Source of the DNA: Parcubacteria group bacterium Greene0714_7
GTDB lineage: Bacteria > Patescibacteriota > Minisyncoccia > Phycocordibacterales > Phycocordibacteraceae
Assembly (NCBI GenBank): GCA_007378985.1
Contig: VMHB01000004.1
Coordinates: 1,012-64,474, forward strand
Length of the DNA: 63,463 nt
Reading direction: 5' to 3'
Shown here piece after piece: positions 1 through 63,463 of this stretch (positions are counted from its first letter, which is position 1; each line of letters starts with the position of its first letter). Both the position numbers and the translations under genes were made by a program. The notes beneath the pieces were generated by a model. The model was not told the DNA's origin. It searched no databases and saw only the letters and a list, made by a program, of their open reading frames with translations.

Positions 1-2151
1 ATGAAGTGGCGAAGGTGATGGCTCCTGTTTGTGCAGAGCCGTAGACTTGGGCGAGTGAAGTGACGCCACCGGCAGAACCAAGCGAAGAAGTTGCAACATA
101 ATCATACCCACCACTCTGATTACCAACCAAGAATTGACCGTATGAAGGGGCTGTTGAGGTGCCGGTGCCTCCTTTAGAGATTCCAAGTATTCCTGAAATA
201 GTTGAGAGAGTTGAAGTAGCAGTTGCGTATACTTTTCCGTTTGCATCTACGGCGAGTGCGTTAGGTCCTGAAAGTCCTGTGAGGAATGTGTTGCCTGAAA
301 CAGTGAGTGCGGTGGTGGAGGCGTAGGGGAACACTGAGGCGGTTGAGGAAGTAGCAGTGAACGACGGTGCAGTGACCGTGTTATATGCAGTGACGAGTCC
401 ACGAAACAAAGAATTACCAACCGTTTCAAAAATATTTCCGGTAGTTGAAGTAGCAGAAGCACCGAGGTAGCCCACGCTCCAGCTCCTCCACCACCAGATA
501 TATCTGCAGCCCATACTGGTACACCACCCTGAATTTTGAGCACTTGACCTGTTGAGCCAACACCTAGGCGTGCAAGTGTGTTTGCGCTTGATGCATACAA
601 CACATCTCCAGTGGTATATGAGTTGAGGCCGGTACCGCCATAGAGTGTGCCGATACTGGTAGTTGCAGAAACGACACCATTATTTACCTGAAGGGGTCCA
701 TTTTCCACTGTTGAAGTTACGCTTGAGATAAGCGTAAAGGGTCCAGAGATAGTGGTAGTTGCGAGGGTGGTAGCTCCTGTTGCGGTGAGCGAGGCAAGCT
801 GAGTTGCACCAGAAACAGAGAGCGTAGAAAACGAACCTGTGCCTCCAGAAATATTTGAACCGGTGATAGTGCTATTAGAAATAGTACCTCCAGTGAATGA
901 TGAACCTGAAATACTGACGGAAGCAAGTTGATCAATACGATTACTGAGTTGAATCGCCTGAGTGTTGCCGGCAACATTGGATGAAATATTTGAAATAGCA
1001 CCATACACTTGTGAGAGCACAACATTTTTAAACCCCTGAAGTTCAGCAGTAAGAACTTCAGGAGACATACCTGGTGAAGCAATATATTTATTTTCTGTTG
1101 TAGTAACTGGGCCATAGTTATTCGTGACCGGACCATAAAAATTATTTACAGTGCCAGGCGTGGTACCAGAAACTGCCACATCCTCAGTTTTTGAACTCCA
1201 CACTGGAGGGACGATAGCTACGGATGAAGCACAACTGACAACAGTAGAATTCACTGCACTAGGGATCTGAGACTTACTAGGAATAATGCGTGAAAATAGA
1301 TTTTCAAAAATATCCGACCCTGCGACCGCAACAGATGCAAGCAATGTTGGAGACCCTCCTTGAGAGAGGAAATGTTCAAATGAGTTTCCTATTGGAGAGG
1401 AAGTGTATGTCTCACTATTCGAATCCTGATAGACACTGCCAGCTCTCTGCCCTTCATTGTCAATTGAAGAAAAACTCTCCATCACAAATCCTGAAACAAC
1501 AGCGACGATTAAGAAAACAGATGCATATTTTGAAAAGGAGAAAATAATTTTCAACGAAGGATTTTTTAACCGAGGAAGTGTAGACTTCTCATCCTGTAAT
1601 ACACTTTCTTTCAAAACACCCTCACTCTCTTTAGAAGCATTGGCGTTATCAACCTCACCGACACCCTCTACTTGTATTTTTGAAGAAAGGATACTCCGCA
1701 AGCGTTCCTTGTTTTTTTCTTGTTTTTGTTCCGATTCAAGAGCGTATGCACTAAGAGCACCTCGTGTAGTAAACCAAATACCGTCCACTTTCTTTGCAAT
1801 GATTTTTTCTTTACGCGCAAGAAGAGAAAGATACTCAGAATCATACGGAGAAAACTTTGCTACCTGCGAAAGAGGTAGCCATGCATCCACTGAGGTGTTT
1901 GAAGAAAGAATGTTCCGTAGACGCTCCTTGTTCTTTTCCTGTTTTTGCTCCGATTCAAGAACATAGGCAGTAAGAGCAGCCCGTGTGGTAAACCAGATAC
2001 CGTCAACCTTTTTAGCGACCAGCTTTCCTCTTCGAGCCAGAAGAGAAAGATACTCAGAATCATACGGAGAAAACTTTGCCGCCTGAGAAAGAGGCAACCA
2101 TGTGTCCATAGGTGCCTCAATATCCATACTTCGATAATCAGAATTATTCAT
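1..2151 (-). CDS. Membrane-anchored fibre-like surface protein with two N-terminal excisionase-type HTH modules; 3'-partial and frame-disrupted near 471-473
   Basis: ORF 247..2151 plus an out-of-frame continuation that stays open to base 1. Two copies of WLPLSQxAKFSPYDSEYLSLLAR..K..AKKVDGIWFTTR, one TM segment (IIFSFSKYASVFLIVAVVSGFV), then Gly/Ser/Thr repeats (GGTG..GDVLYA..GQVL..P.W) like tail-fibre proteins. Confidence 0.6.
1681..2106 (-). repeat. Tandem 219-nt (73-codon) duplication encoding the HTH module
   Basis: Residues 16-84 and 89-157 of the ORF are near-identical, and the underlying DNA is visibly repeated with period 219 nt. Confidence 0.85.
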
Positions 2152-2754
2152 GGCTATAGACCCGATTTTTCTAGAATATCGGCTTGTTTCTCAACAAACA
2201 TCGGCTCTTGGGTTGGTGGGTTTTTTTCATTTTTATCGTTCTTTTTTGGAGACTTTTTTCTTCGCTAAAACTATGTCGCTCCGCATCAACGGCTCAAGAA
2301 TCTCTGATGTCTTTAGTTTAACTTTCCACCTATCTGCAGTAGGTATAAACATATCCACGAAAAAAAATGCTCACTTTCTCTCCATATACGATCAAAAAAT
2401 GATAGTCCTATGCGCAGATTGAAAGCTCCAATGAAGGCACAATGCTTAAAAAAAGAAATCGTAATAAAAAACGTGCCTTGCTTCCAAAACTAAAAAAATC
2501 TATGTATGTTTATAAGTTTATTCATTAATAAAGGTTAATAGTTTATACTGGATCTCGGCAAGAAACCCATAAGACACTTCATTTAAAAAATGCATGGAAA
2601 AGTAACATATACTGTTCGTAAGCTAGCTACCGCAGAAGAAATGTACAGAAAAATAAGAAGATCCTATAAAAATGGAAAAAACAATAGAAAACAATAAAAT
2701 TTGAATGTCTATACCCCACCCACTTTTCATGCACTACCTATACAAATACTTTCT

Positions 2755-3018
2755 ATGACAAAAATACCTCAAAAGGAGTTTTTAACAGTTACTGAGGTGG
2801 CAAAGATTTTTGGCGTCTCTCCACTAACAGTCAGAAATTGGGATCAGAAGGGCAAACTGGAAGCAACACGAAACCCCTTCAACAATTACCGTGTATATAG
2901 ACGTGTCGATATTGAAACCCTCCTCGGTGAAATAGAGTTTTCAAAAGGTAAACATATTGTCATTCCAAACATACATAAAAAGAAAGTGCGTAAACTTTCA
3001 GTGCGCGAAGAAGAATAA
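2755..3018 (+). CDS. MerR/excisionase-family HTH DNA-binding protein
   Basis: LTVTEVAKIFGVSPLTVRNWDQKGKLEATRNPFNNYRVYRRVDIETLL motif. First ATG in ORF 2701..3018 is at 2755. Divergent from the fibre gene. Confidence 0.6.
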   Translation: MTKIPQKEFLTVTEVAKIFGVSPLTVRNWDQKGKLEATRNPFNNYRVYRRVDIETLLGEIEFSKGKHIVIPNIHKKKVRKLSVREEE

Positions 3019-3021
3019 CCT

Positions 3022-3054
3022 CTCCATGTAGGACCTCCGAGGTCCTACATGGAG
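3022..3054. terminator. Hairpin CTCCATGTAGGACC..GGTCCTACATGGAG between convergent genes
   Basis: 14-16 bp perfect stem starting 4 nt after the HTH gene stop. No clear U-tract. Confidence 0.45.
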
Positions 3055-3083
3055 TTAGTCTAGAAAAATATAAAATCTGCAAA

Positions 3084-3130
3084 GTGCCTATCGCATGTTG
3101 GGTTTCGTAAACCCAACATGCGATAGGCAC
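3084..3130. terminator. 22-bp perfect-stem hairpin (loop CGT)
   Basis: GTGCCTATCGCATGTTGGGTTT cgt AAACCCAACATGCGATAGGCAC, with T/A-rich flanks on both sides. Confidence 0.5.
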
Positions 3131-3194
3131 TAAAAAAAGTGCTCACGCACAAAATGAAAAATGAACGATTTCGTAAGTTATCCATTTTATTAAA

Positions 3195-3219
3195 ATGTGG
3201 GACATACGATGTCCCACAT
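3195..3219 (-). terminator. Hairpin ATGTGGGACAT-acg-ATGTCCCACAT followed by a U-run on the minus strand (secA side)
   Basis: 11-bp stem. The minus strand continues TTTTAATAAAATGG. Confidence 0.55.
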
Positions 3220-3313
3220 GGTGCTCTCGGTTGCTACAATACTCTCCTCCCTAGACGCTACATAGTCCCTTCGGACACGAACCCTCGACAGGGTGATGAA
3301 GCATCAGAAGCGT

Positions 3314-3334
3314 CGCCTATCCACTAACCCCTAG
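3314..3334 (-). repeat. TAG-heptad module downstream of the secA stop (CTAGGGG TTAGTGG ATAGGCG)
   Basis: Three 7-nt units, each containing TAG. Together with the secA stop they give TAG in all three frames. Shares GGCGACRCTTC with the module at 8125-8170. Confidence 0.6.
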
Positions 3335-3352
3335 TTGTTTGTAGCGATTCCC

Positions 3353-5821
3353 CTACTCAACTATTCTCCAGCCTTTCGTAAGATATTCTTCTGCTTTTTT
3401 GAACTTCATTTCTTTTGTTTCAACGCCATCGGTGATGGTGACTTTATCGTTTCGTCCTAATTTCTGAACTCCAAAACTTGGAATGACAATCGTTTGAGAG
3501 TTTGTAATTGGAGCATCTCCTAAGTGAGATACTGCGTCAGCAATTGAGGACGAGAGCGAAACTTCAAGCTCACGGAACATACGTAACCCTTCCCGACGGT
3601 ATTCAATAAATGGATCCCTGCCTCCGTAAGAGCGCAAGTTAACACTCCCCCGCAAGTGCTCCATTGAATCCAAATGCTCAATCCAAAAAAGATCGTATGC
3701 TTGAAGCAGTAGACGTCGAAGCCCACTCTCAAACTGCAATGGCTCGAGCGTGCTCTTCTTTGCATCAATAATTGACGCATCAACCCCTACAGACTCCATG
3801 TGTTCTCGTACTGCTGTTACCAGTTCCTCCTCATCACCTAAGAGAACAGAACGGCGGCGAGCGTAGATAATTGCACGCTGATGGTTCAACACATCATCGA
3901 AACCAAGCACATGCTTTCGTGAATCAAAATTAACACCTTCTATTTTTTCTTGTGCCGACTCGAGCGCACGACTCACCATCTTACTTTTAATAGGTTCGTC
4001 TTCTGAAATACCCAAGCGTCCCATCATTGACTTCACCATGTCAGAAGCAAAGACACGCATTAATTTATCCTCTAAAGAAACAAAGAACTGTGTCTCACCA
4101 GGGTCTCCTTGACGACCTGCGCGACCTCTCAGCTGATTGTCTATACGCCGTGCATCGTGTCGTTCTGTTCCTATAACAAACAGCCCGTCTAAACTCTTAA
4201 CATCTACATACGCTTCATCGGTTGCAGGATTGCCACCAAGCTTCACGTCGACGCCACGGCCCGCCATGTTTGTTGCAACAGTAACCCCAGCCTTCTTTCC
4301 AGCCTGAGCAATAATCTCTCCTTCTCGTTCATGATTCTTTGCATTAAGCATCTCATGAGGTACACCGGCAGCACGAAGCTCTGCTGCAAGGCGCTCATTC
4401 ACTTCAATTGAGGTTGTACCAATGAGTACTGGCTGACCTTTCTCATGTTTCTCTTTGACAGTACGCACTATTGCCTTAAACTTTCCCGCTTCTGTTTGAA
4501 ATATAAGGTCCGTGTGGTCAACACGGTTAATAGGCTTATTTGTTGGAATTACCACCACATCAAGATTGTAGACGGAGCGGAACTCCTCTTCGGAAGTTGC
4601 ACCAGTACCAGTCATACCAGCAACTTTCTTATACATACGGAAATAGTTCTGGAATGTAATGGAAGCGTACGTCTGGCTCTCCTTCTCTATAAGTACACCC
4701 TCCTTAGCCTCTATTGCTTGATGTAAGCCATCCGACCACCTTCGCCCTGCCTGTAGACGCCCCGTAAACTCATCAACAATAACCACCTTTCCATCCTTTA
4801 CTACATAATCCTTATCCTTTATGAACACGGCAAAGGCCTTCACTGCCACCTCAAGATGATGTGCGTATTTTATTCCACCCTCCGCATATATATTTTCAAT
4901 ACCAAGTTTTTTCTCAATCTTCTCTATACCAGCATCCGTCATTATGACTGTGCGCAATTTCTCATCCACGGTATAGTCATCCCCTTCTTTGAGAGAAGGA
5001 ACCACTTCGGCAAAAGTTATATATAACTCTTCAGGATCTTTAGCGGGTCCTGAAATAATTAACGGGGTACGCGCCTCATCAATAAGAATAGAGTCTACTT
5101 CGTCAACAATCGCATAGTGATGATGGTGTTGCCGAAGATTAACTTTGTCATATTCCAAGTTGTCTCGAAGGTAGTCAAAGCCGTATTCATTGTTAGTTCC
5201 GTAAGTAATGTCAGCAGTATATGCCTCAGGCCTTGAAGTAGGTCGTAAAAATTCATGCACTACCTTAAAGGATCCAAGTTCATCTCGCGCCGTATCAAGC
5301 TCAGCATCCTCAGCTGGTGAAACATGCTTTTGGTCATACAGAAACGATGAATCGTGATTGATGACACCGACAGATAGTCCGAGTGCATTATAAATTTGCC
5401 CCATCCACACTGCATCACGCCGCGCTAGGTAATCATTCACCGTCACAATGTGCACGCCCTTTCCTTCCAAAGCATTCAGATACGCGGGAAGTGTTGCTAC
5501 AAGTGTCTTTCCTTCTCCGGTGCGCATTTCTGCAATAGAGCGATTATGAAGAACATATCCTCCAATAATCTGCACATCAAAGTGTCTCTGACCAAGAGTG
5601 CGCACACTTGCCTCCCGTACCGCAGCAAATGCTTCGGGTAAAAGCTCATCGAGAGTAGCCCCTTGCTCTAGACGAGCCTTAAATTCCTTTGTGATACCCG
5701 CAAGCGACTCATCTGAGCGCTCATGCATGCTCGCTTCCAGCGCATTCACTTTTTCAACTACCTTTTTCGCTTCCGCGAGAAGCGGACTGTTCGCTGTGAA
5801 AAGCTTGTTCAGACTAAACAT
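3353..5821 (-). CDS. secA: Preprotein translocase ATPase SecA
   Basis: MRTGEGKTLVATLPAYLNAL and DEVDSILIDEARTPLIISG motifs. Start placed at MFSLNKLF (ATG 5821), because the longer ORF N-terminus looks non-protein. Confidence 0.95.
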   Translation of the reverse strand: MFSLNKLFTANSPLLAEAKKVVEKVNALEASMHERSDESLAGITKEFKARLEQGATLDELLPEAFAAVREASVRTLGQRHFDVQIIGGYVLHNRSIAEMRTGEGKTLVATLPAYLNALEGKGVHIVTVNDYLARRDAVWMGQIYNALGLSVGVINHDSSFLYDQKHVSPAEDAELDTARDELGSFKVVHEFLRPTSRPEAYTADITYGTNNEYGFDYLRDNLEYDKVNLRQHHHHYAIVDEVDSILIDEARTPLIISGPAKDPEELYITFAEVVPSLKEGDDYTVDEKLRTVIMTDAGIEKIEKKLGIENIYAEGGIKYAHHLEVAVKAFAVFIKDKDYVVKDGKVVIVDEFTGRLQAGRRWSDGLHQAIEAKEGVLIEKESQTYASITFQNYFRMYKKVAGMTGTGATSEEEFRSVYNLDVVVIPTNKPINRVDHTDLIFQTEAGKFKAIVRTVKEKHEKGQPVLIGTTSIEVNERLAAELRAAGVPHEMLNAKNHEREGEIIAQAGKKAGVTVATNMAGRGVDVKLGGNPATDEAYVDVKSLDGLFVIGTERHDARRIDNQLRGRAGRQGDPGETQFFVSLEDKLMRVFASDMVKSMMGRLGISEDEPIKSKMVSRALESAQEKIEGVNFDSRKHVLGFDDVLNHQRAIIYARRRSVLLGDEEELVTAVREHMESVGVDASIIDAKKSTLEPLQFESGLRRLLLQAYDLFWIEHLDSMEHLRGSVNLRSYGGRDPFIEYRREGLRMFRELEVSLSSSIADAVSHLGDAPITNSQTIVIPSFGVQKLGRNDKVTITDGVETKEMKFKKAEEYLTKGWRIVE

Positions 5822-5964
5822 AGTGGGAGGAATGGTACCATATTTCGCATTGAAAAATCCTGACGTTGGGCGACAGGCTATACAAAACCATCTAATTTCA
5901 TACGCATTACAAAACAACACATAACAAGGATAGCGAGGAATACAAATAAGGTAGGCACGGAGAA

Positions 5965-6018
5965 TAAAAAAAGCCCCCATGAGAGAACGTAAGTGCGATT
6001 CCTCATGGGGGCTTTTTT
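5965..6018. terminator. Bidirectional intrinsic terminator
   Basis: A-run, GCCCCCATGAG, 18-nt loop, CTCATGGGGGC, T-run. Confidence 0.75.
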
Positions 6019-6026
6019 ATAAGAAA

Positions 6027-6122
6027 CTATACGCGGCGCTTTGCACTCTTCTTGACTGCTTTCTTTGCAGTCTTCTTGACTGCCTTTTTCACAGTCTTCT
6101 TTGCTTTCTTTTTTGCTGCCAT
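6027..6122 (-). CDS. 31-aa lysine-rich small protein (MAAKKKAKKTVKKAVKKTAKKAVKKSAKRRV)
   Basis: ATG..TAG ORF not in the supplied track (too short). Immediately followed by the 5965-6018 terminator. Contains an internal KKAVKKxAK repeat. Confidence 0.4.
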   Translation of the reverse strand: MAAKKKAKKTVKKAVKKTAKKAVKKSAKRRV

Positions 6123-6335
6123 AAAATTTATTTTATTTTGGGGAGTAACAGCGTACAAATGCGTTGTGCGAACATTTGTTGTGCGTCTTGATACAAGCTC
6201 TTTATGCAGTATGGAACATCTATGTGCGCATACAACAATGAAAACAAAATACTTGTGGATAACAATTTTTTATAAAAAATATATTTTGTAAAAGTTTTTT
6301 ACAAAAAAATAAATAATTGGTGCGTAATAAATTAA

Positions 6336-7382
6336 TTATTTATTTTTAAAAACAATTTTCTTTTCAGCGCCAAATAATCGTACTTCTGGTGTAATTTGTA
6401 TGCCTGTTTTTTCAAATACCAAACGAGCAACCTCAGATGCAAGTAACACAACATCCTCACTCGTTGAGTTAGGCTCCGCAGTAATCACCAATGCCTGCTT
6501 CTCCCATAAGAACGCTTTTCCAACACGAAGTTTTTTTAAAGAAAGAGCGTGATCAAAAATCCACGCGAGAGGCAACTTCACCCCCCCTTCAGGAAGAGGA
6601 AAAAGTGGCATGAGTGGATACATCTCGGAAAGCTCGCGTGTTTTCTCATCGTTCACTATAGGGTTTAGAAAAAAAGAACCAGCCGTTCCAAACAAGTCGA
6701 GCGGAGGAAATTTTCCTTTCCGAATTTCAATTACCGCCTCGCGCACTTCACGAAGAGAAGGAATGCTCTCTACATTTGCAAAATAATTTTTAAGATCGCG
6801 GTACGAAAGATTAGGACTAGCGTCTGTAGTCAAAGCGAAACTAACACGAACAACAATATAACGATCCACTTCTTTTTTAAAAATACTGGTGCGATATCCA
6901 AACTCACACTCGAGAGATACGAGAGTCTGCATCTTCCCCTGCTTCGTGTCATATACATCAACAGCAATAACTCGTTCTGATAGTGCAGAACCATATGCTC
7001 CAATATTTTGAACAACTCCAGCACCAACGGTACCTGGAATGGATGACAAGTTTTCCAATCCCCAAAAACCTCTCTCAACGCTCTGCTCTACAAGTGAATC
7101 CCATGACACACCTGCTTCAGCAGTACAAAGAATATCTGCGCCATTCACTGTGAACGAAACATCGTGCATAGCGATGTTAAGAAAAACCGCGTCTACTCCC
7201 GAATCAGGGATGAGCATATTGGAACCAGCACCAATAGGAATTAACGGCAACCCTTTTTCTTTTGCAAATTCGACTGCCTGCGAAATTTCTACTTCACTCT
7301 TCACCGTCACTAAAAATCGTGCCGGCCCTCCCGTGTGAAATGTGGTGAGAGTGGACAGTGGGACATTCTCTAAAATTTCCAT
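6336..7382 (-). CDS. murB: UDP-N-acetylenolpyruvoylglucosamine reductase MurB
   Basis: LSTLTTFHTGGPARF, GAGSNML and typical MurB length and C-terminal domain. Confidence 0.9.
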   Translation of the reverse strand: MEILENVPLSTLTTFHTGGPARFLVTVKSEVEISQAVEFAKEKGLPLIPIGAGSNMLIPDSGVDAVFLNIAMHDVSFTVNGADILCTAEAGVSWDSLVEQSVERGFWGLENLSSIPGTVGAGVVQNIGAYGSALSERVIAVDVYDTKQGKMQTLVSLECEFGYRTSIFKKEVDRYIVVRVSFALTTDASPNLSYRDLKNYFANVESIPSLREVREAVIEIRKGKFPPLDLFGTAGSFFLNPIVNDEKTRELSEMYPLMPLFPLPEGGVKLPLAWIFDHALSLKKLRVGKAFLWEKQALVITAEPNSTSEDVVLLASEVARLVFEKTGIQITPEVRLFGAEKKIVFKNK

Positions 7383-7394
7383 ATATAAAAAGAT

Positions 7395-7895
7395 GAAGCC
7401 AGACGCAAGTATATCCGCTAGTGCGTCTGCATTCTACGACCGACGGGTGCGAGCTCCAAGCAAAAATCTATGTGAGTGCCTACCGCCGGCCGTAGAGTAC
7501 AGGCGACTTTATTACTGTACGCCCTCTCTGAAAGAGAAACAACTCCGCTAATCTAAGAAAATATAGAAAAACTACAAAATCGAATACGAGCCCGTAAGGG
7601 AGCGAATGGCGCATCTCCCGAACATCCGCAGATCAAACTGCTTGGTGTGCGGAGCACAGTTTGATCGAGGAAGGAACATGAACTGCTTCATGTTCCTTCC
7701 GGTCCCGCTTCGGGAATGGCTGTTGCCCATAGGCAAGCCATAGGAGGGTGAATAAAGCTTCCGCAGGAGAAGCCGAATGTTTCGGGAGGTGCGCCTTGAG
7801 CGAGTACACAAAACCCCGCTTTCGCGGGGGCTTATGCAGATTTTCGTAGAGCTAGCAAAAACTAGCACTCACTCGCTCTAAGATAGCATTTTCTT
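7395..7895. ncRNA. Highly structured non-coding RNA candidate, class unresolved
   Basis: No plausible ORF. Long-range ~18-bp helix 7608-7625/7777-7795. 14-bp hairpin 7669-7700. 10-bp hairpin 7631-7666. CCCCGC-tetraloop-GCGGGG at 7814-7829 (GAAA on the minus strand). Helix 7798-7805/7871-7878. Confidence 0.4.
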
Positions 7896-7968
7896 ACTAC
7901 TTTTTCAAGTTCCCCTCCTCATCTCCAAACCTTAACCACTAACTTAAGCCGTTCTCTTAGGGTTTGTG

Positions 7969-7993
7969 ATGTAGGACATCGTATGTCCTACAT
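7969..7993. terminator. Hairpin ATGTAGGACAT-cgt-ATGTCCTACAT (same family as 3195-3219)
   Basis: 11-bp stem. A T5 run follows on the plus strand. Confidence 0.45.
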
Positions 7994-8006
7994 TTTTAAG
8001 ACTGCA

Positions 8007-8054
8007 CCCCTCACTATGTATCACTGTAGTACTACAGTGATACATAGTGAGGGG
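8007..8054. repeat. 48-nt perfect palindrome (24-bp arms, no spacer)
   Basis: CCCCTCACTATGTATCACTGTAGT/ACTACAGTGATACATAGTGAGGGG. Lies ~110 nt downstream of the 8167 stop. Confidence 0.85.
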
Positions 8055-8124
8055 AATCTGGGAAAGACTCTTTATCTTTAGAAGAGTTCACAGCAGAATG
8101 CTCCTTGCGGATCTGATGAAGTGT

Positions 8125-8170
8125 CGCCTAACCCCTAAACGCTATCCACTAAACCCTAACCACTAACTAA
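8125..8170 (-). repeat. Six tandem TAG-containing heptads starting at the stop codon
   Basis: Minus strand: TTAG TTAGTGG TTAGGGT TTAGTGG ATAGCGT TTAGGGG TTAGGCG. Confidence 0.8.
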
Positions 8171-17433: not shown

Positions 17434-18668
17434 CAAAGCTCAGCGAAAAGCTTTTCGTACGCGTGCGCCTGTCCTTCAAGCGTGAAATCAGTGGTCACGC
17501 GCTCATACCCCGCGACTCCAAATCGTTTCGCTTTCTCTTTATCCATTAGGAGGTCGGCGACTTTCGCCGAGAGCGCTTCGACATCAAGCGGGTTAACTAC
17601 ATATCCGGAGACGCCGTCTTCCACGACTTCACGCGAACCGCCAAAGCATGTGGCAACCACCGGTCTGCCGACAGCGAACGCCTCCAAATTTACTGTAGGA
17701 AACGGGTCGAGATATATGGACGGCGCTACGACAACGCGCGATGCGAGGTACGCAGACCTAAGATCATCCCCTGTGATCCATCCAGTAAAAACGAGATTCT
17801 TCTCCACACCGAGCTCTGTGGCATGTTTTACCATCCGCTCCGCAAATGCATCCTGCTTCCCTGCCACAAGAAGCTGTACGCCAGGAACCGTATTGCAGAT
17901 TGCAGGCATGGCTTGAATCATCTGTATTGCTCCTTTGGGTTCCGAGAGTCTACCGCCAAAGAAAATAACGCGGTCGCCGAGGTGATGCTTTTTTACAAAT
18001 GTATCGATATTGATACTGCCCCATTCTGATACGGCAATGCCGTTGTGGATGACAGAATGTACGCGAATGCCATTGTTTTCAAGTGCACGAGCAAGCGCCG
18101 TACTCACCGCAACGCTTGCATGTACTGTCTTCCTCAAGATGTACCGAACGATAGGTGTGCGCAGAGGATTGTAGCGCCACTTATGCATGCGTAGTTGCCG
18201 GATAATAGACTCGCGATGTACTTCATCGGGAAGTTCATTTAAGACACCGCTCGGTGCGGACGGGAGCTTGCCAAAATGGAATGACATCGCATCGTGTTCC
18301 GTCATAACGACCCTCTTACCATACCTACGAGCGAGCACGAGTGAATAATATGAAAGATGTGTATGCACATTGTGCACATGCACAATGTCGGGCGCGCATT
18401 TTTTCAGCAGTCGTTCAACATCCCGCAGAGTGGCGCCATTATACAAACTTTTGTACGCGCGCAAACGCGGATGATAGGAAGAATAAAGTCGCACGACTTT
18501 CATTCCATCGACGAGTTCGCTTCCTGCATGTGCACGGTCCTGGACAGTCGTAATGGCGGTTACTTCATGACCACGCCTGGCGAATTCTTTCGCGAGTCGA
18601 TATGCAATAATCCCACCCCCGCCCACATGATACGGTGGAAGGTCATCTTGCAGGACCACTATTTTCAT
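17430..18668 (-). CDS. GT4 glycosyltransferase
   Basis: GGGGIIAYRLAKEFARRGHEV N-domain. EAFAVGRPVVAT..GG..EVVEDGVSG C-domain. Confidence 0.85.
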   Translation of the reverse strand: MKIVVLQDDLPPYHVGGGGIIAYRLAKEFARRGHEVTAITTVQDRAHAGSELVDGMKVVRLYSSYHPRLRAYKSLYNGATLRDVERLLKKCAPDIVHVHNVHTHLSYYSLVLARRYGKRVVMTEHDAMSFHFGKLPSAPSGVLNELPDEVHRESIIRQLRMHKWRYNPLRTPIVRYILRKTVHASVAVSTALARALENNGIRVHSVIHNGIAVSEWGSINIDTFVKKHHLGDRVIFFGGRLSEPKGAIQMIQAMPAICNTVPGVQLLVAGKQDAFAERMVKHATELGVEKNLVFTGWITGDDLRSAYLASRVVVAPSIYLDPFPTVNLEAFAVGRPVVATCFGGSREVVEDGVSGYVVNPLDVEALSAKVADLLMDKEKAKRFGVAGYERVTTDFTLEGQAHAYEKLFAELC

Positions 18669-18677
18669 ATAGAAATG

Positions 18678-19688
18678 TTAGAAGGATTCAACTCCGTTCT
18701 TCTTTGCGAGCTCTATATCGGCATCAAGAAGTATCTTCACGAGGTCTTTAAACTTGACCTTCGCTTCCCATCTGAGATCGCGCTTTGCCTTCGACGCGTC
18801 ACCCATCAGAGTATCAACCTCTGCTGGCCTGAAGAGTTCCTTCTTTATTTCTACATGATCTTCCCAGCGTTTGCCGATGAGCGAAAATGCTTCCTCGAGG
18901 AACTCGCGAATCGTGTGCGTCTCGCCAGTCGCGAGCACATAGTCCTCGGGCTTCTCAGCTTGGAGCATGCGCCACATAGCATCGACATACTCCGGTGCAT
19001 AACCCCAGTCGCGTTTCGCGTCGAGATTGCCGAGATAAATCTTACGCGAATGGCCAAGTGCGATATCTGCAACACCACGCGTTATTTTGCGCGTCACAAA
19101 GTTTGGTCCGCGTCGCGGACTCTCATGATTGAAAAGGATGCCGTTGACAATGAACATACCGTAGCTTTCGCGATAGCTCTTGCACATCCAGTACGCATAC
19201 AGCTTGCTTACCGCATACGGCGACTGCGGATTGAACGGCGTCGTCTCGCTCTGTGGTGTCTCGAATACCTTGCCGTAAAGTTCCGAGGTCGATGCTTGGT
19301 AGATCTTAGTGGGAACGCCACTCTGGCGAACTGCTTCTATAACGCGTGCGGCACCTAGGCCCGAGATGTCGCCTGTGTATTCTGGAATATCGAAGCTCAC
19401 GCGTACATCACTCATCGCCGCAAGATTGTAGACCTCGTCCGGCTTAACCTCTGAGACAATGCGGGAGATGGAGCTGAAGTCGCTCAGGTCTCCATAGTAA
19501 AGATACAGATTGTCGTTCTTCGTCTCTTCATCGGCAAGAGCACCTTCATGCGCGCCGATGATGTACCTACTTGAACGGCGAACGAGACCATGAACCTCGT
19601 ACCCTTTTTCTAGCAACAGGTCTGCAAGGTATGAACCATCCTGCCCCGTAATGCCCGTGATGAATGCCTTCTTCATGTTGAGACTCAT
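18678..19688 (-). CDS. gmd: GDP-mannose 4,6-dehydratase
   Basis: [39 protein letters not shown]. Start placed at MSLNMKK. Confidence 0.9.
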
Positions 19689-19722
19689 TCTATCCTCTGA
19701 TGTGGGTGTGGGCAACGCGCCA

Positions 19723-20370
19723 TTATTCCTTTCTAAAGACAAAGCACCATCCGATGGCGTGTTTTCGATTCGCCTCACTCGCATCTACGCGATCAAGAAA
19801 TATAGCAAAAGTACCCATGAGGTGGAAAATCTTGCTCATTATCCTGCCCGCGATCGCATGACGGTGGAGATGGAAGCGATCCATGAGGTAGCGAATTGTC
19901 ATCTGCGTGGACTGCGAAAAAAAGCCGCCACGCTGGTAGGATTCTACCGTCTTGAAACCGTTGCGTTCAAAAAGTTCAACGAATCCATATTTCGTGTAGC
20001 GCCAGTAGTCGTGTGGCTCGTCATGTAGTTCGTTCCACTGCGGAGCGGTAATCACCGCATAGCCACCCTTTTTTAGTACGCGAAATATCTCTTGCACACA
20101 TTTCTCTGGATACTTCACATGCTCGAGCATCTGCGTAGAGAGAATAGAATCTTTCGATTCATCGGGAAGCGGAATTGCATCTGCCGATGCGACAATATCA
20201 ATACCCTCTCCCGCATAGATATCGAGACAGGTGAATGTCTTATATGTAAAGAGGTCCTTGTAGCGGTTCTTCTCTCCCCCGCCGACATCGAGCACATCGC
20301 CCGTGAGGTGCTTCGCGACACTCATCAGTTGTTTGCGTATCAGCGTGCGTTCGACTTGGTAGATATACAT
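19723..20370 (-). CDS. Class I SAM-dependent methyltransferase
   Basis: [36 protein letters not shown]. Confidence 0.8.
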
Positions 20371-20387
20371 ATGCCTACTGCTACGGA

Positions 20388-21431
20388 TTATCGCCCGAGC
20401 ATACCATGATAGAGTTGCGCATAAAGTTTTGTGAGATGCGGAATATCATGTTCGTTGGCAAATGCACGAGCTCTCTCCCCCATCTTCCGCGCGAGCTCCT
20501 TGTCACAGAGTATCTTCACGATGGCCTGTGCCGTCGCCTCGGGATTATTCTGCGGCACAAGGATTCCGGTATGTCCGTCCTCCACCGCCCCCTCAATGCC
20601 GTTACCCAGCGTTCCGACGCTTGGTAAACCGTATGCGGCGGCCTCGAGAAAGACCATACCGAATCCCTCGATGTGCGAGCCGATGTTCGATGAGGCAAGG
20701 ATAAAGAGGGACGCGCGACTATAAAAATCGTTTAGGGCCTCATCGGAAACACCCGCGAGAAATTCGACATCATCCTCGACGCCAAACTCTTGTGCGAGTG
20801 AGCGCACCGAAGCAAAGAAGCGCGACTCATCCGTCTGCGAGCCGATGATTATATAGCGCAGATTCGGAATGGTCTTCTTGGCGAGCGCAAATGCCCGCAC
20901 CGATACATCATGCCCCTTTCGCGCCTTCACTGCGCCAACGCTTATCATAAATGGTACGGCATCAGGGATGCGCGGCGTCCCCGCACCGTGGAACTTCGCC
21001 ATATCTATGCCTGGGTCGATAACCTCAACATGTACGCCTGGCACCCGTCGCTCTATCTCTTTCGCTACGAACGAACTCCCGGCGACAATGCGATCGGCTG
21101 CGCGGTAGGCCAACTTCGACAGAAGTTTCGTCTTCAGATGTTCAAGGGGCGCGAGTGCATACCCCGCTTGGGCAACGATGAGGAATTTCGCGTGCGTGAG
21201 GCGCGTCGCGACATATCCGGCAAAGCCGAGCGGATTCATATCGACCACCTGCACGATATCGGCCTTGGCCGCGGCGCGACACGCGCGGAGCACATACGAA
21301 AAAAAATGACCATCGTAGTCGAGAATATCGAGTTCAAAGCCGGCGTTCGCTATCGCCTGAATCATATTGGCCGCATTGCGACCCGAACCCGCTTTCGATT
21401 GCCTGTCGCGCACGAGAAGAAGTATTTTCAT
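20388..21431 (-). CDS. GT4 glycosyltransferase
   Basis: EGFGMVFLEAAAYGLPSV..EDGHTG. Confidence 0.85.
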   Translation of the reverse strand: MKILLLVRDRQSKAGSGRNAANMIQAIANAGFELDILDYDGHFFSYVLRACRAAAKADIVQVVDMNPLGFAGYVATRLTHAKFLIVAQAGYALAPLEHLKTKLLSKLAYRAADRIVAGSSFVAKEIERRVPGVHVEVIDPGIDMAKFHGAGTPRIPDAVPFMISVGAVKARKGHDVSVRAFALAKKTIPNLRYIIIGSQTDESRFFASVRSLAQEFGVEDDVEFLAGVSDEALNDFYSRASLFILASSNIGSHIEGFGMVFLEAAAYGLPSVGTLGNGIEGAVEDGHTGILVPQNNPEATAQAIVKILCDKELARKMGERARAFANEHDIPHLTKLYAQLYHGMLGR

Positions 21432-22861
21432 AGATTAATAGTGATGCGCTCTTCTTTCCCGAGAAGCGTACCGTATTTCGTCCCCGACGACACAAGAACC
21501 TCTAATGAATCTCCCTTCAGGGCGAACGATGACACTTTGCCATACCGCGCACTATAGCGCGGTAGGAACATCACGATGCACTCCCGCACGAAGCGCCACA
21601 TACGCAGAACGGCTTCGCGGATGTACCCACCACGGAGTGCGTACCAGGTGTGATTGACTGTTTCTCGGATTGAAAAAAGAAATGCGGGCGGAAGCGCCGG
21701 ACATCTAAGACTCCACTGTACTGATCCCTCGAGTCCGTTGTCGTAGATACCTTCATTGAAGTTGCGCTTTTGCCACCTAGCGTTTACAAGAACACGATGT
21801 GAGGAATTCGTGTCCGTAAATACTTCAGTGCCTTCGAAACGAAACGAGAAGTCCTCTAAAGACGATGCACTGTAGAACTTCAAATTGATATCATTAATAC
21901 GTAGCATCCACGCGAGATGTGCTGTCCAAAATATCGGGCATTGGAAATTCACCGGCGCGCCGATGTGCGAGTGCAAGTATCCATCAAAGAAGTGCCTGCG
22001 TGTTTGGAACAAAAGATTGTGGAGTGCAACACCAGCCACCGACTCTTTTGAGTGAGCGAGCGCATACGCATCGAAGCCAGCGGAGGCGACCTCATACGGA
22101 GATTGCCAGTACCAGCGTTTACATTCCATTCGCAAATCCTTAGTCCCATCCGCCAGGTACATCGAAAGGAGCGCCCGCTCACTTTGACGCAATCGTTCTT
22201 CAAAAGGCGTCGCGTCTATTCCTGTGGCATCGAGTGAATACCGGATGAACGCTATGCAACGCGACTGGTAGAAAGTTGTGATGCCTTCATATCCTTCAAA
22301 ATTACCATGCTCACTCGCGTGGGGCATATAGAGAAAGAAGCCATCAACAGTCATGTCGGCGAACGCCTGCTCGATACTCGCACGGACAACATCATCATAT
22401 TCGTGCGTGCCCGCATAGTTTGCGTACGAGGCAAGACCAGTGAGCCCCCAGAGACGCTGATTGGTGATCGATTTTTCTGCGGCAGCATTCACGAGATAAC
22501 TTTCGACGACATCCCGTAACCCTGCCGTATACTCTTCATGCTCTTTGTTTGTAAATGCACTCTGATGCAGACGGAGAAAGCGAGATATGGAGTCGACGCA
22601 TGCGCCGGTGTCGATTACATTCTGCGACATATTCATCGGGTTCATATGCCCTGGGTAGAAGACCTTTCCTGCTTTTGTGTCGGTCACGAGGGTGAAGAGA
22701 TATGCAATAAGCTTCTTCCCTTTCTCAATTTCGCCGAGAGTCGAATAGAAATCGAGTAGGTAGCAGTTGCTCCCTGTATGCTCGACATGATGCTTGCTAC
22801 AGCTTTTATGTTCCTCCAAATATGAAGTAGCGCCCTGAACGAGTGTGTTGAAGGTGTTCAT
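21428..22861 (-). CDS. Hypothetical protein (possible alpha/alpha-toroid polysaccharide-modifying enzyme)
   Basis: Long ORF with protein-like composition. Start placed at MNTFNTLV, which overlaps the upstream stop as ATGA. No motif recognised with confidence. Confidence 0.45.
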   Translation of the reverse strand: MNTFNTLVQGATSYLEEHKSCSKHHVEHTGSNCYLLDFYSTLGEIEKGKKLIAYLFTLVTDTKAGKVFYPGHMNPMNMSQNVIDTGACVDSISRFLRLHQSAFTNKEHEEYTAGLRDVVESYLVNAAAEKSITNQRLWGLTGLASYANYAGTHEYDDVVRASIEQAFADMTVDGFFLYMPHASEHGNFEGYEGITTFYQSRCIAFIRYSLDATGIDATPFEERLRQSERALLSMYLADGTKDLRMECKRWYWQSPYEVASAGFDAYALAHSKESVAGVALHNLLFQTRRHFFDGYLHSHIGAPVNFQCPIFWTAHLAWMLRINDINLKFYSASSLEDFSFRFEGTEVFTDTNSSHRVLVNARWQKRNFNEGIYDNGLEGSVQWSLRCPALPPAFLFSIRETVNHTWYALRGGYIREAVLRMWRFVRECIVMFLPRYSARYGKVSSFALKGDSLEVLVSSGTKYGTLLGKEERITINL

Positions 22862-23670
22862 AGATGACGAATATTGGCACCAATCACGGTGATGAGCGCG
22901 AGATGATAGCGTACTCTGCCCCATTCTACCGAGAGGGGCATGCAGGTACTCCATGGATACCGTGCACGGTCGTGTATCGTGCGGAGTATCACACCAGTCG
23001 CTGAGCGCAGATTGCGCGGAACCACAGCAAAAAGGAATCGCACGAGTCCCATGTCAGCATGGCGCTCACGCTCTATCTCGACAAATTTCCAATTCCGCTC
23101 CATGTAGCGTTCGATGTAGTCCTGCTCAAGATACACATGCCACGGTGCGTCGAGCGTCGTCCGATTCACGTCAATGGTATTAGTGAACACGGGACGCTCA
23201 TGCACCGGCTTCTTAAATAAGATTCCGCGGTCGGTGCGTACGATCCGGTACTGGTAGCCGGGGTAATTAGATGAGTGTTCTATCATGCGCTCACCTATCC
23301 ACATGCGAATGGGGATGCGGTAGCCGTCTTCTATGCCACTCGTCGCGATACGTGTGAGCGTCTCAATGAGCTCCGGCGAGGCCGCTTCGTCAGAGTCGAT
23401 ATAGAGAAAATACGGATGCCGTGCGACCGCAAGGCATTGATTGCGCACGCCGGAGTAATCTGCGAGTCGACCGTCAACGCGCTTAAATGTGGCACCCTGT
23501 TCGATGATGCGCGCTCCATATTCATGCGCCAGTGAAAGGGTCTCATCGGTCGAGCCGCCATCACAGATAATGATGTCGTCGCACATTTTAATCGACTCAA
23601 GCGCGCGCTTGAGCGTGCGGGCTGAATTGAATGTCAAAATGCCGACCGAAACCGGAATTTTCTTTATCAT
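22858..23670 (-). CDS. GT2 glycosyltransferase
   Basis: VSVGILTFNSARTLKRALESI..CDGGSTDET..DSDE. Confidence 0.85.
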   Translation of the reverse strand: MIKKIPVSVGILTFNSARTLKRALESIKMCDDIIICDGGSTDETLSLAHEYGARIIEQGATFKRVDGRLADYSGVRNQCLAVARHPYFLYIDSDEAASPELIETLTRIATSGIEDGYRIPIRMWIGERMIEHSSNYPGYQYRIVRTDRGILFKKPVHERPVFTNTIDVNRTTLDAPWHVYLEQDYIERYMERNWKFVEIERERHADMGLVRFLFAVVPRNLRSATGVILRTIHDRARYPWSTCMPLSVEWGRVRYHLALITVIGANIRHL

Positions 23671-24311
23671 GCCGTCTGCTTATTAAGAAGCGAAAAAAAT
23701 AGAGTAAGTCCTAACAAGCCACTCAGTACATATCCCTTTTCTTCAAGATATTTTTGTACAGGACTTCCCACTTCTGCTTCAACCGCGATAACTTTTGGGG
23801 GTATATTCCAGTTATGAGATTGTAAAACCTCTAAATCCATGCCTTCCACATCAATATTCATGAAATCAATCGAAGATACATGATTTTCAGATAAAATATC
23901 AGCAAGTGGACGTAGTGCCTGACCTCCTTCTCCCTCTACAAATGTATTATATGCCCCATCATCAAACTGCTTATAGACACGCACTCCATTGCCGACACCG
24001 GTACATACAAACGTGTCGCGAGGACGAAATATACGAAAGAGTATTTTTGTAATCGGATTTGGATCAATTGCAATACCACGCCAGCCCTTTTTATAGAGTG
24101 CATAGGTTACAGAATATAAATGCGGATGATATGCGCCAACGTCTACATAAAATCCGTCACGCTTGTGGCGGAATTTTGACATTGCATACACATCTTCTCC
24201 ATACTGACTGTAAGAGCGCATAGAACCACGACCAAGTAGGAGCTTGAGTGCGGTTTTTACGATTGCCTTCACCGTTGATGGTTTACTGCCTTGAGGTAAT
24301 GCCTTAAACAT
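23667..24311 (-). CDS. FkbM-family methyltransferase
   Basis: FYVDVGAYHP, IAIDPNP, MNIDVEGMDLEVL. Confidence 0.75.
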   Translation of the reverse strand: MFKALPQGSKPSTVKAIVKTALKLLLGRGSMRSYSQYGEDVYAMSKFRHKRDGFYVDVGAYHPHLYSVTYALYKKGWRGIAIDPNPITKILFRIFRPRDTFVCTGVGNGVRVYKQFDDGAYNTFVEGEGGQALRPLADILSENHVSSIDFMNIDVEGMDLEVLQSHNWNIPPKVIAVEAEVGSPVQKYLEEKGYVLSGLLGLTLFFSLLNKQTA

Positions 24312-25074
24312 ATTTTTTAATCAAACTTCTGAACATAGCATACCAGTGTTGAACCATGCTGACATACCGCACTACATCTTTTTCACCGTCGTCCTTCAAA
24401 ACAACGATCCGTGGCAAAAGCCATCGGCTTTTGCCACGGCGCACGAGGTCACGCTTTATGGAAAATGCGGCGTCATATCCTGCCACTCGCACGACATCCA
24501 CTGCTTTTGCAGAATAGTTACCTCCTGGATATGCGAAGTAGCGTGCGACAAAAGGTGCTCGTACTTCATCCTCAAGCACGCTCCCCGAGAGTTTCCCAAG
24601 GTTGGCATGCGTGCGCGAGTGGTAGCCGATCTCAATGCGCGGATGTGCACGCACGCGTGCTAGTGCGTCCGCATTAAGCAGCGGAAGTGCATTGCCAAGT
24701 GCCGAGCGTGCACCCACTTCATCTCCCATGACAAAAATGGTCGCCGGTGCGTCGAACTCATCGAGAATGGGAAGCGCAGCAGATTCGAAATCAGCATAGC
24801 CATCGTCAAACGTAAGTGCGACCGCCTTGCACGGAACCGACGCACCGCCCTGATATGCTACGACGTCACTGAGCGATATGAACGAGTAACCGTCGGCTTT
24901 CAAACGACTCAAGTGCGTACGGAACATCTTTGACGTCACGGCGGTGTCAAGCGGTGCATTGGAGATCGAGTGGTATGCGAGAATTGATACCTCACTGAAG
25001 CGACACCACGGTTCTATGGTGCGATACAGGAAAAAGAGAACCGAGGATAGACAGACTTTAAGTATGCGCTTCAT
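24304..25074 (-). CDS. Polysaccharide deacetylase (NodB-type)
   Basis: ILAYHSI, ALTFDDGYADF, IGYHSRTH. Start placed at MKRILKV. Confidence 0.8.
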   Translation of the reverse strand: MKRILKVCLSSVLFFLYRTIEPWCRFSEVSILAYHSISNAPLDTAVTSKMFRTHLSRLKADGYSFISLSDVVAYQGGASVPCKAVALTFDDGYADFESAALPILDEFDAPATIFVMGDEVGARSALGNALPLLNADALARVRAHPRIEIGYHSRTHANLGKLSGSVLEDEVRAPFVARYFAYPGGNYSAKAVDVVRVAGYDAAFSIKRDLVRRGKSRWLLPRIVVLKDDGEKDVVRYVSMVQHWYAMFRSLIKKYV

Positions 25075-25075
25075 A

Positions 25076-25261
25076 TTATATAAGAATAGCGTCAATGAGC
25101 ATCAAGAGCGAGTGTTCGTTCAGAGCTAGTAAGGAGAGTATTATCCAATGCGCTTTAGGACTTCCTGCGTGTGTGTTCTGAGTCAGCTCGTCGCCACCGA
25201 ACCGTGCAAAGACCTCGCACATTTTCATGACCTGTACATCATGAACCCACTCGGTCAACAT
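25076..25261 (-). CDS. 61-aa hypothetical small protein
   Basis: ORF ends 1 nt before the next ATG. Its C-terminus (SLLMLIDAILI) has a degenerate paralog at 28818-28915. Confidence 0.3.
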   Translation of the reverse strand: MLTEWVHDVQVMKMCEVFARFGGDELTQNTHAGSPKAHWIILSLLALNEHSLLMLIDAILI

Positions 25262-25287
25262 ATGAATGCTGACAGCATAGACTATCT

Positions 25288-26502
25288 TTATGCTATATGT
25301 TTCCGCTTTTTTTCTGATAGCGCCGTAACAATCTTAAAAACGGCGTGGGCTGCGTAAAGATATATGAATGGATACAGCGGATATACAAATTCCTGTATAG
25401 GAGATATATCCTTGAATTGACTTGGCGCACCGTAGCCGATTACCGCAAACAATATGTACGCGAGAAGTGTGAAAAATAATGCTGATAAAAAGTGGTGGCG
25501 CATCAACCACACGCCAACAACCGCAAACAAAACAACGACGCCGTGCGCAAAAAATATGGATGCCTTCAGAAAAAGTGTTGCGACATCAACTTCGTCAGAC
25601 AGTATTTTTGTGCGCACGAAAGAAAGTACAGCTTGCCGATAACTCACTGGAGTATATTGCGCAAGCGCATCCACATCCGGCGGAGAAAAAAGCATGGACA
25701 ATGCCGTTTCGAATACTAAAGAGGGTGTCTGTATAAATGGGCGTATGAGCAATGAGCGAGTATCTGAATCAAAAAGCACGCTTGTCTCCACTCTTTTTTG
25801 AACAAATGGCGCAGAAACTTCAAGCCCTTCATGTACTGCAATATTACGCACGTACCACGGCACCATGAGTGTGAGGATAGAAGTAATAAAAATAAGTAGT
25901 GCGACCATACTTCGCACGGTGAATAGTCGACGACGTATAAGGAATATAAACCAGATGAGTATAATGGGTATGACATAGACTCCTATTGGATCAGTGAGTG
26001 CGGCAAAACCAAGTGCAGTACCGGCAACGAGTGGATAGACACCTGATGTGCGAAGAGAAGCATACCAGATACACAAAATGCTCCATGTGATAAGAGTGGT
26101 ATAGAAAAGCATGCTATCAAGCGCAAAAAGTTGCAATGTTACCGCCGGCAGGAGCATAAGCAGAGCGGCAATGCGGCCAGTATGTTCACTTCTGAATATG
26201 TCTCTCCCTATCAAATACACCCCGCCAATCAAAATCAAAAAGAGCGCGAGCTGGATAACGCGCGCACTTATAATGTTTAGGTCAGTAAAAAAAGCGAAGC
26301 TGGCGAGTAGCAGAGGAAATCCTGGAGCTATATACAGATCCGGACCAAAGGTCCCGCCCTCTATCAGAAAGGAGGTAATGCGCAAATAAATTTCCCAATA
26401 TCCTACCGAGTGTGAAAATGAAAACGGGACTGAAAACACAACCGTAATAAGTGCGACAATGAGAAAAAACAATACCAAAAGAGTGGAACGCGTATACTTC
26501 AT
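25288..26502 (-). CDS. GT-C-like polytopic membrane glycosyltransferase candidate
   Basis: 404 aa, about 11 TM segments, glycan-locus context. Confidence 0.55.
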   Translation of the reverse strand: MKYTRSTLLVLFFLIVALITVVFSVPFSFSHSVGYWEIYLRITSFLIEGGTFGPDLYIAPGFPLLLASFAFFTDLNIISARVIQLALFLILIGGVYLIGRDIFRSEHTGRIAALLMLLPAVTLQLFALDSMLFYTTLITWSILCIWYASLRTSGVYPLVAGTALGFAALTDPIGVYVIPIILIWFIFLIRRRLFTVRSMVALLIFITSILTLMVPWYVRNIAVHEGLEVSAPFVQKRVETSVLFDSDTRSLLIRPFIQTPSLVFETALSMLFSPPDVDALAQYTPVSYRQAVLSFVRTKILSDEVDVATLFLKASIFFAHGVVVLFAVVGVWLMRHHFLSALFFTLLAYILFAVIGYGAPSQFKDISPIQEFVYPLYPFIYLYAAHAVFKIVTALSEKKRKHIA

Positions 26503-28634
26503 ATATCATCGGCGGTAACGGCACCTGTCCGTACCTGCTCACTAATTTCGATTATCTGTTGCGATGATTGAGGAAAACGTTCACGACATTCGTTAAGTGT
26601 GGTGAGTGTACGTGGCACGCTTCCCCTTTTTAACTCTGCGGCGGCGAGCGATATACACGTCTGTGGATCCGGGCGCGCAATAAGTTCATCAGTAAGCAAA
26701 CTAATAACCTCCTCATAGTGTTCGTTAAGCATAAGCGCTTCAATTATACGTTCGTCAAAGAGTAAAGGTATTCCAAACCCCTCTTGTAGAATTTCTTTCG
26801 CTTCTTCAAGAGCATCAGCATATATAAGCGCAGAGGCATACTCAATGCGCGACTGATCAATGTAGTACTGATATTTCACGGTATGAGGGAAGAGGGATTC
26901 GAGCATAAACACATGCTTGGCCTCATCCCGCATTTTTTCATAATTCCCCTGTGTAAAGTATGCCTCTGCAAGCAGTTGGTGGACGTCTTTGCGCATTGGC
27001 GCCCTTTCTCGCGCCCGTTCCAAAAAATGGACTGCCGCTTCACTATTCCGATTCTGCATAGCAATGTATCCGGCGGTGACAATAACTCTCACCGACGCAC
27101 GGTCGTCTGTAGCCAGTGGAGCGAGTGTGGTATATCCGGCCTCAAGCAACGCGGTGTCTGTCGGTTGCTCACTCAACACGCTCTCAACAAACGCAAGCGC
27201 CAGCCCTTCGTGATCGAACAGACTCGCCCTAAGACCGGCCTCAAGAGCGGCTATCCGTTCTGTCGCGGAGTATGACGACAATGTACTTTTGCGAACTGCA
27301 GAGAGCGCGTAGGCCGGCACAACAACACAAACGCTGAGCGTAACAACTAGGGCAACTGCGACAATACTTGTGCTTATTGTTCGCGAGAGCACTATCCGCG
27401 ACGCGTCAGCATCCGACACGCTGTTCCAATGCAGATACGCAAACACAACGATGAGCGGTATCAGACTCGCAAATGTATCAAAAAGAAATAACCCATGCAC
27501 AAGGTATGCAGCGATTAATCCAAGCAGTGCCATGCGAATATGACGCGGAAGCGGGGTGTCTCGTGTAATGAGAAAGTACGCCACAGCCGCAAACATGGCG
27601 AAATATGTGATTACAAGCGATACGCCTCCAGCAATAAACCAATCAAATATCGCGCTGTGCGCGCGGTCAAACCATGGTTCTTGCAAGGAGAGGCGTGGAT
27701 CGTAATATGTATTGAATACATGGTCAAAATTTCCAGCACCCCATCCAAGCACCGGTCGTTCGCTGATACCGTGAAGTGCAATATTCCACACCTGTACACG
27801 TGATTCCTCAGCAACTTGCGCCAATGATATAGGAAATGCCCTGTCAGCAGACAAGGTACCGAGCAACACTCCAGAGCTCACGATAAGCACCACGATCAGC
27901 ATCGCAACCACAAAAAAACGTTTTGAAACGTGCCGTGCTGATTCAGTGCCGCGGTACCACACAAAACCGCCGAGCGTTACAAGAGCGCCAACAGCGAAAC
28001 CGAGCAATGCACCACGCGTTCCGGACGCAACTAGCGCAATAAAACCGAGCGCCAAACAAAAAGCAAGCATGTTTTTTATAGCACCGCGACGTGCCGATAC
28101 GTATGCGGCGAAAATAACGAACAGGTGAAGCAGGGTGTATGAAGCAAAATATGACGGATTCCCCCACACTCCACTGGCACGCACATCAATATCTCCCGAT
28201 GCCAGCCACACCATGAGCGCGCCAATAGTAGTAACAGCATAGACTGTAATGGAGAGGCCTATGAGTCGCTTCCATGTTGATTGGGATGCAGACGTTGCCA
28301 GCATGACGAAGAGTCCCGCTAAATGGAGAAACGTGAGTAAACCATCCATACGTTCATATGTTGACCAAAAACTTTTTCCAGTATTCATCCCCCACAGAGC
28401 GGTAAAGGATAGAAGTGTGATAAATGCGGTGACCGCAACTGAGATCGGCGACACGAAACTCTTTCTTGGTAACAGTCCCCGTAAAAGTCCGACGAGCCAT
28501 ACCGCAAATATCACTTCAATAACGACGTAGATAAAGAGTGCCTTACTTGACACGAAAGGAAATAAAAAACCGTCCCATGCGAAAAGAGGGTACAGTGGTA
28601 TTAACAAGATTCCCTTTTCAAAAAACCAACGCAT
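26499..28634 (-). CDS. Wzy/O-antigen-ligase-like membrane protein with C-terminal TPR-like domain (paralog of 8167..10527)
   Basis: FDRAHSAIFDWFIAGGV and the same architecture as the first copy. Confidence 0.75.
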   Translation of the reverse strand: MRWFFEKGILLIPLYPLFAWDGFLFPFVSSKALFIYVVIEVIFAVWLVGLLRGLLPRKSFVSPISVAVTAFITLLSFTALWGMNTGKSFWSTYERMDGLLTFLHLAGLFVMLATSASQSTWKRLIGLSITVYAVTTIGALMVWLASGDIDVRASGVWGNPSYFASYTLLHLFVIFAAYVSARRGAIKNMLAFCLALGFIALVASGTRGALLGFAVGALVTLGGFVWYRGTESARHVSKRFFVVAMLIVVLIVSSGVLLGTLSADRAFPISLAQVAEESRVQVWNIALHGISERPVLGWGAGNFDHVFNTYYDPRLSLQEPWFDRAHSAIFDWFIAGGVSLVITYFAMFAAVAYFLITRDTPLPRHIRMALLGLIAAYLVHGLFLFDTFASLIPLIVVFAYLHWNSVSDADASRIVLSRTISTSIVAVALVVTLSVCVVVPAYALSAVRKSTLSSYSATERIAALEAGLRASLFDHEGLALAFVESVLSEQPTDTALLEAGYTTLAPLATDDRASVRVIVTAGYIAMQNRNSEAAVHFLERARERAPMRKDVHQLLAEAYFTQGNYEKMRDEAKHVFMLESLFPHTVKYQYYIDQSRIEYASALIYADALEEAKEILQEGFGIPLLFDERIIEALMLNEHYEEVISLLTDELIARPDPQTCISLAAAELKRGSVPRTLTTLNECRERFPQSSQQIIEISEQVRTGAVTADDI

Positions 28635-28987
28635 ACGTATATATGGAAGTCTGAGATTACATCGTTAGCAATAATATGTACATCTATCTTCTTATTCAGA
28701 ATATCCTATTCAAACACTTTGCGTGAGTCACCATTGATGAGCTTGCACATAATGCTCCCGCGTTGCCCACATCTCCAGGGCCGATGTCTATGTACAGATG
28801 TGCGCCCACGCGCACATCTACGCAAAAATAGCGTCAATGAGGCCCGAGAGCGAGCGTTTGTCTTGCACTAGAGTAATATAAAACAAGTACAGTGCCCGTT
28901 CCCTTACCCCTTTAGTTAACTAAAGGAGTTGAGAGATGTTTATAAAGAAAGGAGTAACACAACGTGGCACCATTTCCTCTTTTTGAC

Positions 28988-29029
28988 ATATAGCTCTCTA
29001 TTAGACGGCCGTCTAATAGAGAGCTATAT
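28988..29029. promoter_or_regulatory. Palindrome A3 (42 nt, perfect)
   Basis: ATATAGCTCTCTATTAGACGG/CCGTCTAATAGAGAGCTATAT. Confidence 0.5.
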
Positions 29030-29074
29030 GTAGCAATGCGGATTATCCAATTTCTCACGAGGTATACTGTGACA

Positions 29075-29371
29075 ATGAAAAGTGTGTCGTGGTGGCAGAA
29101 GGCGCTTTCAGACGGTGCTACGCGTAAATTTCCCAATAGCGGATGGTCGCACACTGACCGTCTTGCTTCTATAGAAGAGCAGCTCGAGGATGTGAAGGCT
29201 TCATTCAAAGTGGAGAGCGGAGAATTACAAAGCGACGACCACGCACACCAAGACCCCAATCACCGCATTGGTGCGCTGATTGCTGACATCTTGATTCTCG
29301 CCGAAGAACGGAACGCCGATATTGAAAGCGAACTTGAAAAAGTACTCGCGTGGTTTGAAGGGCGTATTTAG
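29075..29371 (+). CDS. MazG-like nucleotide pyrophosphohydrolase (small, single domain)
   Basis: IEEQLEDVKA ... IGALIADILILAEERNADIESELEKVLAWFEGR. An alternative start lies at 29036. One of only a few plus-strand genes in the window, isolated among minus-strand neighbours. Confidence 0.5.
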   Translation: MKSVSWWQKALSDGATRKFPNSGWSHTDRLASIEEQLEDVKASFKVESGELQSDDHAHQDPNHRIGALIADILILAEERNADIESELEKVLAWFEGRI

Positions 29372-29445
29372 GTCGCATTCACACACACCGCAAAGCAACG
29401 AGTGCGCCGGACTCCCCTAACAAAAAGCTACACCCACTCGGAACC

Positions 29446-29487
29446 ATATCGCTCTCTAACAGACGGCCGTCTGTTAGAGAGCGATAT
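29446..29487. promoter_or_regulatory. Palindrome A4 (42 nt, perfect)
   Basis: ATATCGCTCTCTAACAGACGG/CCGTCTGTTAGAGAGCGATAT. Lies between convergent genes, so it may act as a terminator. Confidence 0.45.
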
Positions 29488-29541
29488 GTGAAAGAAAACG
29501 GCAACTTTAAAAAACATCAGATACATTTAAAACTCTCTGCC

Positions 29542-30537
29542 CTAAAGCAACACACGTCTTCCTTCACGGGCGGAAATACGCATAGCCTCCAAAACACTTG
29601 CTTGGCGGATGATACGGTCGTACATTTCTTTAAACTGTTTAGTATTCTGTGCAATAACAGCTTGGCAAAAGAAATCAAAACTAAGGGCGAATTGATTTGC
29701 TGTTGGGATTTCTAAACTCACGAGTGTGTCTTTGGCACCATCGTTGGTTATGAGCTCGACAGTCGGTGCCATCATAGGTGGTATCGCAAATGCGCGATTC
29801 GTGCGCACCATTCCTTTGGAACCCCACACCGAATAGGTATTTTGATAGAGGTGATCGAAACCAAATGACATTAGCGCAGTTCCCTTTTCAAATTCAAGAA
29901 GTGCCGAGCCTTTGATATCAACGCCTGCACCGGCGTTTGAAAGCGTACAAGTAACAGCAACCGGTTCTTGCTGCATAATCTTTCGTGCCATGAAAACCGT
30001 ATAGCAACCTGCATCGTTGAGGGCACCACCCTTCAAGTCCGCACTATAGCGAATATCACCAGACGGGAACGGTGGGAATCCGTACGCACCACTCCACACA
30101 TGTGGTGTGCCGATTTTCCCTTCTGCAATGAGTGATAGAATCGTCGCGTGTTGTGGGTGAAACTCGGGAACGAAATTCTCATACAGTGCAACGCCGTTTT
30201 CTCGACATACATCTACCATACGCTTCGCCGACTCGAGACTATAGGTAATCGACTTCTCGCAGATGATGTGTTTTCCAGACTGCGCCGCCTGTAGTACCCA
30301 CTCTTCCTGAAGTCCAACAGGAAGCGGACTGTATATGACATCAATATCACTACGCACAATCAAGGAATCATAGGTCTCGGCTTCTAATCCATGACGCTCT
30401 GCCCACTCATCTGCCTTACTCTTCTCGCGACTCGCTATCGCAACAAGCCCTACATTTGGTAATGACCTGAATGCTGGTATCGCGTATTTCTCTGCGATGT
30501 TTGCACAACCTAGAATACCGACACGAATTTTTTTCAT
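29542..30537 (-). CDS. Gfo/Idh/MocA-family oxidoreductase (candidate NDP-hexose 3-ketoreductase)
   Basis: MKKIRVGILGCANIAEKYAIPAF plus pathway context. Confidence 0.8.
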   Translation of the reverse strand: MKKIRVGILGCANIAEKYAIPAFRSLPNVGLVAIASREKSKADEWAERHGLEAETYDSLIVRSDIDVIYSPLPVGLQEEWVLQAAQSGKHIICEKSITYSLESAKRMVDVCRENGVALYENFVPEFHPQHATILSLIAEGKIGTPHVWSGAYGFPPFPSGDIRYSADLKGGALNDAGCYTVFMARKIMQQEPVAVTCTLSNAGAGVDIKGSALLEFEKGTALMSFGFDHLYQNTYSVWGSKGMVRTNRAFAIPPMMAPTVELITNDGAKDTLVSLEIPTANQFALSFDFFCQAVIAQNTKQFKEMYDRIIRQASVLEAMRISAREGRRVLL

Positions 30538-30538
30538 A

Positions 30539-30850
30539 CCCCCACACCTTTTATCTCATAAAATGCTTCTTGAAATCCGCCTTTTGAGTTGCCCGAGTGC
30601 TTTCCCGTCTTTTTTGAGAGAAAATTCTCTACCCCTCGCGTCTCGTTCTGAAGTGTAGGACTCATAGTAGCGAAGCTCAAAAGGTCGACGAGGCTTGGTA
30701 GATTTAACCATTCCGCCATTGTGCTCGGAAAATCTTCGACGCAAATCATTTGTCGATCCAACATATAACTTTTCATCTTTGAGGCTTTTAAGTACATATA
30801 CGTAATACATAGAGAATTGATTTGCGTCAATGAGATGAAAGGTGTGGGGG
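30539..30850. mobile_element. 312-nt family-2 TIR element carrying a GIY-YIG gene (13-bp perfect TIR, 5-bp TSD TATGA)
   Basis: Plus-strand TCATA at 30534-30538 and 30851-30855. TIRs are CCCCCACACCTTT and AAAGGTGTGGGGG. Confidence 0.55.
30556..30810 (-). CDS. GIY-YIG nuclease family protein (84 aa)
   Basis: MYYVYVLKSLKDEKLYVGSTNDLRRRFSEHNGG. Confidence 0.85.
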   Translation of the reverse strand: MYYVYVLKSLKDEKLYVGSTNDLRRRFSEHNGGMVKSTKPRRPFELRYYESYTSERDARGREFSLKKDGKALGQLKRRISRSIL

Positions 30851-31513
30851 TCATAGCAAAGCGCATACATTACGCGCGAGAGAATTAACCGTCGTATCAA
30901 CGCGCAAGAGTTTCTTAATCTCGGGGAGTGTGAGCCAAATGTAATCTTCAGTAACAGGCACTTCTTCTGATTCGTCCACCTCCACAAGCATTGAGCGATT
31001 CACCTTATGGAAAAACCGACCACCGTCTTCGACGCCCAAAACTGATGCAATGAGTCTTCCTTTCGTCCCGTCAAAATATTCAGCAAGCCGTGGGCGCTTT
31101 CCCCCATGCGCTTGCGCCAGATTGCCTTCGGAAACCTGACATGCGGGCGATATCTGCACACTGTTGATATTCCCCGGCTCAAATTTTGCATAGAAAAGAT
31201 ACTTTGTGACACCATCTTTCTTTTGCACTAACACGCCTGAAATACCGACCTCTTCCTGTTTCAACATCGGCTGACTCCACGACGGCACTTCCCTGTCCGA
31301 GGCACCTGTTATCTTTACGCCAATAATCGAGAAAAATTTTCCTGACTCATGCGTGATATTTCCACTTACAGGATCTGTTTTCCAACCCTGCACATCATTT
31401 ACTCCGACCGCTTCCACAGTGACTGGGTACGACTCCTGCTTTTCTTTGAGCCACGCGAGAATGGGCTTGATGTCAGTGTCTTCGTTCTTAGAAATGAAAG
31501 GTGTTGGGGTCAT
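30851..31513 (-). CDS. NDP-hexose 2,3-dehydratase-like protein, single-domain (half-size) form
   Basis: SGKFFSIIGV, SWSQPML, GISGVLVQKKDGVTKYLFYAKFEPGN. 220 aa, versus the two-domain enzymes I recall. Confidence 0.55.
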   Translation of the reverse strand: MTPTPFISKNEDTDIKPILAWLKEKQESYPVTVEAVGVNDVQGWKTDPVSGNITHESGKFFSIIGVKITGASDREVPSWSQPMLKQEEVGISGVLVQKKDGVTKYLFYAKFEPGNINSVQISPACQVSEGNLAQAHGGKRPRLAEYFDGTKGRLIASVLGVEDGGRFFHKVNRSMLVEVDESEEVPVTEDYIWLTLPEIKKLLRVDTTVNSLARNVCALL

Positions 31514-32739
31514 ACGATTTCAACGCTAGGGATAGGGATAATGAATTTCGCACCGCGTGCACGCAATTCTTTTTCTTTTTCGAGAATGAAGTCGCGGTAG
31601 TTCCATGCAAGAAGTAGAACATACTCCGGCGTCTCGGTCTTTAGTATATCGGGAGAAACGACTGGAATATGACTCCCTGGTGTAAGGAGTCCAATTTTGT
31701 ACGGAGTTGTATCAGTAACATACTCAATATCATCTTGAGTAAAGCCACAAAAATTAAGAAGAGTGTTGCCCTTGGCTGGCGCGCCGTAAGCGACCACCTT
31801 CTTTTTTTCTCTGCGTATTTGGCGCACGAGCGACACGAGCTTCTCTTTAATTGCTTCTGCATCTTTCTGGAAATCAGCAAATCGTGCGAGTGAATGTAGC
31901 CCTGCTTTCTCTTCCAGCGCGAAAAGTTCGTGCACAGAATTTTCAATCGGTAATCCGGACGCCTTGCGAGCAAAGACACGAATAGACCCACCATGCGTCG
32001 GCATGCGCACTACATTAAATACTTCCATACCAAACCGACCAAATAAGTGTTGCAGAGGCTTCACGCTGTAGTAGCACAAATGCTCGTGATACACCGTATC
32101 AAATTCCCCATGCTCCACGAGGTCTAGCAAATAGTGTGATTCCGATACGAACACGCCGTCATCGGTAAGAAGGTCTTTTACCCCTTGCACAATTTCATCA
32201 AGGTCGTCTATGTGCGCAAAAACATTGTTGGCAGAAATAACCTTCGCCTTGCCATGCATTTCTATTATTCGTTTCGCCATTTCAATAGTAAAGAAGCCAC
32301 TCTCAGTTTCGATTCCTTTTGCGCGCGCAGCTTCGGCAACATTCGCCGATGGCTCAATACCAAGCACGCGATGTGTGCCGACGAAATTTTGTAACAAAAT
32401 GCCATCATTACTGCCAATATCAACAATGAGGTCACCTGGGGCCACATGTTCACTTTTCAAATCATCCGCATACGAACGAAAGTGGTCAACGAGCGGTTTA
32501 GAAGCAGAGGAAAAATACGCATACTCACCGTGAAAAAGTTCGTCTTCCGCAACCACATCGAGGAGTTGCACCAGATTGCAGGTACCGCAAAAATACACAT
32601 CTAGGGGATACCGTTTTTCGTCTTTGAGGTGTTCGGCATCAGTAAAATTATCAACTGGCGGATGCTCGCCAAGCGAGAGAATGCGCGTGAGACTAGAGCC
32701 TTTGCACACACGACAGGTAACATTGCGAAGATGGCTCAT
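31510..32739 (-). CDS. NDP-hexose C-methyltransferase (Zn-ribbon plus SAM-MT plus C-terminal domain)
   Basis: CRVCKG..CGTCNLVQL, LIVDIGSNDG. Start placed at MSHLRNV, 4 nt after the leader ORF stop. Confidence 0.75.
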   Translation of the reverse strand: MSHLRNVTCRVCKGSSLTRILSLGEHPPVDNFTDAEHLKDEKRYPLDVYFCGTCNLVQLLDVVAEDELFHGEYAYFSSASKPLVDHFRSYADDLKSEHVAPGDLIVDIGSNDGILLQNFVGTHRVLGIEPSANVAEAARAKGIETESGFFTIEMAKRIIEMHGKAKVISANNVFAHIDDLDEIVQGVKDLLTDDGVFVSESHYLLDLVEHGEFDTVYHEHLCYYSVKPLQHLFGRFGMEVFNVVRMPTHGGSIRVFARKASGLPIENSVHELFALEEKAGLHSLARFADFQKDAEAIKEKLVSLVRQIRREKKKVVAYGAPAKGNTLLNFCGFTQDDIEYVTDTTPYKIGLLTPGSHIPVVSPDILKTETPEYVLLLAWNYRDFILEKEKELRARGAKFIIPIPSVEIV

Positions 32740-32858
32740 CCCGTTAGAAGTAGGAAGCTTGTGCTTCCGACTCAAGATTAAATTTCATAATCATACGACC
32801 TAGAATACAGCATTCAGAAAGGATATCACTTCCCAAACTTCCGCGACTTCTAACGGGA
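32739..32858. mobile_element. 120-nt MITE-like element, family 1 (13-bp perfect TIR TCCCGTTAGAAGT/ACTTCTAACGGGA, 4-bp TSD)
   Basis: Plus-strand CTCA at 32735-32738 and 32859-32862. Confidence 0.55.
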
Positions 32859-32863
32859 CTCAT
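32744..32863 (-). CDS. 39-codon leader ORF spanning the family-1 element (MSPVRSRGSLGSDILSECCILGRMIMKFNLESEAQASYF)
   Basis: Same layout as 10532..10648: TAA inside the right TIR, 4 nt before the main ATG. Confidence 0.4.
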   Translation of the reverse strand: MSPVRSRGSLGSDILSECCILGRMIMKFNLESEAQASYF

Positions 32864-32887
32864 AGCACGCAGTATACCGAACGACTG

Positions 32888-33721
32888 TTATGCCTTCCAT
32901 TCCTCGGACACATACTCGGCAAGTGCCTCTTGCCACGGTCGGAGAGTTATCCGTTTTGAGGAAATAGATTCGTTTGTTGGAAGCGTTGTGCTGGATGCGA
33001 AGTAACTTCGATCGACAGCACGCACGTGTGCGTCTGGCTTTACGTGGGTAGCCATTGCAGTAGCGAGGTCAAAGCGCGTAGCGGTACCAGCATTTGCAAT
33101 GTGAAATATGCCCCGCTCGCCTTTTTCGAGCAGGTCTTTAATCGTTGCAACAAAATCTTTCCCGTATGTTGGCGAACCGTGCACATCGTAGAGAGCGGTG
33201 ACCTCTGTGCCCGACTGCAATTGTTTTAGGACTTTGCCGTAAAATTTATTGTCTCGATCAACTCCCCCGCCAAATACCCACGCGGTGCGAGCGATGATGT
33301 ACGACTCTACAAGTGATGCGACGATGAGCTCACTGATATATTTAGTGCGACCGTAGTGCGTCTGTGGATCTGGCGCGTCATCTTCAGTGTACGGACCTTT
33401 TTTGTGTCCGTCGAAAACACGCGAACTCGAAGCGAGAACCATGGTCGCGCCAACTGATGTGGCAGCTTGCGCCACATTGTAGGTACCGCGCACATTAAGC
33501 TCGTAGGCATACAGGGGATCCTGTTCTGTTTTCATCATGTCGGTTGCGCCTGCGAGGTGAATAATAGCGCTTGGATTGTTTTTTTTGACGAACTCCATGA
33601 CTGCATCTGCATCAAGAATATCGAGTGTCGTGTGGTCAGGACGATAACCGAAATCCACATACGAACCAATCATTCCGCCGGCACCAATGGTAAGAACTTT
33701 TTCGAAATCAAAAGAGTTCAT
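32888..33721 (-). CDS. NAD(P)-dependent sugar reductase/epimerase (RmlD-like, candidate 4-ketoreductase)
   Basis: VLTIGAGGMIGSY, YGRTKYISE. Confidence 0.7.
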   Translation of the reverse strand: MNSFDFEKVLTIGAGGMIGSYVDFGYRPDHTTLDILDADAVMEFVKKNNPSAIIHLAGATDMMKTEQDPLYAYELNVRGTYNVAQAATSVGATMVLASSSRVFDGHKKGPYTEDDAPDPQTHYGRTKYISELIVASLVESYIIARTAWVFGGGVDRDNKFYGKVLKQLQSGTEVTALYDVHGSPTYGKDFVATIKDLLEKGERGIFHIANAGTATRFDLATAMATHVKPDAHVRAVDRSYFASSTTLPTNESISSKRITLRPWQEALAEYVSEEWKA

Positions 33722-33861
33722 ACCCCCACACTAATACTGCTGTAATTCTTGCCGAACAGACTCCAGCGACCAGTGGAGTTTTCGTACCCTAAAATAACTT
33801 TTCTAATTCTCTTGTATGTATTCATAATCTGAGGCAACAGCAGTATTAGTGTAGGGGTCAT
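33718..33861 (-). CDS. 47-codon bridge ORF through the element (MTPTLILLLPQIMNTYKRIRKVILGYENSTGRWSLFGKNYSSISVGV)
   Basis: Its ATG overlaps the rmlA stop (ATGA). Its TGA overlaps the reductase ATG (ATGA). Confidence 0.4.
   Translation of the reverse strand: MTPTLILLLPQIMNTYKRIRKVILGYENSTGRWSLFGKNYSSISVGV
33723..33857. mobile_element. 135-nt family-2 TIR element (20-nt TIR, 5-bp TSD TATGA)
   Basis: Plus-strand TCATA at 33718-33722 and 33858-33862. TIRs are CCCCCACACTAATACTGCTG and CAGCAGTATTAGTGTAGGGG. Confidence 0.55.
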
Positions 33862-34574
33862 ACAGCACGCTTCGCGACCTCATGTGCGACACGGAGCAAA
33901 GATTCGAATGTACCCGCGTCCGACCACAAACCTTTAATAATTCCGTAGGAGAGCTTTCCTTTCTTGATATAGGCGTTGTTGGCGTCCGTAATTTCCAACT
34001 CACTTCGACCTGAAGGCTTCAGCGTTTTTATGATGGAAAAAATATCGTTGTCATATAGGTAGAAACCAGTTTGGGCAAATTTTGATTTTGGTTTCTTTGG
34101 TTTTTCTTCAATCTTCACTACCCTCTTACCTGCTGTATCAAACACGGGCACACCAAAACGGTGCGAGTCATTCATTGCCTTAAAAAATACTTTCGCACCA
34201 CCGTTGAAAGAAGCAACATCTTTTGCAAAATCTTGTTCAAATATATTGTCACCCAGAATGACAGCAATTGGGCCTCCGTCGGAGAAATCTTCCGCGTAGC
34301 GTAGCGCGTCGGCGATACCTCCGTTGTTTTTGTCTTGCAACGCATACGAGAGCTTGACACCGAACTCTCTGCCCGAGCCGAGGAATTGCATAAAGTGGCC
34401 CGCATGCTCGCGTCCAGTTACTATCATGATATCGGTAATCCCTGAGCGCTTCAGCGTCTCCAGAGGGTAGAGAATCATTGGTTTGTTGTATACAGGAAGG
34501 AGGTGCTTATTTGTAATAAGCGTCAAAGGGCGCAAGCGTGTGCCGAGTCCTCCTGCAAGAATAACGCCTTTCAT
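33858..34574 (-). CDS. rmlA: Glucose-1-phosphate thymidylyltransferase
   Basis: MKGVILAGGLGTRLRPLT. Confidence 0.9.
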   Translation of the reverse strand: MKGVILAGGLGTRLRPLTLITNKHLLPVYNKPMILYPLETLKRSGITDIMIVTGREHAGHFMQFLGSGREFGVKLSYALQDKNNGGIADALRYAEDFSDGGPIAVILGDNIFEQDFAKDVASFNGGAKVFFKAMNDSHRFGVPVFDTAGKRVVKIEEKPKKPKSKFAQTGFYLYDNDIFSIIKTLKPSGRSELEITDANNAYIKKGKLSYGIIKGLWSDAGTFESLLRVAHEVAKRAV

Positions 34575-34575
34575 A

Positions 34576-35660
34576 TTATTTTTTGTTTTTATCTTTGTGC
34601 CCTTCCCACAAATCAATGTGCGGGTTGAATACACCAGTCTTACGGCGAACCCTTTCTATCCACTTCCTATTTTGAGTGTACCACTCTACCGTATCGGCGA
34701 AAGCCTGCTCAAAGCGGTACTCTGGTTTCCAGCCAAAGTCTTTCATAATGAGCGACGCGTCAATGGCATACCTACGGTCGTGCCCTTACCTTTACCAAAA
34801 TATTTCAAGATACGATCAGCAATTTCACGATTATTCATTTCATTGTCCGCACCGATGTTATACACCGCTCCTGGCTTTCCATTAAGGAGGCAAAGCTCAA
34901 GCGCCCTGGAATGATCTAGTACATACACCCAGTCACGCACATGATTACCATCGCCATACAAAGGAAGTGTCTTTCCCTCAAGCATGCGGAGTACAAAAAA
35001 CGGAATGAGTTTTTCTGGATACTGGCGCGGGCCGTAGTTATTGGAGCAATGCGTTACGATAACTGGAACGCCCCATGTGTTGTGATAAGCACGGCATAGC
35101 ATATCGCCTCCAGCTTTCGTTGCGGCATACGGCACATTCGGCGCAAACGCCGTTTGCTCAGAAAATTTATCTTCAGAATCCAGTGCAAGCGAACCATACA
35201 CCTCATCAGTGGAAACCTGTACGAACGATTGCACTGTACCTGCCACCTTGACGGCTTCAAGCAAATTGAATACACCAACGATGTTGGTATTAATAAATTC
35301 CAGTGAGCCGACATGGATACTTCGATCAACATGCGTCTCGGCTGCGAAATTTATGACGTAGTCGGGTTGGTATTTCTTAAATACAGCAGTGACTTTCTTT
35401 TGGTCAGCTATGTCACCTTTCACAAATGTATAGCGTGCATCTTTTACAAAATCTCGCACATTGTCCGTATTCCCGGAATAGGTAAGTTTATCAAAGTTGA
35501 TGATTCGCACCTTGGGATATTTTTCAAAGATATGATGAATGAAGTTCGATCCAATGAATCCCGCCCCACCGCACACGAGCATGGTTTTTCCATTCAGTGT
35601 TGGAATGACACTGTGCTTTAAAGGGCTCTTTTTTCTGGGTTTTTTTATCGTGGTTGCCAT
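34576..35660 (-). pseudogene. rmlB: dTDP-glucose 4,6-dehydratase interrupted by a 1-nt frameshift at 34783-34785
   Basis: MLVCGGAGFIGSNF, YAATKAGGD. The conserved C-terminus HDRRYAIDASLIMKDFGWKPEY..VEWY is intact in the adjacent frame. Confidence 0.8.
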
Positions 35661-35699
35661 AGGTGCAAAGTGCGTTCAGAAAATAAAAATAATGACTCA

Positions 35700-36629
35700 C
35701 TATATCTCTTCCTGAATAATATAAATTGGGCGTTTTTTAGTCTCTTCAAATGTCTTACCGAGGTAAAGTGCAATGATGCCGAGCATTACCGACAAAAAAC
35801 CAAAGATAAGCCAAAGTGAACCCATAAGTAATGCGAACGACTGAGTAGAACCCCCAAGGAATCCTTGTGTCACTGCAAATACAAGGTACCCACCCGCACA
35901 CAGAACAACAAGAATGCCGACTTTTATAATCAGGCGGAGTGGTTTTTCTGAATAGGCAAGAATGATATCCGTGGCAAGACTAAAAAGTTTTACGAATGAA
36001 TAACCGGATTTCCCACCTTTCCGTGGCGCGTGTTCCACTGGCACGGTTGCTGTACGAAATCCTACCCACCGCACCATAACGGAGAAATACCGCATATGGT
36101 CCTGAATCGAAAGAACGGCATCAATGACCTTCCGATGATACAGCCCAAAATTCGTGAGCGTACGGTTATGACGACGCCCTGTGAGATAATTAAGAGAGGA
36201 ATAAAATCCCCACGACACCAAAGACCGGAGTGCGCTGTCATGCCGTTTCTGCCGTGATCCAACGACAACGAAAAATCCGCTCTGTGCTTTCTGATACATT
36301 TTTTCAATCCCTTCCGGCTGATCTTGCAAATCGCAGTCCATAACAACAACCCACTTGCCACGACTTGCGGAAAGTCCAGCAGTAATTGCCGGGTACTGAC
36401 CAAAGTTGCGCGAAAGATTGATGCCGCGAACGCGCTTATCGAGCACTGCCAACTCTTGTATAACCTGCCATGCACTATCAGGGCTGGCATCATTCACAAA
36501 AATTATCTCAAAATGCGAAGTGATTTTTTTGAGCGTTTGGAGAGTACGCTGGTACAGTTCGTTCAGTATTTCTGCAGAACCATACACGGGAACCACTACC
36601 GATATTTCAGGTTGCACGCTCTGATCCAT
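35700..36629 (-). CDS. GT2 polyprenyl-phosphate glycosyltransferase (GtrB/ArnC-like) with C-terminal TM helices
   Basis: ISVVVPVYGSAEIL, FVNDASPD, DCDLQD, and two C-terminal TM segments. Confidence 0.8.
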   Translation of the reverse strand: MDQSVQPEISVVVPVYGSAEILNELYQRTLQTLKKITSHFEIIFVNDASPDSAWQVIQELAVLDKRVRGINLSRNFGQYPAITAGLSASRGKWVVVMDCDLQDQPEGIEKMYQKAQSGFFVVVGSRQKRHDSALRSLVSWGFYSSLNYLTGRRHNRTLTNFGLYHRKVIDAVLSIQDHMRYFSVMVRWVGFRTATVPVEHAPRKGGKSGYSFVKLFSLATDIILAYSEKPLRLIIKVGILVVLCAGGYLVFAVTQGFLGGSTQSFALLMGSLWLIFGFLSVMLGIIALYLGKTFEETKKRPIYIIQEEI

Positions 36630-36730
36630 ATGAAGCCTATAGTACTATCTTTGGCAAATTTAAAAAGGTTGGCCTTGTAGTGAGTCTTGGTTCGTTTGTT
36701 TATGCTGGAATGCCCCCATCTAATCAACCA

Positions 36731-37834
36731 TCAATCGACGAAGTATTCAGCAATTATGTGTTCGGCGCGCCGTTTCCACGAATATTCCTCAACGTGCTTT
36801 AGGGCTTCCTGTGCGCGTGCACTCCCATCAATGAGGGCACGTCCAATACCTTCCGCAAGCGCCACAGCATCGTCAGGTGGCACAAGATACGCAGTCTGTT
36901 CATCCAACACTTCGCGAATACTTGGCAAATCACTCGCCACAATAGGAATACCACTCGTCATATAGGCAAAAAGTTTTAGTGGAGATGTAAATCGTGTTGA
37001 AATTTCATCGGTACCGGTATTTGGAAGAACCAACACATTAGCTGCCGCCATATTATCTGCAAGCTCTTTGTACGGACGAAAACCAAGAAATCGTACATTT
37101 GGATAGCGGTGAGATAACTCCGCCACTTGTGCAGGCTCACCACCAATAACCACAAGCACGCTATTGTTCGGTAGATTCTTTGATGCCTCTAGAAGCGTGA
37201 CGACTCCTTTCCAACCATCAAGTCGTCCGATATACATCACAATGTCCGCGTCGTGAGGAAGGTTGAGGCGTGTGCGAGCAGCGTCTTTAGATTGCGGATG
37301 TGCGAACTGTTCTATGTCGACGCCGTCCTCTGCAACTGAGATTTTTTCTGCAGGAACACCTTTTTTGATATAAAAATCTTTTAGTCCTTGCGATATGACA
37401 ACAATGCGTTTTGCCCGCCTCGCCACCGTACGCGCGGCTCTGTTCCAAGACCCCGTATGGGATTCCCACACATACGGCAGATGCAAATGCATAAGAACCA
37501 GTTCGTCTCTACTGTAAAGCATCTCGAAGGTTTTCTTGCCAATATATCGGCGAACCGCGAATGCAAAAAGAAATGACTCCAAAAGAAATCCTATTCTTCC
37601 GTATCGAACGGTATCCCATACGGGAAGGCGTCGTATGTTAAATTTCCCCGTTATTTCGTAATATGAAAAAACCTCTTCCGTAATATCTGTCTTTCTGTTT
37701 GGAGCAACGAGTTCGACATCATGACCAAGTGTGGAAAATGCTTCGCATGTCTTCATAATCTGCACACCGTGCGCCTTCTCGGTCGGCAAGCGTATGTTTG
37801 CGATATAGCAGATAGAGAGTTTCTTATGCGACAT
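36731..37834 (-). CDS. GT4 glycosyltransferase
   Basis: Start placed at MSHKKLSICYIANIRLPTEKAHGVQ. C-domain TSGIPIVASD. Confidence 0.8.
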   Translation of the reverse strand: MSHKKLSICYIANIRLPTEKAHGVQIMKTCEAFSTLGHDVELVAPNRKTDITEEVFSYYEITGKFNIRRLPVWDTVRYGRIGFLLESFLFAFAVRRYIGKKTFEMLYSRDELVLMHLHLPYVWESHTGSWNRAARTVARRAKRIVVISQGLKDFYIKKGVPAEKISVAEDGVDIEQFAHPQSKDAARTRLNLPHDADIVMYIGRLDGWKGVVTLLEASKNLPNNSVLVVIGGEPAQVAELSHRYPNVRFLGFRPYKELADNMAAANVLVLPNTGTDEISTRFTSPLKLFAYMTSGIPIVASDLPSIREVLDEQTAYLVPPDDAVALAEGIGRALIDGSARAQEALKHVEEYSWKRRAEHIIAEYFVD

Positions 37835-38744
37835 AGGCTTCGATAATGCGCGGAATAAGACTTTGGAGCGAATGATGTTCGCGAATGTACGAGGGTGAGA
37901 GTGGAAGAGTGCTGATTGCAGGATCGGTGGAATCGACCAGGCAACCACATGCAGCAGCTTCTAAAACTACCTTGTCCAAAGAGCCAGTCTCACTGGTATG
38001 TATTAGTTTGCATGCCATCTGATATTCATAGAGAAGCTGTTCTTGAGTTAACGAACCCAAAAATTTAACCTCGGCGTTAAGCTCCTTCGCATACGCCTTG
38101 AGGCGATCACGCTCAGGTCCATCGCCGACTACACGAAGCGCCAGTCCAGCATCTTTCGCTCTCTGAATAGCGAGATCGTGACGCTTGGTGGGCATAAGAC
38201 GCCCAACAGAAAGAAGGTGATTCCCGCGGGACACCTTCTCGTCTGGGGCGAAAAATTCGATATCAATTCCGTGCCCCATAACCTGCAGTTTTTTAGATGG
38301 CAGCCGAAAACTTTCCTTTGAGGCAGTAAAAATAGTATCTGCAAAAAGCTCAGCGACACGCAGTTTTAAATTTACCGATTTGTGCGTATACCATAAACCT
38401 ACTGGTTTTCGCCAAAGCTTCCAAAAACACCCTGCAAGCAGAACATATTCAGGATTCATATGCACAAGCACAGTGTCATAATTTTTTCGCAATTTCCAAA
38501 TCAGATATAAAAACCGAAATCCATAGCCTATTCGCTTGAGCAAACCACTATCATATATGATAGTGGTTTGCTCTTTACCAATTGAATGAATATGGACGTT
38601 TGAGGGAAGTTTGTGTTTCCCCTCTTTTAAACAAATAACCTCTATGTGCTCTACATGCTTTGCAAATTCTTCAATCCAACGATGAAAAAATCCTAAAATA
38701 GGATCATTCTTGTCAACAATTTGGGTGACAATAAGAAGTTTCAT
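37824..38744 (-). CDS. Glycosyltransferase (GT1/GT4-like)
   Basis: MKLLIVTQIVDKNDPILGFFHRWI, SETGSLDKVVLEAAACG. Confidence 0.65.
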   Translation of the reverse strand: MKLLIVTQIVDKNDPILGFFHRWIEEFAKHVEHIEVICLKEGKHKLPSNVHIHSIGKEQTTIIYDSGLLKRIGYGFRFLYLIWKLRKNYDTVLVHMNPEYVLLAGCFWKLWRKPVGLWYTHKSVNLKLRVAELFADTIFTASKESFRLPSKKLQVMGHGIDIEFFAPDEKVSRGNHLLSVGRLMPTKRHDLAIQRAKDAGLALRVVGDGPERDRLKAYAKELNAEVKFLGSLTQEQLLYEYQMACKLIHTSETGSLDKVVLEAAACGCLVDSTDPAISTLPLSPSYIREHHSLQSLIPRIIEAYVA

Positions 38745-38747
38745 AGA

Positions 38748-39002
38748 TTAACGATAGATGTCGTGACTACCGACGGTAACAAACTGTGCCGTATCTTTTT
38801 TGATATATACAATAATACGATAGGCAAAATTAGCAGAGAAGGCATGAAACTTTTTTAAATCACCTGACAGTTTATGGAGTTGCAATGAAGTGTCGCGAGG
38901 TGATTGTTGAAAACGTGTTACTGCGTGCAACACCTCTTCCTGTACATCCTTCGGCAGTTTGTTAAACGAACGAACAAAACGACGCGTATAGAGGCATTTC
39001 AT
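38748..39002 (-). CDS. RelE/ParE-family type II toxin
   Basis: 84 aa, FAYRIIVYIKKDTAQFVTVGSHDIY. Paired with an upstream RHH gene. Confidence 0.75.
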   Translation of the reverse strand: MKCLYTRRFVRSFNKLPKDVQEEVLHAVTRFQQSPRDTSLQLHKLSGDLKKFHAFSANFAYRIIVYIKKDTAQFVTVGSHDIYR

Positions 39003-39013
39003 ATGCCCATTAT

Positions 39014-39238
39014 TTATTTAGAAAATCTCTTAGCCAAAGTGCGCAAGTCACCAGAATACACACGACCAGCACGAATATCTTCTTCCGCTTCACGGATTTC
39101 AGCAAGCGCTCGCTCTTCCCGAAGAAGCCGGAGCGCGCTTCGCACGACGTGCGCCTTCGATTCGGCGCGCCCTTCTCGCAATTCACTCTTAATGAATTCT
39201 TCCAGATCTTTGTCGATTGGTGTAGTTATGGTGGTCAT
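39014..39238 (-). CDS. ParD/CopG-like ribbon-helix-helix antitoxin
   Basis: 74 aa, RAESKAHVVRSALRLLRE. Lies 11 nt upstream of the toxin. Confidence 0.7.
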   Translation of the reverse strand: MTTITTPIDKDLEEFIKSELREGRAESKAHVVRSALRLLREERALAEIREAEEDIRAGRVYSGDLRTLAKRFSK

Positions 39239-39261
39239 AAAGTACTATAATATAGTACTTT
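39239..39261. promoter_or_regulatory. 23-nt palindrome AAAGTACTATA-A-TATAGTACTTT, candidate TA operator
   Basis: Perfect 11-bp arms abutting the antitoxin ATG. A third half-site, GATAGTAC, follows. Confidence 0.5.
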
Positions 39262-39297
39262 ATGATAGTACGTCAAGATACCTAGCGAGAACAAAAT

Positions 39298-39819
39298 TCA
39301 CGGAAGTTCATCAAAAGAGCGAATAACTGCATGCGTACCTGCTCCAGATACCCCATCGCGACGCATTTCATAGAGCTGAACCTGAGGGCAATGTAGGGCT
39401 ACTGAATCAAGTTCACTAATTTTATCGTCAATAAAAATCAAAGGTTCTTCATATGAACTAATCATACGAGCAATAAATGTACCCTTCCTTTCATCACCAT
39501 TATAAAAAATCGGTAAGGATGGCTTGACATGAAAGACACTTTCCAGTTTTGCTTTTTGAAGTTCGACATTACCCGCAGTAACTATTGCGGTGTTGCCGTT
39601 GTTTTTCCTTAAAAACTCATCAGCATCTGGATACATAAAACGCTGTAATTCTCCTGGAGCAAAAACGAGTAAGCCTTTCGTAGTTAGAGAATTTAACTCG
39701 GTTGCCATTTCTACTTCAGAAAGAGAAAGAAGTCGACTCAGGTTATCTCGCTCTAGAATGTAAGCCAGAAAAGCTGAAGTATCAAAAAGTGTCCTATCGA
39801 AGTCGAGAAAATAGGTCAT
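39298..39819 (-). CDS. HAD-superfamily hydrolase-like protein
   Basis: MTYFLDFDRTLFDT (DxD motif). Confidence 0.55.
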   Translation of the reverse strand: MTYFLDFDRTLFDTSAFLAYILERDNLSRLLSLSEVEMATELNSLTTKGLLVFAPGELQRFMYPDADEFLRKNNGNTAIVTAGNVELQKAKLESVFHVKPSLPIFYNGDERKGTFIARMISSYEEPLIFIDDKISELDSVALHCPQVQLYEMRRDGVSGAGTHAVIRSFDELP

Positions 39820-39821
39820 GG

Positions 39822-40925
39822 TTATAGAAATGATTGAATTACCTCAGCTATTTTTTTCGGATCATGACGAATAAGACTTCTCTCAATGACATCGCCCTCA
39901 ATCTTGTGAAGTGGCACCACGTCGGCGAATGTACCACGCACTACACGAGGATCATCTCCAAGGTCATCAATTACAGGAAATGCATTTTTCTTTTCATAAT
40001 ATTCCAAAATATCAGCAGGGATATGCCCAGTATGCATAATAATATGGTCTGGTTTTCTGCCTGCATACGCTTCGATCTCCGCAACATGTTTTGATGCGCT
40101 ATATCCGCTCGTTTCAGAAGCGGTACTGAAAATGTTTACAAAATAAATAAGGCACGCATTTGATTTTCTAACGGCCTCCTTAAGACCAGGGACAGCAAAA
40201 TTTGCCAAAGTCGATGTATACAAATCTCCCGGTCCTAGAATAATAAAATCTGCCGAATCAACAGCAAGCTCTGCTTGATCAGCCAGTGAAATCTTCTCGG
40301 ACACACTCAGTCCAACAATCGCTGGCCCACCAGCCGGGCGAGCATTAATAGCGTGTTGACCAACTATTCTTTCACCACCTTCAAGCTCTGCAACTAAAGT
40401 AGCTGGGAAGTCAGACACAGGCACCACATACCCGCGCACACGAAGAATTTCCGAAACAGCACGAATAGCTGCCCCATCAGACCCAAGTTTGTCAGTGAGT
40501 GCGGTAAGTAAAAGATTACCAAGGTTGTGCCCAGCTATGTCCCCTTTTGAAAATCGGTAAGTAAAAATATCTCGAAGCATCGTGCCGTCTTTTGCAAGAG
40601 CAACAAGCGCTTGCCGTGCATCTCCCAATGGAAGAAACCCGTATGAGTCACGCAAACGACCCGTTGAACCACCATCATCCGCTACAGAAACGACAGCCGA
40701 AAGGGACACTCCTGACAACGACTTTAAAGCTGAAAGAACGACAAATGTCCCTGTGCCACCTCCAATGGTAACAATGCGCTTCGCATTTGTTACAAAGCGA
40801 TGCCCAGAAACTATGGCATTACGAACCGCGTGAGCACGACTCTCTGAGGTACGAGAAGGTCCAAAAATTGCAAGGAAGTGTGTCCCGATACGACGAGGAA
40901 TATTTATGTGAGGTTTCTTGCTCAT
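39822..40925 (-). CDS. YvcK/CofD-family protein, paralog B (N-terminal extension)
   Basis: VTIGGGTGTFVVLSALK, DDGGSTGRLRD. Confidence 0.8.
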   Translation of the reverse strand: MSKKPHINIPRRIGTHFLAIFGPSRTSESRAHAVRNAIVSGHRFVTNAKRIVTIGGGTGTFVVLSALKSLSGVSLSAVVSVADDGGSTGRLRDSYGFLPLGDARQALVALAKDGTMLRDIFTYRFSKGDIAGHNLGNLLLTALTDKLGSDGAAIRAVSEILRVRGYVVPVSDFPATLVAELEGGERIVGQHAINARPAGGPAIVGLSVSEKISLADQAELAVDSADFIILGPGDLYTSTLANFAVPGLKEAVRKSNACLIYFVNIFSTASETSGYSASKHVAEIEAYAGRKPDHIIMHTGHIPADILEYYEKKNAFPVIDDLGDDPRVVRGTFADVVPLHKIEGDVIERSLIRHDPKKIAEVIQSFL

Positions 40926-40927
40926 AT

Positions 40928-41908
40928 TTATAGTAATGCGCGGATTGCCGTCGCGATCTTCATTGAATCATGGCGAATGAGGCTTCGTGGCACGGTATCA
41001 CCTGCAACTTTCGGAGCCACAATCACATCAGCAAATGATCCACGAATAACTGATGCATCATGGGGTAAATCATCCACAATAGGAAGCTCATCCTCTTTCT
41101 TATACAGTTCCAAAATATCATCTGGAAACGCACCAACATGCATGATGATTGTATCGGGGCGTCTTCCTATATAGCGGGTAATCTCTTCAATATGACGCGA
41201 GGCGCTGTAACCATCTGTCTGTCCTGTTTTCGTAAAAAGATTCACAATGTAAACGAGATGTGCCTTTGCTCGAACAACTGCTTCGGCAAGTCCAGTAACT
41301 GTGAAATTCGCTAGAGTTGAAGTGTACAAATCTCCAGGTCCCAAAACGAGCATGTCAGCTTTAGTAACTGCATCGAGTGCATCTGGCGAAACTAGGGCGG
41401 GCTCTTTTGTTTTAAGCGAAACTATCGGGGATCGTCCTAATATGCGTTCATCAATGAGATGTTCACCAACAACTGTCTCTCCATTCTCAAGTTGTGCCAC
41501 AAGAGTTGCAGGTCGATCTGAAACCGGCACTACTTGCCCTTCAACACGAAGAATCTTTGATGCAGCTTCTATAGCGAGAGCGTCTGATCCAAGAATATCA
41601 GTGAGCGCAATTAAAAAGAGATTTCCGAAGTTATGTCCGTTAATGTCGCCTTTCGGAAATCGATAATTAAATAAAGAGCGCATAAGTGGGGCGCCAGTAT
41701 CATCCGCAAGCGCAATCAATGCTTGTCTCGCATCTCCCAGTGGAAGAAATCCATATCCATCTCGAAGACGACCAGTAGAGCCACCATCGTCAGCAACTGA
41801 GACGATTGCTTTTAGAGATACACCTTCAGCATGTTTCAAGCCCGACAAAACAACGAAGGTGCCCGTGCCTCCACCAATAGTCACAATATTCTTTCGTAAA
41901 TCTCCCAT
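40928..41908 (-). CDS. YvcK/CofD-family protein, paralog A
   Basis: VTIGGGTGTFVVLSGLK, DDGGSTGRLRD. Confidence 0.85.
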   Translation of the reverse strand: MGDLRKNIVTIGGGTGTFVVLSGLKHAEGVSLKAIVSVADDGGSTGRLRDGYGFLPLGDARQALIALADDTGAPLMRSLFNYRFPKGDINGHNFGNLFLIALTDILGSDALAIEAASKILRVEGQVVPVSDRPATLVAQLENGETVVGEHLIDERILGRSPIVSLKTKEPALVSPDALDAVTKADMLVLGPGDLYTSTLANFTVTGLAEAVVRAKAHLVYIVNLFTKTGQTDGYSASRHIEEITRYIGRRPDTIIMHVGAFPDDILELYKKEDELPIVDDLPHDASVIRGSFADVIVAPKVAGDTVPRSLIRHDSMKIATAIRALL

Positions 41909-41920
41909 AGTGAAAAACTG

Positions 41921-42754
41921 TTACTGCGGGCCGTGTACACCTTCCAAAAGATCTGGATCTTTCCCCGTACTCTTGAGAAGTTGAATATTTTTTTCTTGAA
42001 GACTCTTTAATGCCTGTGCCCCTATACTGTCATTAACATGCAACGAATAAAAATCATTGAATGCAGAAAGATCCTTTATAAGACAATACCCACCTGCGCC
42101 ACGACCACCCTCAAAATTCACCGTGAGATGGGTTTTCCCGATACGCGGATCAGCGCCAAAAGCATCTTTTACTTTTTCGTAGTCAGCACCAATGGAATTT
42201 GATAAATCAAAAAGCATGTTTGCAAACACCACTTTCATTGCAAGAAAAACATTGCCTGCATACTTCACTAACTCACTTTCTTTTGATGCAATAATCGTCT
42301 GGAATGGTGCCTTAGGAAATGTAGCTAAAACAGTCTCTGCTGCTGCCAGGTGCTCTGGAGTGTCTTTTGGCATACCAATAATGTTCCGATCAGGATTCTG
42401 AACATCCGCATCAGCTGAACGCGCACGCAAAAATTCTGGCGAATGAAGTATGACTCTATCAGCGTACATTTCCTGAATCTTCTCGGTCGTACCAGGCAGA
42501 AGAGTAGACTTAATGACTGCAATTTTCCCTACACCGACGAGCCCGATTACTCCTTCAACGATAGACGAATCAAAACCCTCCGGGGTTGTAGGTGTTGGTA
42601 CCGCAATAATGACGATGTCGCATCCGGCAATTGCATCCTTATTTCCGACATACGCTGACTCCTTTGAATACCGCACTACCGAAAAGCCTCGACGCTCATA
42701 ATCGTCAGCATATGCTTTCCCAATGAATCCTTGTCCGATAAAACCAATTTGCAT
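41921..42754 (-). CDS. UDP-glucose/GDP-mannose dehydrogenase-family protein lacking the C-terminal domain
   Basis: MQIGFIGQGFIGKAY, SPEFLRARSA, GGYCLIKD. Only 277 aa. Confidence 0.6.
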   Translation of the reverse strand: MQIGFIGQGFIGKAYADDYERRGFSVVRYSKESAYVGNKDAIAGCDIVIIAVPTPTTPEGFDSSIVEGVIGLVGVGKIAVIKSTLLPGTTEKIQEMYADRVILHSPEFLRARSADADVQNPDRNIIGMPKDTPEHLAAAETVLATFPKAPFQTIIASKESELVKYAGNVFLAMKVVFANMLFDLSNSIGADYEKVKDAFGADPRIGKTHLTVNFEGGRGAGGYCLIKDLSAFNDFYSLHVNDSIGAQALKSLQEKNIQLLKSTGKDPDLLEGVHGPQ

Positions 42755-42799
42755 AGTGTGAGGTGAATAGTACTAAAATAAACGCCTTTAGGCGATACT

Positions 42800-43879
42800 T
42801 TATATAGAACACCTTGAGAGTACCCTTTGGTAACAGAGAAGATACTCTTCCATAGACATACTATGATGACGGGCAGACTCAAGAGCCTGAGCGCCCAAAA
42901 GCATTCGAAGTTTCTTATCTTCAATGAGGCGCTTCATAGCGTCCGCAATTGCCGAGCTAATTCCTGAAACTACTAAGGCTTCCTTTTTATCCTCGAGCAC
43001 TTCACCAACAATCCCAACATCAGTGGTTATGATTGCAAGACCCGAGAGCCCTGCTTCTATAAGAGATACTCCGTACCCTTCAAATCGAGACGCCTGAACA
43101 AACACATCTGCAGTTTTATAGTATGGCGCTGGATCTTGCCAACCAACAAAATGCACTCTGTCTCCTAACCCTAAACGCTTTACCCTAAACTCTAAATTCT
43201 TTCGAAGTGGTCCATCCCCAACAATTGTGAGTTCAGCCTCAGGGGTAAGAGCTATCGCATTAATAATTAAATGAACTCGTTTTTCGCTCGTCAATCTAGA
43301 AACTGATAGGAATTTTAAATTTCGTGGAGACTCTACCTCTACCCTCTTACCTCCTCCGTCGTATTCAGTATGAATAGGCAACACTGTCACCGGAACATTA
43401 GTAATTTTGCGCACACTTTTGGCAACACGCTCTGAAACAACACGGATGCAGGTAGCGCGACCTAAAATAAAAATAGCGAGCAACGCCTCAATAACACGAC
43501 GAGGTGATTCTGTAAGAAAACCGAAAGAAAAACAATCAGTATGCAATTGTACTTGAAGTGGAATGTGCCGAGCTTTCGCAATGCCATATCCCAACATACC
43601 GATAAAAAAAGGATCCTGCGCTGACACGATGTCATATGTCTTCTCTTTAATGAGCGCACGAAGAGCACGACGTGTATTTAAAAAACTAGTAAATTTATTT
43701 GCCCCTCCTGAAGTTATTGCTCGGACATTTGGCGCAAGCATGATCTCTTTCGGTGCTCCAACGCCCACCACAACAATTAATAGTTCGTCAACAATACTGC
43801 CGTAAAGAGCCATGCGATTTGCTACGCGTGAATCTGCATCAAAAATCTTTACATCACTTGAAAGCATCAACAGGCGCAT
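42800..43879 (-). CDS. GT4 glycosyltransferase
   Basis: FEGYGVSLIEAGLSGLAIITTDVG. Confidence 0.8.
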   Translation of the reverse strand: MRLLMLSSDVKIFDADSRVANRMALYGSIVDELLIVVVGVGAPKEIMLAPNVRAITSGGANKFTSFLNTRRALRALIKEKTYDIVSAQDPFFIGMLGYGIAKARHIPLQVQLHTDCFSFGFLTESPRRVIEALLAIFILGRATCIRVVSERVAKSVRKITNVPVTVLPIHTEYDGGGKRVEVESPRNLKFLSVSRLTSEKRVHLIINAIALTPEAELTIVGDGPLRKNLEFRVKRLGLGDRVHFVGWQDPAPYYKTADVFVQASRFEGYGVSLIEAGLSGLAIITTDVGIVGEVLEDKKEALVVSGISSAIADAMKRLIEDKKLRMLLGAQALESARHHSMSMEEYLLCYQRVLSRCSI

Positions 43880-43880
43880 A

Positions 43881-44996
43881 TCAATGTGTGTTCATCCCTT
43901 TTAGAAGCTTGGCGATTTCGTCAATCATGCGCTCATTAGAAAATTGCTTAACGCGCCGTTTCGCTGAAGCAACGAGATTGGCACGAAGTGTTGCGTCTCC
44001 CAAAAGAGCGTTTGTGTGATTCATAATTGCATCCGCATCATTTGTTTTCACGAGGTAGCCATTTTTTGCATGATCAACAATTTCCACATTGCCACCAACT
44101 TTGGTAGTGATAATAGGCACCCCAATTGCCATTGCCTCCAAAATAAGATGCGAAAATCCTTCGTATGCAGTATTGAGAATAAATACATCAGATGCACGAA
44201 GATAGCGTATGAGAATATCTCGCTCTAAAGATCCCGCAAAGATAACATCATTCTCAACGCCTGTTTCAACGGCGAGACGCTCGAGCATGCCTGCATCAGG
44301 ACCCGAACCGATAATAAGCAATTTTGTTTCTGGGAAAGATTTTTGAATCTTTGGTAAAAGTCGAATGAGCGTGTCAAAACCTTTCCACGGCACAAGCCTT
44401 CCTACCGACACAAGAAGTTTTCCATGAAATCGCAATAATCCACGGAGCACTGTTTTATTACCTGTGTCCCCTAAGTCTTCGATGCCGTTATATATAACTG
44501 AAACTTTTTTATGAGAGAGATTCCATGCGCCAAGGATTTTTGCTAAATACTTTGACGGAACCACAACTCTGTCGGCACGACTTGCAACAGCCCGTTCAAT
44601 AAAGCGAAATAGTTTAGGAACCAAAGGGAGTGTTGCATATTGAAATGATTCAAGTGTCCCTATGTAACCAAATCGCTGTGTTGCCTGCTCCCAAGCGTAG
44701 TCACCAACAATTTTCAGTACGAAAGTTTTTTTCATAAAAAACGCAGCAATCATCGTCGGCACACCAACAGACATTGGGTCTTGCGCATAAAGAATGTCAG
44801 CCCGACGACCTTCCTTAAGTATCAGAAAAAAATAGATGATGTGGCGTATGAATTTCGGGAAACGGCGCACTTTTATGAAGGGCAAAACAATCACTTCAAT
44901 CTCATACTGAGGAAGCGCCACCTCAAGTTTCCTTGAATAGGTTGCGGGTCCGCCAATCTCGGGCGGATAGAGTCCTGTTGTTATAAGGATACGCAT
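43881..44996 (-). CDS. GT4 glycosyltransferase
   Basis: YEGFSHLILEAMAIGVPIITTKVGGN. Confidence 0.8.
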   Translation of the reverse strand: MRILITTGLYPPEIGGPATYSRKLEVALPQYEIEVIVLPFIKVRRFPKFIRHIIYFFLILKEGRRADILYAQDPMSVGVPTMIAAFFMKKTFVLKIVGDYAWEQATQRFGYIGTLESFQYATLPLVPKLFRFIERAVASRADRVVVPSKYLAKILGAWNLSHKKVSVIYNGIEDLGDTGNKTVLRGLLRFHGKLLVSVGRLVPWKGFDTLIRLLPKIQKSFPETKLLIIGSGPDAGMLERLAVETGVENDVIFAGSLERDILIRYLRASDVFILNTAYEGFSHLILEAMAIGVPIITTKVGGNVEIVDHAKNGYLVKTNDADAIMNHTNALLGDATLRANLVASAKRRVKQFSNERMIDEIAKLLKGMNTH

Positions 44997-45047
44997 AGTG
45001 GCACTATAACAAAAAGCTATAAGAGTGTAGTGAAAGTCAATCTAGCC

Positions 45048-45821
45048 TCACAGAGTCAAGAACTGTCTGATGAGAGCGAGGGTTTCTTCAGGGTTCGATA
45101 CGGACTGCGTTGGTATTCCCGCCTCTTTTACTACTGCATCATTTCCACCCTCGAAAAGGGCATCCCCAACATAAAGCATCTCTCCCATAGGAATGCCTAC
45201 CATCTCTGAAAAGCGCTGAATACCATACGCCTTGGTAATGCCTGCCCTAGTAATGTCGATGGTATTCGAAGCATTGATACGGACAGAGAAATTTGGTAAT
45301 GCCTCAACGAGCAATTTCTGAAGTGGCATACGCTTCTCCTGCGTCGGGTCCCATGCACGCTTAAGTTCAATGGGTGCGTTTTGACCAAGAGCAGAAAAAC
45401 TTATCTGTGCTCCTCTATCCTCCGTGCGTTCTCCGAATGTTGGTGTCGAATCATCGACTATATGTGTCTTTGCAATTCCTGCATTCAAGGCAGCCATGAT
45501 CTCCTGTTTTTCATCGGGAGTGAAATCATGGCTGTACACAAGACGCCATTCATTTTCTTTGTACGCATAACACCGTGCGGCACTTGTTGGGAAAAGATGC
45601 AAACGCTCTAGGTGTGACCCTACAGGGAGAAACGGCACCACTTGTTTTTGAAACTGAGTATACGAGCCTCCCGACATAATTCCCACTGGCAGGCGAACCA
45701 GTAGATGGGCGAGTGCCTCGCCCATCTCTGGCGTCATTTCGCACTTGCTTTCCGTCAAGGTGCCATCAAGATCGAAAGCTAGTGCACGAACATTTTCAAG
45801 TGCGTCCATATTTATCCTCAT
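45048..45821 (-). CDS. HAD-IIB phosphatase/phosphomannomutase-like protein
   Basis: ALAFDLDGTLTES, YVGDALFEGGND. Confidence 0.65.
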   Translation of the reverse strand: MRINMDALENVRALAFDLDGTLTESKCEMTPEMGEALAHLLVRLPVGIMSGGSYTQFQKQVVPFLPVGSHLERLHLFPTSAARCYAYKENEWRLVYSHDFTPDEKQEIMAALNAGIAKTHIVDDSTPTFGERTEDRGAQISFSALGQNAPIELKRAWDPTQEKRMPLQKLLVEALPNFSVRINASNTIDITRAGITKAYGIQRFSEMVGIPMGEMLYVGDALFEGGNDAVVKEAGIPTQSVSNPEETLALIRQFLTL

Positions 45822-46569
45822 AGCGAATGATATCTTCCTCTCGACAATTACCAAGAGCGACCTCGACAATCGCCCCTCCCTCTTTGGAACTCAATCGATG
45901 CTTTGTACCCTTCGCCACAAAAATAAAATCGCCTTCCCGCAATTTCTTTTTCTCCGATCCAATCTCGGCAATAACTGTGCCCGTAACACAAACCCAAAGC
46001 TCATCGCGTCCCGTATGTGACTGCAAAGACAGTTCTTCATTTGGTTTTACGGTGATTGTCTTCACCCAATAGTTTGCCGCAGTAACATGAGTAACCATTT
46101 TCCCCCATGGTCGCTCGACCTTAATGCCTTGCATGCTGGTTTTATCAGTAAGCCACGATGATGACTGCATTTTTCCACCTTTGCCAACACTAAACACCAT
46201 TTCGATGCCGAGTTTTTTACACAACTCCATTTCTGGCGTGTTATCGCGCCCTCTATCTCCACCATTCGCAAAAATAGCCGGCTTCACTGCAGCAAGCTCC
46301 CTGTTCACACTACGATCAGGGTCATTTTCTGTATGGCTTGTTATGACAACCTTATCAACCAAACCTGTTTCAAGAAGGATTTCCTTGCGTTCATTCTGAG
46401 TCATAAACACAAACCCTTTTTTAGTCATGAGCCAATTGTCGTTGTTGAGTATTACCACAAGCTTCTTTCCCAATTTCTTGGCGTTTTTAAACATACGCAC
46501 ATGACCGATATGGATTGGGTCAAACCCCCCTGACACGGCAACAACACCACCATCTTTTGTTTTTTTCAT
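45796..46569 (-). CDS. Fusion of a cytidylyl/adenylyltransferase domain with a type-II PMI-like cupin
   Basis: VAVSGGFDPIHIGHVRMF, then LSLQSHTGRDELWVCVTG..KGTKHRL. Confidence 0.7.
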   Translation of the reverse strand: MKKTKDGGVVAVSGGFDPIHIGHVRMFKNAKKLGKKLVVILNNDNWLMTKKGFVFMTQNERKEILLETGLVDKVVITSHTENDPDRSVNRELAAVKPAIFANGGDRGRDNTPEMELCKKLGIEMVFSVGKGGKMQSSSWLTDKTSMQGIKVERPWGKMVTHVTAANYWVKTITVKPNEELSLQSHTGRDELWVCVTGTVIAEIGSEKKKLREGDFIFVAKGTKHRLSSKEGGAIVEVALGNCREEDIIRYEDKYGRT

Positions 46570-46615
46570 AGGGCTACTTAAGGAATACGAAGTTTAACAG
46601 ATTGGGAATGATGCC

Positions 46616-47878
46616 TCAAAATAGACTAAATACCTTCTCTTTCATGTCTTTAGCTATAAGATTCCAGTCATAGCCTTTCTGGGCAAGCGCCTGTGCGTTC
46701 TGTACTACCAACGTTACAACCTCAGGGTGCTCCACGATATTGTTCACCGTTTCAGCTATTTGCTTTGGATTGTCTGCATCAACCACAAAACCAGTTGGTG
46801 CTTGTTCTGGGTTGTGCACCACATCAAAGAGAAAATCAGCAATACCTCCCTCTTGAGTTGCAATTACGGGAATACCCGACGCAAAAGCCTCTATGAATGA
46901 ATTTCCCATTCCCTCCGAGCGTGAGGGTCGAATAAATATATCGGACACCTTTAGATACTTCGGGAGATCCTCGTGAGTAACATGACCGAGAAACAGTACT
47001 CTAGCTTCTAGGTTATAGGTTCTAGCTTCTAGCTTTAACTTCTCCTCATCAGGGCCAGTGCCGAGAATAAGAAATTTTATATTTTCAGGGAGAAATGAGA
47101 GCGAAGAAATAACATCATCAATCGCATTCTTATGAACGAGCCGTGATGCAGTAATAAGAAAAACATCATCCTTTTTTTTCTGTAGTTTCTCTTTGAGAAC
47201 AATAAGCTCCTGCTCAGGAACTTCTTTTGAAAACGCCACAGTATTCACACCATTCGGAATTACTATAGGCTCGCCCGCATACCCCATTCGTTTTGCCCAT
47301 GTTCCGAGAAAAGTAGAAATAACCTGCACTCTGTCTGCACTCGTAAAAGCATATCTAAATAGAGGCCATGCTGGCAACGCAAGGCGTTCGATATATTTCG
47401 GCGGATCTCCTTCTTGAAGCGTAAGAACATACTTCACCCGAGGTTTGAGAAATTTAAATATCCCTATGGCAATACCAACTGAATGTGCCATCATCCCCCA
47501 TATACCATCGTAGTTATATTTTTTGTGAAGACCAAGTGCGTAGAGTGGTGCGAGTCCTTGAAAAAGAAATTTATTTAAAGCGAGCGGAAACTTCTTTAAA
47601 TCAACCATCGATGGATTCTGCACAGCAAACCCAATGCGGTGCACCAACACATTTCCTACTTGCTCCACCTTTGGCAAGGCTGAGTCAAAACGAAGCGTCA
47701 CCATATGAAACTCAATATCCGCAGGAAGTATGCGGTCAGTAATCTCTTTAATAGCAACCTCGGCGCCCCCTATATATTTTGGATAGTATGCGAGAGAAAA
47801 AATGAGAACTCGTTTCACCCCGTTGTGAATTTTCGCGTCATCCCTGCGGTCATTGTTTACAGTCGAGGAAGTGCTCAT
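46616..47878 (-). CDS. GT4 glycosyltransferase
   Basis: SEGMGNSFIEAFASGIPVIATQEGG. Confidence 0.8.
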   Translation of the reverse strand: MSTSSTVNNDRRDDAKIHNGVKRVLIFSLAYYPKYIGGAEVAIKEITDRILPADIEFHMVTLRFDSALPKVEQVGNVLVHRIGFAVQNPSMVDLKKFPLALNKFLFQGLAPLYALGLHKKYNYDGIWGMMAHSVGIAIGIFKFLKPRVKYVLTLQEGDPPKYIERLALPAWPLFRYAFTSADRVQVISTFLGTWAKRMGYAGEPIVIPNGVNTVAFSKEVPEQELIVLKEKLQKKKDDVFLITASRLVHKNAIDDVISSLSFLPENIKFLILGTGPDEEKLKLEARTYNLEARVLFLGHVTHEDLPKYLKVSDIFIRPSRSEGMGNSFIEAFASGIPVIATQEGGIADFLFDVVHNPEQAPTGFVVDADNPKQIAETVNNIVEHPEVVTLVVQNAQALAQKGYDWNLIAKDMKEKVFSLF

Positions 47879-47952
47879 ACAACTTATTTAAAAATTAAGT
47901 TCCAAAAATATAGAGGGATGAAAACCGCAACGCCAAAATCTACAAACAGGGT

Positions 47953-48810
47953 TCATTTCTTTGCTGTTATTTCCTGAATGTATTCTAAGACACCCTTTGT
48001 TGGATTCCATCCCAATGACTGGGCCTTAGAAATATCAATAGTAGAACTCTCTCGGTTTCCTGCACGTTCAGGAAGCATAACAATAGGATCACCAAACATC
48101 TTCGCAATCTCTAAAATGGAATATTGTCTTGTGTCCCCTAGCCCGTAGTTGTCGCCTTCACCTTTCTCACCAACCAATACTAGTCCAGCAACAATGTCAC
48201 CAACATGCGTGAAGTTACGCTTCTGCGTTCCGGGGGTCACCACACCAAGCACTTCTCCCTTCAAATGTTTCTGCCGGAAAATTTCAATGACGGTGCCGTA
48301 CTGCCCCGCTCGCTCTCGAGGACCATACACATTGTAGAAGTAAGTAACCGCATACGGTAGTCCGTACCATTCACTATAATTTTTCACGAGCTCTGTATTT
48401 GCAGCTTTCGTCCACGCATACGGAGTAGCGGTACGGCTGAGCCCTCCATCGCCAAACTTTGTTGAAGAGCCCGCATACACTATTTTGCATTTTCGTTTTC
48501 TCCAAAACTCCAACACCCCAAAAGTACCAAGAGTATTCAAGTCAAAAACCAGCTCTGGCTCAGCAAGACTTATTTCCACGCGCGAATATTCACCAAGGTG
48601 ATAGATAAGGTCAATGTGCTCAGGAATAAATTTTTCAATGTCTTTAGTGTGCCCTTCCCGATACTCCACCCCAGCAACATGGTTATCCTTTGAGCCAGAA
48701 AAATAATTATCGAGTGAAATGACCGTATGACCATCTTTTACCAACCTCTCGCACAAATGCGAACCCACAAGTCCAGCTCCCCCGGTTACCAATATTGTTT
48801 TCTTATTCAT
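47953..48810 (-). CDS. NAD-dependent epimerase/dehydratase (UDP-glucuronate decarboxylase-like)
   Basis: ILVTGGAGLVGSHLCERLVKDGHTVISLDNYFSG. Confidence 0.8.
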   Translation of the reverse strand: MNKKTILVTGGAGLVGSHLCERLVKDGHTVISLDNYFSGSKDNHVAGVEYREGHTKDIEKFIPEHIDLIYHLGEYSRVEISLAEPELVFDLNTLGTFGVLEFWRKRKCKIVYAGSSTKFGDGGLSRTATPYAWTKAANTELVKNYSEWYGLPYAVTYFYNVYGPRERAGQYGTVIEIFRQKHLKGEVLGVVTPGTQKRNFTHVGDIVAGLVLVGEKGEGDNYGLGDTRQYSILEIAKMFGDPIVMLPERAGNRESSTIDISKAQSLGWNPTKGVLEYIQEITAKK

Positions 48811-48928
48811 ACAATACAACTACCTCTTGCACCGCCCGCCTGCCCCGTAGCGAGCTTCGCTCTGCTACTGGGTTAACAAGTATTGTTTTCTTTCCTAAGT
48901 CTTGAGCCATGAATTTTATTTTTTGATT

Positions 48929-50362
48929 CTACTCCTCTTCAACGATTGTATAACCTGTTGTCGTACCTTTGCTACCCCGAATAAGTAACACTGCACTTAT
49001 CCCAATCCCAATAACTGCAAGAAGCCCTACAATCCAAGGAAGCATACCAAATGAAGGGAGTTCTGGCATTGAGGTTGAGCTAAAAGCAGTAACAGGTGCA
49101 GCAAGAAGATTTGAAGATGAGTTAGACTGGCGCACCGTGTTTGAAGATTGAACCATGCTCAAAGAAGGTTCTTTTTCATATGATACTGCTCCCCCAACTG
49201 CTTTTCGCGCCATAATTAATTCTGTCCCATATGTCGCAGCCAATGTGCCATTAGGGTATAGCAATGACACAGCATGGGGTGACGATGGAGTGAGCCCTGT
49301 TGCGATATTCGATATCGCAACAGATTCATGTGGAAATAAAATCGTATTAGCGGGAAACCTAAAAATCTGACCATCGGCGGTGAGTTGCCACAAACCTAAA
49401 TTCAGTTCGATATTGGAGCTGTTGGTAATTTCCACAAAGTCAGAATTGACTTCGGAAACTGAGACCTGCGCCGGAACAACCGTCACAGTGAGTCGTGTAG
49501 TCGCACTATATATTTCTGATGATGCATCAAGTATCACTACATATCTCCCAGGATATAGAAATGCATACAAAACTGACCGACCTTCGCGACTCTCACCATT
49601 CCCAAAATTCCAAACCAAACGGGCATTGGTAATAGCCTCCCCTTTCAACCCCTGCACACGCCCCTCGAATACAGTACCTGCACTCGCAATCACCGTCCTA
49701 TCTCCTCCTGCAGATACACTAATCTTTGGTTCAATAAAATATGAGCCACTAGAATTCGAGGAGGTGCTTGACGCAACACTCGAGTTAGAAGTTTCAATAT
49801 TGGTACCTTGATTACCTGAAGTGCCAGATGTACCACCTCCACCAACAGCAGAGCTCGGTGTAGGCGAAGATGCCGTAAATGAAAAGCCTACCTTCTGAAG
49901 AGAGTTGCCATCACCATTTGCACCTAACTCTGGACTATATGTCATCGAATCAATATCAATCAAGGAATCATTCCGTAGTGTTAATGTCTCACCGTTTGTA
50001 TTGTTTAATCCACCTGAAAAAACGGTATCGAAAATTTGTCCAGAGAAGCTCGGCCAATCAGCAAGAAATTTTGAAGGATTATCTACCAAGACCGCGTAGC
50101 CTCCGGTGGCTAATGTAGAACCGCCCGTGTACGCACTAATGCCATGATTCGTTCCCCCTTCAAATAACTTCCACTTTGAGAGATCAAAAGACGCTCCTGA
50201 ATTGTAGACTTCAATCCACTCATGCCCGTCATCCGACCCAGCAGGGTCATACATAACCTCAGAGATAGAAACGGAAGCGAAAGACCAGATTGGAAAAAAG
50301 GAAAAGAGGGCGACCAAAATTAGGAGCGAGTATTTACATTGCGTTTTTGAGCACTGCGCCAT
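48929..50362 (-). CDS. Secreted, C-terminally anchored protein with two lamin-tail (LTD) domains
   Basis: Signal peptide. SISEVMYDPAGSDDGHEWIEVYNSG and VSVSEVNSDFVEITNSS. C-terminal TM segment. Confidence 0.7.
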   Translation of the reverse strand: MAQCSKTQCKYSLLILVALFSFFPIWSFASVSISEVMYDPAGSDDGHEWIEVYNSGASFDLSKWKLFEGGTNHGISAYTGGSTLATGGYAVLVDNPSKFLADWPSFSGQIFDTVFSGGLNNTNGETLTLRNDSLIDIDSMTYSPELGANGDGNSLQKVGFSFTASSPTPSSAVGGGGTSGTSGNQGTNIETSNSSVASSTSSNSSGSYFIEPKISVSAGGDRTVIASAGTVFEGRVQGLKGEAITNARLVWNFGNGESREGRSVLYAFLYPGRYVVILDASSEIYSATTRLTVTVVPAQVSVSEVNSDFVEITNSSNIELNLGLWQLTADGQIFRFPANTILFPHESVAISNIATGLTPSSPHAVSLLYPNGTLAATYGTELIMARKAVGGAVSYEKEPSLSMVQSSNTVRQSNSSSNLLAAPVTAFSSTSMPELPSFGMLPWIVGLLAVIGIGISAVLLIRGSKGTTTGYTIVEEE

Positions 50363-50407
50363 ACGCTGTAGTATTTTTTATTACTACATAGTACAGCCTT
50401 TTAAAGC

Positions 50408-51907
50408 CTACGCCGGAAGACCTATACCAGAAATAGGCTCCACATGGAGCATTCGTCGAAGATCATCTTCGGGAATCTCTGAAGTTTGCTTTTCTTCTTT
50501 CTTTGAAGAAGTATTTTCTTTTTTAGTCGCATCATCCGCCTTCGCATCAGGGGTTTTTGTTTTTGGTTTTTCGCCAGAGTCAACTTTCTTTTCTCCTACT
50601 GGTTCTCCTGGTGTTGGCGTAGCTGTACGCTTGTTAAAGATAGAGCGGAATGTATCTGAAAATGACCCCGGCTCACCTCCCTTTCCTTTATCTTTTGGAT
50701 CCTCTTCCTTAGGGGCTTTGAAAAGCGCATCAATTTTTACTCGCTGAGTTGTGTATTTTTCTCGAGAAAAGGTCTGTAAATCTTGGTACGACTCCCCCGT
50801 TCTCTCGGGGCGTGGAAGTGCCATGGCAAAAAACGGACGCGCGCGTACTGAATCAATAGTGAGCGCAACGCACATTTCACCCTCCTTCAATTTTGATAAA
50901 TCCTCTGGCGAAACATACGGATAAAAAATCTTTTCAGCGAGTGAGAAATCTGCAGGATGCGGTGCAAATGCAAGAACCGATCCACATCGTCGAAATGCTT
51001 TTTCATATAACTCTTCATCTTCTTCATTTTGTGGCGTACTTGCGAACGCACATGCAACCTTCCGTTCTGGCAGCATGAGCTCAATATCTTTTTCAGAAAG
51101 GTATTTCAAACAGTCATATAAATAGAGCGCGGTGTTTTCACCAAGTACCCCTCGAGCACGAGCTGCATGGGTAAATATACGCACCAAGGGCGTTATGCGT
51201 GTTGGAAACATTCGAATACGCGACATATCAACGACAACCACAGCCCCAGCGTTATTTTGTGCGAGCGAAAATTTTGATTCTGTCTGCCCAAGAACATTGC
51301 GCACCAAAGTATCTTTCGCAATGTAACGGCCATGCTCAATAATTAACGCAACATCCTCTTCATTCGACTTCATAATCTCTTCAAAACGAATACTCTCTGG
51401 AGTTTGAACACCAAACATTTTGTCGCGCGCTTTTGGATCAGCAACTGCGTTATATAAACAAAGCGCACTTACATCTTGGCGAGCAAGAGAAAATTCAGCA
51501 ATGTATTCAGTAAGGGCACTTGGAGCAATGCGATACATGCTGGCTAGTGCTTCAGAAAAAACACCAACGGCTTTTTCACCAAGTGGACGAAATTCATTAA
51601 TAGGATTCCACGAAAAAGGATGCTCTCCGTCAGAAGGGTCAAGAAATACAAGTCGCTCGCGGGCACTCTCGCTTAAACGCTCTAAAAGCATTGGCACCAA
51701 ATTTCCTGATGCATCCAAAATAACTACACTCATCCCTCGCTCAATATCTTGCAGAGCCATGCCCGCAAAAAGAGTTGCACGGCCACTGCCAGCCTTCCCC
51801 ATGACAGAAAAGTGTTCTAAGCGGTCAGCGTCTTTAATACCAAACGGCACCACACCATCACGAAAAGCTGTTTTCCCGATGTAGGTCACTTTGCCACCCC
51901 AATCCAT
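50408..51907 (-). CDS. VirD4/TraD-like (T4SS coupling-protein-like) P-loop ATPase with Lys/Glu-rich tail
   Basis: Walker A GKAGSGRAT, FLDPSDGEHPFSWNP, Walker B-like VVVVDMS. No N-terminal TM segment. Confidence 0.5.
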   Translation of the reverse strand: MDWGGKVTYIGKTAFRDGVVPFGIKDADRLEHFSVMGKAGSGRATLFAGMALQDIERGMSVVILDASGNLVPMLLERLSESARERLVFLDPSDGEHPFSWNPINEFRPLGEKAVGVFSEALASMYRIAPSALTEYIAEFSLARQDVSALCLYNAVADPKARDKMFGVQTPESIRFEEIMKSNEEDVALIIEHGRYIAKDTLVRNVLGQTESKFSLAQNNAGAVVVVDMSRIRMFPTRITPLVRIFTHAARARGVLGENTALYLYDCLKYLSEKDIELMLPERKVACAFASTPQNEEDEELYEKAFRRCGSVLAFAPHPADFSLAEKIFYPYVSPEDLSKLKEGEMCVALTIDSVRARPFFAMALPRPERTGESYQDLQTFSREKYTTQRVKIDALFKAPKEEDPKDKGKGGEPGSFSDTFRSIFNKRTATPTPGEPVGEKKVDSGEKPKTKTPDAKADDATKKENTSSKKEEKQTSEIPEDDLRRMLHVEPISGIGLPA

Positions 51908-51994
51908 GAAACTAGTGTATAGCGTTTAGCGTTGAGGGTCTAGCGAAGACACAAATATACAAAGAGACTAAGTGGCTAAATGATTAAATAGAGA

Positions 51995-52036
51995 CGATAT
52001 AGTTTAATCTAACGATCGTTAGATTAAACTATATCG
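51995..52036. promoter_or_regulatory. Palindrome B1 (42 nt, perfect)
   Basis: CGATATAGTTTAATCTAACGA/TCGTTAGATTAAACTATATCG. Lies 88 nt upstream of the ATG at 51907. Confidence 0.5.
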
Positions 52037-52070
52037 ATTTTTCTCTCTATCTTGGTGAAACCCTTGAAGA

Positions 52071-52652
52071 TTATTTAGCCGGAGACAAACCAAAACGGCG
52101 GCGGAGAGCTCCGTCATTCTCTATGGTGTCAGCAATGATGTACAGAACTTCCTGTCCCATCTTGAGGTCAGCCTTGATGAGTATAATCAAATCTTCACAA
52201 TCATACGGATACGCCCACACACTATTTTGCAGACGAACAAACCCAAGATTGATGAGTGCCATTCGCATCTTGTCGCGCAAACCTCGTCGCTTTTCTTCGA
52301 TATCAAAAACAAGCACGCGCCACTTACCATCCCATTGTTTTGGTTTTTTAGGAGTCAGCGCACCTTCATGCACCAACATCGCAAATCGCTCCCCTTTCGG
52401 AGTCAAAGACGCATACGAAGTGCCATTTCTTTTTTCAAGAACAATGTATCCTTCACGAATCATTCGTGAAAAAGACTCTTTCACCTGATAGCGTCGTTGA
52501 TTAAGAAATTTCATCTTTCCCAACGCCCCAAGAACATTTGGTGCGACAGATGCCACAGCAAGAGTACCTGTCAGTGCAACAGCATTAATGATGGCACTAT
52601 TAACTTTTGTTCGACGAATCTTCCCCTTCAGTGCCTGTTCAATTTTTCCCAT
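52071..52652 (-). CDS. PaaX-like transcriptional regulator, paralog 2
   Basis: WDGKWRVLVFDIEEKRRGLRDKMRMALINLGFVRLQNSVWAYP. Confidence 0.65.
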   Translation of the reverse strand: MGKIEQALKGKIRRTKVNSAIINAVALTGTLAVASVAPNVLGALGKMKFLNQRRYQVKESFSRMIREGYIVLEKRNGTSYASLTPKGERFAMLVHEGALTPKKPKQWDGKWRVLVFDIEEKRRGLRDKMRMALINLGFVRLQNSVWAYPYDCEDLIILIKADLKMGQEVLYIIADTIENDGALRRRFGLSPAK

Positions 52653-52737
52653 ATGCGATTTAGCGAAATCGTGTCGCGCACCGTCTCTTAAGACGCGACC
52701 CGAAAAAAAATAATGTAGTAAAATTCTTAAATAATAA

Positions 52738-52779
52738 CGATATAGTTTAATCTAACGATCGTTAAATTATACTATATCG
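52738..52779. promoter_or_regulatory. Palindrome B2 (42 nt, 2 mismatches)
   Basis: Lies 86 nt upstream of the regulator ATG at 52652. 39 nt are identical to B3. Confidence 0.5.
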
Positions 52780-52825
52780 TAAGAATATAAGGAATATAGT
52801 GCAAAACCAGTTATACCCGAGAACA

Positions 52826-53251
52826 CTAGTTCTTTTTTCGAAGAGCGGTAGTTTTCCAAACAATAATTCCTAAACTAATCACCGCAAAAACCCCTCCCAT
52901 AAACCACGCAGTATCCTCTCTCACAAATGAATAGAGTGGCATCCACGAGTTACTTGTGGTGGGAGTAATGGTAATAACAAGTATCGAGAAAGGAACCCAC
53001 CACAACGCAAATTTGAACCAGGAACTAAAGGCCTTGGGAAATAGTATGAGAATAAAAGTGATAGGTAACGTAAATAAAGCAAAGATAAATAATGGGACAC
53101 CGACAATTTCTATACTATCGTCAGCACAGCCAATATAATTGGAAAATTGATATGTTCTGATACACAGACCAAAAACTAGCGGATGACTAAAAATGTAGCC
53201 AGCAACAGTAGCCAGCGATGCAAATAAAAATCCAATTACAGAATGTTTCAT
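52826..53251 (-). CDS. Small polytopic membrane protein
   Basis: 141 aa with four hydrophobic segments. Confidence 0.5.
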   Translation of the reverse strand: MKHSVIGFLFASLATVAGYIFSHPLVFGLCIRTYQFSNYIGCADDSIEIVGVPLFIFALFTLPITFILILFPKAFSSWFKFALWWVPFSILVITITPTTSNSWMPLYSFVREDTAWFMGGVFAVISLGIIVWKTTALRKKN

Positions 53252-53805
53252 AAATTAAAAAATTCTTTCAAAAATTTCCATGAACCTCCAAAACCATTGT
53301 ATACCTCTCGAACAAAGCGAGAGAATCCTCTCTGTTGAGAAACAGACGGAGAAGTCGTTGGAATGTGTGGTTTGATTTTCACTTCCTGAAGAAGTTTTTT
53401 CTCAGAACTCTTCAAAGTCGGCTCTACCTTCTTTGTGGGTGTAATTTGAAAATCCTGTACTGGTGTAGCTGTTGCATGAGTTTGATCTAGAGTAGATTCA
53501 GAAAAAATTGCAACAGTACTTGTGCCCGCAACAATACCAACGGGAGTATTCCAAATTGGCCCTCCACCACCAGTTTTCACAGGAGTTTCTATCGTAACTT
53601 CTTCTGGTTCCACAGATTCTTCATACATTATAGTTTCCCCGACTAATGGCTGGAGTGTGATGTCTATTTTCCCATCGCCGTCTTCATCAACTTCAAGTGG
53701 TGAGGCAGTTTCAATACCATCCTCTATACTTAAGGTAACCTTTGTATTTTCAGTCGTTGGTATATTTGCGAGAGTGGTTTGTTGCATCACACTATCTCCT
53801 TCCAT
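53248..53805 (-). CDS. Hypothetical protein (may be a displaced C-terminal part of the upstream lipase-like gene)
   Basis: 185 aa, acidic with DEDGDGKID. Overlaps the upstream ORF by 14 nt. Confidence 0.4.
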   Translation of the reverse strand: MEGDSVMQQTTLANIPTTENTKVTLSIEDGIETASPLEVDEDGDGKIDITLQPLVGETIMYEESVEPEEVTIETPVKTGGGGPIWNTPVGIVAGTSTVAIFSESTLDQTHATATPVQDFQITPTKKVEPTLKSSEKKLLQEVKIKPHIPTTSPSVSQQRGFSRFVREVYNGFGGSWKFLKEFFNL

Positions 53806-56219
53806 TTAGAACAACTTGGTACTGAGGGCCTTGCGGAGCACTGATGTATTGCACATCCCCAAACTCGCCGTACTCAACATCAAGGATGTCTTGATCAAAT
53901 GAGCCATCTTCGTTTTGCCCCACATGGTTCCCAAATGCGTCATACAGTTCGAGCGTTAGCGGGGAATGAAGGAAGAAGCGAAGTTTTTTCTTACTGCTGG
54001 GAATATTAGGAGACTCATTAGATACCGTAACAGGAATAATAGATACATCTTGTAGAAGATTATAAATAAAATTTTCCAAATCCTGAATCTCCAAAAGATT
54101 ACCGTGATCATTTTTTATTGGAGGACTAAGGTCAATCCAATATCTTTTCACATTCTCAGTGCTCGTGCTCATCATAAGAGCACTCGGAACGGGCACGACT
54201 CCATCGCCGTCTTCAACAATCAGTGGACGATATGCCCTTGGATTTAGAGCAGTGAAGGCACTCACCTGTGGTGCATCGTAAAATTCAATACCCCGCCACA
54301 GTATCTTTCCCCCACCCAGCAATTTGATACACGGTAATATTTTCTGGTGGCACCCATACATCAAGATTGTCGTGAAGAGACTTAGCATAGTCAACAAGCG
54401 TTGAATTTAAAACACTTGCTTTGCCAATTTGACTTGAAAGCGGTTTCTCCCTTCCGCCGTCTCGCGCGAGCAAAAAATCATCGAGCTCTGTTTTGTTGTC
54501 AATTATCAAGCCATACGCAGTTCGTTCTTTTTCAAAAGCTCTTTCACCATCAAAAATAACAACAGGGTGATTAATGTCTTTCGTGTCATCGAAGTACTGC
54601 TGTGACGGAAGCAAGTGGTATCCCATTGGAGAATTTTCGGCAAACTCACGCGCAGTTGAAGCCTTCACTACGAATGGAAAAAAGTCCGGTATCCCCTCTC
54701 TGTAGCCGTACAGAAGCGAACCAATACTTTGTGGTGCCCCGCTTTGCGGAACACCCACCAAAATAATCTTATCTACTAACTTTTGAGCCTCTGCGTCTCC
54801 AAGCTGTTCTAGTAATGCTTTCGTTACTAATCCACCATTTGAATGCGCCACAATGGTCACTTTTCCTGTTTGCGATTGTGATGCAAGTGCTCGGAGCGTC
54901 TGAGTAATATAGGGCGTTGAGGTGGCCGTGCCATAAAAAATCCTTCCATCAACTTCGGCACCATTTGCAAGAATATCGTCCAAAGAAAGGCGCCAGTCGT
55001 ATGCAACAGACTGCCAGTCTTCTATATCTCCACTACTCTCCAGAGCATCCATATCAGCAATGAAAGATTTGTAATAATCCTTTCCTCCTGCTGAATCAAG
55101 AATGCTCCCCTCTTTCACATATACATTTCCGATGCTCTTGCCGTTTGAATCGAGTGACATGCCTCGTACATCATCGTTTCCTTCAAACAAGTCCGGTTCC
55201 CATAACTTATTTTCCGAGCCATCAGTCTCCACATAGAGACGACTCCCTTTAATGCCAGGCAAAAACAGGACACTCGAACAGCACTTCTGAAACTCAGTTG
55301 GAGAAAATGGCGTGGTTTGAATAATGGAGGCATCTCCATCAATGGTGCCGTAGAAAGAAACATATGTTGAATCGTCAGGTATATCTCCTGCACACCCAAC
55401 ACAAGAGAGTGCAACATCGTTTTCGTCGTCCCACAACACAAAGTGGGTCGACGAGGTCATACGAAATGAAAAATAGCGTATGTATGGCGTGAAAGTGGTA
55501 TCGGGCGACAGTGATAAATAGTCGGGTGCATTTGTCACACACGAATCATCAGCTACCAAGACTGAGGTACGAAAAGCTCTCCCATCGTTATAGGGAGTCT
55601 TCAATCTCAAATGAACACGAAGTAGCCCGTCTACATACTCTGCACTTTCTGATGAGTCAAAATAATATCCACTTGCGCTCCCTGCACTGCAAGGAGTGGT
55701 TTTTTCTGTTGAGTTTTGAAATGAAGGAGGCTCTGCATCTTTTTGTATGTTCAGAGTTTTTGAGGTAAAAACACTCCCACCATTATCTATAGTTCCTTCA
55801 AAAGCGATTCTCGTATAGAGAGGTACTGCGGGTATGTCAAAGCCAGTCACAATTGCTTCATTTTGATCATCCCATACATCAAAGTGCTCGCCAGAAATAA
55901 AACGAATACTCCAATTCGTCACTCCAGTAGGCAGACTTATAGAAACAAACGAGCTCGTGGAAGTTAGCGGATTACATTCATCGTCGAGATATGACCAACG
56001 AAGGCTAAAAGAACGCCCATCTGCATACTCAGGTAAATTATGAAAACTATAAATCAAATAGTCACCGTCTGAATACGCAATATTTTCGTACGAATCAAAG
56101 AAATACCCGCTGGCGGAAAGAGAAGACAGTCCACATGGTGCAGTGTCAGCAAATACTGGTGTAGGGAAAAAGATAGAAACGAAAAATAGAACGACAATTG
56201 TCGCCGCAGTTCTCTTCAC
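53792..56219 (-). pseudogene. Large secreted alpha/beta-hydrolase (lipase/PGAP1-LCAT-like) split by a 1-nt frameshift at 54291-54294
   Basis: Signal peptide and two ~130-aa N-terminal repeats. VTIVAHSNGG nucleophile elbow in ORF 54285..56219. DGDGVVP in ORF 53792..54397. Reading ..GKDTVAG|IEFYDAPQ joins the two. Confidence 0.6.
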
Positions 56220-56283
56220 CCCTACATCTTCTTCCTCTGGTGGAAATATGCCACCCGTTCCTCCACAATTAAGTGGAAAACCT

Positions 56284-56325
56284 CGATATAGTTTAATCTA
56301 ACGATCGTTAAATTATACTATACAA
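56284..56325. promoter_or_regulatory. Palindrome B3 (copy of B2, outer 3' end degenerate)
   Basis: Lies 65 nt upstream of the ATG at 56219. Confidence 0.5.
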
Positions 56326-56382
56326 TCAGATAATGTAATTTTTATTCTTGTATAAATATATACAAATAAAAATGAGTAGTTA

Positions 56383-56904
56383 TTACAGCGTGACGAAAAC
56401 TTTATTTTTTATGAGAGTGTAGACCTCTTCTGGATTCAAGTTAGTGGTATCTACCACCGTTGCTCCTAATCTTTCTTTTCGAAACTGTTCTGAACTCTCC
56501 CACAGCTCCTCCACTTTTTTTGGAGTAAGCAAACTGTCAGGACTGTACCCTCTCTGCGCTGCACGCTCAATTACTTTTTCCTTCTCTGCGGTCAACACGA
56601 ACTCATGAATCTCTGCACCATACTTTGCTCCGAGCAGAGTTATGGCGTCAAGAATTTCTGGAGCATCCAAAAGTACTTTATCAACAATGACACTGTTGCC
56701 AGTTTTTAAATACGACTCAATGGCGTCCGTTGTGTATTGGTATGCAAGCTTCAAACTCTCATCGGTATGCTCTTTATAGGCACTAATGAATCTACGCCAT
56801 ACATCCACTTCAACTAAAAGCGATAGTGGAATTTCCCTGTGCAGCCGCTCTGCGACAGTAGACTTCCCCACTCCTGAAGGTCCATTTATAAGTATGAGTT
56901 TCAT
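56383..56904 (-). CDS. P-loop kinase (AAA_33/chloramphenicol-phosphotransferase-like)
   Basis: ILINGPSGVGKSTVAERL. Confidence 0.7.
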   Translation of the reverse strand: MKLILINGPSGVGKSTVAERLHREIPLSLLVEVDVWRRFISAYKEHTDESLKLAYQYTTDAIESYLKTGNSVIVDKVLLDAPEILDAITLLGAKYGAEIHEFVLTAEKEKVIERAAQRGYSPDSLLTPKKVEELWESSEQFRKERLGATVVDTTNLNPEEVYTLIKNKVFVTL

Positions 56905-56940
56905 AGCTCTTTAAGATAGCCACTCTCAAGCATATCCCGC

Positions 56941-57399
56941 TTACTTTTTATTCTCAACTAAGTCGATAGCTTTCTTCCCATAAAATGCAACATTGCTTTG
57001 TAAATCACTCATTGCATCAATATCTTCTTTGGTACACCATCTCCATTCGTCAGTTGCTTTTTCAGGAATTATTTGGTCGGTAGTTGCAGTGGCGAAATAA
57101 ATCAGCGACACATGTTCGTGTGTATCAGAAATGCTGTGGCGATTCATTGAAATGGGTGGGATGAGTTCTTTTATTTTTGCATCTCCTTGATATTCTCTAG
57201 TGTCATAAAGTTCAACGGTGAGCCCCACTTCCTCTTGTGCCTCCCGAAGCGCTGCTTGATTGGGATCTTCATTAAGTTCAATGTGTCCACCGACAGAAAG
57301 CCAAATGCCATATTTGTCATGCTTTCTTAAAAGCACTTTCCCATTGAAGACTACAAATACCTCAACGGTAAAATCAATTTGCTCGTGTAGGTGGGGCAT
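56941..57399 (-). CDS. NUDIX hydrolase
   Basis: GGHIELNEDPNQAALREAQEEVGL. Confidence 0.85.
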   Translation of the reverse strand: MPHLHEQIDFTVEVFVVFNGKVLLRKHDKYGIWLSVGGHIELNEDPNQAALREAQEEVGLTVELYDTREYQGDAKIKELIPPISMNRHSISDTHEHVSLIYFATATTDQIIPEKATDEWRWCTKEDIDAMSDLQSNVAFYGKKAIDLVENKK

Positions 57400-57404
57400 G
57401 ATTT

Positions 57405-58091
57405 TTACACTTCAACAGTAGCTGATATTGGTAGATGATCAGAACCTTTTGAACTCTCTATTTTTGAAGTGATAGTTTGAACATCTGGGCTCGTAAAAAT
57501 ATAATCCAACCGTGTATCTATTTTTTGTGGATTACAAACAAGACATCCTTCAGGGTACACGCTCCATGTGGGAGCTGAGGTAGTGTCTGTGTCAGTAAGT
57601 GCTGAGCGCATTTTTTGTAGAGCAATACTTTCAGGAGTTGCATTAAAATCCCCCATAACAATTACCCTCTCTTGAGGAAGAACCTTTAATAAATTTTCCG
57701 CCTGCAATTCTTGAACGCTAGAGGGCTGTTGATGTGTGTGAAGAAGGTGAACGGAAAACACATGTATTGTTTTTCCATCCACTGTGACGTCGGCTTGCAC
57801 GGCAATACGTTTATTTTCTTCAGAAAGCACATGAACCGCACTGCTTACAATTGGATACTTACTAAAAACAGCATTGCCCATTTCTTCCTTCTCACCACTT
57901 GAAAGCCTTGCGGGAGCATACACATGTTCGTAGCCGAGTGATGTCAGAAATTCAATGATTGGAATGCTTTTACTGAATGGAAGAACTTCCTGCAGACCAA
58001 CAATGTCCGCCTCTGAGAACTTCAGAAATTCTGCAATTTCATCAAAATGTCCTTCGTCCCATATGTTCCAAGAGAGTACTTTTAATTGCAT
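57405..58091 (-). CDS. Endonuclease/exonuclease/phosphatase (EEP) family protein
   Basis: LKVLSWNIW, GLQEV, GDFN, SDHLP. Confidence 0.8.
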   Translation of the reverse strand: MQLKVLSWNIWDEGHFDEIAEFLKFSEADIVGLQEVLPFSKSIPIIEFLTSLGYEHVYAPARLSSGEKEEMGNAVFSKYPIVSSAVHVLSEENKRIAVQADVTVDGKTIHVFSVHLLHTHQQPSSVQELQAENLLKVLPQERVIVMGDFNATPESIALQKMRSALTDTDTTSAPTWSVYPEGCLVCNPQKIDTRLDYIFTSPDVQTITSKIESSKGSDHLPISATVEV

Positions 58092-58109
58092 AGGTTATAG
58101 TATGCACTA

Positions 58110-58451
58110 ATGCAAACACATACGGGAGGATGCCACTGCAAAGCGGTGCGTTATGAAGTTGAAACAGATCTTGAAAAAGTGTTGACTTGTAATTGCTCTC
58201 ACTGTGAGGCCAAAGGACTTCTTTTAAACTTCGTAGATGTAGATAAATTTAAGCTCCTCTCAGGAGAAGACCAGCTGACCGAGTATCGATTTAACAAAAA
58301 GGCCATCCGCCATTTATTCTGTAAAACATGCGGAGTTCAGTCTTTTTCAGAAGGAGTTGAGTTTCCAAAGGTTGCCATCAATGTGCGTTGTCTTGATGAC
58401 ATTGATATCTCAACACTTACACCGATCCCTTTCAATGGGAAAGAGTACTAG
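58110..58451 (+). CDS. GFA/CENP-V family zinc protein
   Basis: GGCHCKAVRYEV, CNCSHC, CKTCG. Confidence 0.8.
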   Translation: MQTHTGGCHCKAVRYEVETDLEKVLTCNCSHCEAKGLLLNFVDVDKFKLLSGEDQLTEYRFNKKAIRHLFCKTCGVQSFSEGVEFPKVAINVRCLDDIDISTLTPIPFNGKEY

Positions 58452-58456
58452 ACTAG

Positions 58457-58711
58457 CTACTCTTTCTTCTTACCCCACTGCCAGCTAGGCTTCTCCCCTT
58501 TTACATAGGCGATGCGAATCAGCGTCGCAGTTAAGAGTGCAACAGGAAGGAGGAATGTGAACACAATTTCCTCTGGGGGCGAATTCTTATCAAGTGTGAA
58601 GGCAAACAAAACTGCTAGTAGCACGTATCCCAAAGTGACCGTCCACCCCTGCCATGTTACTGGGTACCAACCCCAACCGTACTCCTTTGCTTTAAACCAT
58701 TTCTGCGTCAT
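58457..58711 (-). CDS. Small membrane protein
   Basis: 84 aa with two TM segments. Confidence 0.45.
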   Translation of the reverse strand: MTQKWFKAKEYGWGWYPVTWQGWTVTLGYVLLAVLFAFTLDKNSPPEEIVFTFLLPVALLTATLIRIAYVKGEKPSWQWGKKKE

Positions 58712-58741
58712 TGAGTAAGTGTAGCAAAAGAGTATGCTAAA

Positions 58742-59269
58742 TCATGAAAGACGACGAGTATTGAATTCGCGCTCATGCTCGCGGGGCATTTTTGCTTTTA
58801 CTAATTCCCCAACCTCATTGAGTACAAAAATAACATCAAAGCCATCATCTATTTGTGGAGGGAATTTCTTGAGATGATTAACTCGACCATCAAATAGTTT
58901 TCGAGTTGTCTTTTCTTCGGCGCTCCGCGCTTGAACACGTGTCCACGCATGTTCTTCTGGAGTATCAACAAATATTCCCTGTATTCTCCTCACACCATTC
59001 GCTCGTGCGAATGCAATAAGCTCTCGTCGATATCCATTAAGAAAAGTGCCATCAAGGACTATGGTCTTACCTCTACGATAGAGTTCGAGCATACGCGAGC
59101 CTATATGTTCAAATACTTCTGGGGTTGATGACTCTGCACGACTGAGGCCAAACATCTCCCGAACCGTGTCAAAACTTATATATTCATAGGAGTATTTTTC
59201 GGCGAATTTAGTGAGATTAGTCGATTTGCCAGAGCCCGGAAGTCCCATTCCCACCATCAGTTTTGCCAT
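58742..59269 (-). CDS. P-loop kinase (AAA_33/polynucleotide-kinase-like)
   Basis: GMGLPGSGKST. Confidence 0.7.
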   Translation of the reverse strand: MAKLMVGMGLPGSGKSTNLTKFAEKYSYEYISFDTVREMFGLSRAESSTPEVFEHIGSRMLELYRRGKTIVLDGTFLNGYRRELIAFARANGVRRIQGIFVDTPEEHAWTRVQARSAEEKTTRKLFDGRVNHLKKFPPQIDDGFDVIFVLNEVGELVKAKMPREHEREFNTRRLS

Positions 59270-59349
59270 ATGCCTACCCTAATGTACTTAGTGGAGATAG
59301 GCAAGGAAACTTAAATCTACACTAAAAGATTGAGATTACTCTCCCAACC

Positions 59350-60408
59350 CTAACGTTCTAGCGTTTCTTCAATACGCTTCTTTTCTGCTTCAGATTTCAA
59401 TTCCTCATCTTTCTTATTTTTTTCAGTTTCCTGCTTTTGAGTTTCGTCTAAACGTTCAGACTCCTTCTTTATGTCCTCAAGGGATGACTTTGCTTGCTTG
59501 GCAAATCGCTCAGCTCCAACAAAGTCGCCTTTTAGAAAAAGTTCCTTTGCTTGTACCAACAAGCCATTAAATTTTTCAAAGGACGATGCTGGTATTTGAA
59601 CTCCCTCTTTTTGCATTTCTACGTCAATCTCGCGACGTTTCTTCTCAGCTTCTCCGATTTGTTTTTGGGCTTCTGTACTTGACGTATCAATCTCATCCGA
59701 TTCATCCTCATCCTTCTCCTCCTTTTCTGTCGCCTCTTGTTCCTCTTTCTGTTCAATCTCCTCCTTTTTTTGATCAGCTTCGTTCATTTCTTGTTCTATT
59801 TTTTTTTGCTCATTTTGAAGAGAATTTTCAAGTGCGTCCTTTTTCTGCCCCATCGCATCAATGCGTCCATCAATATCCTTAAGTCGTGCTTCCAGTAAGG
59901 CTACTTGAGCAGTGTCTCCAATACGACGTGCCTCAGTAAGAAGGGTGGTGGTAATTTCTTTACGCTGTTCACGCAACTCTGCTTTTGCTTCTTTGAAAGT
60001 TTGATCCAAAAGCATATCCCGTGCATCAAATTCATCATTCAGCGTTTTGGCAAGAGTGGTAACGTCTTTACCTGATGTTTTTTCTGCGCTTATAATTTCC
60101 GCGGCATACGCTACATTAGCTAGGAGAAGCGACTCGGCTATCGCAAGTCCCTTGGTATCAACGCCCTTTTTTTCAACCATGATTTTAATCTCCGCAATAC
60201 GTTCTCCCGCAAACTCAATTTGAAGTTTAGCTTTTGCCTCGGGATTGAAGGTAAAAAATTGTCGTAGATTTTCTCCCAAGCGGTCAAGGAAATAGAAAGA
60301 GCTTTCTGGTGTAAGTCCTGCCGACGGAAGTGTGACTTGTGGACTTTGAGCAAAGGCAAAAAACGGGATGAGAAATAAAAATACCGCGAATAGTTTTATT
60401 GTTTTCAT
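59350..60408 (-). CDS. Secreted Glu/Lys-rich coiled-coil protein (DUF5667-like N-terminus)
   Basis: Signal peptide, LTPESSFYFLDRLGENL, then a long charged helical region. Confidence 0.5.
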   Translation of the reverse strand: MKTIKLFAVFLFLIPFFAFAQSPQVTLPSAGLTPESSFYFLDRLGENLRQFFTFNPEAKAKLQIEFAGERIAEIKIMVEKKGVDTKGLAIAESLLLANVAYAAEIISAEKTSGKDVTTLAKTLNDEFDARDMLLDQTFKEAKAELREQRKEITTTLLTEARRIGDTAQVALLEARLKDIDGRIDAMGQKKDALENSLQNEQKKIEQEMNEADQKKEEIEQKEEQEATEKEEKDEDESDEIDTSSTEAQKQIGEAEKKRREIDVEMQKEGVQIPASSFEKFNGLLVQAKELFLKGDFVGAERFAKQAKSSLEDIKKESERLDETQKQETEKNKKDEELKSEAEKKRIEETLER

Positions 60409-60454
60409 GATACCTACACTGTATCAGGAAAATACCCGATACCATTTTCAACAC

Positions 60455-61123
60455 CTATTGAGAGTTTTCTTCAATGGCACGTTCAAATAAGTCTGGCTTC
60501 GGTGGATGATACTCATTCATGAAGCTGACAAATTCAGGCTCACTCATTGCTACTCGTGGATTCGTACGAAGTTCGTCGCCAAGGAGTATCTGATTTCTCC
60601 CCCTATAATCATGCCCTGGTCTGAGGAGTGTTTCGGGCGGCAGAGATCCAAGGGCACTATGTAAGCTCTGGTACAGTGCATCACTACTGCCAACCTGAAA
60701 ATCAGTCCTCCCTGTGCCACCAATAAGCAATGCGTCTCCAGTGAATACTTCTGCACCATTGTAAATAGAAATGCTTTCATTAGTGTGCCCTGGTGTTGAA
60801 ATAACGTGTAGTCCGACATCCCCGAGCAACAGCTCTTCTCCCCCACTGACGACCACATCTTTGGTACGTGAAGGGGCGTTCACATGACGCACGATGAGTG
60901 CGTCTGTCATCTTTTGTATTTCTTTTGCCGACGATATATGGTCAGCATGCGTGTGTGTCTCTATGATGTAGCGGAGTGTCAAACCATATTCTTGTAAGAA
61001 ATCCACATACGCTTCAGATGTCATCTCTGCCGATGGGTCAATGAGGGCGGCTTCTTTTGACTTCAGATCATAGGTGATGTAGGAAAGACATCCGCGTTCT
61101 GTATGAAAGTGTTGTGTGTTCAT
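60455..61123 (-). CDS. MBL-fold hydrolase, persulfide-dioxygenase (ETHE1/Blh)-like
   Basis: THTHADHIS. Start placed at MNTQHFHT. Sulfur-operon context. Confidence 0.75.
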   Translation of the reverse strand: MNTQHFHTERGCLSYITYDLKSKEAALIDPSAEMTSEAYVDFLQEYGLTLRYIIETHTHADHISSAKEIQKMTDALIVRHVNAPSRTKDVVVSGGEELLLGDVGLHVISTPGHTNESISIYNGAEVFTGDALLIGGTGRTDFQVGSSDALYQSLHSALGSLPPETLLRPGHDYRGRNQILLGDELRTNPRVAMSEPEFVSFMNEYHPPKPDLFERAIEENSQ

Positions 61124-61155
61124 GTTGCAATTAATTATCGTGATACATGCCGTGC

Positions 61156-61482
61156 CTATGCCATTGGTAACCCAAGCGACTTCCACAAATGAGTACCCCC
61201 AGGCACATTGACGGCACGCACCCCTTGAGAAGCAAGGTGTAGAGTGGCCTGTGCACTGCGACCGCCCGATTGGCAAATAACATACACTTCTTCGAATTCT
61301 TCAAATCGAGTAGCGTGGTGATCACCAAGTGTGTGAAGTGGAATATTTTGTGCGCCCTTTGCATGTCCAGCTTCATATTCTTCTTCGGTGCGAACATCAA
61401 TAAAGCCGATGTTTTCCTGCTCTGCCTTTTTTGCTATCTCATGAAGTAGAGCAGAATTGTCTTCAGTAAGGAAATTAAACAT
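61156..61482 (-). CDS. Rhodanese-domain protein
   Basis: FIDVRTEEEYEAGHAKGAQNIP, CQSGGRS. Confidence 0.85.
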   Translation of the reverse strand: MFNFLTEDNSALLHEIAKKAEQENIGFIDVRTEEEYEAGHAKGAQNIPLHTLGDHHATRFEEFEEVYVICQSGGRSAQATLHLASQGVRAVNVPGGTHLWKSLGLPMA

Positions 61483-61511
61483 AGATGTACAAATTAATAA
61501 CTAATAAAATA

Positions 61512-61898
61512 TTAGAGAGTGCCACCAATCGCGACAACATCTTCTATACCGCCGAGATCCTCCACGGTGTACCCAGCTTTCTTCAGAATAGTGGTGGCTT
61601 GTGCTGAGCGATTACCACTCTGACAATACACATATATCGTCTTGTCTGTGCCAATGTTTGGCAAAGCACCAGATTGAATCTCCTGTAACGGGAGGTTGCT
61701 CGCCCCATCAATATGACCGGCAGCATATTCACTTGGGGTGCGCACATCGAGCAGAAGAGCCCCACCAATCACGGCTTCTTGTATTTGGGCAAACCGATGA
61801 GTCTCCGCATTCGCAGATAGTTGGTCAGGTTTTTGAACAAACACCAATGCCCCAAGAGCTACTACTGCTACCACTATGACAATAGGTGTGTATCGCAT
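61512..61898 (-). CDS. Membrane-anchored/secreted rhodanese-domain protein
   Basis: N-terminal TM segment, LLDVRTPSEYAAGHIDGASNLP, CQSGNRS. Confidence 0.85.
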   Translation of the reverse strand: MRYTPIVIVVAVVALGALVFVQKPDQLSANAETHRFAQIQEAVIGGALLLDVRTPSEYAAGHIDGASNLPLQEIQSGALPNIGTDKTIYVYCQSGNRSAQATTILKKAGYTVEDLGGIEDVVAIGGTL

Positions 61899-61905
61899 AT
61901 ATGTT

Positions 61906-62172
61906 TTATTTTTTTATGCGTATAAAACTAAGCAGATTCCGACTCAGGCGCGCAGCTTGCGGATACACTAAGTAGTAATAAATTTCTTTTCCGTCGCGTT
62001 TAGTGGCAACGACGCCTGCGGTTCGTAATTTTTTCAGATGTTGTGACACCGCTGATTGAGATAAGCCACAATTTTTCACCAGTTGGGCGACATTTCGCTC
62101 CTTACGCGATAAACAGATAATAAGGTTTAAACGCACCGTGTTAGAAAATGCAGAAAGCATTATTTGTTTCAT
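61906..62172 (-). CDS. ArsR/SmtB-family transcriptional regulator
   Basis: RLNLIICLSRKERNVAQLVKNCGLSQSAVSQHLKKLRTAGVV. Confidence 0.85.
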   Translation of the reverse strand: MKQIMLSAFSNTVRLNLIICLSRKERNVAQLVKNCGLSQSAVSQHLKKLRTAGVVATKRDGKEIYYYLVYPQAARLSRNLLSFIRIKK

Positions 62173-62176
62173 GCAG

Positions 62177-62200
62177 ACATATTAGCAAATACTAATATGT
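62177..62200. promoter_or_regulatory. Inverted repeat ACATATTAG-n6-CTAATATGT, candidate ArsR operator
   Basis: 9-bp perfect arms beginning 5 nt upstream of the ArsR ATG. Confidence 0.45.
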
Positions 62201-62257
62201 TGTCAAGTGCCTAGTGAGCTTCTATGAGCAGAAGATCGTGGCTGTCTCCATTTCCAA

Positions 62258-62866
62258 TTAATCACCCAAACCTATGCCTATAGTTTCAAGGTAATTACTG
62301 AAAGAAGAATTGTCGGTATACACAAATCCGCCCATGCCTAATGTGATTGCGCTATCTACATTTTCTTGACGGTCGTCGATAAAAAGTGACTCCCCTGCTG
62401 TGGATTGTATTCGCTTGAGGGAGAGTGAGTAGATATCTGTGTTCGGCTTCACCATACCCACCTCAGAAGAAATAACAATGTCGTCAAAGAGCTCTTTGAA
62501 TTCAGGGTGTGTTGGGTAGATTTTTCTCTCAAAGAAAGCGCTGTTACCGTTAGAGAGAAGCGCAGTTTTAAAACCAGTCTGTTTTAATTTTTTAATACTA
62601 TTCATTAAGTCTATATTTAGTTTCATATACGCATCAATTTCACCACGCAATTTTTCTTTTGTGGAATCTACACCCTCATACTTTAAAAAATATCCAACAA
62701 TGTCATCTTCCGATAAAACCCCGAGATCGAATTGCGTCAATACAGCACGCAAATTTGGATCAACAAAACCACTTTTTGTGCTCTGCGTGTTATACCAACC
62801 ACTCAATACAGGAGCACATATCACACCAAAGCAGTCGAAAATAATGGTGGTGATTTTTTGAGTCAT
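62258..62866 (-). CDS. HAD-superfamily hydrolase
   Basis: TIIFDCFGVIC, LLSNGN, FIDDRQENV. Confidence 0.8.
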   Translation of the reverse strand: MTQKITTIIFDCFGVICAPVLSGWYNTQSTKSGFVDPNLRAVLTQFDLGVLSEDDIVGYFLKYEGVDSTKEKLRGEIDAYMKLNIDLMNSIKKLKQTGFKTALLSNGNSAFFERKIYPTHPEFKELFDDIVISSEVGMVKPNTDIYSLSLKRIQSTAGESLFIDDRQENVDSAITLGMGGFVYTDNSSFSNYLETIGIGLGD

Positions 62867-63075
62867 AAAAATTTACTAACTTCGATGCGATTGTAACATC
62901 TATGACTTCTTGCGTTGCTATACGCAACACAGCGAAGCGAATTCGAGCTTTTTTATATTTATACTCGAGCGCTTCGCTTCGTGAAAATCTCGTCTTGGTG
63001 ATTTAGAAAATCATCCGCGACGTGAATTGAAGCTTTTTATAAAGCTTCGCTTTCTAAAAACATCAATTCAGCTGC

Positions 63076-63162
63076 GGGACCTGGACTCGCCTCTCGCACT
63101 GCTGTGCTCGAAACCTTCGCTCCCTCTCGATCGCTGCGGCCCGCGGTTCGAGTCCAGGTCCC
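63076..63162. repeat. 14-bp perfect inverted repeat GGGACCTGGACTCG/CGAGTCCAGGTCCC with a 59-nt spacer
   Basis: Read directly from the sequence. Lies in non-coding context. Confidence 0.8.
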
Positions 63163-63271
63163 TCACCTCGTCATTACATTTCTCGGCTGTGTCTCTTGAA
63201 CAAAATCCGAACCTTTTTCCAACAAAATCCCGATGTGGAATGAATCGTTCCGCCACTGCCTCGCTTCACTC

Positions 63272-63367
63272 GGCAACACCAAAGAAAAATGTTCCTTGCT
63301 CCTCTGATTTGGCGGTGGTGAAATTTTTCTTGAAAAAGGAAAGGACATTTTTCTTTGGTGTTCTGCC
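63272..63367. repeat. ~24-nt inverted repeat GGCAACACCAAAGAAAAATGTTCC / GGACATTTTTCTTTGGTGTTCTGCC
   Basis: 18 contiguous complementary positions plus flanks, with a 47-nt spacer. Confidence 0.8.
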
Positions 63368-63404
63368 CTCAAGGTCTCGGGCAGGTGGCGGAACAATGCG
63401 GACA

Positions 63405-63450
63405 AAGTTTTGGCAAAACTATTTTTTGGGGAAAGGATTTGCCAAAACTT
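63405..63450. repeat. 13-bp perfect inverted repeat AAGTTTTGGCAAA/TTTGCCAAAACTT with a 20-nt loop
   Basis: Read directly from the sequence. Confidence 0.8.
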
Positions 63451-63463
63451 CGGCTCATTTGTT

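Follow-up and report, generated by a model that had tools for sequence, protein, structure and literature searches.

The standalone Slx1-like group of GIY-YIG proteins is treated as a set of vertically inherited housekeeping nucleases (PMC1564403), and GIY-YIG ORFs have further been described in insertions of CPR rRNA genes, which belong to neither the group I nor the group II introns and show no spread by homing (PMC11270868). The element described here shares its phylum and protein superfamily with the rRNA gene insertions, for which, compared by description only, no ends, duplication, or target rule are described (PMC11270868). Its protein has its best sequence and fold match in the UPF0213 proteins (1zg2 and 1ywl) and eukaryotic Slx1 (sequence E = 2e-5), both of which comprise a minimal catalytic domain. 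Unlike in the UPF0213/Slx1 group, however, the gene here travels as cargo on a mobile unit whose inverted-repeat ends are conserved. The unit was found in a 63,463-nt stretch of contig VMHB01000004.1 from Parcubacteria group bacterium Greene0714_7 (the whole of which is hereafter the window). Our best reading of it, to which we assign a probability of roughly 0.6, is a site-specific nuclease transposon that keeps the operon coupled by means of a translational relay. The host organisms are uncultured.

A mobile element at TATGA stop/start junctions

The insert in the window lies between a dehydratase-like gene and a reductase gene, with the following features:

29542..30537, minus strand, Gfo/Idh/MocA reductase ORF, with its ATG inside the right TATGA
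30534..30538, minus strand, right target copy TATGA, holding the TGA stop of the putative relay ORF and the reductase ATG
30534..30854, minus strand, putative relay (bridge) ORF, read +1 relative to the nuclease gene, which opens on the duplicated ATG and continues for 106 sense codons up to the TGA that overlaps the reductase start
30539..30559, minus strand, right terminal inverted repeat ATGAGATAAAAGGTGTGGGGG, including the nuclease stop codon
30556..30810, minus strand, gene for the 84-aa Slx1-like GIY-YIG nuclease (Pfam PF01541, E = 1.6e-16 over residues 1-71)
30830..30850, minus strand, left terminal inverted repeat CCCCCACACCTTTCATCTCAT, from a repeat scan
30851..30855, minus strand, left target copy TATGA, with the dehydratase-like TGA stop and, at 30854-30852, the duplicated ATG from which the putative relay frame starts
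30851..31513, minus strand, NDP-hexose 2,3-dehydratase-like ORF, with its TGA stop inside the left TATGA

Read directly from the window, the 312-nt interior (30539-30850) is bracketed by two copies of TATGA, which appear as TCATA at 30534-30538 and 30851-30855. The perfect 13-bp ends (CCCCCACACCTTT at 30539-30551 and its exact reverse complement at 30838-30850) extend, with one mismatch allowed, to 22 nt (21/22 matching, flanks included), and the end is conserved across loci, as in the inverted repeats of an insertion sequence. With up to two mismatches allowed, the window contains this 13-mer five times, against 0.94 expected, a count reached in 0/100 shuffles. An earlier note on this stretch had described the 13-bp repeats, the TATGA duplication, the 312-nt interior between the two genes, an ATG-to-ATG distance of 317 nt, the GIY-YIG ORF, and a 106-codon open frame, and each of these was recovered on re-reading and re-measurement, with the Pfam match agreeing for the ORF and the frame running from the ATG at 30854 to the TGA at 30536-30534 through sense codons only.

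The 312-bp unit is a mobile element. In the sister strain SCTS01, the dehydratase/reductase site is empty (TTGTTATGAAAAAAATC, with one TATGA), where the window has TATGA, 312 nt, and TATGA; the same junction is also empty, with a single TATGA, in L201/L223, L211, and L215, so that the comparison with insert-free genomes suggested in the earlier note bears out the target duplication. TATGA is duplicated at no fewer than five different sites, and in L213 neighboring junctions are filled by two copies that share 97.9% identity. A point against our reading is that the other TATGA stop/start junctions of the window are unoccupied. We regard the element, its ends, the duplication, the empty sites, and the clade-specific target described below as established.

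Three further members of the family lie in the window:

31486..31514, minus strand, remnant at the C-methyltransferase/dehydratase junction, comprising TATGA, 19 nt of the left end (CCCCAACACCTTTCATTTC), and TAAGA
33718..33862, minus strand, non-coding element E1 with ends CCCCTACACTAATACTGCTGT / ACAGCAGTATTAGTGTGGGGG and TATGA on both sides (135-nt interior, 33723-33857)
12451..12493, no strand assigned, minimal hairpin copy with its ends back to back (CCCCCACACCTTTTCA ttc TGAAAAGGTGTGGGGG) and TATA on each flank

The C-methyltransferase/dehydratase junction holds a full element in SCTS01, L201/L223, and L213 and is empty in L215. Remnants can contribute element-derived codons to host proteins, as in the window, where the remnant supplies the first nine codons of the dehydratase ORF (MTPTPFISK). 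In two independent remnants, what is left between the two TATGA copies is exactly 19 nt from the left stem arm; microhomology-mediated deletion was rejected as the origin of the 19- and 21-nt remnants, given that their junctions lack microhomology. E1, claimed earlier as a first element of the same family, is real, being 135 nt long and TATGA-flanked; it separates the RmlA-like stop from the RmlD-like ATG and has an open bridge frame of 47 codons, and in relatives the same junction is occupied by full elements, derivatives of 81/84 nt, or a remnant of 21 nt. A search for a second copy of the E1 end found none, and E1 is therefore a singleton. The minimal hairpin is positioned upstream of, or within the first codons of, ORF 10819..12525, and in L210/L224 comparable 32-nt hairpins with a TATGA duplication have inserted into the leader of a further element; the same leader is uninterrupted in L235. 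The 135-, 84-, 81-, and 32-35-nt relatives are MITEs by definition; the 312-nt element, which encodes a conserved protein, is not.

The GIY-YIG nuclease and its family in Patescibacteria

The only ORF of the element under selection is the nuclease gene, and this selection is strongly purifying (dN/dS 0.06-0.14). By its PF01541 match the 84-aa protein belongs to the GIY-YIG superfamily, and as a minimal domain nearer to Slx1/UPF0213 than to UvrC or I-TevI it falls within the standalone Slx1-like/UPF0213 branch. With phmmer, only the UPF0213 proteins 1zg2 (2.3e-5) and 1ywl (2.4e-3) matched among PDB sequences. The predicted model (pLDDT 88.5) has the order beta-beta-alpha-beta-alpha-alpha, and Foldseek placed 1zg2 and Slx1 entries on top (E = 5e-4 to 1e-2, rmsd ~2 Å), above I-TevI (0.15) and UvrC (0.6), with 28-34% identity to Slx1 at ~2 Å rmsd on this model. 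The catalytic residues Y3, Y5, Y16, G18, R25, R26, and E62 are invariant across 26 homologues, as are H30 and N31. A look-up of the exact window protein gave no record, and no recognized transposase class (DDE, DEDD, HUH, Ser, or Tyr) is encoded by the 312-bp element.

The family is widespread in Patescibacteria, with units of ~311-330 bp bearing CCCCCACACC ends and one Slx1-like 84-aa nuclease gene. The nuclease homologues (n = 435) are nearly all 84 aa long, and the left end of the window copy recurs in dozens of loci. Most family copies are intergenic, in either orientation, with 4-bp duplications. The clade of the window copy is monophyletic, always duplicates TATGA, and sits at stop/start junctions with all copies co-oriented with the operon; outgroup copies are intergenic and occur in both orientations. 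Given that 18-mer scans detect TATGA-flanked copies only, clade membership was also checked by flank-blind protein look-ups; among the matches listed for a genome scan with the 14-mer TATGACCCCCACAC, nearly all were chance matches in unrelated phyla. Rfam, run over 29000-34700, returned only sub-threshold noise at an unrelated palindrome. A group I intron was rejected as the identity of the insert, which is too small, lacks an Rfam match, and has a duplication and inverted repeats.

We consider that the nuclease probably drives mobility, and that it would do so by cutting the paired ends in a structure-specific manner, a mode of cleavage for which the two 19-nt left-arm remnants are indirect support. 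GIY-YIG enzymes are, to our knowledge, hydrolases with no strand-transfer activity or role in catalyzing transposition, and on this ground one could instead propose that a conventional transposase encoded elsewhere moves the element as a non-autonomous repeat, with the GIY-YIG gene as a passenger (e.g., a selfish or defense nuclease). The gene-less derivatives and the 32-35-nt hairpins, evidently mobilized in trans, would fit such a passenger, as would the 4-5-bp target duplications, which are typical of DDE enzymes. However, the CCCCCACACC ends accompany the gene in hundreds of copies that are nearly constant in size and span protein identities of 95% to 53%, the gene is under strong purifying selection, none of the loci examined contains a larger element with these ends, and the insertion target shifts with the nuclease clade (TATGA, TTAT|CCACA, TATAA, or TAAAT), all of which make a separate transposase unlikely in our judgment.

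Spread as a free-standing homing endonuclease gene, similar to T4 seg/mob and propagated by cutting the empty allele followed by recombination, appears very improbable. While the GIY-YIG catalytic domain, the insertion between operon genes, and the filling of the same junctions in many strains are in keeping with homing, inverted-repeat ends and a target duplication are not its products. The sites used are several and unrelated, with only TATGA in common; the protein, at 84 aa, is the catalytic domain without a DNA-binding domain, with a fold nearer to Slx1 than to I-TevI; and a search of viral contigs found no relatives.

The stop-free frame of the TATGA clade

Within the TATGA clade, the +1 frame of the nuclease gene contains no stops in 10/10 distinct full-length TATGA-flanked copies, down to 73% nucleotide identity, although synonymous sites are near or beyond saturation between the window copy, L211, and L203. 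Other copies whose proteins are just as divergent (81%) but whose targets differ contain 3-6 stops, and the open frame correlates perfectly with the TATGA junction context. Given the nuclease amino acids and host codon usage, the probability of a stop-free frame in the window copy is 0.027, and the joint chance of openness is ~7e-5. Leucine, valine, and isoleucine codons preceding a purine end in a pyrimidine in 62/63 cases, against 38/80 in other contexts; with three deep lineages pooled, the same test gave 20/0 versus 15/11 (Fisher p = 0.001), and the effect was absent in the outgroup. Judged from these codons, the codon choice of the clade is one that avoids stops specifically in the +1 frame. 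The deletion derivatives of 135, 81, 84, and 21 nt are likewise all 0 mod 3 in length and open from the left ATG, and two further remnants form an in-frame fusion to the downstream gene; the probability of six independent derivatives being translation-compatible by length is (1/3)^6 = 0.0014.

The openness does not extend to the family as a whole. In >70 family copies outside the clade, the equivalent frame has 2-12 stops, with an outgroup mean of 4.8 against a codon-shuffle expectation of 4.86. The earlier note had proposed a phase rule (an ATG-to-ATG distance of 2 mod 3), which fails even within the clade, where full copies of 311 and 317 nt give 1 mod 3. It also fails family-wide, because most copies have 4-bp duplications, intergenic sites, and 2-12 bridge stops; arbitrary lengths modulo 3 and stops in the bridge frame were the very observations that the note had named as contradicting it. 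Its suggestion of selection for read-through coupling is supported within the clade, as selection for an open frame (stop-free copies, codon signature, and derivative lengths), and not outside it, where stops are abundant. The 311- and 317-nt copies nonetheless keep the open frame; in these, the frame from the left ATG ends after 21-23 codons, with a TAA 7 nt past an internal ATG.

Could the open frame be a functionless by-product of the nuclease sequence, common by descent in close relatives? A single-copy probability of 0.02-0.07, given the protein and host codon usage, is compatible with chance, as is the closed frame with arbitrary lengths seen family-wide. Since the clade is monophyletic, the open frame arose once, and most copies sampled come from one sugar operon in related organisms. 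The argument for selection draws on the persistence of the frame in about three deep lineages together with the codon context. Against chance stand the saturated synonymous divergence through which the frame was kept, a codon signature confined to stop-prone contexts, the perfect correlation with the junction context, and the opening in the right phase of E1, an unrelated sequence, and of four deletion derivatives. A chance origin is already disfavored, and we consider it improbable.

Nor does the frame behave as a second, overlapping gene, the other arrangement raised in the earlier note. An ATG-initiated ORF of 106 codons that stays open across the clade could be taken as a real protein; however, the bridge peptide shares only 28-77% identity among copies, falling to 28% where the nuclease holds 81%, and matches nothing in Pfam or PHROG. 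The comparison of synonymous and non-synonymous changes that the note had suggested found constraint in the nuclease frame (0.06-0.14) and none in the bridge frame (dN/dS ~1-3.8). Moreover, the 312/321-nt and 311/317-nt variants use different starts, and only openness is retained in the short derivatives, leaving a protein product the slimmest of chances. The stop-free frame, its codon signature, and the non-conservation of its peptide are, in our view, established.

The geometry of the junctions suits termination-reinitiation. An ATGA overlap joins the dehydratase TGA to the relay ATG (30851-30854) and the relay TGA to the reductase ATG (30534-30537), and the same geometry is present at E1 and in every copy of the clade. 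At empty sites, the sequence preceding the downstream genes shows nothing resembling a Shine-Dalgarno motif. A UGA-recoded host was considered and rejected, given that TGA clearly ends operon genes at ATGA overlaps.

The inverted repeats, which adjoin both TATGA copies, are predicted to pair in RNA, with a closing stem for both the 312-nt element and E1 (z = -3.5 and -4.1). RNA structure alone might then provide the coupling, where the paired repeats would bring the stop beside the start and the terminating ribosome would melt the left arm and thereby free the right arm and its ATG, with translation across the element playing no part; the right arm ends 1 nt from the ATG and has a G-rich, weakly Shine-Dalgarno-like sequence. 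Such a mechanism leaves the stop-free frame, the codon signature, and the 0-mod-3 derivative lengths unexplained, and as the sole cause we find it rather unlikely, though RNA structure may well act jointly with the relay.

The open frame, then, probably acts as a ribosome relay to the downstream gene. In the mechanism that we propose, the clade targets the pentanucleotide TATGA, which is duplicated on insertion; because TATGA at an overlap contains both the upstream stop and the downstream start, the duplication regenerates both codons. Ribosomes ending the upstream gene would reinitiate at the duplicated ATG or, in the 311/317-nt variants, would restart via the ORF of 21-23 codons whose TAA lies 7 nt after the internal ATG, a two-step restart being assumed there because the duplicated ATG is out of frame. 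They would then cross the element while translating, unfolding the inverted-repeat stem, and would terminate on ATGA and reinitiate on the downstream gene. With ribosomes crossing and restarting in this way, the insertion would be nearly silent within a translationally coupled operon.

We also advance, tentatively and at a little below an even chance, the joint reading that this is an undescribed class of bacterial transposon, the smallest autonomous transposon known, with the 84-aa Slx1-like nuclease as its sole protein, clade-specific targets (TATGA stop/start overlaps and, elsewhere, the DnaA-box 9-mer TTATCCACA), and a relay in the TATGA clade, where a stop-free frame encoding an arbitrary peptide would leave the parasite phenotypically silent in coupled operons. 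Literature searches in full text, with few subscription journals covered, turned up no account of a bacterial GIY-YIG gene with inverted repeats at its borders, or of a transposon with stop/start overlaps as its target. If our reading is correct, the Slx1-like GIY-YIG class of nucleases would join the short list of enzymes that move bacterial DNA elements, and the abundance of small genes annotated as 'GIY-YIG nuclease family protein' in the reduced genomes of Patescibacteria would be accounted for. It would also represent a new host-sparing transposon strategy, in which insertion at a stop/start overlap is combined with codons restored by duplication and a frame left open for ribosomes, the relay frame being a clear case in which translation itself, and not its product, is under selection. 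For annotation, inserts of 0.3 kb and remnants of 20-135 nt are to be expected at gene junctions.

Comparison with known systems

The seg/mob genes of T4-like phages and I-TevI resemble the element in placing a GIY-YIG gene between operon genes and in their selfish behavior, but they lack inverted repeats and a duplication, carry long DNA-binding domains, and have one cognate site, where the element uses many sites with only 5 bp in common. REP/RAYT systems (REPINs) and IS200/IS605 likewise have a small nuclease gene between hairpin-forming inverted repeats, together with scattered solitary hairpins; RAYT and TnpA, however, are HUH Y1 enzymes and leave no target duplication. Rickettsia palindromic elements are selfish palindromic inserts tolerated through an open reading frame, as proposed here, but they are intragenic and join the protein, whereas the present element is intergenic and its frame would only relay ribosomes.

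For the relay, a parallel is found in integrons, where short ORFs in attI (ORF-11/ORF-17) boost the translation of cassettes lacking a ribosome-binding site (PMC8876359). These are also short ORFs on a mobile platform that hand ribosomes downstream by coupling; they differ in belonging to a fixed platform, outside any transposon, with no overlap with a nuclease gene. Finally, insertion sequences and MITEs (e.g., the Correia elements of Neisseria) share with the element its inverted repeats, short target duplication, and presence or absence among strains, along with internally deleted non-coding derivatives, co-transcription within operons, and ends that pair in RNA. In contrast to these, the sole protein here is an 84-aa GIY-YIG hydrolase, rather than a DDE, DEDD, HUH, serine, or tyrosine transposase, and the full 'autonomous' unit measures ~312 bp, with stop/start overlaps as its target and a stop-free candidate relay frame throughout.

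The element in its operon

The element lies in a deoxysugar operon whose relevant genes are all on the minus strand.

Features of the operon and related element ends in the window
33858..34634, minus strand, RmlA-like nucleotidyltransferase
33723-33857, E1, a 135-nt gene-less element
32888..33721, minus strand, RmlD-like reductase
31510..32775, minus strand, C-methyltransferase
31486-31514, minus strand, remnant: duplicated ATG, 19-nt element end and right-hand TATGA mutated to TAAGA
31491-31509, solitary left element end (codons 2-8 of the dehydratase ORF)
30851..31513, minus strand, single-domain NDP-hexose 2,3-dehydratase
30539-30850, full nuclease-bearing element
29542..30537, minus strand, Gfo/Idh/MocA oxidoreductase
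12455-12489, 35-nt hairpin of two element ends back to back, TATA flanks

On the gene strand, the region reads ...GCTTTGC TATGA CCCCCACACCTTTCATCTCAT ... ATGAGATAAAAGGTGTGGGGG TATGA AAAAAATT..., and the anatomy claimed in the earlier note was reproduced. The 13-bp inverted repeats are perfect (21/22 nt in an extended match), TATGA flanks both ends with 312 nt between the copies, and the dehydratase stop sits in the left TATGA. The GIY-YIG ORF (30556..30810) encodes 84 aa (domain E = 1.6e-16), and the frame from the ATG at 30854 runs for 106 sense codons to a TGA (30536-30534) that overlaps the ATG of the reductase (30537). The other element claimed, E1, likewise has TATGA on both sides and a 47-codon open frame; its likeness to the nuclease-bearing (E2-type) elements is confined to the outermost ~10 nt (CCCCNACAC), and a second copy was absent from the genome representatives searched. 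Since all relatives have an E2-type element or a remnant at its TATGA junction, this RmlA/RmlD site appears to have been re-used.

Insertions and remnants in the window all cluster in this single sugar operon, and the TATGA stop/start overlaps at 21431, 26502, and 53251 are unoccupied. The dehydratase (30851-31513) and its orthologues in L001 and L201 are 212-220 aa long with one Hexose_dehydrat domain; characterised NDP-hexose 2,3-dehydratases have two of these domains and roughly double the length, and the second half was not seen within the operon. The window also holds two families of perfect palindromes (~44 nt) occurring in pairs (12523-12565 and 13121-13163; 51994-52041 and 52733-52780), with further palindromes at 28982-29030, 29445-29493, and 56287-56322. 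Each of the two pairs encloses a gene (12565..13122 and 52071..52652) for a 185-193-aa product whose domain is PaaX central, Cas2-like (E about 5e-20); the palindromes may serve as operators or form a further cassette-like unit.

Mobility and the nuclease

Homologues of the nuclease numbered 435, nearly all of exactly 84 aa, and those with names all belong to Patescibacteria (Paceibacterota, Nomurabacteria and the like). The ends CCCCCACACC...GGTGTGGGGG enclose the gene at 80 genome loci, forming units of ~311-330 bp, an association that persists down to 53% protein identity. For the comparison with an insert-free genome proposed earlier, we used a sister strain (Patescibacteria MAG FW305_bin.14, contig SCTS01000002.1, loci L001 and L129) whose copy of the operon is 89-97% identical in nucleotides. 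Its dehydratase/reductase junction reads ...GCGCTTTGTTATGAAAAAAATC... with one TATGA only, indicating that the window copy is an insertion with a 5-bp duplication. We then tabulated occupancy for three junctions across all strains recovered.

Occupancy of the three junctions
Dehydratase/reductase: occupied in the window and L213; empty in SCTS01, L201/L223, L211, and L215
Methyltransferase/dehydratase: 19-nt remnant in the window; full element in SCTS01, L201/L223, and L213; empty in L215 (ATCGTATGAAAGAAGAC); different remnant in L228
RmlA/RmlD: 135-nt E1 in the window; full elements in L202/L211, L233, L215, and L232; 81-/84-nt deletion derivatives in L209, L217, and L218; 21-nt remnant in SCTS01

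The two L213 copies match each other at 97.9% identity and no other copy at more than 92%, which indicates recent movement within that genome. Furthermore, the non-coding leader of another GIY-YIG element is interrupted in L210 and L224 by a nested 32-nt hairpin copy flanked by duplicated TATGA, and L235 has that leader intact; the TATGA specificity is therefore mechanistic and not purely a product of selection. We conclude with high confidence that the window copy is a mobile element of a nuclease-only Patescibacteria family.

Outgroup members of the family mostly carry 4-bp duplications and lie in ordinary intergenic DNA in either orientation, separated from ORFs by tens to hundreds of nucleotides. 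One such clade (L002-L006, L011, L014, L019, L022, L029, L036, L037, L235, and L236) inserts exactly at the DnaA-box 9-mer TTATCCACA, with TTAT duplicated and the element in either orientation; perfect 9-mers number 19 in 236 kb (1.8 expected), 12 of them abutting an element end. L237 and L241, from lineages related to the TATGA-targeting clade (L237 being its sister in the tree), show 5-bp duplications, TAAAT and TATAA, which contain a TAA stop and no ATG, and their nuclease genes have 3-5 stops in the +1 frame. Nuclease clades differ both in their target and in whether they duplicate 4 or 5 bp.

Domain and family searches with the 84-aa protein gave no score beyond GIY-YIG. In sequence, its closest relatives of solved structure are BH0048 and EF2693, both UPF0213 proteins, and a confident predicted model (pLDDT 88.5) superposed best on BH0048 and the Slx1 nuclease domain (rmsd ~2 Å, 28-34% identity), with I-TevI and UvrC ranking behind. 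The modelled fold, the invariance of the catalytic Tyr, Arg, and Glu among homologues and a dN/dS of 0.06-0.14 within the TATGA clade place the nuclease in the standalone Slx1-like branch, putatively as a functional member. Cutting branched DNA, as Slx1 enzymes do, would suit an element with ends able to form a stem. The branch was regarded as vertically inherited in a 2006 phylogenomic survey (PMC1564403).

Two independent remnants, at the RmlA/RmlD junction of L129 (SCTS01000002.1) and at window 31491-31509, keep the left stem arm for exactly 19 nt (...CAT[C/T]TC), which lie between both TATGA copies and join the right-hand one directly. This shared endpoint, with no microhomology at either joint, hints at a defined, structure-guided cleavage point rather than random deletion. 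The constant pairing of nuclease and ends, the targets that track nuclease clades and the trans-mobilised hairpins argue for the nuclease as the putative mobility enzyme, while a separate transposase may move the element.

The open frame of the TATGA clade

The earlier note had proposed that such elements obey a phase rule and lack stops in the bridge frame, the +1 frame of the nuclease gene that ends on the TGA overlapping the downstream ATG. Judged by the note's own standard, this fails family-wide: the frame contains 2-12 stops in 75 other elements, with a mean (4.8) equal to the codon-shuffle expectation (4.86; 70-gene subset), and element lengths are arbitrary modulo 3. The nearest nuclease relatives (P0001-P0004) and copies found with an 18-mer are all TATGA-flanked, co-oriented with the flanking genes and located at stop/start junctions, and form one clade in a neighbour-joining tree. 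Here, the frame ending on the right-hand TGA has zero stops in 10/10 distinct full-length copies.

Full-length copies of the TATGA clade
312 nt: window copy, L215, L232
311 nt: L129, L223, L211, L233
317 nt: both copies of L213
321 nt: L203 (only 73% nucleotide identity; different operon)

L235, L236, and L237, at an equal protein distance (81%), have other targets and 3-6 stops, and a TATAA-flanked relative has five. Synonymous divergence is saturated for L203 against both the window copy and L211 (1.1 between the latter two), and the chance of an open frame given protein and host codon usage is 0.027, 0.036, and 0.069 (joint ~7e-5); on these estimates, common descent cannot explain its retention. 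Synonymous choice could create a +1 stop at nine codon positions only, all of which use safe NTY codons (CTT/CTC vary), and nuclease codon 7 is a stop-making codon in 42/46 outgroup copies. Leu/Val/Ile codons in the clade end in a pyrimidine in 62/63 cases before a purine and 38/80 before a pyrimidine (20/0 vs 15/11 with three deep lineages pooled, p = 0.001), a difference absent from the outgroup.

The proposed synonymous/non-synonymous comparison of both frames gave a dN/dS of ~1-3.8 for the bridge frame against 0.06-0.14 for the nuclease. The bridge peptide is 28-77% identical where the nuclease is 81-95%, and family searches with it returned no match, which rules out the suggested overlapping gene. 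As the frame stays open while its peptide is not conserved, selection is on openness and not on the product, a conclusion we hold with good confidence and one that points to probable ribosome passage. The interpretation in the earlier note is partly supported and sharpened: selection for an open frame is a property of the TATGA clade and not of the family.

The phase rule holds for the 312- and 321-nt copies and all gene-less derivatives (135, 81, 81, 84, and 21 nt), which are 0 modulo 3 and whose duplicated ATG opens the bridge frame. It breaks in the 311- and 317-nt copies (2 modulo 3), where the duplicated ATG starts a 21-23-codon ORF ended by the TAA of nuclease codons 7-8; in 6/6 of these an open-frame ATG lies 7 nt upstream of that TAA, making a two-step restart possible. 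In the window remnant (31486-31514), the right ATG is now AAG, and the left ATG plus 19 nt are in frame with the dehydratase, which starts MTPTPFISK-NED... vs MNED... in SCTS01, nine codons coming from the remnant; the host dehydratase has gained an N-terminus from transposon debris. In the L228 remnant, the nuclease ATG-TAT is joined in frame to dehydratase codon 2. All 6/6 independent derivatives are translation-compatible, with a probability of (1/3)^6 = 0.0014 from length alone.

Proposed relay and comparison with known systems

The window copy is a site-specific, nuclease-only mini-transposon of Patescibacteria, and its TATGA-targeting clade keeps a stop-free relay frame. At empty junctions no Shine-Dalgarno-like sequence occurs in the 20 nt upstream, so translation of the downstream genes plausibly relies on termination-reinitiation at ATGA. 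Once the element is in place, a terminating ribosome would find an ATG immediately in the duplicated TATGA, and the open frame would then deliver it to the second ATGA, the true start of the downstream gene. At the RNA level, pairing between the inverted repeats is predicted to enclose the entire element in a stem whose base adjoins both TATGA copies. Without translation the downstream start would be hidden in this stem, which a ribosome moving through the element would melt. That the upstream ribosome alone unmasks the start through this structure is a reasonable alternative for part of the picture, yet it leaves the clade's stop-free frame, codon signature and derivative phase rule unaccounted for. 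We hold the relay and the nuclease-driven mechanism with moderate confidence.

Full-text literature searches found no description of an element of this type, nor of any transposon with a relay frame and stop/start overlaps as its target. GIY-YIG ORFs were noted in a survey of insertions in CPR rRNA, within insertions that are neither introns nor homing-like (PMC11270868); these may be the same family. Insertion sequences with MITE derivatives share the element's workings, but the element lacks a recognised transposase class, the defining test of an IS. Free-standing GIY-YIG homing genes likewise lie between operon genes; unlike these, the element has inverted repeats and a duplication, and no DNA-binding domain. 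Its architecture of hairpin repeats plus a small nuclease gene is shared with REP/RAYT systems, tolerance via an open frame with Rickettsia palindromic elements, and ribosome delivery with the short ORFs of integron attI sites (PMC8876359).

Follow-up and report, generated by a model that had tools for sequence, protein, structure and literature searches.

The element at the start of a sugar C-methyltransferase gene in the 63,463-nucleotide stretch of DNA analysed here (the window) is, with a probability of roughly 0.74, a non-autonomous, MITE-like member of a GIY-YIG-associated family of tiny CPR/Patescibacteria mobile elements that insert at start codons. This 120 bp element (element B) is bounded by 13-bp terminal inverted repeats (TIRs) that are complementary at 13 of 13 positions, TCCCGTTAGAAGT being found on the plus strand at 32739-32751 and ACTTCTAACGGGA at 32846-32858, and it is flanked by a 4-bp target site duplication (TSD), i.e., plus-strand CTCA at both 32735-32738 and 32859-32862. 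The original prediction had described this layout for 32735-32863, including a 39-codon ORF that runs to a TAA in the proximal repeat, and its coordinates were confirmed. The minus-strand junctions read ...gtgctATGAG|TCCCGTTAGAAGT...ACTTCTAACGGGA|TGAGCCATCTT, with the terminal A of the 3' TIR (32739) providing the A of a rebuilt ATG. The features of the locus are as follows:

32739-32858, minus strand: non-autonomous family-1 element B, 120 bp, with perfect 13-bp TIRs, co-oriented with the methyltransferase gene
32846-32858, minus strand: 5' (gene-upstream) TIR, TCCCGTTAGAAGT
32739-32751, minus strand: 3' (gene-proximal) TIR, ACTTCTAACGGGA, holding the TAA at 32746-32744
32750-32845, minus strand: subterminal stem-2 arms (CGCGGAAG inside the 5' repeat, GCTTCCTAC inside the 3' repeat) and variable interior
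32859-32862, minus strand: upstream TSD copy, TGAG, which with the A at 32863 makes the original start codon (ATG#1, 32863-32861)
32735-32738, minus strand: downstream TSD copy, TGAG; the rebuilt start codon (ATG#2) is 32739-32737
32744-32863, minus strand: 39-codon leader ORF that opens with the original ATG and closes with the TAA (32746-32744) of the repeat, which is followed by CGGG and then by ATG 32739
31510-32739, minus strand: host gene, sugar C-methyltransferase, 409 aa, identified by Pfam matches (PF08421, PF13489 and PF08484), orthologue N-termini and the 409-aa product on the public record

The boundary between repeat and TSD is ambiguous by 1 nt, as the element can be read either as T...A with TGAG duplicated or as TCCCG...CGGG with ATGAG duplicated; the symmetry of the repeats and two possible copies located beside GTG or TTG (L158, L156) favour the former reading. 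Element B shows the features by which MITEs are recognised, i.e., it is short with TIRs, it has duplicated its TGAG target at a site that is empty, with identical flanks, in two close relatives, and it is multicopy (2 copies in the window and >120 loci elsewhere) without a transposase ORF, its sole ORF being the 39-aa leader.

The two relatives with the empty site (L204 and L205) carry a methyltransferase that is 95-97% identical, and at its start the flanks ...GTGCT|ATGAGCCATC... adjoin directly, the empty junction reading GTGCTATGAGCCATC. The filled allele differs from the empty site only by an additional 124 bp (120 bp and the 4-bp duplication), and the empty sequence, GTGCT|ATGAGCC, bears out the minus-strand target A|TGAG that had been proposed. 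Because the empty site in these close relatives has identical flanks, the insertion can be delimited as 120 bp plus the 4-bp duplication and the true start placed at ATG 32739. Element B is thus, on this comparison, a real mobile element that inserted recently and precisely, after divergence from close relatives that are still empty. Tandem double insertions, each with its own copy of TGAA, were also seen in the family.

An annotated methyltransferase start at 32775, giving a 421-aa product, had been called an artefact in favour of 32739, and the further data agree. The position of ATG 32739 is the start in 16 of 16 orthologues, the Pfam zinc-binding domain starts at residue 9 of the 409-aa product, and public gene calls contain the 409-aa protein. 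The 421-aa form from TTG 32775, a codon that falls within element B, is absent from these calls and was rejected. On these observations, ATG 32739 is the true start of the gene.

A 17-nt terminal motif (allowing ≤3 mismatches) occurs four times in the window, and these matches are the two ends of element B and of a sister element, as compared to a mean of 0.14 in shuffled sequences (0 of 100 shuffles reached 4). The original prediction that the two elements belong to the same TIR/TSD insertion family was supported by this motif, which marks both ends of both. The sister is located as follows:

10527-10643, minus strand: family-1 element A, 117 bp, at the start codon of a 786-aa membrane/TPR protein; its TSD, TGAA on the minus strand, lies at plus-strand 10523-10526 and 10644-10647

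Termini of this family (family 1) bound elements in >120 other genome loci, nearly all labelled Patescibacteria/CPR; the subfamily of element B was also found in L003, L033, L073 and L076. The alternative that element B arose as an inverted repeat by chance, close to a start codon, is refuted by the shuffles, the >120 loci with the same termini and the precise empty site, even if one perfect 13-bp inverted repeat within ~150 nt is not very rare in 63 kb (on the order of 0.1 by our own estimate).

Analyses of the family copies found that the ATG is rebuilt, from the terminal A and the flanking TG, in 125 of 130, and that 118 of 128 rebuilt ATGs (~92%) open ORFs of at least 65 codons. Perfect 4-nt TGNN duplications flank 83 copies, with 3-nt duplications in 11 and 5-nt duplications in 5. 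The upstream ATG of the copies marks a genuine ORF 5' end, which often lies 0-24 nt past the stop of the preceding gene. Orientation was equally regular, as all 43 of 43 signature copies were co-oriented with the gene, and strong calls scored against the 3' end of the autonomous element were 53 to 2. The insertions are tolerated by the host in a wide range of genes, as the targets represent 170 Pfam families, among them FtsH, SSB, ClpP, SecD/F, ribosomal protein L17 and RuvX. The family inserts at A|TG-R-R, co-oriented with the gene, and duplicates TGNN, its last base A rebuilding an intact ATG beside the host ORF; insertion at start codons, which had been missed in the original prediction, is what defines the family throughout.

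The target logo is ATG-R-R, the rest of it being without information, and neither a fixed Shine-Dalgarno sequence nor any other motif was found in it beyond ATG-R-R. Copies are located at ORF starts in ~95% of cases, as compared to ~18% of ATGRR sites under a crude neutral expectation that probably is an underestimate, given its crude mask. The logo alone can not account for the placement at real start codons over other ATGRR sites, and retention bias or a further targeting cue may contribute. All data were drawn from metagenome-assembled genomes, and the samples were gathered by patterns demanding intact repeats, which under-represents copies that are old or degenerate as well as off-start copies with mutated ends. 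A search for decayed intergenic copies (solo or degenerate repeats) found 43 one-mismatch 10-mers in ~1 Mb, as compared to ~59 by a back-of-envelope chance estimate; since this count is not above the rough chance level, the presence of many decayed copies is unsupported. Neither IMG/VR viral contigs, searched with the short and the long form, nor PLSDB plasmids yielded a match to the element.

Full-length relatives of ~278 bp share the 13-bp TIRs, the duplication and the start-codon position, and their only gene encodes an 84-aa Slx1/UPF0213-like GIY-YIG nuclease. The nuclease ORF begins with an ATG 5 nt inside the left repeat and ends with the TAA of the right repeat. Approximately 45 of 80 GIY-YIG loci were bounded by TCCCGTTAGAGAT/ATCTCTAACGGGA with flanks atgNN|...|TGNN; among the long copies, the ATG is rebuilt downstream of the nuclease ORF in 38 of 40, and none was clearly reversed. 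The GIY-YIG domain (PF01541, E ~1e-16) is present in the long relatives only, element B keeping just the last codons and the stop, and the nuclease C-terminus GASYL/F* matches the ASYF* of the short copies. As the repeat TAA is the nuclease stop, preceded by a C-terminus ...ASYL/F*, the shared ...ASYF* end of the leader peptides in the window, the origin of which the original prediction had missed, is a relic of the C-terminus and stop of the GIY-YIG ORF of the full-length relatives. The closest solved structures to the nuclease are 1ZG2 (phmmer E = 4e-8) and 1YWL (E = 6e-3). With a pN/pS of ~0.05, the GIY-YIG ORF of the long relatives is under strong purifying selection.

The window also contains a second inverted-repeat family, which carries a GIY-YIG ORF of its own and shares the start-codon habit of family 1. 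Its members in the window are as follows:

30538-30851, minus strand: family-2 full-length element, with repeats ACCCCCACACC.../...GGTGTGGGGGT and an 84-aa GIY-YIG ORF at 30556-30810, at the start codon of an oxidoreductase gene (29542-30537)
33722-33858, minus strand: family-2 short (non-autonomous) element, at the start codon of an RmlD-like gene (32888-33721), immediately upstream of the element B locus

The full-length element is an example, within the window, of the autonomous type, and its site is empty in L204; the site of the short element is empty in L205 and holds a solo-repeat remnant in L204.

For element B, a longer partner with the same repeats, duplication and target exists, and its sole protein is a GIY-YIG nuclease, an enzyme with no known transposase activity. 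The family could instead consist of ordinary MITEs that are moved by a conventional transposase encoded elsewhere, the GIY-YIG ORF being a passenger or an addiction or homing module; we consider this unlikely. TIRs with a 4-bp TSD are the classical signature of DDE transposons, about 4 bp being the duplication of the DDE families IS5, IS701 and IS1380, and the 63-kb window holds no family-1 copy of the GIY-YIG gene. Enzymes of the GIY-YIG type are, moreover, known as nucleases and not as transposases (PMC1564403). However, nothing but the 84-aa GIY-YIG ORF was found between the repeats of ~40 long copies and between all repeat pairs in 1.25 Mb of fetched loci, and this ORF is integral to the element ends, is kept by purifying selection, and recurs in a similar layout in at least two distinct repeat families, each with its own version. 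No kilobase-scale repeat pairs, as for a conventional IS, were found in the fetched loci. The three DDE families were rejected as candidates, as the long copies hold only PF01541 ORFs and no DDE transposase gene; an insertion of the IS200/IS605 type was ruled out because the duplicated bases are gene-specific, and Tc1/IS630 was rejected on account of its TA target.

The consensus hairpin of the family consists of a 13-bp stem, a 4-nt bulge on the 3' arm and a 6-bp stem with covariation, and element B alone folds more stably than its shuffles (z = -3.3). Leader-ORF fates among the 99 copies with an upstream ATG were an internal stop (64 copies), the repeat TAA (25), a TGA overlapping ATGA (9) and an in-frame fusion (1). 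The TAA frame is open across the full element in 46 of 131 copies, as compared to 11.6 ± 3.2 in shuffles (~4-fold). Openness of the frame, which had been put forward as what is conserved, did not hold up in view of these internal stops and represents an enrichment, above shuffles, but not a rule. The companion claim, that the leader peptides do not form a conserved peptide family, stood, as they had no match in Pfam and the central ~60 nt of the interior are unalignable even within the subfamily of element B. One public gene caller (in L203) called the 39-codon leader as a gene.

Stability of the hairpin, covariation in its stem, the excess of open TAA frames and the fixed orientation relative to the gene would also be expected of a domesticated cis-regulatory leader, in which hairpin and short ORF regulate how the methyltransferase mRNA is translated or how stable it is, and are kept for that function rather than as selfish DNA. 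This explanation appears improbable, as the element is absent at the same site in relatives with a 95-97% identical methyltransferase, the host genes of the family are mutually unrelated (170 Pfam families), the interior is hypervariable, and the conserved parts are those common to the nuclease-bearing mobile copies. A search of Rfam 15 gave zero matches at gathering score over the whole window and, at 32600-33000 with E up to 10, a single chance-level match (E = 8.8). A scan of 32500-33100 found no promoter-like or terminator-like site, and an outward promoter or an intrinsic terminator is therefore unsupported.

Even less credible is an RNA-level intervening sequence, intron-like or otherwise processed, the removal of which from the mRNA would leave the gene to be read without interruption, with an expected spliced junction of GTGCTATGAGCC. 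The long terminal helix would draw both ATGNN copies together, and the strict sense orientation would be natural for an RNA-level process. Nevertheless, Rfam gave no ribozyme or intron match, direct target duplications and tandem re-insertions are signatures of DNA transposition, the long relatives encode a DNA nuclease, and removal would be needless with an intact ATG rebuilt. Group I, group II and bulge-helix-bulge introns were ruled out, as neither the models nor the termini match.

Under the preferred reading, a mobile element of the GIY-YIG-associated family, the short copies would be mobilised in trans by the GIY-YIG nuclease. We modestly favour this nuclease as the mobilising enzyme; it would probably recognise the hairpin or cruciform of the element ends, as a structure-specific nuclease would. 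Strand transfer is not an activity of nucleases, and nuclease-driven excision and integration would therefore depend on host repair or ligation. The host gene may stay expressed by termination-reinitiation, translation from the old ATG stopping at the repeat TAA, which precedes the rebuilt ATG by 4 nt, or at a TGA that overlaps it; alternatively, the folded hairpin may bring the old ribosome-binding region beside the new ATG. We give this translation model about even odds, and TAA-coupled reinitiation is not a universal route of host-gene translation, because the leader frame is interrupted by internal stops in 64 of 99 copies. Placement at a start codon would let the element borrow the promoter and ribosome-binding site of its host, at a site where imprecise deletion would be lethal to the gene.

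The balance tilts slightly towards a previously unrecognised class of prokaryotic transposon, the only protein of which is a minimal Slx1-like GIY-YIG nuclease and which combines start-codon targeting (A|TG-R-R), fixed orientation, and a rebuilt ATG and stop-start junction that would let it ride host transcription and translation without inactivating the gene, with several repeat lineages and non-coding derivatives across CPR/Patescibacteria. A full-text search of the searchable literature on the themes GIY-YIG, MITE, start codon, CPR and UPF0213 found no description of such elements; the family is widespread in ultra-small (CPR) bacteria and apparently undescribed.

Among known systems, bacterial MITEs such as the Correia elements of Neisseria and the palindromic elements of Rickettsia (RPEs) are similar in size (~100-150 bp), TIRs, short TSD, high copy number and hairpin-forming transcripts, in that insertions are tolerated inside expressed regions, and in having a longer relative with common ends. 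Correia elements, however, have a TA duplication and RPEs are found in frame within ORFs, whereas family 1 targets the start codon (A|TG-R-R), rebuilds the ATG with its terminal A, is almost always fixed in orientation versus the gene, has termini conserved across many CPR lineages, and has a longer relative that encodes a minimal GIY-YIG nuclease and not a DDE transposase. Free-standing GIY-YIG homing endonuclease genes (phage T4 Seg, I-TevI family) are likewise selfish, carry a GIY-YIG nuclease as their only gene, are placed between and co-expressed with host genes, and show presence/absence polymorphism among close relatives. Homing enzymes possess a distinct DNA-binding domain, recognise a long cognate target and are copied by repair into the same allele without inverted repeats or TSD; the family-1 protein, in contrast, is an 84-aa catalytic domain only, with the GIY-YIG domain present and accessory domains absent, and the element has repeats and a duplication, reaches hundreds of unrelated genes (170 families) and spawns non-coding derivatives.

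REPIN-RAYT systems likewise pair short non-autonomous repeats that form hairpins with a small dedicated nuclease/transposase that probably mobilises them in trans; RAYTs are single-copy, domesticated HUH/Y1 enzymes, and REPINs are extragenic, without target duplication or start-codon targeting. Prokaryotic Slx1-like/UPF0213 GIY-YIG proteins (1ZG2, 1YWL) are the best sequence matches to the nuclease and share its minimal domain without accessory domains. Members of this group are regarded in PMC1564403 as vertically inherited, putative repair or structure-specific nucleases. Unlike these, the element gene is framed by inverted repeats and TSDs and is polymorphic between close relatives. The junction at the border of element and gene (TAA-CGGG-ATG, or TGA overlapping ATGA) resembles that of a natural, translationally coupled gene pair but, unlike in such pairs, is supplied ready-made by the inverted repeat of a mobile element.

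Should the elements be mobilised by the GIY-YIG nuclease, it would represent a new enzyme class beside DDE, HUH, serine, tyrosine, Cas1 and DEDD transposases, and start codons would be shown to serve a bacterial element as a safe harbour. The ATG-proximal specificity of such a small nuclease-and-hairpin system might also be attractive for tool development. The family further raises the question of how translation restarts past a 120-280-nt hairpin between the ribosome-binding region and the ATG, which concerns the starts of FtsH-, SSB-, ClpP-, SecD/F- and L17-family genes. Even without the nuclease step, the family accounts for start mis-calls and for spurious small ORFs in CPR genomes (e.g., the 421-aa TTG start and the 39-aa "gene"); the presence or absence of its copies can serve as a strain-level marker and testifies to recent DNA exchange between CPR lineages. 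Among three close relatives, four start codons of the window operon differ in being empty or in holding a short element, a full element or a remnant.

Element B, a 120-bp non-autonomous family-1 element (32739-32858, minus strand) at the start codon of a C-methyltransferase gene, carries perfect inverted repeats with CTCA on either flank (plus strand). The minus-strand sequence of the locus is gtgctATGAG|TCCCGTTAGAAGT...ACTTCTAACGGGA|TGAGCCATCTT, where the boundary between repeat and duplication is ambiguous by one base.

Features of element B
32739-32751, plus strand: inverted repeat TCCCGTTAGAAGT
32846-32858, plus strand: inverted repeat ACTTCTAACGGGA
32863 down to 32744, minus strand: leader ORF of 39 codons, its stop being the TAA in the gene-proximal repeat

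The start codon of the 409-aa methyltransferase (ATG 32739) lies 4 nt beyond the leader TAA. The same layout, ggATGAA|TCCCGTTAGAAAT...ATTTCTAACGGGA|TGAAATTAG, was found in the sister element A (10527-10643). The family-1 terminal motif has four matches in the window, i.e., the four ends of these two elements, and none elsewhere; four matches were reached in 0 of 100 shuffles of the window. Long hairpins are predicted for both elements and are stabler than those of shuffles (z = -3.3 and -3.6). In one public gene call (locus L203, 1470-1589) the leader ORF of element B (39 aa) is listed as a protein-coding gene, an example of the spurious small ORFs that these elements create in CPR annotations.

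The original prediction that element B inserted at A|TGAG, with terminal inverted repeats and a TGAG duplication, was confirmed by the empty site ...GGAATGGAAGG(C/T)ATAACAGTCGTTCGGTATACTGCGTGCT|ATGAGCCATCTTCG... in the two closest relatives, L204 (SCTS01000002; protein 95% identical) and L205 (JBBAAE010000008; 97%). The 29 bases directly 5' of the ATG are identical between the window and both relatives, with two differences in L204 farther upstream; given this match of the flanks, the filled site is the empty site with 124 bp added (the 120-bp element and the 4-bp TGAG duplication). None of 16 orthologous methyltransferase loci has such a repeat upstream, and all 16 proteins begin with an ATG at the equivalent of 32739. 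These starts, the placement of PF08421 (the N-terminal zinc-binding domain; residues 9-69 of the 409-aa protein in Pfam) and the presence in the public gene catalogue of the 409-aa product, with the 421-aa product absent from it, identify 32739 as the real start, as had been proposed. The 421-aa ORF is an artefact, as its TTG (32775) falls inside element B.

A search with the family-1 pattern TCCCGTTAGAA-N80-110-TTCTAACGGGA matched at least 120 genome loci, nearly all from Patescibacteria/CPR MAGs; the matches listed include Saccharibacteria, Paceibacterota/Parcubacteria, Kaiser-, Nomura-, Jorgensen-, Doudna- and Levybacteria, and a few loci are labelled Omnitrophota, Planctomycetia or Gammaproteobacteria, labels that may reflect binning errors. 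All sequences come from metagenomes, and the samples, gathered by exact-repeat patterns or close protein relatives, are biased towards intact copies. Insertion is precise, at the start-codon A|TGNN with a 4-nt duplication and with the ATG rebuilt by the terminal A of the element. Together with an adjoining TG (or CA at the opposite side), this A rebuilds ATG in 125 of 130 copies (approx. 12% expected by chance), and in 118 of 128 an ORF of 65 codons or more starts at the rebuilt ATG. Perfect ATGNN|...|TGNN duplications measure 4 nt in 83 copies, 3 nt in 11 and 5 nt in 5; in 29 copies an upstream ATG and duplication were not recognised. The upstream ATG represents a genuine ORF 5' end (median of ~6 codons to the in-frame stop upstream), and many target sites lie -1 to 24 nt past the stop of the preceding gene. 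Among 98 non-redundant reconstructed sites the target logo is A|TG-R-R (AA 53, GA 19, AG 15, CG 5), with no information upstream or downstream of it. Tandem double insertions, each with its own TGAA copy, indicate that the rebuilt site is still a target. Four copies have ACTTG in place of ATGNN directly upstream and no duplication (L015 1052-1063, L039 4800-4811, L080 6250-6261 and L082 5089-5100); two of them are preceded by another element's degenerate end (...GGGACTTG|TCCCG). The junction type is recurrent.

In the 1.25 Mb of these loci, 550 ATGRR sites coincide with the initial ATG of a long ORF and 2481 lie in unmasked DNA; targeting by motif only, combined with purifying selection, would thus leave ~18% of surviving copies at starts, as compared to ~95% observed. 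Given the crude ORF mask, the 18% is probably too low. Either mechanistic recognition or enrichment through retention could account for the excess at real starts. Residence at a start codon would supply the coding element with host transcription and translation, and would shield every copy from imprecise deletion. Many housekeeping-family genes tolerate insertion at their start: 135 target genes, unrelated to one another, match 170 Pfam families, including FtsH, SSB, ClpP, SecD/F, ribosomal protein L17 and RuvX. These families are essential in well-studied bacteria, and the gene downstream must thus remain expressible after insertion.

A version of ~280 bp, first sighted at locus L064, has an internal ORF that encodes a GIY-YIG domain (PF01541, E ~1e-16). 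A protein search with two GIY-YIG queries yielded 495 genome loci, of which 80 were kept. Approximately 45 of the 80 have the boundaries (A)TCCCGTTAGAGAT...ATCTCTAACGGGA(T), span 275-281 bp and have the flanks atgNN|...|TGNN; other GIY-YIG relatives carry the variant repeats ATCCCGTACGAAAT, ACCCTGTTAAAT and ACCCCGTCAAATTGG. The nuclease ORF is co-oriented with the host gene, with the ATG rebuilt on the ORF-downstream side in 38 of 40 copies and none clearly reversed, and every rebuilt ATG next to long copies opens at least 87 codons. The ORF begins with an ATG 5 nt inside the left repeat and stops at a TAA inside the right repeat, its C-terminus being ...RLGASYL-stop or, in two copies with AGAAAT repeats, ...GASYF-stop. 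This C-terminus and the ASYF-stop of the two window leaders match in their DNA (GC(T/A)TCCTA(C/T)TTCTAACGGGA); short and GIY-YIG-coding copies thus have their ends in common, which indicates that the short elements are derivatives of the coding element that retain its ends. In an alignment of 26 copies of 278 bp from several CPR lineages (DNA identity 77-96%) pN/pS is ~0.05, indicating strong purifying selection on the nuclease protein. Its nearest solved structures, 1ZG2 and 1YWL, are UPF0213 proteins; Dunin-Horkawicz et al. 2006 (PMC1564403) place these among the minimal prokaryotic Slx1-family nucleases and regard them as putative repair enzymes that are inherited vertically. Two GIY-YIG elements, L158 ~1978-2266 (flanks GAGTGG|...|TGGAAT) and L156 ~1490-1779 (TATTGG|...|TGGACA), may have inserted at GTG or TTG starts with a 3-nt duplication, in which case the terminal A would have turned the host start into ATG.

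Orientation is fixed relative to the gene. The subterminal signature lies at the gene-upstream end in all 43 copies in which it is clear, and comparison with the 3' end of nuclease-bearing relatives gave 102 forward, 14 reverse and 14 tied copies (53 to 2 among strong calls). The consensus from an alignment of 49 copies comprises a 13-bp terminal stem with covariation at positions 12 and 13, a 4-nt bulge (yCTr) on the 3' arm and a 6-bp second stem with compensatory changes. In the subfamily of element B (L003 from Kaiserbacteria, L033, L073 and L076), conservation extends over ~24 nt from the 5' end and ~35 nt from the 3' end, and the central ~60 nt are unalignable.

It had also been suggested that openness of the leader frame is conserved. 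The TAA frame is open from one end of the element to the other in 46 of 131 copies, as compared to 11.6 +/- 3.2 (maximum 22) in interior shuffles, these counts including non-independent copies of the same subfamily; the enrichment is real, but openness is not conserved across the family. Element lengths divisible by 3 are over-represented (63 vs. 36 and 29 in the other two length classes), and elements of such length have an open TAA frame in 36 of 66 cases. Selection for coupling, or plain descent from the coding 3' end, could underlie the enrichment.

In the proposed model, the GIY-YIG nuclease would mobilise both short and full forms. As eukaryotic Slx1 enzymes are structure-specific (PMC1564403), its recognition of the conserved hairpin or cruciform is plausible. 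Alternatively, nuclease breaks might be repaired by copying an existing element via ATGRR microhomology on both sides, from which variable 3-5-nt and mismatched duplications could follow; a mismatched duplication, ATGAA...TGAGA, is present in L028 and L070. Host translation may proceed by termination-reinitiation, either at TAA-CGGG-ATG or where a TGA overlaps ATGA; at element B the chain would run from the upstream gene stop through 24 nt, the original ATG (32863), 39 codons, TAA and 4 nt to the rebuilt ATG (32739). This route is not universal, as 64 of 99 copies have earlier stops. The hairpin might also fold and bring the old initiation region beside the new ATG.

Structurally, element B is a MITE. 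Its family differs from MITE and IS families in its start-codon target and in a partner with a minimal GIY-YIG nuclease as the only gene; we know of no IS or MITE family with either feature. Homing endonuclease genes differ from it in that the family has inverted repeats and target duplications, a protein without a DNA-binding domain, hundreds of unrelated targets and non-coding derivatives. Searches of Rfam and of viral contigs and plasmids gave no match, and full-text literature searches, which covered few subscription-journal papers, turned up no account of such elements; an earlier description may exist.

Family-2 repeats (ACCCCCACACC.../...GGTGTGGGGGT) likewise sit exactly at start codons and duplicate (T)ATG(A).

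Family-2 members in the window
30538-30851: full element of 314 bp at the oxidoreductase start codon, with an 84-aa GIY-YIG ORF (30556-30810)
33722-33858: short element of 137 bp at the start codon of the RmlD-like gene directly upstream of the element B locus
12450-12494: palindrome of 45 nt
31490-31513: solo-repeat remnant, now translated as a dehydratase N-terminal extension (MTPTPFIS...)

The sugar operon (30537-33861) has four start codons in a row, each of which differs among the window, L204 and L205, and this makes it a hotspot where elements come and go.

Start codons of the sugar operon in the window and its two closest relatives
RmlD-like gene: window, short family-2 element; L204, solo-repeat remnant; L205, empty
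Methyltransferase: window, family-1 element B; L204, empty; L205, empty
Dehydratase: window, in-frame repeat remnant (MTPTPFIS-...); L204, full family-2 element; L205, empty
Oxidoreductase: window, full family-2 element; L204, empty; L205, 9-nt tandem repeat

The 9-nt tandem in L205 (ATGAAAAAT|ATGAAAAAAATC) might be an excision footprint.

Two other repeats were observed in the window. A near-perfect palindrome of ~45 nt, CATAT(A/C)GCTCTCTA..AGACGG|CCGTCT..TAGAGAGCTATATG, with ends that read CAT and ATG, occurs in four copies (12523-12567, 13120-13164, 28987-29031 and 29445-29489), the first of which starts where gene 10819-12525 has its start codon; the palindrome may represent a third family of start-codon-associated repeats or a signal that works in both directions. 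The palindromic unit CGATATAGTTTAATCTAACGA|TCGTTAGATTAAACTATATCG is present in three copies (51961-52036, 52704-52803 and 56250-56325).

Follow-up and report, generated by a model that had tools for sequence, protein, structure and literature searches.

The closest known system to the elements described here is that of the Ssn proteins, GIY-YIG nucleases of the cd10448 clade that cleave only single-stranded DNA (ssDNA), in a site-specific manner, and are associated with flanking hairpin repeats. According to the main text of the paper describing them, Ssn proteins consist of one GIY-YIG domain (about 90 aa) and are encoded between repeats capable of forming hairpins, and gene-less repeats (NTS/SRM) are scattered in the genome and clustered around surface-related genes; the authors noted the layout, similar to that of an insertion sequence, and drew a comparison with IS200/IS605 and REP/RAYT (Chenal et al., 2025, Nat Commun, PMC11893778). 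The main text of PMC11893778 contains no target duplication, empty-site comparison or miniature derivatives, and the words Patescibacteria and Candidatus are absent from it.

Two elements, designated E1 and E2, were identified in the 63,463-nt stretch of DNA of Parcubacteria group bacterium Greene0714_7 analyzed in this study (hereafter, the window). E2 resembles the Ssn loci in that its nuclease is a single-domain GIY-YIG protein, 84 aa in length, and in that gene-less copies of the repeats are dispersed (E1, a bare hairpin, a footprint and miniatures). Unlike in Ssn, where the gene is located between two complete hairpins, the gene of E2 lies inside one long hairpin, with an arm on each side. 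The SRM motif HGTCWYN(0-2)YYVSBRHN(0-5)WNVSBRGN(0-2)RNCYNB has no matches on either strand of the window.

Several other groups of small elements are similar in part. Correia elements of Neisseria and other MITEs are typically about 100-150 bp long, intergenic and co-transcribed, with arms forming an RNA helix; E1 is of the same size class and shares with them terminal inverted repeats, a short duplication, an intergenic position and a predicted RNA helix. Correia elements duplicate TA, have 26-bp arms and are mobilized by an enzyme other than a GIY-YIG nuclease. Their insertion sites are not limited to stop/start overlaps, and we know of no read-through frame described for them. Rickettsia palindromic elements (RPE) are small, palindromic and tolerated in expressed regions by frame preservation, a situation similar to the in-frame footprint that now appears to form the N terminus of a dehydratase in the window; RPEs, however, insert within coding sequences and join the protein, whereas E1 is intergenic and carries a separate bridge ORF. 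The IS200/IS605 and REP/RAYT systems rely on hairpin recognition in ssDNA by an HUH (Y1) tyrosine transposase and have neither terminal inverted repeats nor target duplication. The elements of the window resemble them in their very small size and lineage-specific target words of 4-5 nt, and differ from them in having a GIY-YIG protein as the sole product and in the presence of both terminal inverted repeats and flanking repeats.

Structure of Element E1

E1 is a 135-nt insert (window 33723-33857) located between an rmlA-like gene and the gene of an RmlD-like reductase, with minus-strand flanks gctg-TATGA and TATGA-actc (Table 1). The 20-nt inverted ends, the 5-bp TATGA repeat and the length of the insert given in the preliminary description of this locus are correct to the base. 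The arms are complementary at 19 of 20 positions, the lone mismatch being a T opposite a G, and reach 22 nt when the flanking A and T are included. A search of the window with the 20-mer arm, allowing up to three mismatches, retrieved just two matches, versus 0.00 expected from 100 shuffles. The parse of the flanks is ambiguous: the sequence alone also permits a 3-bp repeat (ATG) with 22-nt arms and, because most family members elsewhere have 4-bp repeats, the true stagger may be 4 (ATGA) or 5 (TATGA). The empty site is identical under a 3-, 4- or 5-bp parse.

E1 has the terminal inverted repeats, target duplication, small size and lack of a transposase gene expected of a MITE, but not the several copies, no second E1 having been found in the window or in the databases scanned. 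The helix between its arms, proposed earlier to form in mRNA next to the downstream ATG, is supported by the predicted RNA fold, with a minimum free energy of -58 kcal/mol versus -42 kcal/mol in shuffles (z = -4.0); it is also predicted for ssDNA (z = -5.5). E1 has no Pfam match, and an hmmsearch of its six-frame translation with a GIY-YIG family profile of 47 proteins returned nothing significant. No Rfam family passed the gathering thresholds and the tRNA scan found nothing in the whole window.

Table 1. Features of E1, E2 and related repeats, in positions of the window.
Feature	Position	Strand	Remarks
Bare hairpin	12451..12493	.	CCCCCACACCTTTTCA gaa TGAAAAGGTGTGGGGG (12455-12489); two E2-type arms, 3-nt loop, TATA/TATA flanks
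E2 with both TATGA repeats	30534..30855	-	312-nt element 30850-30539; repeats 30855-30851 and 30538-30534
E2 arms			CCCCCACACCTTTCATCTCAT / ATGAGATAAAAGGTGTGGGGG; between NDP-hexose 2,3-dehydratase stop and GFO/IDH/MocA oxidoreductase start
GIY-YIG nuclease ORF of E2	30556..30810	-	84 aa; stop codon within the right arm
E2-type footprint	31486..31514	-	Methyltransferase/dehydratase junction; TATGA + 19-nt left arm CCCCAACACCTTTCATTTC + TAAGA
Right TATGA repeat of E1	33718..33722	-	ATG 33721-33719, RmlD-like reductase start; TGA 33720-33718, bridge ORF stop
Bridge ORF of E1	33718..33861	-	47 codons (MTPTLILLLPQIMNTYKRIRKVILGYENSTGRWSLFGKNYSSISVGV); ATG overlapping rmlA stop to TGA overlapping reductase start
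Right terminal inverted repeat of E1	33723..33742	-	CAGCAGTATTAGTGTGGGGG; ends 1 nt 5' of reductase ATG
Interior of E1	33743..33837	-	95 nt; small internal hairpin; no detectable coding remnant
Left terminal inverted repeat of E1	33838..33857	-	CCCCTACACTAATACTGCTG; 20 nt
Left TATGA repeat of E1	33858..33862	-	Single TATGA at empty site in L086/L087; TGA 33860-33858, stop of rmlA-like gene; ATG 33861-33859, bridge ORF start

Empty Sites and Allelic Variants of the Junction

The empty site gctgTATGAactc, which had been predicted from the window, is present exactly at the orthologous junction in loci L086 and L087, whose reductases are 98 and 92% identical, respectively, to that of the window. 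The junction in these loci reads GCGAAGCG[C/T]GCTG-TATGA-ACTCTTTTGATTTCG, with one TATGA and no insert. It is also empty in L118-L120, in the variant form gctcTATGAaccc. Together with sister elements at the same and neighboring TATGA junctions, these empty sites bear out the earlier proposal of an insertion into an ATGA stop/start junction that rebuilt both codons. Comparison at the nucleotide level demonstrates that the TGA of the upstream gene and the ATG of the downstream gene are both re-created by the duplication at E1.

The rmlA/reductase junction is highly polymorphic among close relatives. In other relatives it is occupied by a full GIY-YIG element of about 312 nt (L098, L114, and L115-L117), by an 81-nt (L090, L091, and L100) or 84-nt (L104) miniature, or by a 20/21-nt footprint of the left arm (L089, L092, and L093). 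One genome (L090) carries the 81-nt miniature at two junctions. The 81- and 84-nt miniatures are clearly internal-deletion derivatives of the GIY-YIG element, unlike E1. In the Logan sample SRR8863435 the contigs break exactly at both edges of E1 (L005 ends with ...TATGA and L002 begins with GTATGA...), as expected from a mixture of filled and empty sites in a k = 31 graph. E1 is thus almost certainly an inserted, non-autonomous mobile element residing in the TATGA stop/start overlap of the rmlA-like and RmlD-like genes of a Patescibacteria (Paceibacteria-like) host.

Sister Element E2 and Other Copies in the Window

E2 is located about 3 kb from E1, with which it shares the CCCCCACAC...GTGTGGGGG ends and the TATGA repeat. 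It lies at a different ATGA junction, for which the empty site CTATGAAAAAAA is present in L086 and L006/L089. The single domain of its nuclease (Pfam PF01541) covers residues 1-71 with E = 1.6e-16; there was nothing over the cut-off in NCBIfam, and the nearest sequence matches in PDB are the UPF0213 proteins 1zg2 (E = 2e-5) and 1ywl. The E2 nuclease differs from the L006 copy by 16 synonymous and 7 nonsynonymous nucleotide substitutions, and sequence comparison demonstrates purifying selection on the 84-aa GIY-YIG gene. The +1 frame of the nuclease ORF is stop-free and forms a 106-codon bridge from ATG 30854 to TGA 30534.

Further gene-less copies in the window, besides E1, are the hairpin at 12455-12489, probably a minimal member of the family, and the footprint at 31486-31514; the 81/84-nt miniatures of relatives are of the same gene-less kind. 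In the footprint TAAGA is the mutated second repeat. Elsewhere, the methyltransferase/dehydratase site is empty (L086), full (L006/L089), occupied by an 81-nt form (L090) or marked by an unmutated footprint (L092/L093). The 24 nt of the footprint are in frame, so the dehydratase now starts as MTPTPFIS from the repeat-derived ATG. The original ATG of the window dehydratase has been lost (now AAG) and the next canonical start would cut into the Pfam domain, which makes a start at the repeat-derived ATG, with reading through the left-arm remnant, the most plausible; judging from these features, the ATG of the left repeat is probably in use as a start. At least three further stop/start overlaps with TATGA in the window carry no element; they look alike, and no target determinants beyond TATGA were seen.

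No second 135-nt E1 was found. The 20-nt arm had no match in the rest of the window, and exact scans for it gave none in IMG/VR, the GTDB species representatives or JGI metagenomes, either as another E1 or as part of a partner element with the full 20-nt E1 arm. The preliminary description had overlooked both the GIY-YIG sister E2 and this lack of a second E1 copy.

A Family of GIY-YIG Elements in Patescibacteria

The full form of the element consists of two inverted ends of about 20 nt, CCCCCACAC(C/T)...GTGTGGGGG, around a single 84-aa GIY-YIG gene. Among 80 loci with GIY-YIG homologues from GTDB species representatives, motif-anchored CCCC.ACAC ends were found in 47, and in each of these 47 the arm pair encloses the GIY-YIG ORF alone, within about 280-340 nt. 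An exact 4-bp flanking repeat is present in 23 of the 47, all of them intergenic. Patescibacteria genomes that carry homologues with ends of this kind number in the dozens, and the flanking repeats are mostly 4 bp long. The full-length size is about 311-317 nt in the TATGA lineage and 281-337 nt family-wide. Arm sequences co-vary with the nuclease lineage, and the flanking words are likewise lineage-specific (TTAT, TTGA, TTTA, CAAG, and TATGA).

An unbiased scan of JGI data for the arm of the E2 lineage found TATGA flanks on every genuine copy. Elements of the TATGA lineage are present at three or more different junctions whose flanks are unrelated; all copies with placeable flanks map to gene junctions within the same dTDP-sugar operon, and all gene-bearing copies are co-oriented with the host genes. 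The other lineages of the family are found at many unrelated intergenic sites.

The similarity of E1 to E2 and to the rest of the family is confined to the outer 9-10 nt of the arms (CCCC[C/T]ACAC) and the TATGA repeat. The interior of E1 bears no relation to the GIY-YIG element, so its assignment rests on the 9-10 terminal nucleotides, the identical repeat and the shared site; on these sequence features, E1 very likely belongs to this hitherto undescribed GIY-YIG-associated family of Patescibacteria. The possibility that E1 is an internal-deletion derivative of E2 was rejected, since the GIY-YIG profile gave only noise, in the wrong order.

Reading Frame through the Elements

The ORF of 47 sense codons running from ATG 33861 to the TGA that overlaps the next start, reported previously, was confirmed. 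It stays open in 7.5% of shuffles of the E1 interior, a value to be multiplied by 1/3 for phase. The earlier statement that this frame is kept open received indirect support: none of the seven diverged copies of the TATGA lineage (85-91% nucleotide identity) contains a stop in the frame that ends at the TGA of the right repeat, versus one to eight stops in each of the 46 other family members, and all three miniature derivatives are in phase. For the bridge frame, the probability of zero stops given the protein and codon usage is 0.023, and the probability of staying open is 0.19-0.37 per diverged copy.

E1 and the 81-, 84- and 312-nt forms are in phase with the left ATG. The statement does not extend to the 311-nt (L006 and L107) and 317-nt (L094) copies or to the 20-nt footprint of L092, which are out of phase; the bridge is therefore not obligatory. 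The phases of independent events (2:0:1 mod 3, about 4:2:2) do not deviate significantly and for this reason are not used as evidence. The indirect support available tips the balance slightly in favor of selection having acted on the bridge frame, the 47-aa peptide as such being a by-product.

Proposed Mechanism and Alternative Explanations

The GIY-YIG nuclease could act as the mobility enzyme, recognizing the element ends, probably as an ssDNA hairpin as in the Ssn nucleases, and gene-less derivatives such as E1 could be mobilized in trans via the shared terminal 9-10 nt. Insertions are inferred to survive only in TATGA stop/start overlaps because no coding sequence is lost there. Polarity would be reduced in that terminating ribosomes are still received by the left ATG, pass through the element along the in-phase open frame, melting the helix of the arms on their way, and terminate at the TGA overlapping the next start. 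The whole of this explanation, comprising the mobility of E1, the family, the nuclease and the bridge, is regarded as likely. No experiment links the nuclease to mobility, and its role as the mobilizing enzyme is inferred, with only a slight preference over the contrary. To our knowledge, hydrolytic GIY-YIG enzymes do not join DNA, and the known GIY-YIG cutters do not leave a duplication of 4-5 bp. A stronger version would make the full form, about 312 bp, an autonomous element of a new class, in which the sole 84-aa nuclease acts on its own ends, target words differ by lineage, the TATGA lineage has become specialized for operon stop/start overlaps and has evolved a read-through bridge, and E1 rides along; this is tentative, and the available data fall somewhat short of favoring it.

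A transposase encoded elsewhere cannot be excluded. Terminal inverted repeats with a 4-5-bp duplication are the classic signature of DDE-type transposition, E1 has no gene, and GIY-YIG hydrolases have no known strand-transfer activity, so that a conventional DDE transposase might make the ends and the duplication, the GIY-YIG gene being a passenger or an addiction/homing module and E1 an IS-derived MITE. Such an origin is nevertheless unlikely: the arms enclose only the GIY-YIG ORF in all 47 motif-anchored loci and co-vary with the nuclease lineage, no transposase lies within arms in any of the homologue loci examined (whole genomes were not covered), and the 5' ends are CCCC rather than the GGGG of the Tn3 family. 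A Tn3 or IS1380 origin in particular, suggested by the 5-bp duplication and the G/C-run termini, is not supported, given the lack of a transposase within the arms of the loci examined and an end polarity opposite to that of Tn3; nor does a Tn3-derived MITE, with GGGG ends of about 38 bp, match arms of about 20 nt starting with CCCC. The elements could also be homing-endonuclease cassettes, free-standing genes of this type being known in phages, with the GIY-YIG enzyme cutting TATGA junctions, copying by recombination between strains instead of transposition, and E1 representing a decayed cassette. The restriction of copies with identifiable flanking genes to the dTDP-sugar operon would be expected if homologous flanks were needed, and presence or absence differs among near-identical strains. 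Homing, however, neither produces flanking direct repeats nor needs inverted ends; elements of one type are present at three or more junctions with unrelated flanks, the identical 81-nt deletion derivative is found at two junctions of one genome, other lineages reside at many unrelated intergenic sites, and the 84-aa single-domain protein has no DNA-binding extension. Homing cassettes are accordingly considered distinctly unlikely, and an identity with free-standing or intron-borne GIY-YIG homing endonucleases was discarded on the grounds of the inverted repeats and flanking repeats, the single domain and the occupation of several sites.

The preferred reading of E1 as a mobile element has also to be weighed against a function for the host. 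The predicted 22-bp helix ending at the downstream AUG (z = -4) might primarily be a host regulatory RNA, such as an attenuator, an RNase III site or a translational gate, with mobility only as incidental history; co-transcribed MITE hairpins of the Correia type are indeed processed by RNase III. This possibility deserves little credence, as the closest relatives lack the helix and keep the plain ATGA overlap, others have unrelated interiors or a one-armed footprint unable to form it, and no Rfam family was matched. A functional small protein as the product of the 47-codon ORF is hardly credible, although this ORF has an ATG, is open and is placed suitably for translational coupling: a search of 5.8 billion protein clusters retrieved no homologue of the peptide, there is no Pfam match, its first and last residues are merely the translated inverted ends, and the equivalent frames of sister elements diverge freely in sequence while remaining open. 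The homology search having yielded no candidate, a functional protein was rejected. Conservation of the peptide in relatives would have contradicted an insertion; instead, relatives show presence/absence, with the ORF missing from those whose flanking genes are 92-98% identical.

Implications

If the nuclease is the mobility enzyme, the element would be the smallest self-contained mobile element described, and GIY-YIG hydrolysis would be a fifth chemistry in prokaryotic transposition. It would also give a biological rationale for the Ssn family, which the 2025 paper could only hypothesize. An autonomous element of a new class, if real, would be smaller than any known insertion sequence, would use target words of 4-5 nt that differ by lineage and, in the TATGA lineage, would be almost wholly hidden from the host by the stop-free translational bridge. 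By targeting TATGA overlaps, a selfish element can reside in an operon with tight coupling, in a streamlined genome, with no gene broken; the duplication rebuilds stop and start, and the open in-phase frame may rebuild the coupling.

The empty, full, miniature and footprint states among near-identical strains form a natural allelic series that provides material for studying the chemistry of excision and insertion. For genome annotation, elements of this type account for unusual N-terminal extensions (MTPTPFIS...) as well as for spurious small ORFs in operons of Patescibacteria.

E1 and its junction

The 135-nt element E1 lies between a gene for a glucose-1-phosphate thymidylyltransferase-like NTP transferase (Pfam; here rmlA), which stops on the left TGA, and a gene for an RmlD-family reductase (Pfam), which starts on the right ATG. 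On the minus strand (33862-33718) the locus reads gctgTATGA-CCCCTACACTAATACTGCTG ... CAGCAGTATTAGTGTGGGGG-TATGAactc. The arms are complementary at 19 of 20 positions, or over 22 nt when the flanking A and T are included; within 63 kb the arm 20-mer, allowing up to three mismatches, matches only the two arms (expected 0.00). The arm helix is predicted for RNA (MFE -58 versus -42 kcal/mol in shuffles, z=-4.0) and also for single-stranded DNA (z=-5.5). All features of the preliminary description, namely the inverted ends, TATGA repeats, 47-codon ORF and arm helix, are found in the window (Table).

Table. Positions of the elements, their derivatives and other features of the window.
Feature	Position	Strand	Description
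E1	33723-33857	-	Junction C
Bridge ORF of E1	33718..33861	-	47 sense codons
E2	30539-30850	-	Junction B
Inverted-repeat pair of E2	30538-30559 / 30830-30851		Outer bases same as E1
Left-arm footprint	31514-31486		Junction A; TATGA + 19-nt left arm + TAAGA only
Bare hairpin	12455-12489		Two E2-type arms
TATGA stop/start overlaps	53251, 26502, 21431 (possibly 22861)	-	Between long ORFs, without element
rmlB-like gene	34576-35691	-	31 nt missing at 34785/34786
Near-perfect palindromes, ~44 nt	12523-12565, 13121-13163, 28982-29030, 29445-29493		CATATAGCTCTCTATTAGACGGCCGTCTAATAGAGAGCTATATG; intergenic spacers
Second palindrome family	51994-52041, 52733-52780, 56287-56322		CGATATAGTTTAATCTAACGATCGTTAGATTAAACTATATCG; three copies
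Perfect 48-nt palindrome	8007-8054		CCCCTCACTATGTATCACTGTAGT-ACTACAGTGATACATAGTGAGGGG

Relatives were obtained by using the reductase protein as the search query and then retrieving the contigs on which the most similar proteins are encoded; the counterpart of the window itself is the ENA metagenome contig ERZ27284376 k119_298811. The empty site that had been predicted for the rmlA-reductase junction (junction C of the three stop/start overlaps of the dTDP-sugar operon) is present as an exact sequence, GCGAAGCG[C/T]GCTG-TATGA-ACTCTTTTGATTTCG, in two contigs whose proteins are 98% (L086) and 92% (L087) identical, and the junction is empty in three further relatives (L118-L120). In the Logan sample SRR8863435 one contig ends with ...GCTGTATGA and another starts with GTATGAACTC, both exact. 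We infer that these breaks are those of a k=31 graph for a mixture of empty and filled alleles; with a simple repeat, the flank would extend 30 nt into the element. E1 is a genuine miniature mobile element inserted inside a stop/start overlap, and the original reading was essentially right.

The GIY-YIG element family

The larger point of E1 is the family to which it belongs. An inverted-repeat scan of the window revealed the sister element E2 at junction B, with the stop codon of an NDP-hexose 2,3-dehydratase gene on one side and the start codon of a GFO/IDH/MocA oxidoreductase gene on the other; the minus strand reads ttgcTATGA-CCCCCACACCTTTCATCTCAT ... ATGAGATAAAAGGTGTGGGGG-TATGAaaaaaa. The 312-nt insert encodes an 84-aa protein with a match to PF01541, the GIY-YIG catalytic domain (E=1.6e-16), the nearest PDB sequences being UPF0213 proteins, and its empty site CTATGAAAAAAA was found in L086 and L006/L089. 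The 16 synonymous versus 7 nonsynonymous differences between E2 and the L006 copy argue, at the sequence level, that the putative nuclease is functional. The match of E1 to full elements is limited to the outer 9-10 nt, and no GIY-YIG remnant was found in its interior.

With the 84-aa protein as query, a search of the GTDB species representatives yielded 80 loci, nearly all in Patescibacteria MAGs, and 423 candidate stretches encoding a relative. In 47 loci the motif-anchored pair CCCC.ACAC(C/T)...GTGTGGGG surrounds the ORF (total length 281-337 nt), with an exact flanking repeat of 4 bp in 23 and of 5 bp in 2. These loci are all intergenic, all orientations to the adjacent genes are represented, and the repeat words are typical of each lineage: TTAT (often in TTATCCACA), TTGA (in TTGACA/T), TTTA and CAAG. 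In the E2 lineage the word is TATGA, as an unbiased JGI scan for its arm found every genuine copy flanked by it; all copies with identifiable flanking genes occupy junctions of the same sugar operon, and those bearing the gene are co-oriented with host genes.

In other Patescibacteria lineages, elements occupy TTAT within the perfect DnaA-box-like nonamer TTATCCACA in five loci (L009, L011, L012, L018, L024) and in reverse orientation in four (L007, L010, L016, L031), while L013, L061 and L071 have them in the TTGA of TTGAC(A/T), a -35-box-like word. The role of the target words in those genomes is not established.

Polymorphism and mobility

Junction states were compared among relatives with reductases clustering at >=90% identity, together with one more distant relative carrying an 84-nt miniature. 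The three junctions form a polymorphic hot spot. Junction C is empty or filled with E1, an 81-nt miniature, the 84-nt miniature, a full GIY-YIG element or a 20/21-nt left-arm footprint. Junction A (methyltransferase-dehydratase) is empty or contains a full element, the same 81-nt miniature or a 19-nt footprint; junction B (dehydratase-oxidoreductase) is empty or has a full element or a 9-nt duplication. Unlike E1, the 81- and 84-nt miniatures derive from the full element by simple internal deletion. Two junctions of one genome (L090) carry the 81-nt form, and gene-less derivatives therefore move. That the nuclease moves the family elements and mobilises E1 is inferred.

Independent remnants at junction C (L089, L092, L093) and junction A (L092, L093 and the window) retain the whole left arm (19-21 nt) and both TATGA copies, having lost the loop and right arm. 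This recurrence of the same left arm and repeats is suggestive of a reproducible chemistry of excision in which both ends of the right arm plus loop are cut. In L110 (JGI C687J35174_10130497), the left arm, spacer and first two nuclease codons (ATG TAT) at junction A are joined directly to dehydratase codon 2. The 9-nt duplication TATGAAAAA-TATGAAAAAA at junction B (L092, L093, L118, L119) is in frame and may be the minimal footprint of a former insertion. TATGA overlaps elsewhere in the window are unoccupied, so the elements cluster within the 4 kb of the sugar operon and do not fill every available target.

Among published systems, the Ssn family (PMC11893778) comes closest. Ssn proteins are single-domain GIY-YIG nucleases of 94 aa, which cleave single-stranded DNA only, beside a hairpin repeat; repeats of this kind flank their genes, and copies without a gene are amplified around surface genes. 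Its authors remarked on the IS-like layout and only hypothesised a mobile origin. Compared with the published account, the E2-type gene lies inside one hairpin, whereas the Ssn gene lies between two; the published SRM motif was not found in the window; and the present family differs in its flanking duplications, empty sites, miniatures and footprints and in its Patescibacteria hosts. No description of such elements was found in literature searches combining GIY-YIG with MITE, TIR, target duplication or Patescibacteria.

The bridge ORF

The frame from the left-repeat ATG to the TGA overlapping the downstream start is open in 7.5% of interior shuffles of E1, multiplied by 1/3 for phase, and the evidence from E1 alone is weak. 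The sister lineage tells more. In E2-type elements, the frame ending on the right-hand TGA is the +1 frame of the nuclease ORF. It is stop-free in 7/7 sister-lineage copies, which are only 85-91% identical; all 46 other family members have 1-8 stops in it. For this protein and the codon usage of the window, the probability of a +1 frame without stops is P=0.023, and each diverged copy would stay open under random synonymous change with P=0.19-0.37. Because the encoded peptide varies freely, it is the openness of the frame, as judged from these sequences, and not the peptide that is conserved.

The ATG-to-TGA bridge is present in E1, the 81- and 84-nt miniatures and the 312-nt copies. The window dehydratase no longer has an ATG of its own (the codon is now AAG) and is open only from the repeat-derived ATG, via the arm remnant (MTPTPFIS...); the left ATG is plausibly used as a start. 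The bridge is not obligatory, as the left ATG is out of phase in the 311- and 317-nt copies and one footprint. In the out-of-phase copies a TAA terminates the short left ORF 7 nt beyond the first base of an ATG in the +1 frame, both lying in a 10-nt stretch, ATGTGCTTAA. A relay in two steps could be imagined here, but this is speculation. That the bridge and arm helix matter for expression is an inference.

Other features of the window

The rmlB-like gene lacks 31 nt, AGATATGATTGAATTTGTTGCCGAAAGGCCT, that the ENA contig, identical apart from this, retains (L001, 4906-4936), as do the relatives L089 and L092. Through a frameshift, the deletion splits the dTDP-glucose 4,6-dehydratase ORF; it could reflect either true variation or a difference between assemblies. 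The ~44-nt palindromes have no sequence relationship to the CCCCCACAC elements. The CCCC/GGGG ends of the perfect 48-nt palindrome recall the element family, with no clear flanking repeat; a second palindrome family also occurs in the window.

Follow-up and report, generated by a model that had tools for sequence, protein, structure and literature searches.

Candidate short PaaX-type regulators of Parcubacteria and their predicted 42-bp palindromic sites

Described systems and the regulator proteins of the window

The phenylacetate repressor PaaX is a protein of 316 aa, in which an N-terminal winged helix is followed by a Cas2-like central domain, and its PaaX_C domain is the inducer domain binding phenylacetyl-CoA. 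The operator of E. coli PaaX is the inverted repeat TGATTC-N27-GAATCA, which spans 39 bp, and PaaX acts as a repressor of its own promoter by sterically hindering RNA polymerase (PMC9493321). Another described partnership between a protein and palindromic DNA is that of the RAYTs, which are flanked by REPINs with group-specific pairing; A/T runs flank the REP doublets (PMC3337134).

The window analysed here, a stretch of 63,463 nt from Parcubacteria group bacterium Greene0714_7 (contig VMHB01000004.1), encodes two paralogous PaaX-like proteins, regulator 1 and regulator 2, and carries two sets of long palindromes, A and B (Table 1). To our knowledge, almost nothing is known about gene regulation in bacteria of the Candidate Phyla Radiation (CPR), and we found no publication on winged-helix/Cas2-like (PaaX-type) proteins of Patescibacteria or Parcubacteria. 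The regulators share with PaaX the order of an N-terminal winged helix and a Cas2-like central domain, and the symmetric span of 36-42 bp found here may be compared with the PaaX inverted-repeat operator of about 39 bp, which is contacted at its outer ends. The system differs from that of PaaX in that the B sites are palindromic over the whole 36-42 bp, with a conserved central core, and in that about 19 copies per related genome are distributed over all intergenic classes, a second copy being located past the stop codon of the regulator gene.

Table 1. Positions of the predicted genes and palindromes in the window
Feature	Positions	Strand	Remarks
Set A copy at regulator 1 stop codon	12524-12565		Also overlaps ATG of ORF 10819-12525
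Regulator 1, 185 aa, paralogue of regulator 2	12565-13122	-	PF20803 at 4e-20
Set A copy, degenerate (15/21 arm positions paired)	13120-13163		Overlaps regulator 1 ATG
Set A copy, perfect 46-bp palindrome	28986-29031		Identical in orthologous locus L121
Set A copy, perfect 44-bp palindrome	29445-29488		Within convergent intergenic gap
P-loop ATPase, HerA/FtsK/VirD4 kind	50408-51907	-	Weak matches only; downstream of B1
B1, perfect 42-bp palindrome	51995-52036		0 mismatches to consensus
Regulator 2, 193 aa, winged helix-turn-helix then Cas2-like PaaX_M domain	52071-52652	-	PF20803 at 6e-20
B2, 42-bp palindrome	52738-52779		2 mismatches; gene-distal arm is TATAAT on gene strand
Lipase-like gene (LCAT / alpha-beta hydrolase)	54285-56219	-	Downstream of B3
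B3, B-type palindrome	56284-56325		5 mismatches, all in right arm; left half-site exact

Both regulators, already described as PaaX-like in a sequence-only reading of the window, matched the PaaX_M domain (PF20803) with 71.5 and 72 bits, where the cut-off is 24 (E about 5e-20 each). They are 36% identical to each other over 137 aa. For regulator 2, E. coli PaaX (8A39) was the only PDB sequence match at E < 0.001, and phmmer aligned its residues 49-149 to residues 50-147 of 8A39. The AlphaFold (AF2) model of regulator 2 (pLDDT 71) shows a winged helix (helix-helix-wing) at residues 32-82 and a ferredoxin-like beta-alpha-beta-beta-alpha-beta domain at residues 110-173. When this model was submitted to Foldseek, 8A39 was returned first (E = 3.8e-6, 180 aligned columns), the next matches being further PaaX-like entries and small proteins with a winged helix.

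However, the regulators are not complete PaaX proteins. Neither of them matched the Pfam PaaX N-terminal family at E <= 0.01 or the PaaX_C domain, and both end at 185-193 aa, directly past the Cas2-like domain, so that they have a length of about 190 aa and lack the phenylacetyl-CoA-binding domain. Their scores with the PaaX equivalog TIGR02277 (48.6 and 28.8 bits) are below the cut-off of 264.55, and no paa genes were found nearby.

The likeness to Cas2 concerns the ferredoxin-like fold, the motifs FDI...RR...LQ.SVW and the NCBIfam cas2 model TIGR01573, whose cut-off of 24.5 bits was passed by both regulators (29.8 and 26.6 bits); proteins of this kind are often annotated as Cas2. The regulators differ from Cas2 in that the domain is fused to a winged helix and in that the scores with Pfam CRISPR_Cas2 (PF09827; 21 and 20.7 bits) are below the cut-off of 23.8. 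In addition, neither a CRISPR array nor CRISPR-like tandem or direct repeats were found in the window, for which PADLOC reported Cas2 similarity only. It should be noted that the Asp of the FDI motif, at the end of strand 1, is invariant across the family of ~190-aa proteins, and we take it to correspond to the catalytic Asp of Cas2. In the alignment with 8A39, E. coli PaaX has LLLSEG, with no Asp, where the family has FDI. No HUH/Y1 (IS200-like) transposase was detected, the matches of the regulators being limited to PaaX_M, Cas2 and winged helix.

Hundreds of homologues of regulator 2 were found, with a length of about 190 aa, from CPR/Parcubacteria sources only and labelled either 'PaaX' or 'Cas2'. 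The family comprises at least 596 loci in species-representative genomes, several of which have two or three paralogues; annotations now in use wrongly assign it to Cas2 or to the phenylacetate repressor PaaX. Based on the domain and fold comparisons, regulator 2 is most likely a short (truncated) PaaX-type protein with a winged helix and a Cas2-like dimerisation domain.

The neighbourhood of regulator 2 in the window includes the ATPase gene, genes for small proteins without a family match and the lipase-like gene, with no cas1. The ATPase had been read as VirD4/TraD-like; its matches to DUF87/HerA (1e-3), TrwB (8e-3) and CedD (3e-5) were all below threshold, so that this label can be kept only tentatively. 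The lipase-like ORF is the first of three overlapping ORFs in the window, the relatives having a single ORF of 1004-1009 aa in place of the three.

Palindromes of sets A and B in the window

The three set B palindromes, first noticed in the sequence-only reading, are real: their coordinates and the mismatch counts of B1 and B2 were verified, and the distances given for them (88, 86 and 65 nt) proved to be correct. These are counted from the start of the palindrome to the ATG of the ATPase at 51907 (B1), to the ATG of regulator 2 at 52652 (B2) and to the GTG of the lipase-like gene at 56219 (B3). B1 is at the same time positioned 34 nt past the stop codon of regulator 2, and all three palindromes are located in gaps separating co-directional minus-strand genes.

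The consensus 42-mer of set B is CGATATAGTTTAATCTAACGA/TCGTTAGATTAAACTATATCG, and none was obtained in 100 dinucleotide-preserving shuffles. The 21-nt half-site matches exactly at 56284-56304, that is, at the left half of B3. The right arm variant TCGTTAAATTATACTATA is common to B2 and B3 and reads TATAAT on the gene strand. Overall, the consensus promoter scan of the window gave fewer sites than shuffled sequence, and the only overlap was with B3, where the promoter ATTACA-16-TATAAT was predicted on the minus strand; no convincing -35/-10 pair was obtained for B1 or B2. The terminator scan of the window flagged B1 on both strands. A search of the entire window against Rfam at the gathering threshold gave no match, which indicates that the palindromes are not covered by a known RNA family.

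The core of set A is ACGGCCGT. Regarding the proposal that both sets have the same architecture, the centre (ACG-NN-CGT) and the overall span are indeed common to them, but the box register is not: compared with set B, the TATAG box of set A is shifted outwards by 2 nt relative to the centre. When genome contigs were searched with the set A pattern, 71 loci were obtained, nearly all of which were chance matches in unrelated phyla; the informative ones were only L121, carrying the A1 orthologue, and L112, carrying an orthologue of regulator 1 (80% identity). The ~180 nt that bear the 44-bp copy of set A in the window are missing from L121.

The palindromes in related genomes and across the protein family

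The inner 24 nt of the B site served as the query in a scan of species-representative genomes. This gave eight loci, which belong to three Paceibacterota/Patescibacteria assemblies, JAGOSG01, JBBAAE01 and SCTS01. Three loci (L005, L006 and L008) are syntenic with the window at 47-57 kb with a nucleotide identity of 77-97%, and the orthologues of regulator 2 in the three assemblies are 96-97% identical. B1, B2 and B3 are kept at orthologous positions in the three relatives, while their flanks diverge.

B1 is identical in all four genomes (the window and the three relatives). It lies 34 nt from the regulator stop codon in three of them and 33 nt in the fourth (SCTS), whereas 88, about 250 or about 93-129 nt separate it from the ATPase start; the interval between B1 and the ATPase is unalignable in SCTS and has an insertion of ~170 nt in two genomes. 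Given that B1 keeps a fixed distance to the regulator stop and not to the ATPase start, it is better called an after-stop copy. B2 forms a conserved island in the four genomes; the sequence upstream of it varies, and so does its distance to the ATG (85, 48 or 40 nt). For B3, both the palindrome and the leader of 64-68 nt to the start codon are kept in the four genomes, and the upstream flank diverges. The locus L003 was aligned with the window to look for a presence/absence polymorphism of a B site, but the region proved to be unalignable and thus carries no information on mobility.

A census of the three assemblies with the degenerate inner B core TAAYYTAACGRYCGTTARRTTA revealed 19 copies of the B element in each genome (57 in total), which share about 40 of their 42 positions. 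Most copies have the form CTGTATAGTATAATTTAACG[AG][TC]CGTTAAATTATACTATACAG (CTGTATAGTATAATTTAACGATCGTTAAATTATACTATACAG), and the B1 form of the window represents a minority subtype. At asymmetric sites such as B2, B3 and their orthologues, the TATAAT arm faces the downstream gene. A second paralogue recognising the 'CTG...TATAAT' subtype was considered and rejected, as no such gene was present near any B-type site of the three genomes.

Almost all B sites (56/57) are intergenic, and the remaining one is inside a probably spurious ORF of 224 aa. With ORFs of at least 80 aa taken into account, 28 sites are in tandem, 10 in divergent and 11 in convergent contexts (11-14 of the 57 being convergent). 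This split resembles that of site-free gaps of at least 80 nt (65 tandem, 26 divergent and 34 convergent), which indicates no orientation preference. The neighbours of the B element include the genes for GluRS, PheS, PolA, Pol III delta, GlmS, RNase R, ParB and YchF, as well as Fmt, PepQ, AdoHcy hydrolase, Sua5, RecG, L9 and S41 peptidase, with no common functional theme. One B site, between the divergent genes for RecG and a peptidoglycan-binding protein, is kept in the three genomes; none of the B-adjacent genes of the relatives (RecG, L9 and others) was found inside the window. In addition, the sites fall into 20 clusters, of which 13 have members at orthologous positions in every one of the three genomes and a further 5 in two of them, and since 18 of 20 are thus common to at least two species, the B elements are currently not mobile.

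It had been suggested earlier that set B defines a regulon over surface and secretion genes. Given about 19 copies per relative, with housekeeping neighbours and in every orientation, the B element is not a switch for surface/secretion genes; it is genome-wide, and the census corrects an attractive but wrong inference. The palindromes may serve as a marker for transcription-unit boundaries in uncultivated organisms.

The link between the regulator gene and its palindrome was assessed for 80 loci encoding relatives of the regulators with 39-60% identity. The density of long palindromes was 1.53 per kb up to 200 nt from the gene ends and 0.062 per kb elsewhere, a 25-fold difference, and those far from the family genes were mostly ordinary GC-stem terminators. 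Most loci have a palindrome upstream of the gene and/or within a few tens of nt past its stop codon, the typical positions that B2 and B1 occupy at regulator 2. The upstream and after-stop copies are near-identical within one locus, and their sequence differs between loci, in agreement with the earlier proposal of separate but similarly built palindromes for the paralogous regulators. The common design includes the centre C-N-N|N-N-G (CGATCG, CGGTCG, CGGCCG or CTATAG) and a span of ~42 bp. Over 72 family sites, positions 2-5 and 11-18, counted from the dyad, are strictly symmetric, and the symmetry is relaxed at positions 6-10, for the central pair and past position 18. Such a two-box symmetry, which includes the bases of a would-be hairpin loop, is more readily explained by a symmetric protein bound to duplex DNA than by a plain stem.

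The suggested co-divergence of regulators and sites was also substantiated. The half-site distance correlated with the distance between winged helices (Mantel r=0.43, 0/2000 permutations) more strongly than with that between Cas2-like regions (r=0.27). The locus L011 illustrates this relation, as it has the gene order of the window (small protein, regulator, ATPase), with 54% identity for the regulator and 59% for the orthologue of the ATPase which follows it. Its sites occupy the same two places with a similar outer box (TAGTATAAT) and a changed core (GCTATAGC). Based on these comparisons, the pairing of regulators and sites across the family is strongly supported, and a private 36-42 bp palindrome for each member would provide testable protein-DNA pairs and a natural series of specificity changes.

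In 21 family loci, the upstream palindrome abuts the start codon, with the same offset in 15 of them. In 16 of these 21 loci, positions -12 to -7, counted from the first base of the start codon, are occupied by TAnnnT, a motif with a background frequency of 0.016. The presence of both this -10-like hexamer and the start codon inside the palindrome suggests the geometry of a leaderless promoter, which is classic for autorepression and may be likened to the occlusion of RNA polymerase by PaaX. The after-stop copies (at >=17/21) were followed by convergent genes in 16 cases and by co-directional genes in 13, including short gaps between 3' ends.

Possible functions of the B element

Several features of the B sites resemble those of hairpins or terminators. 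About 40% of the sites have terminator-like A-run/T-run flanks, and the polarity in which the A-run precedes the site on its left side and the T-run follows on its right side was found 47 times, compared with 16 for the reverse; among the 57 sites, a T-run is present to the right in 22 and an A-run to the left in 25. The two arms co-vary beyond the consensus in each of the three genomes (0/5000 shuffles). Orthologous sites show 9 mirrored double changes, 4 of them fully compensated, where about 2 are expected from 39 single-arm changes. This ~4-fold excess indicates either selection for base pairing or a copy-paste ancestry. On the sense strand, G.U mismatches exceeded those of A.C type (9:5, 11:6 and 16:7), which is a weak trend only.

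Based on the above results, the B palindromes are most likely the DNA sites of regulator 2, as predicted from sequence comparison. We suggest a joint reading, in which we have modest confidence as the one that is on balance probable: the B palindromes are duplex sites of regulator 2, of which B2 and B1 serve autoregulation and B3 is an operator, and the ~19 copies of each genome act as orientation-independent punctuation of transcription (as operator, roadblock or terminator). In a dimer of regulator 2, the two winged helices would contact the outer boxes, which are 11-18 bp away from the dyad. The spacing of these boxes, of about three helical turns, would resemble that of the E. coli PaaX operator, with the conserved C-G-N|N-C-G core between them. 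Bracketing of the regulator 2 gene by B2 upstream and B1 after the stop codon may provide autoregulation, possibly strengthened by looping between B2 and B1 or by a roadblock at the 3' end. B3, which covers the TATAAT facing the lipase-like gene, would be a classical operator. The genome-wide copies, which are not tied to promoters, probably also work as punctuation of the terminator or insulator type, either bound by the protein or forming hairpins. Binding and its stoichiometry, repression, looping and termination are all inferred here.

The operator part of this reading is supported by sites that exceed chance expectation and are kept in four genomes while their flanks diverge, by the enrichment of locus-specific palindromes at gene ends, and by the PaaX homology of regulator 2 together with the precedent of the PaaX operator and its autorepression. 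The stronger tracking of site divergence by the winged helix than by the Cas2-like region, the orientation of the TATAAT arm at asymmetric sites and the B sites between divergent genes, where no transcript should end, argue in the same direction. Against it stand the after-stop copies and the convergent B sites, at which no promoter is expected, as well as the terminator polarity, the co-variation of the arms and the mirrored double changes. The copies are also far more alike than the sites of a typical regulon, their flanking genes share no theme, and B1 and B2 are without convincing promoter elements.

In an alternative explanation, the palindromes would be a repeated extragenic family of the REP/RAYT kind, and the winged-helix/Cas2-like protein would not be a transcription factor but a dedicated factor which processes, maintains or disperses them, possibly as an active nuclease on hairpin or cruciform DNA. 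As in REP/RAYT systems, a single-copy gene has copies of its own palindromic repeat at both ends, further copies are dispersed between genes, and each paralogue within one genome has a palindrome class of its own. The rapid co-divergence of protein and repeat, the high identity of the copies with co-varying arms, the invariant FDI Asp and the score above the NCBIfam cas2 cut-off point in the same direction. A-run/T-run flanks are common, as in REP doublets, and on some copies suggest co-option for termination (PMC3337134). However, regulator 2 is not a HUH tyrosine transposase, the copy number is about ten-fold lower (~19 per genome, not hundreds), and the positions are stable between species. 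The palindromes are perfect, have no GTAG/CGTC tag and form no doublets (REPINs). Furthermore, the symmetry is kept at the bases of a would-be loop and is lax in the middle of the stem, and the upstream copies embed promoter elements and start codons. We therefore regard this explanation as unlikely.

A related and somewhat more speculative proposal, to which we give still less credence, is that the winged-helix/Cas2-like proteins and their private 42-bp palindromes form an undescribed partnership analogous to REP/RAYT. The Cas2-derived domain, with its catalytic-site Asp kept, would recognise, cut or maintain hairpin-forming palindromes which were domesticated as genome-wide punctuation of transcription, with rapid co-evolution and several orthogonal pairs per genome. 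If the Cas2-like domain is active on the palindromes, repeat and protein would represent a partnership of a new kind, and Cas2 would be newly linked to functions other than CRISPR.

The sequence-only reading itself had proposed two insulated regulons. In such a model, regulator 2 would repress a small set of surface and secretion genes (those for the ATPase, the LTD/PKD protein and the lipase) via B1-B3 as promoter operators, and regulator 1 would act likewise via set A. Each B site of the window does precede a co-directional gene, the leader below B3 is conserved, a promoter-like site overlaps B3, and the order of regulator and ATPase is kept in L011. Nevertheless, this model is improbable in view of 19 sites per relative beside housekeeping genes without orientation preference, of B1 tracking the regulator stop instead of the ATPase start, and of after-stop copies that persist where the downstream gene is convergent.

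Finally, it is very improbable that the palindromes act without a protein as RNA hairpins, either as intrinsic terminators that are long and AT-rich or as stems stabilising the mRNA, with a sequence shared by chance and an incidental adjacency to the regulator: the favoured A-run/T-run polarity, the flagging of B1 as a terminator on both strands, the co-varying arms with compensated changes and the weak excess of G.U over A.C would agree with this, but terminators need not share 40/42 nt over ~19 loci, across 80 loci the palindrome sequence changes along with the protein encoded next to it, some sites separate divergent genes, the T-run is sense-downstream in only 11 of the 28 tandem cases, and ordinary GC-stem terminators are already present in these genomes.

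Inner core and outer boxes of the B-type sites

The inner 22 nt of the regulator 2-type palindrome (TAATCTAACGNNCGTTAGATTA) were also found in more distant genomes, at the loci L178 and L200 (Vogelbacteria, PCSX01) and L163 and L191 (JBBTXB01), where the outer boxes nevertheless differ from those of the B site. At L178, the site with this core adjoins a regulator merely 36% identical to regulator 2. Taken together, these comparisons suggest that the outer box and inner core of B-type sites evolve separately. The exact majority palindrome of the three related Paceibacterota genomes was also present on the 4.2 kb contig JAGXTH010000098.1 (L167), binned as a chlamydial genome under the label Simkania sp.; this is probably a mis-binned CPR contig.

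Surroundings of the palindromes

Between the regulator 2 start codon and B2 lies a segment of ~45 nt containing a GC-rich hairpin (GGGTCGCG...CGCGAC), which is present in the window and JBBAAE and absent from JAGOSG and SCTS. Because of this segment, the 5′ leader of regulator 2 differs in length between genomes, being 85 nt with it and about 40–48 nt without it. On the other side, an insertion of ~170 nt, which the window lacks, separates the ATPase start codon from B1 in two relatives (L005 and L006); it also contains an 86-aa ORF of doubtful reality.

In the set A of regulator 1-type palindromes, A1 and A2 flank a small ORF. A1 is perfectly kept in the orthologous JBBAAE locus (L121), unlike A2, which is missing there together with its surroundings (~180 nt in all). 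No third PaaX_M paralogue, a possible partner of the further perfect palindromes that bear no relation to sets A and B, is encoded within the window. One of these palindromes is 48 bp long (CCCCTCACTATGTATCACTGTAGT/ACTACAGTGATACATAGTGAGGGG).

Coordinates of the features discussed
Feature	Window	Relatives
Hairpin segment	52653-52700	
~170-nt insertion	absent at about 51908-51930	L005 about 2780-2950; L006 (reverse strand)
86-aa ORF		L005 2745-3005
A1	28986-29031	
A2	29445-29488	
Segment around A2	29360-29541	missing from L121
Small ORF (+)	about 29076-29371	
Other perfect palindromes	8007-8054; 38538-38573; 3022-3054; 39235-39265	
Lipase-like gene	53248-56219 (ORFs 54285-56219, 53792-54397, 53248-53805)	L005 4474-7503; L006 1905-4919
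GC-rich non-coding stretch	about 62990-63190	L003 about 6840-6970

Lipase-like gene and a candidate structured RNA

Downstream of B3, the lipase-like gene is a single ORF of 1004–1009 aa in the relatives and is broken into three overlapping ORFs in the window. This difference indicates frameshifts, the source being either pseudogenisation or an assembly error.

ARAGORN and Rfam (gathering threshold) gave no match in a GC-rich non-coding stretch that is highly conserved in JBBAAE010000016.1 (L003). Inside it lies GGTTCGAGTCC, which resembles a tRNA T-arm, and the stretch may represent an unannotated structured RNA.
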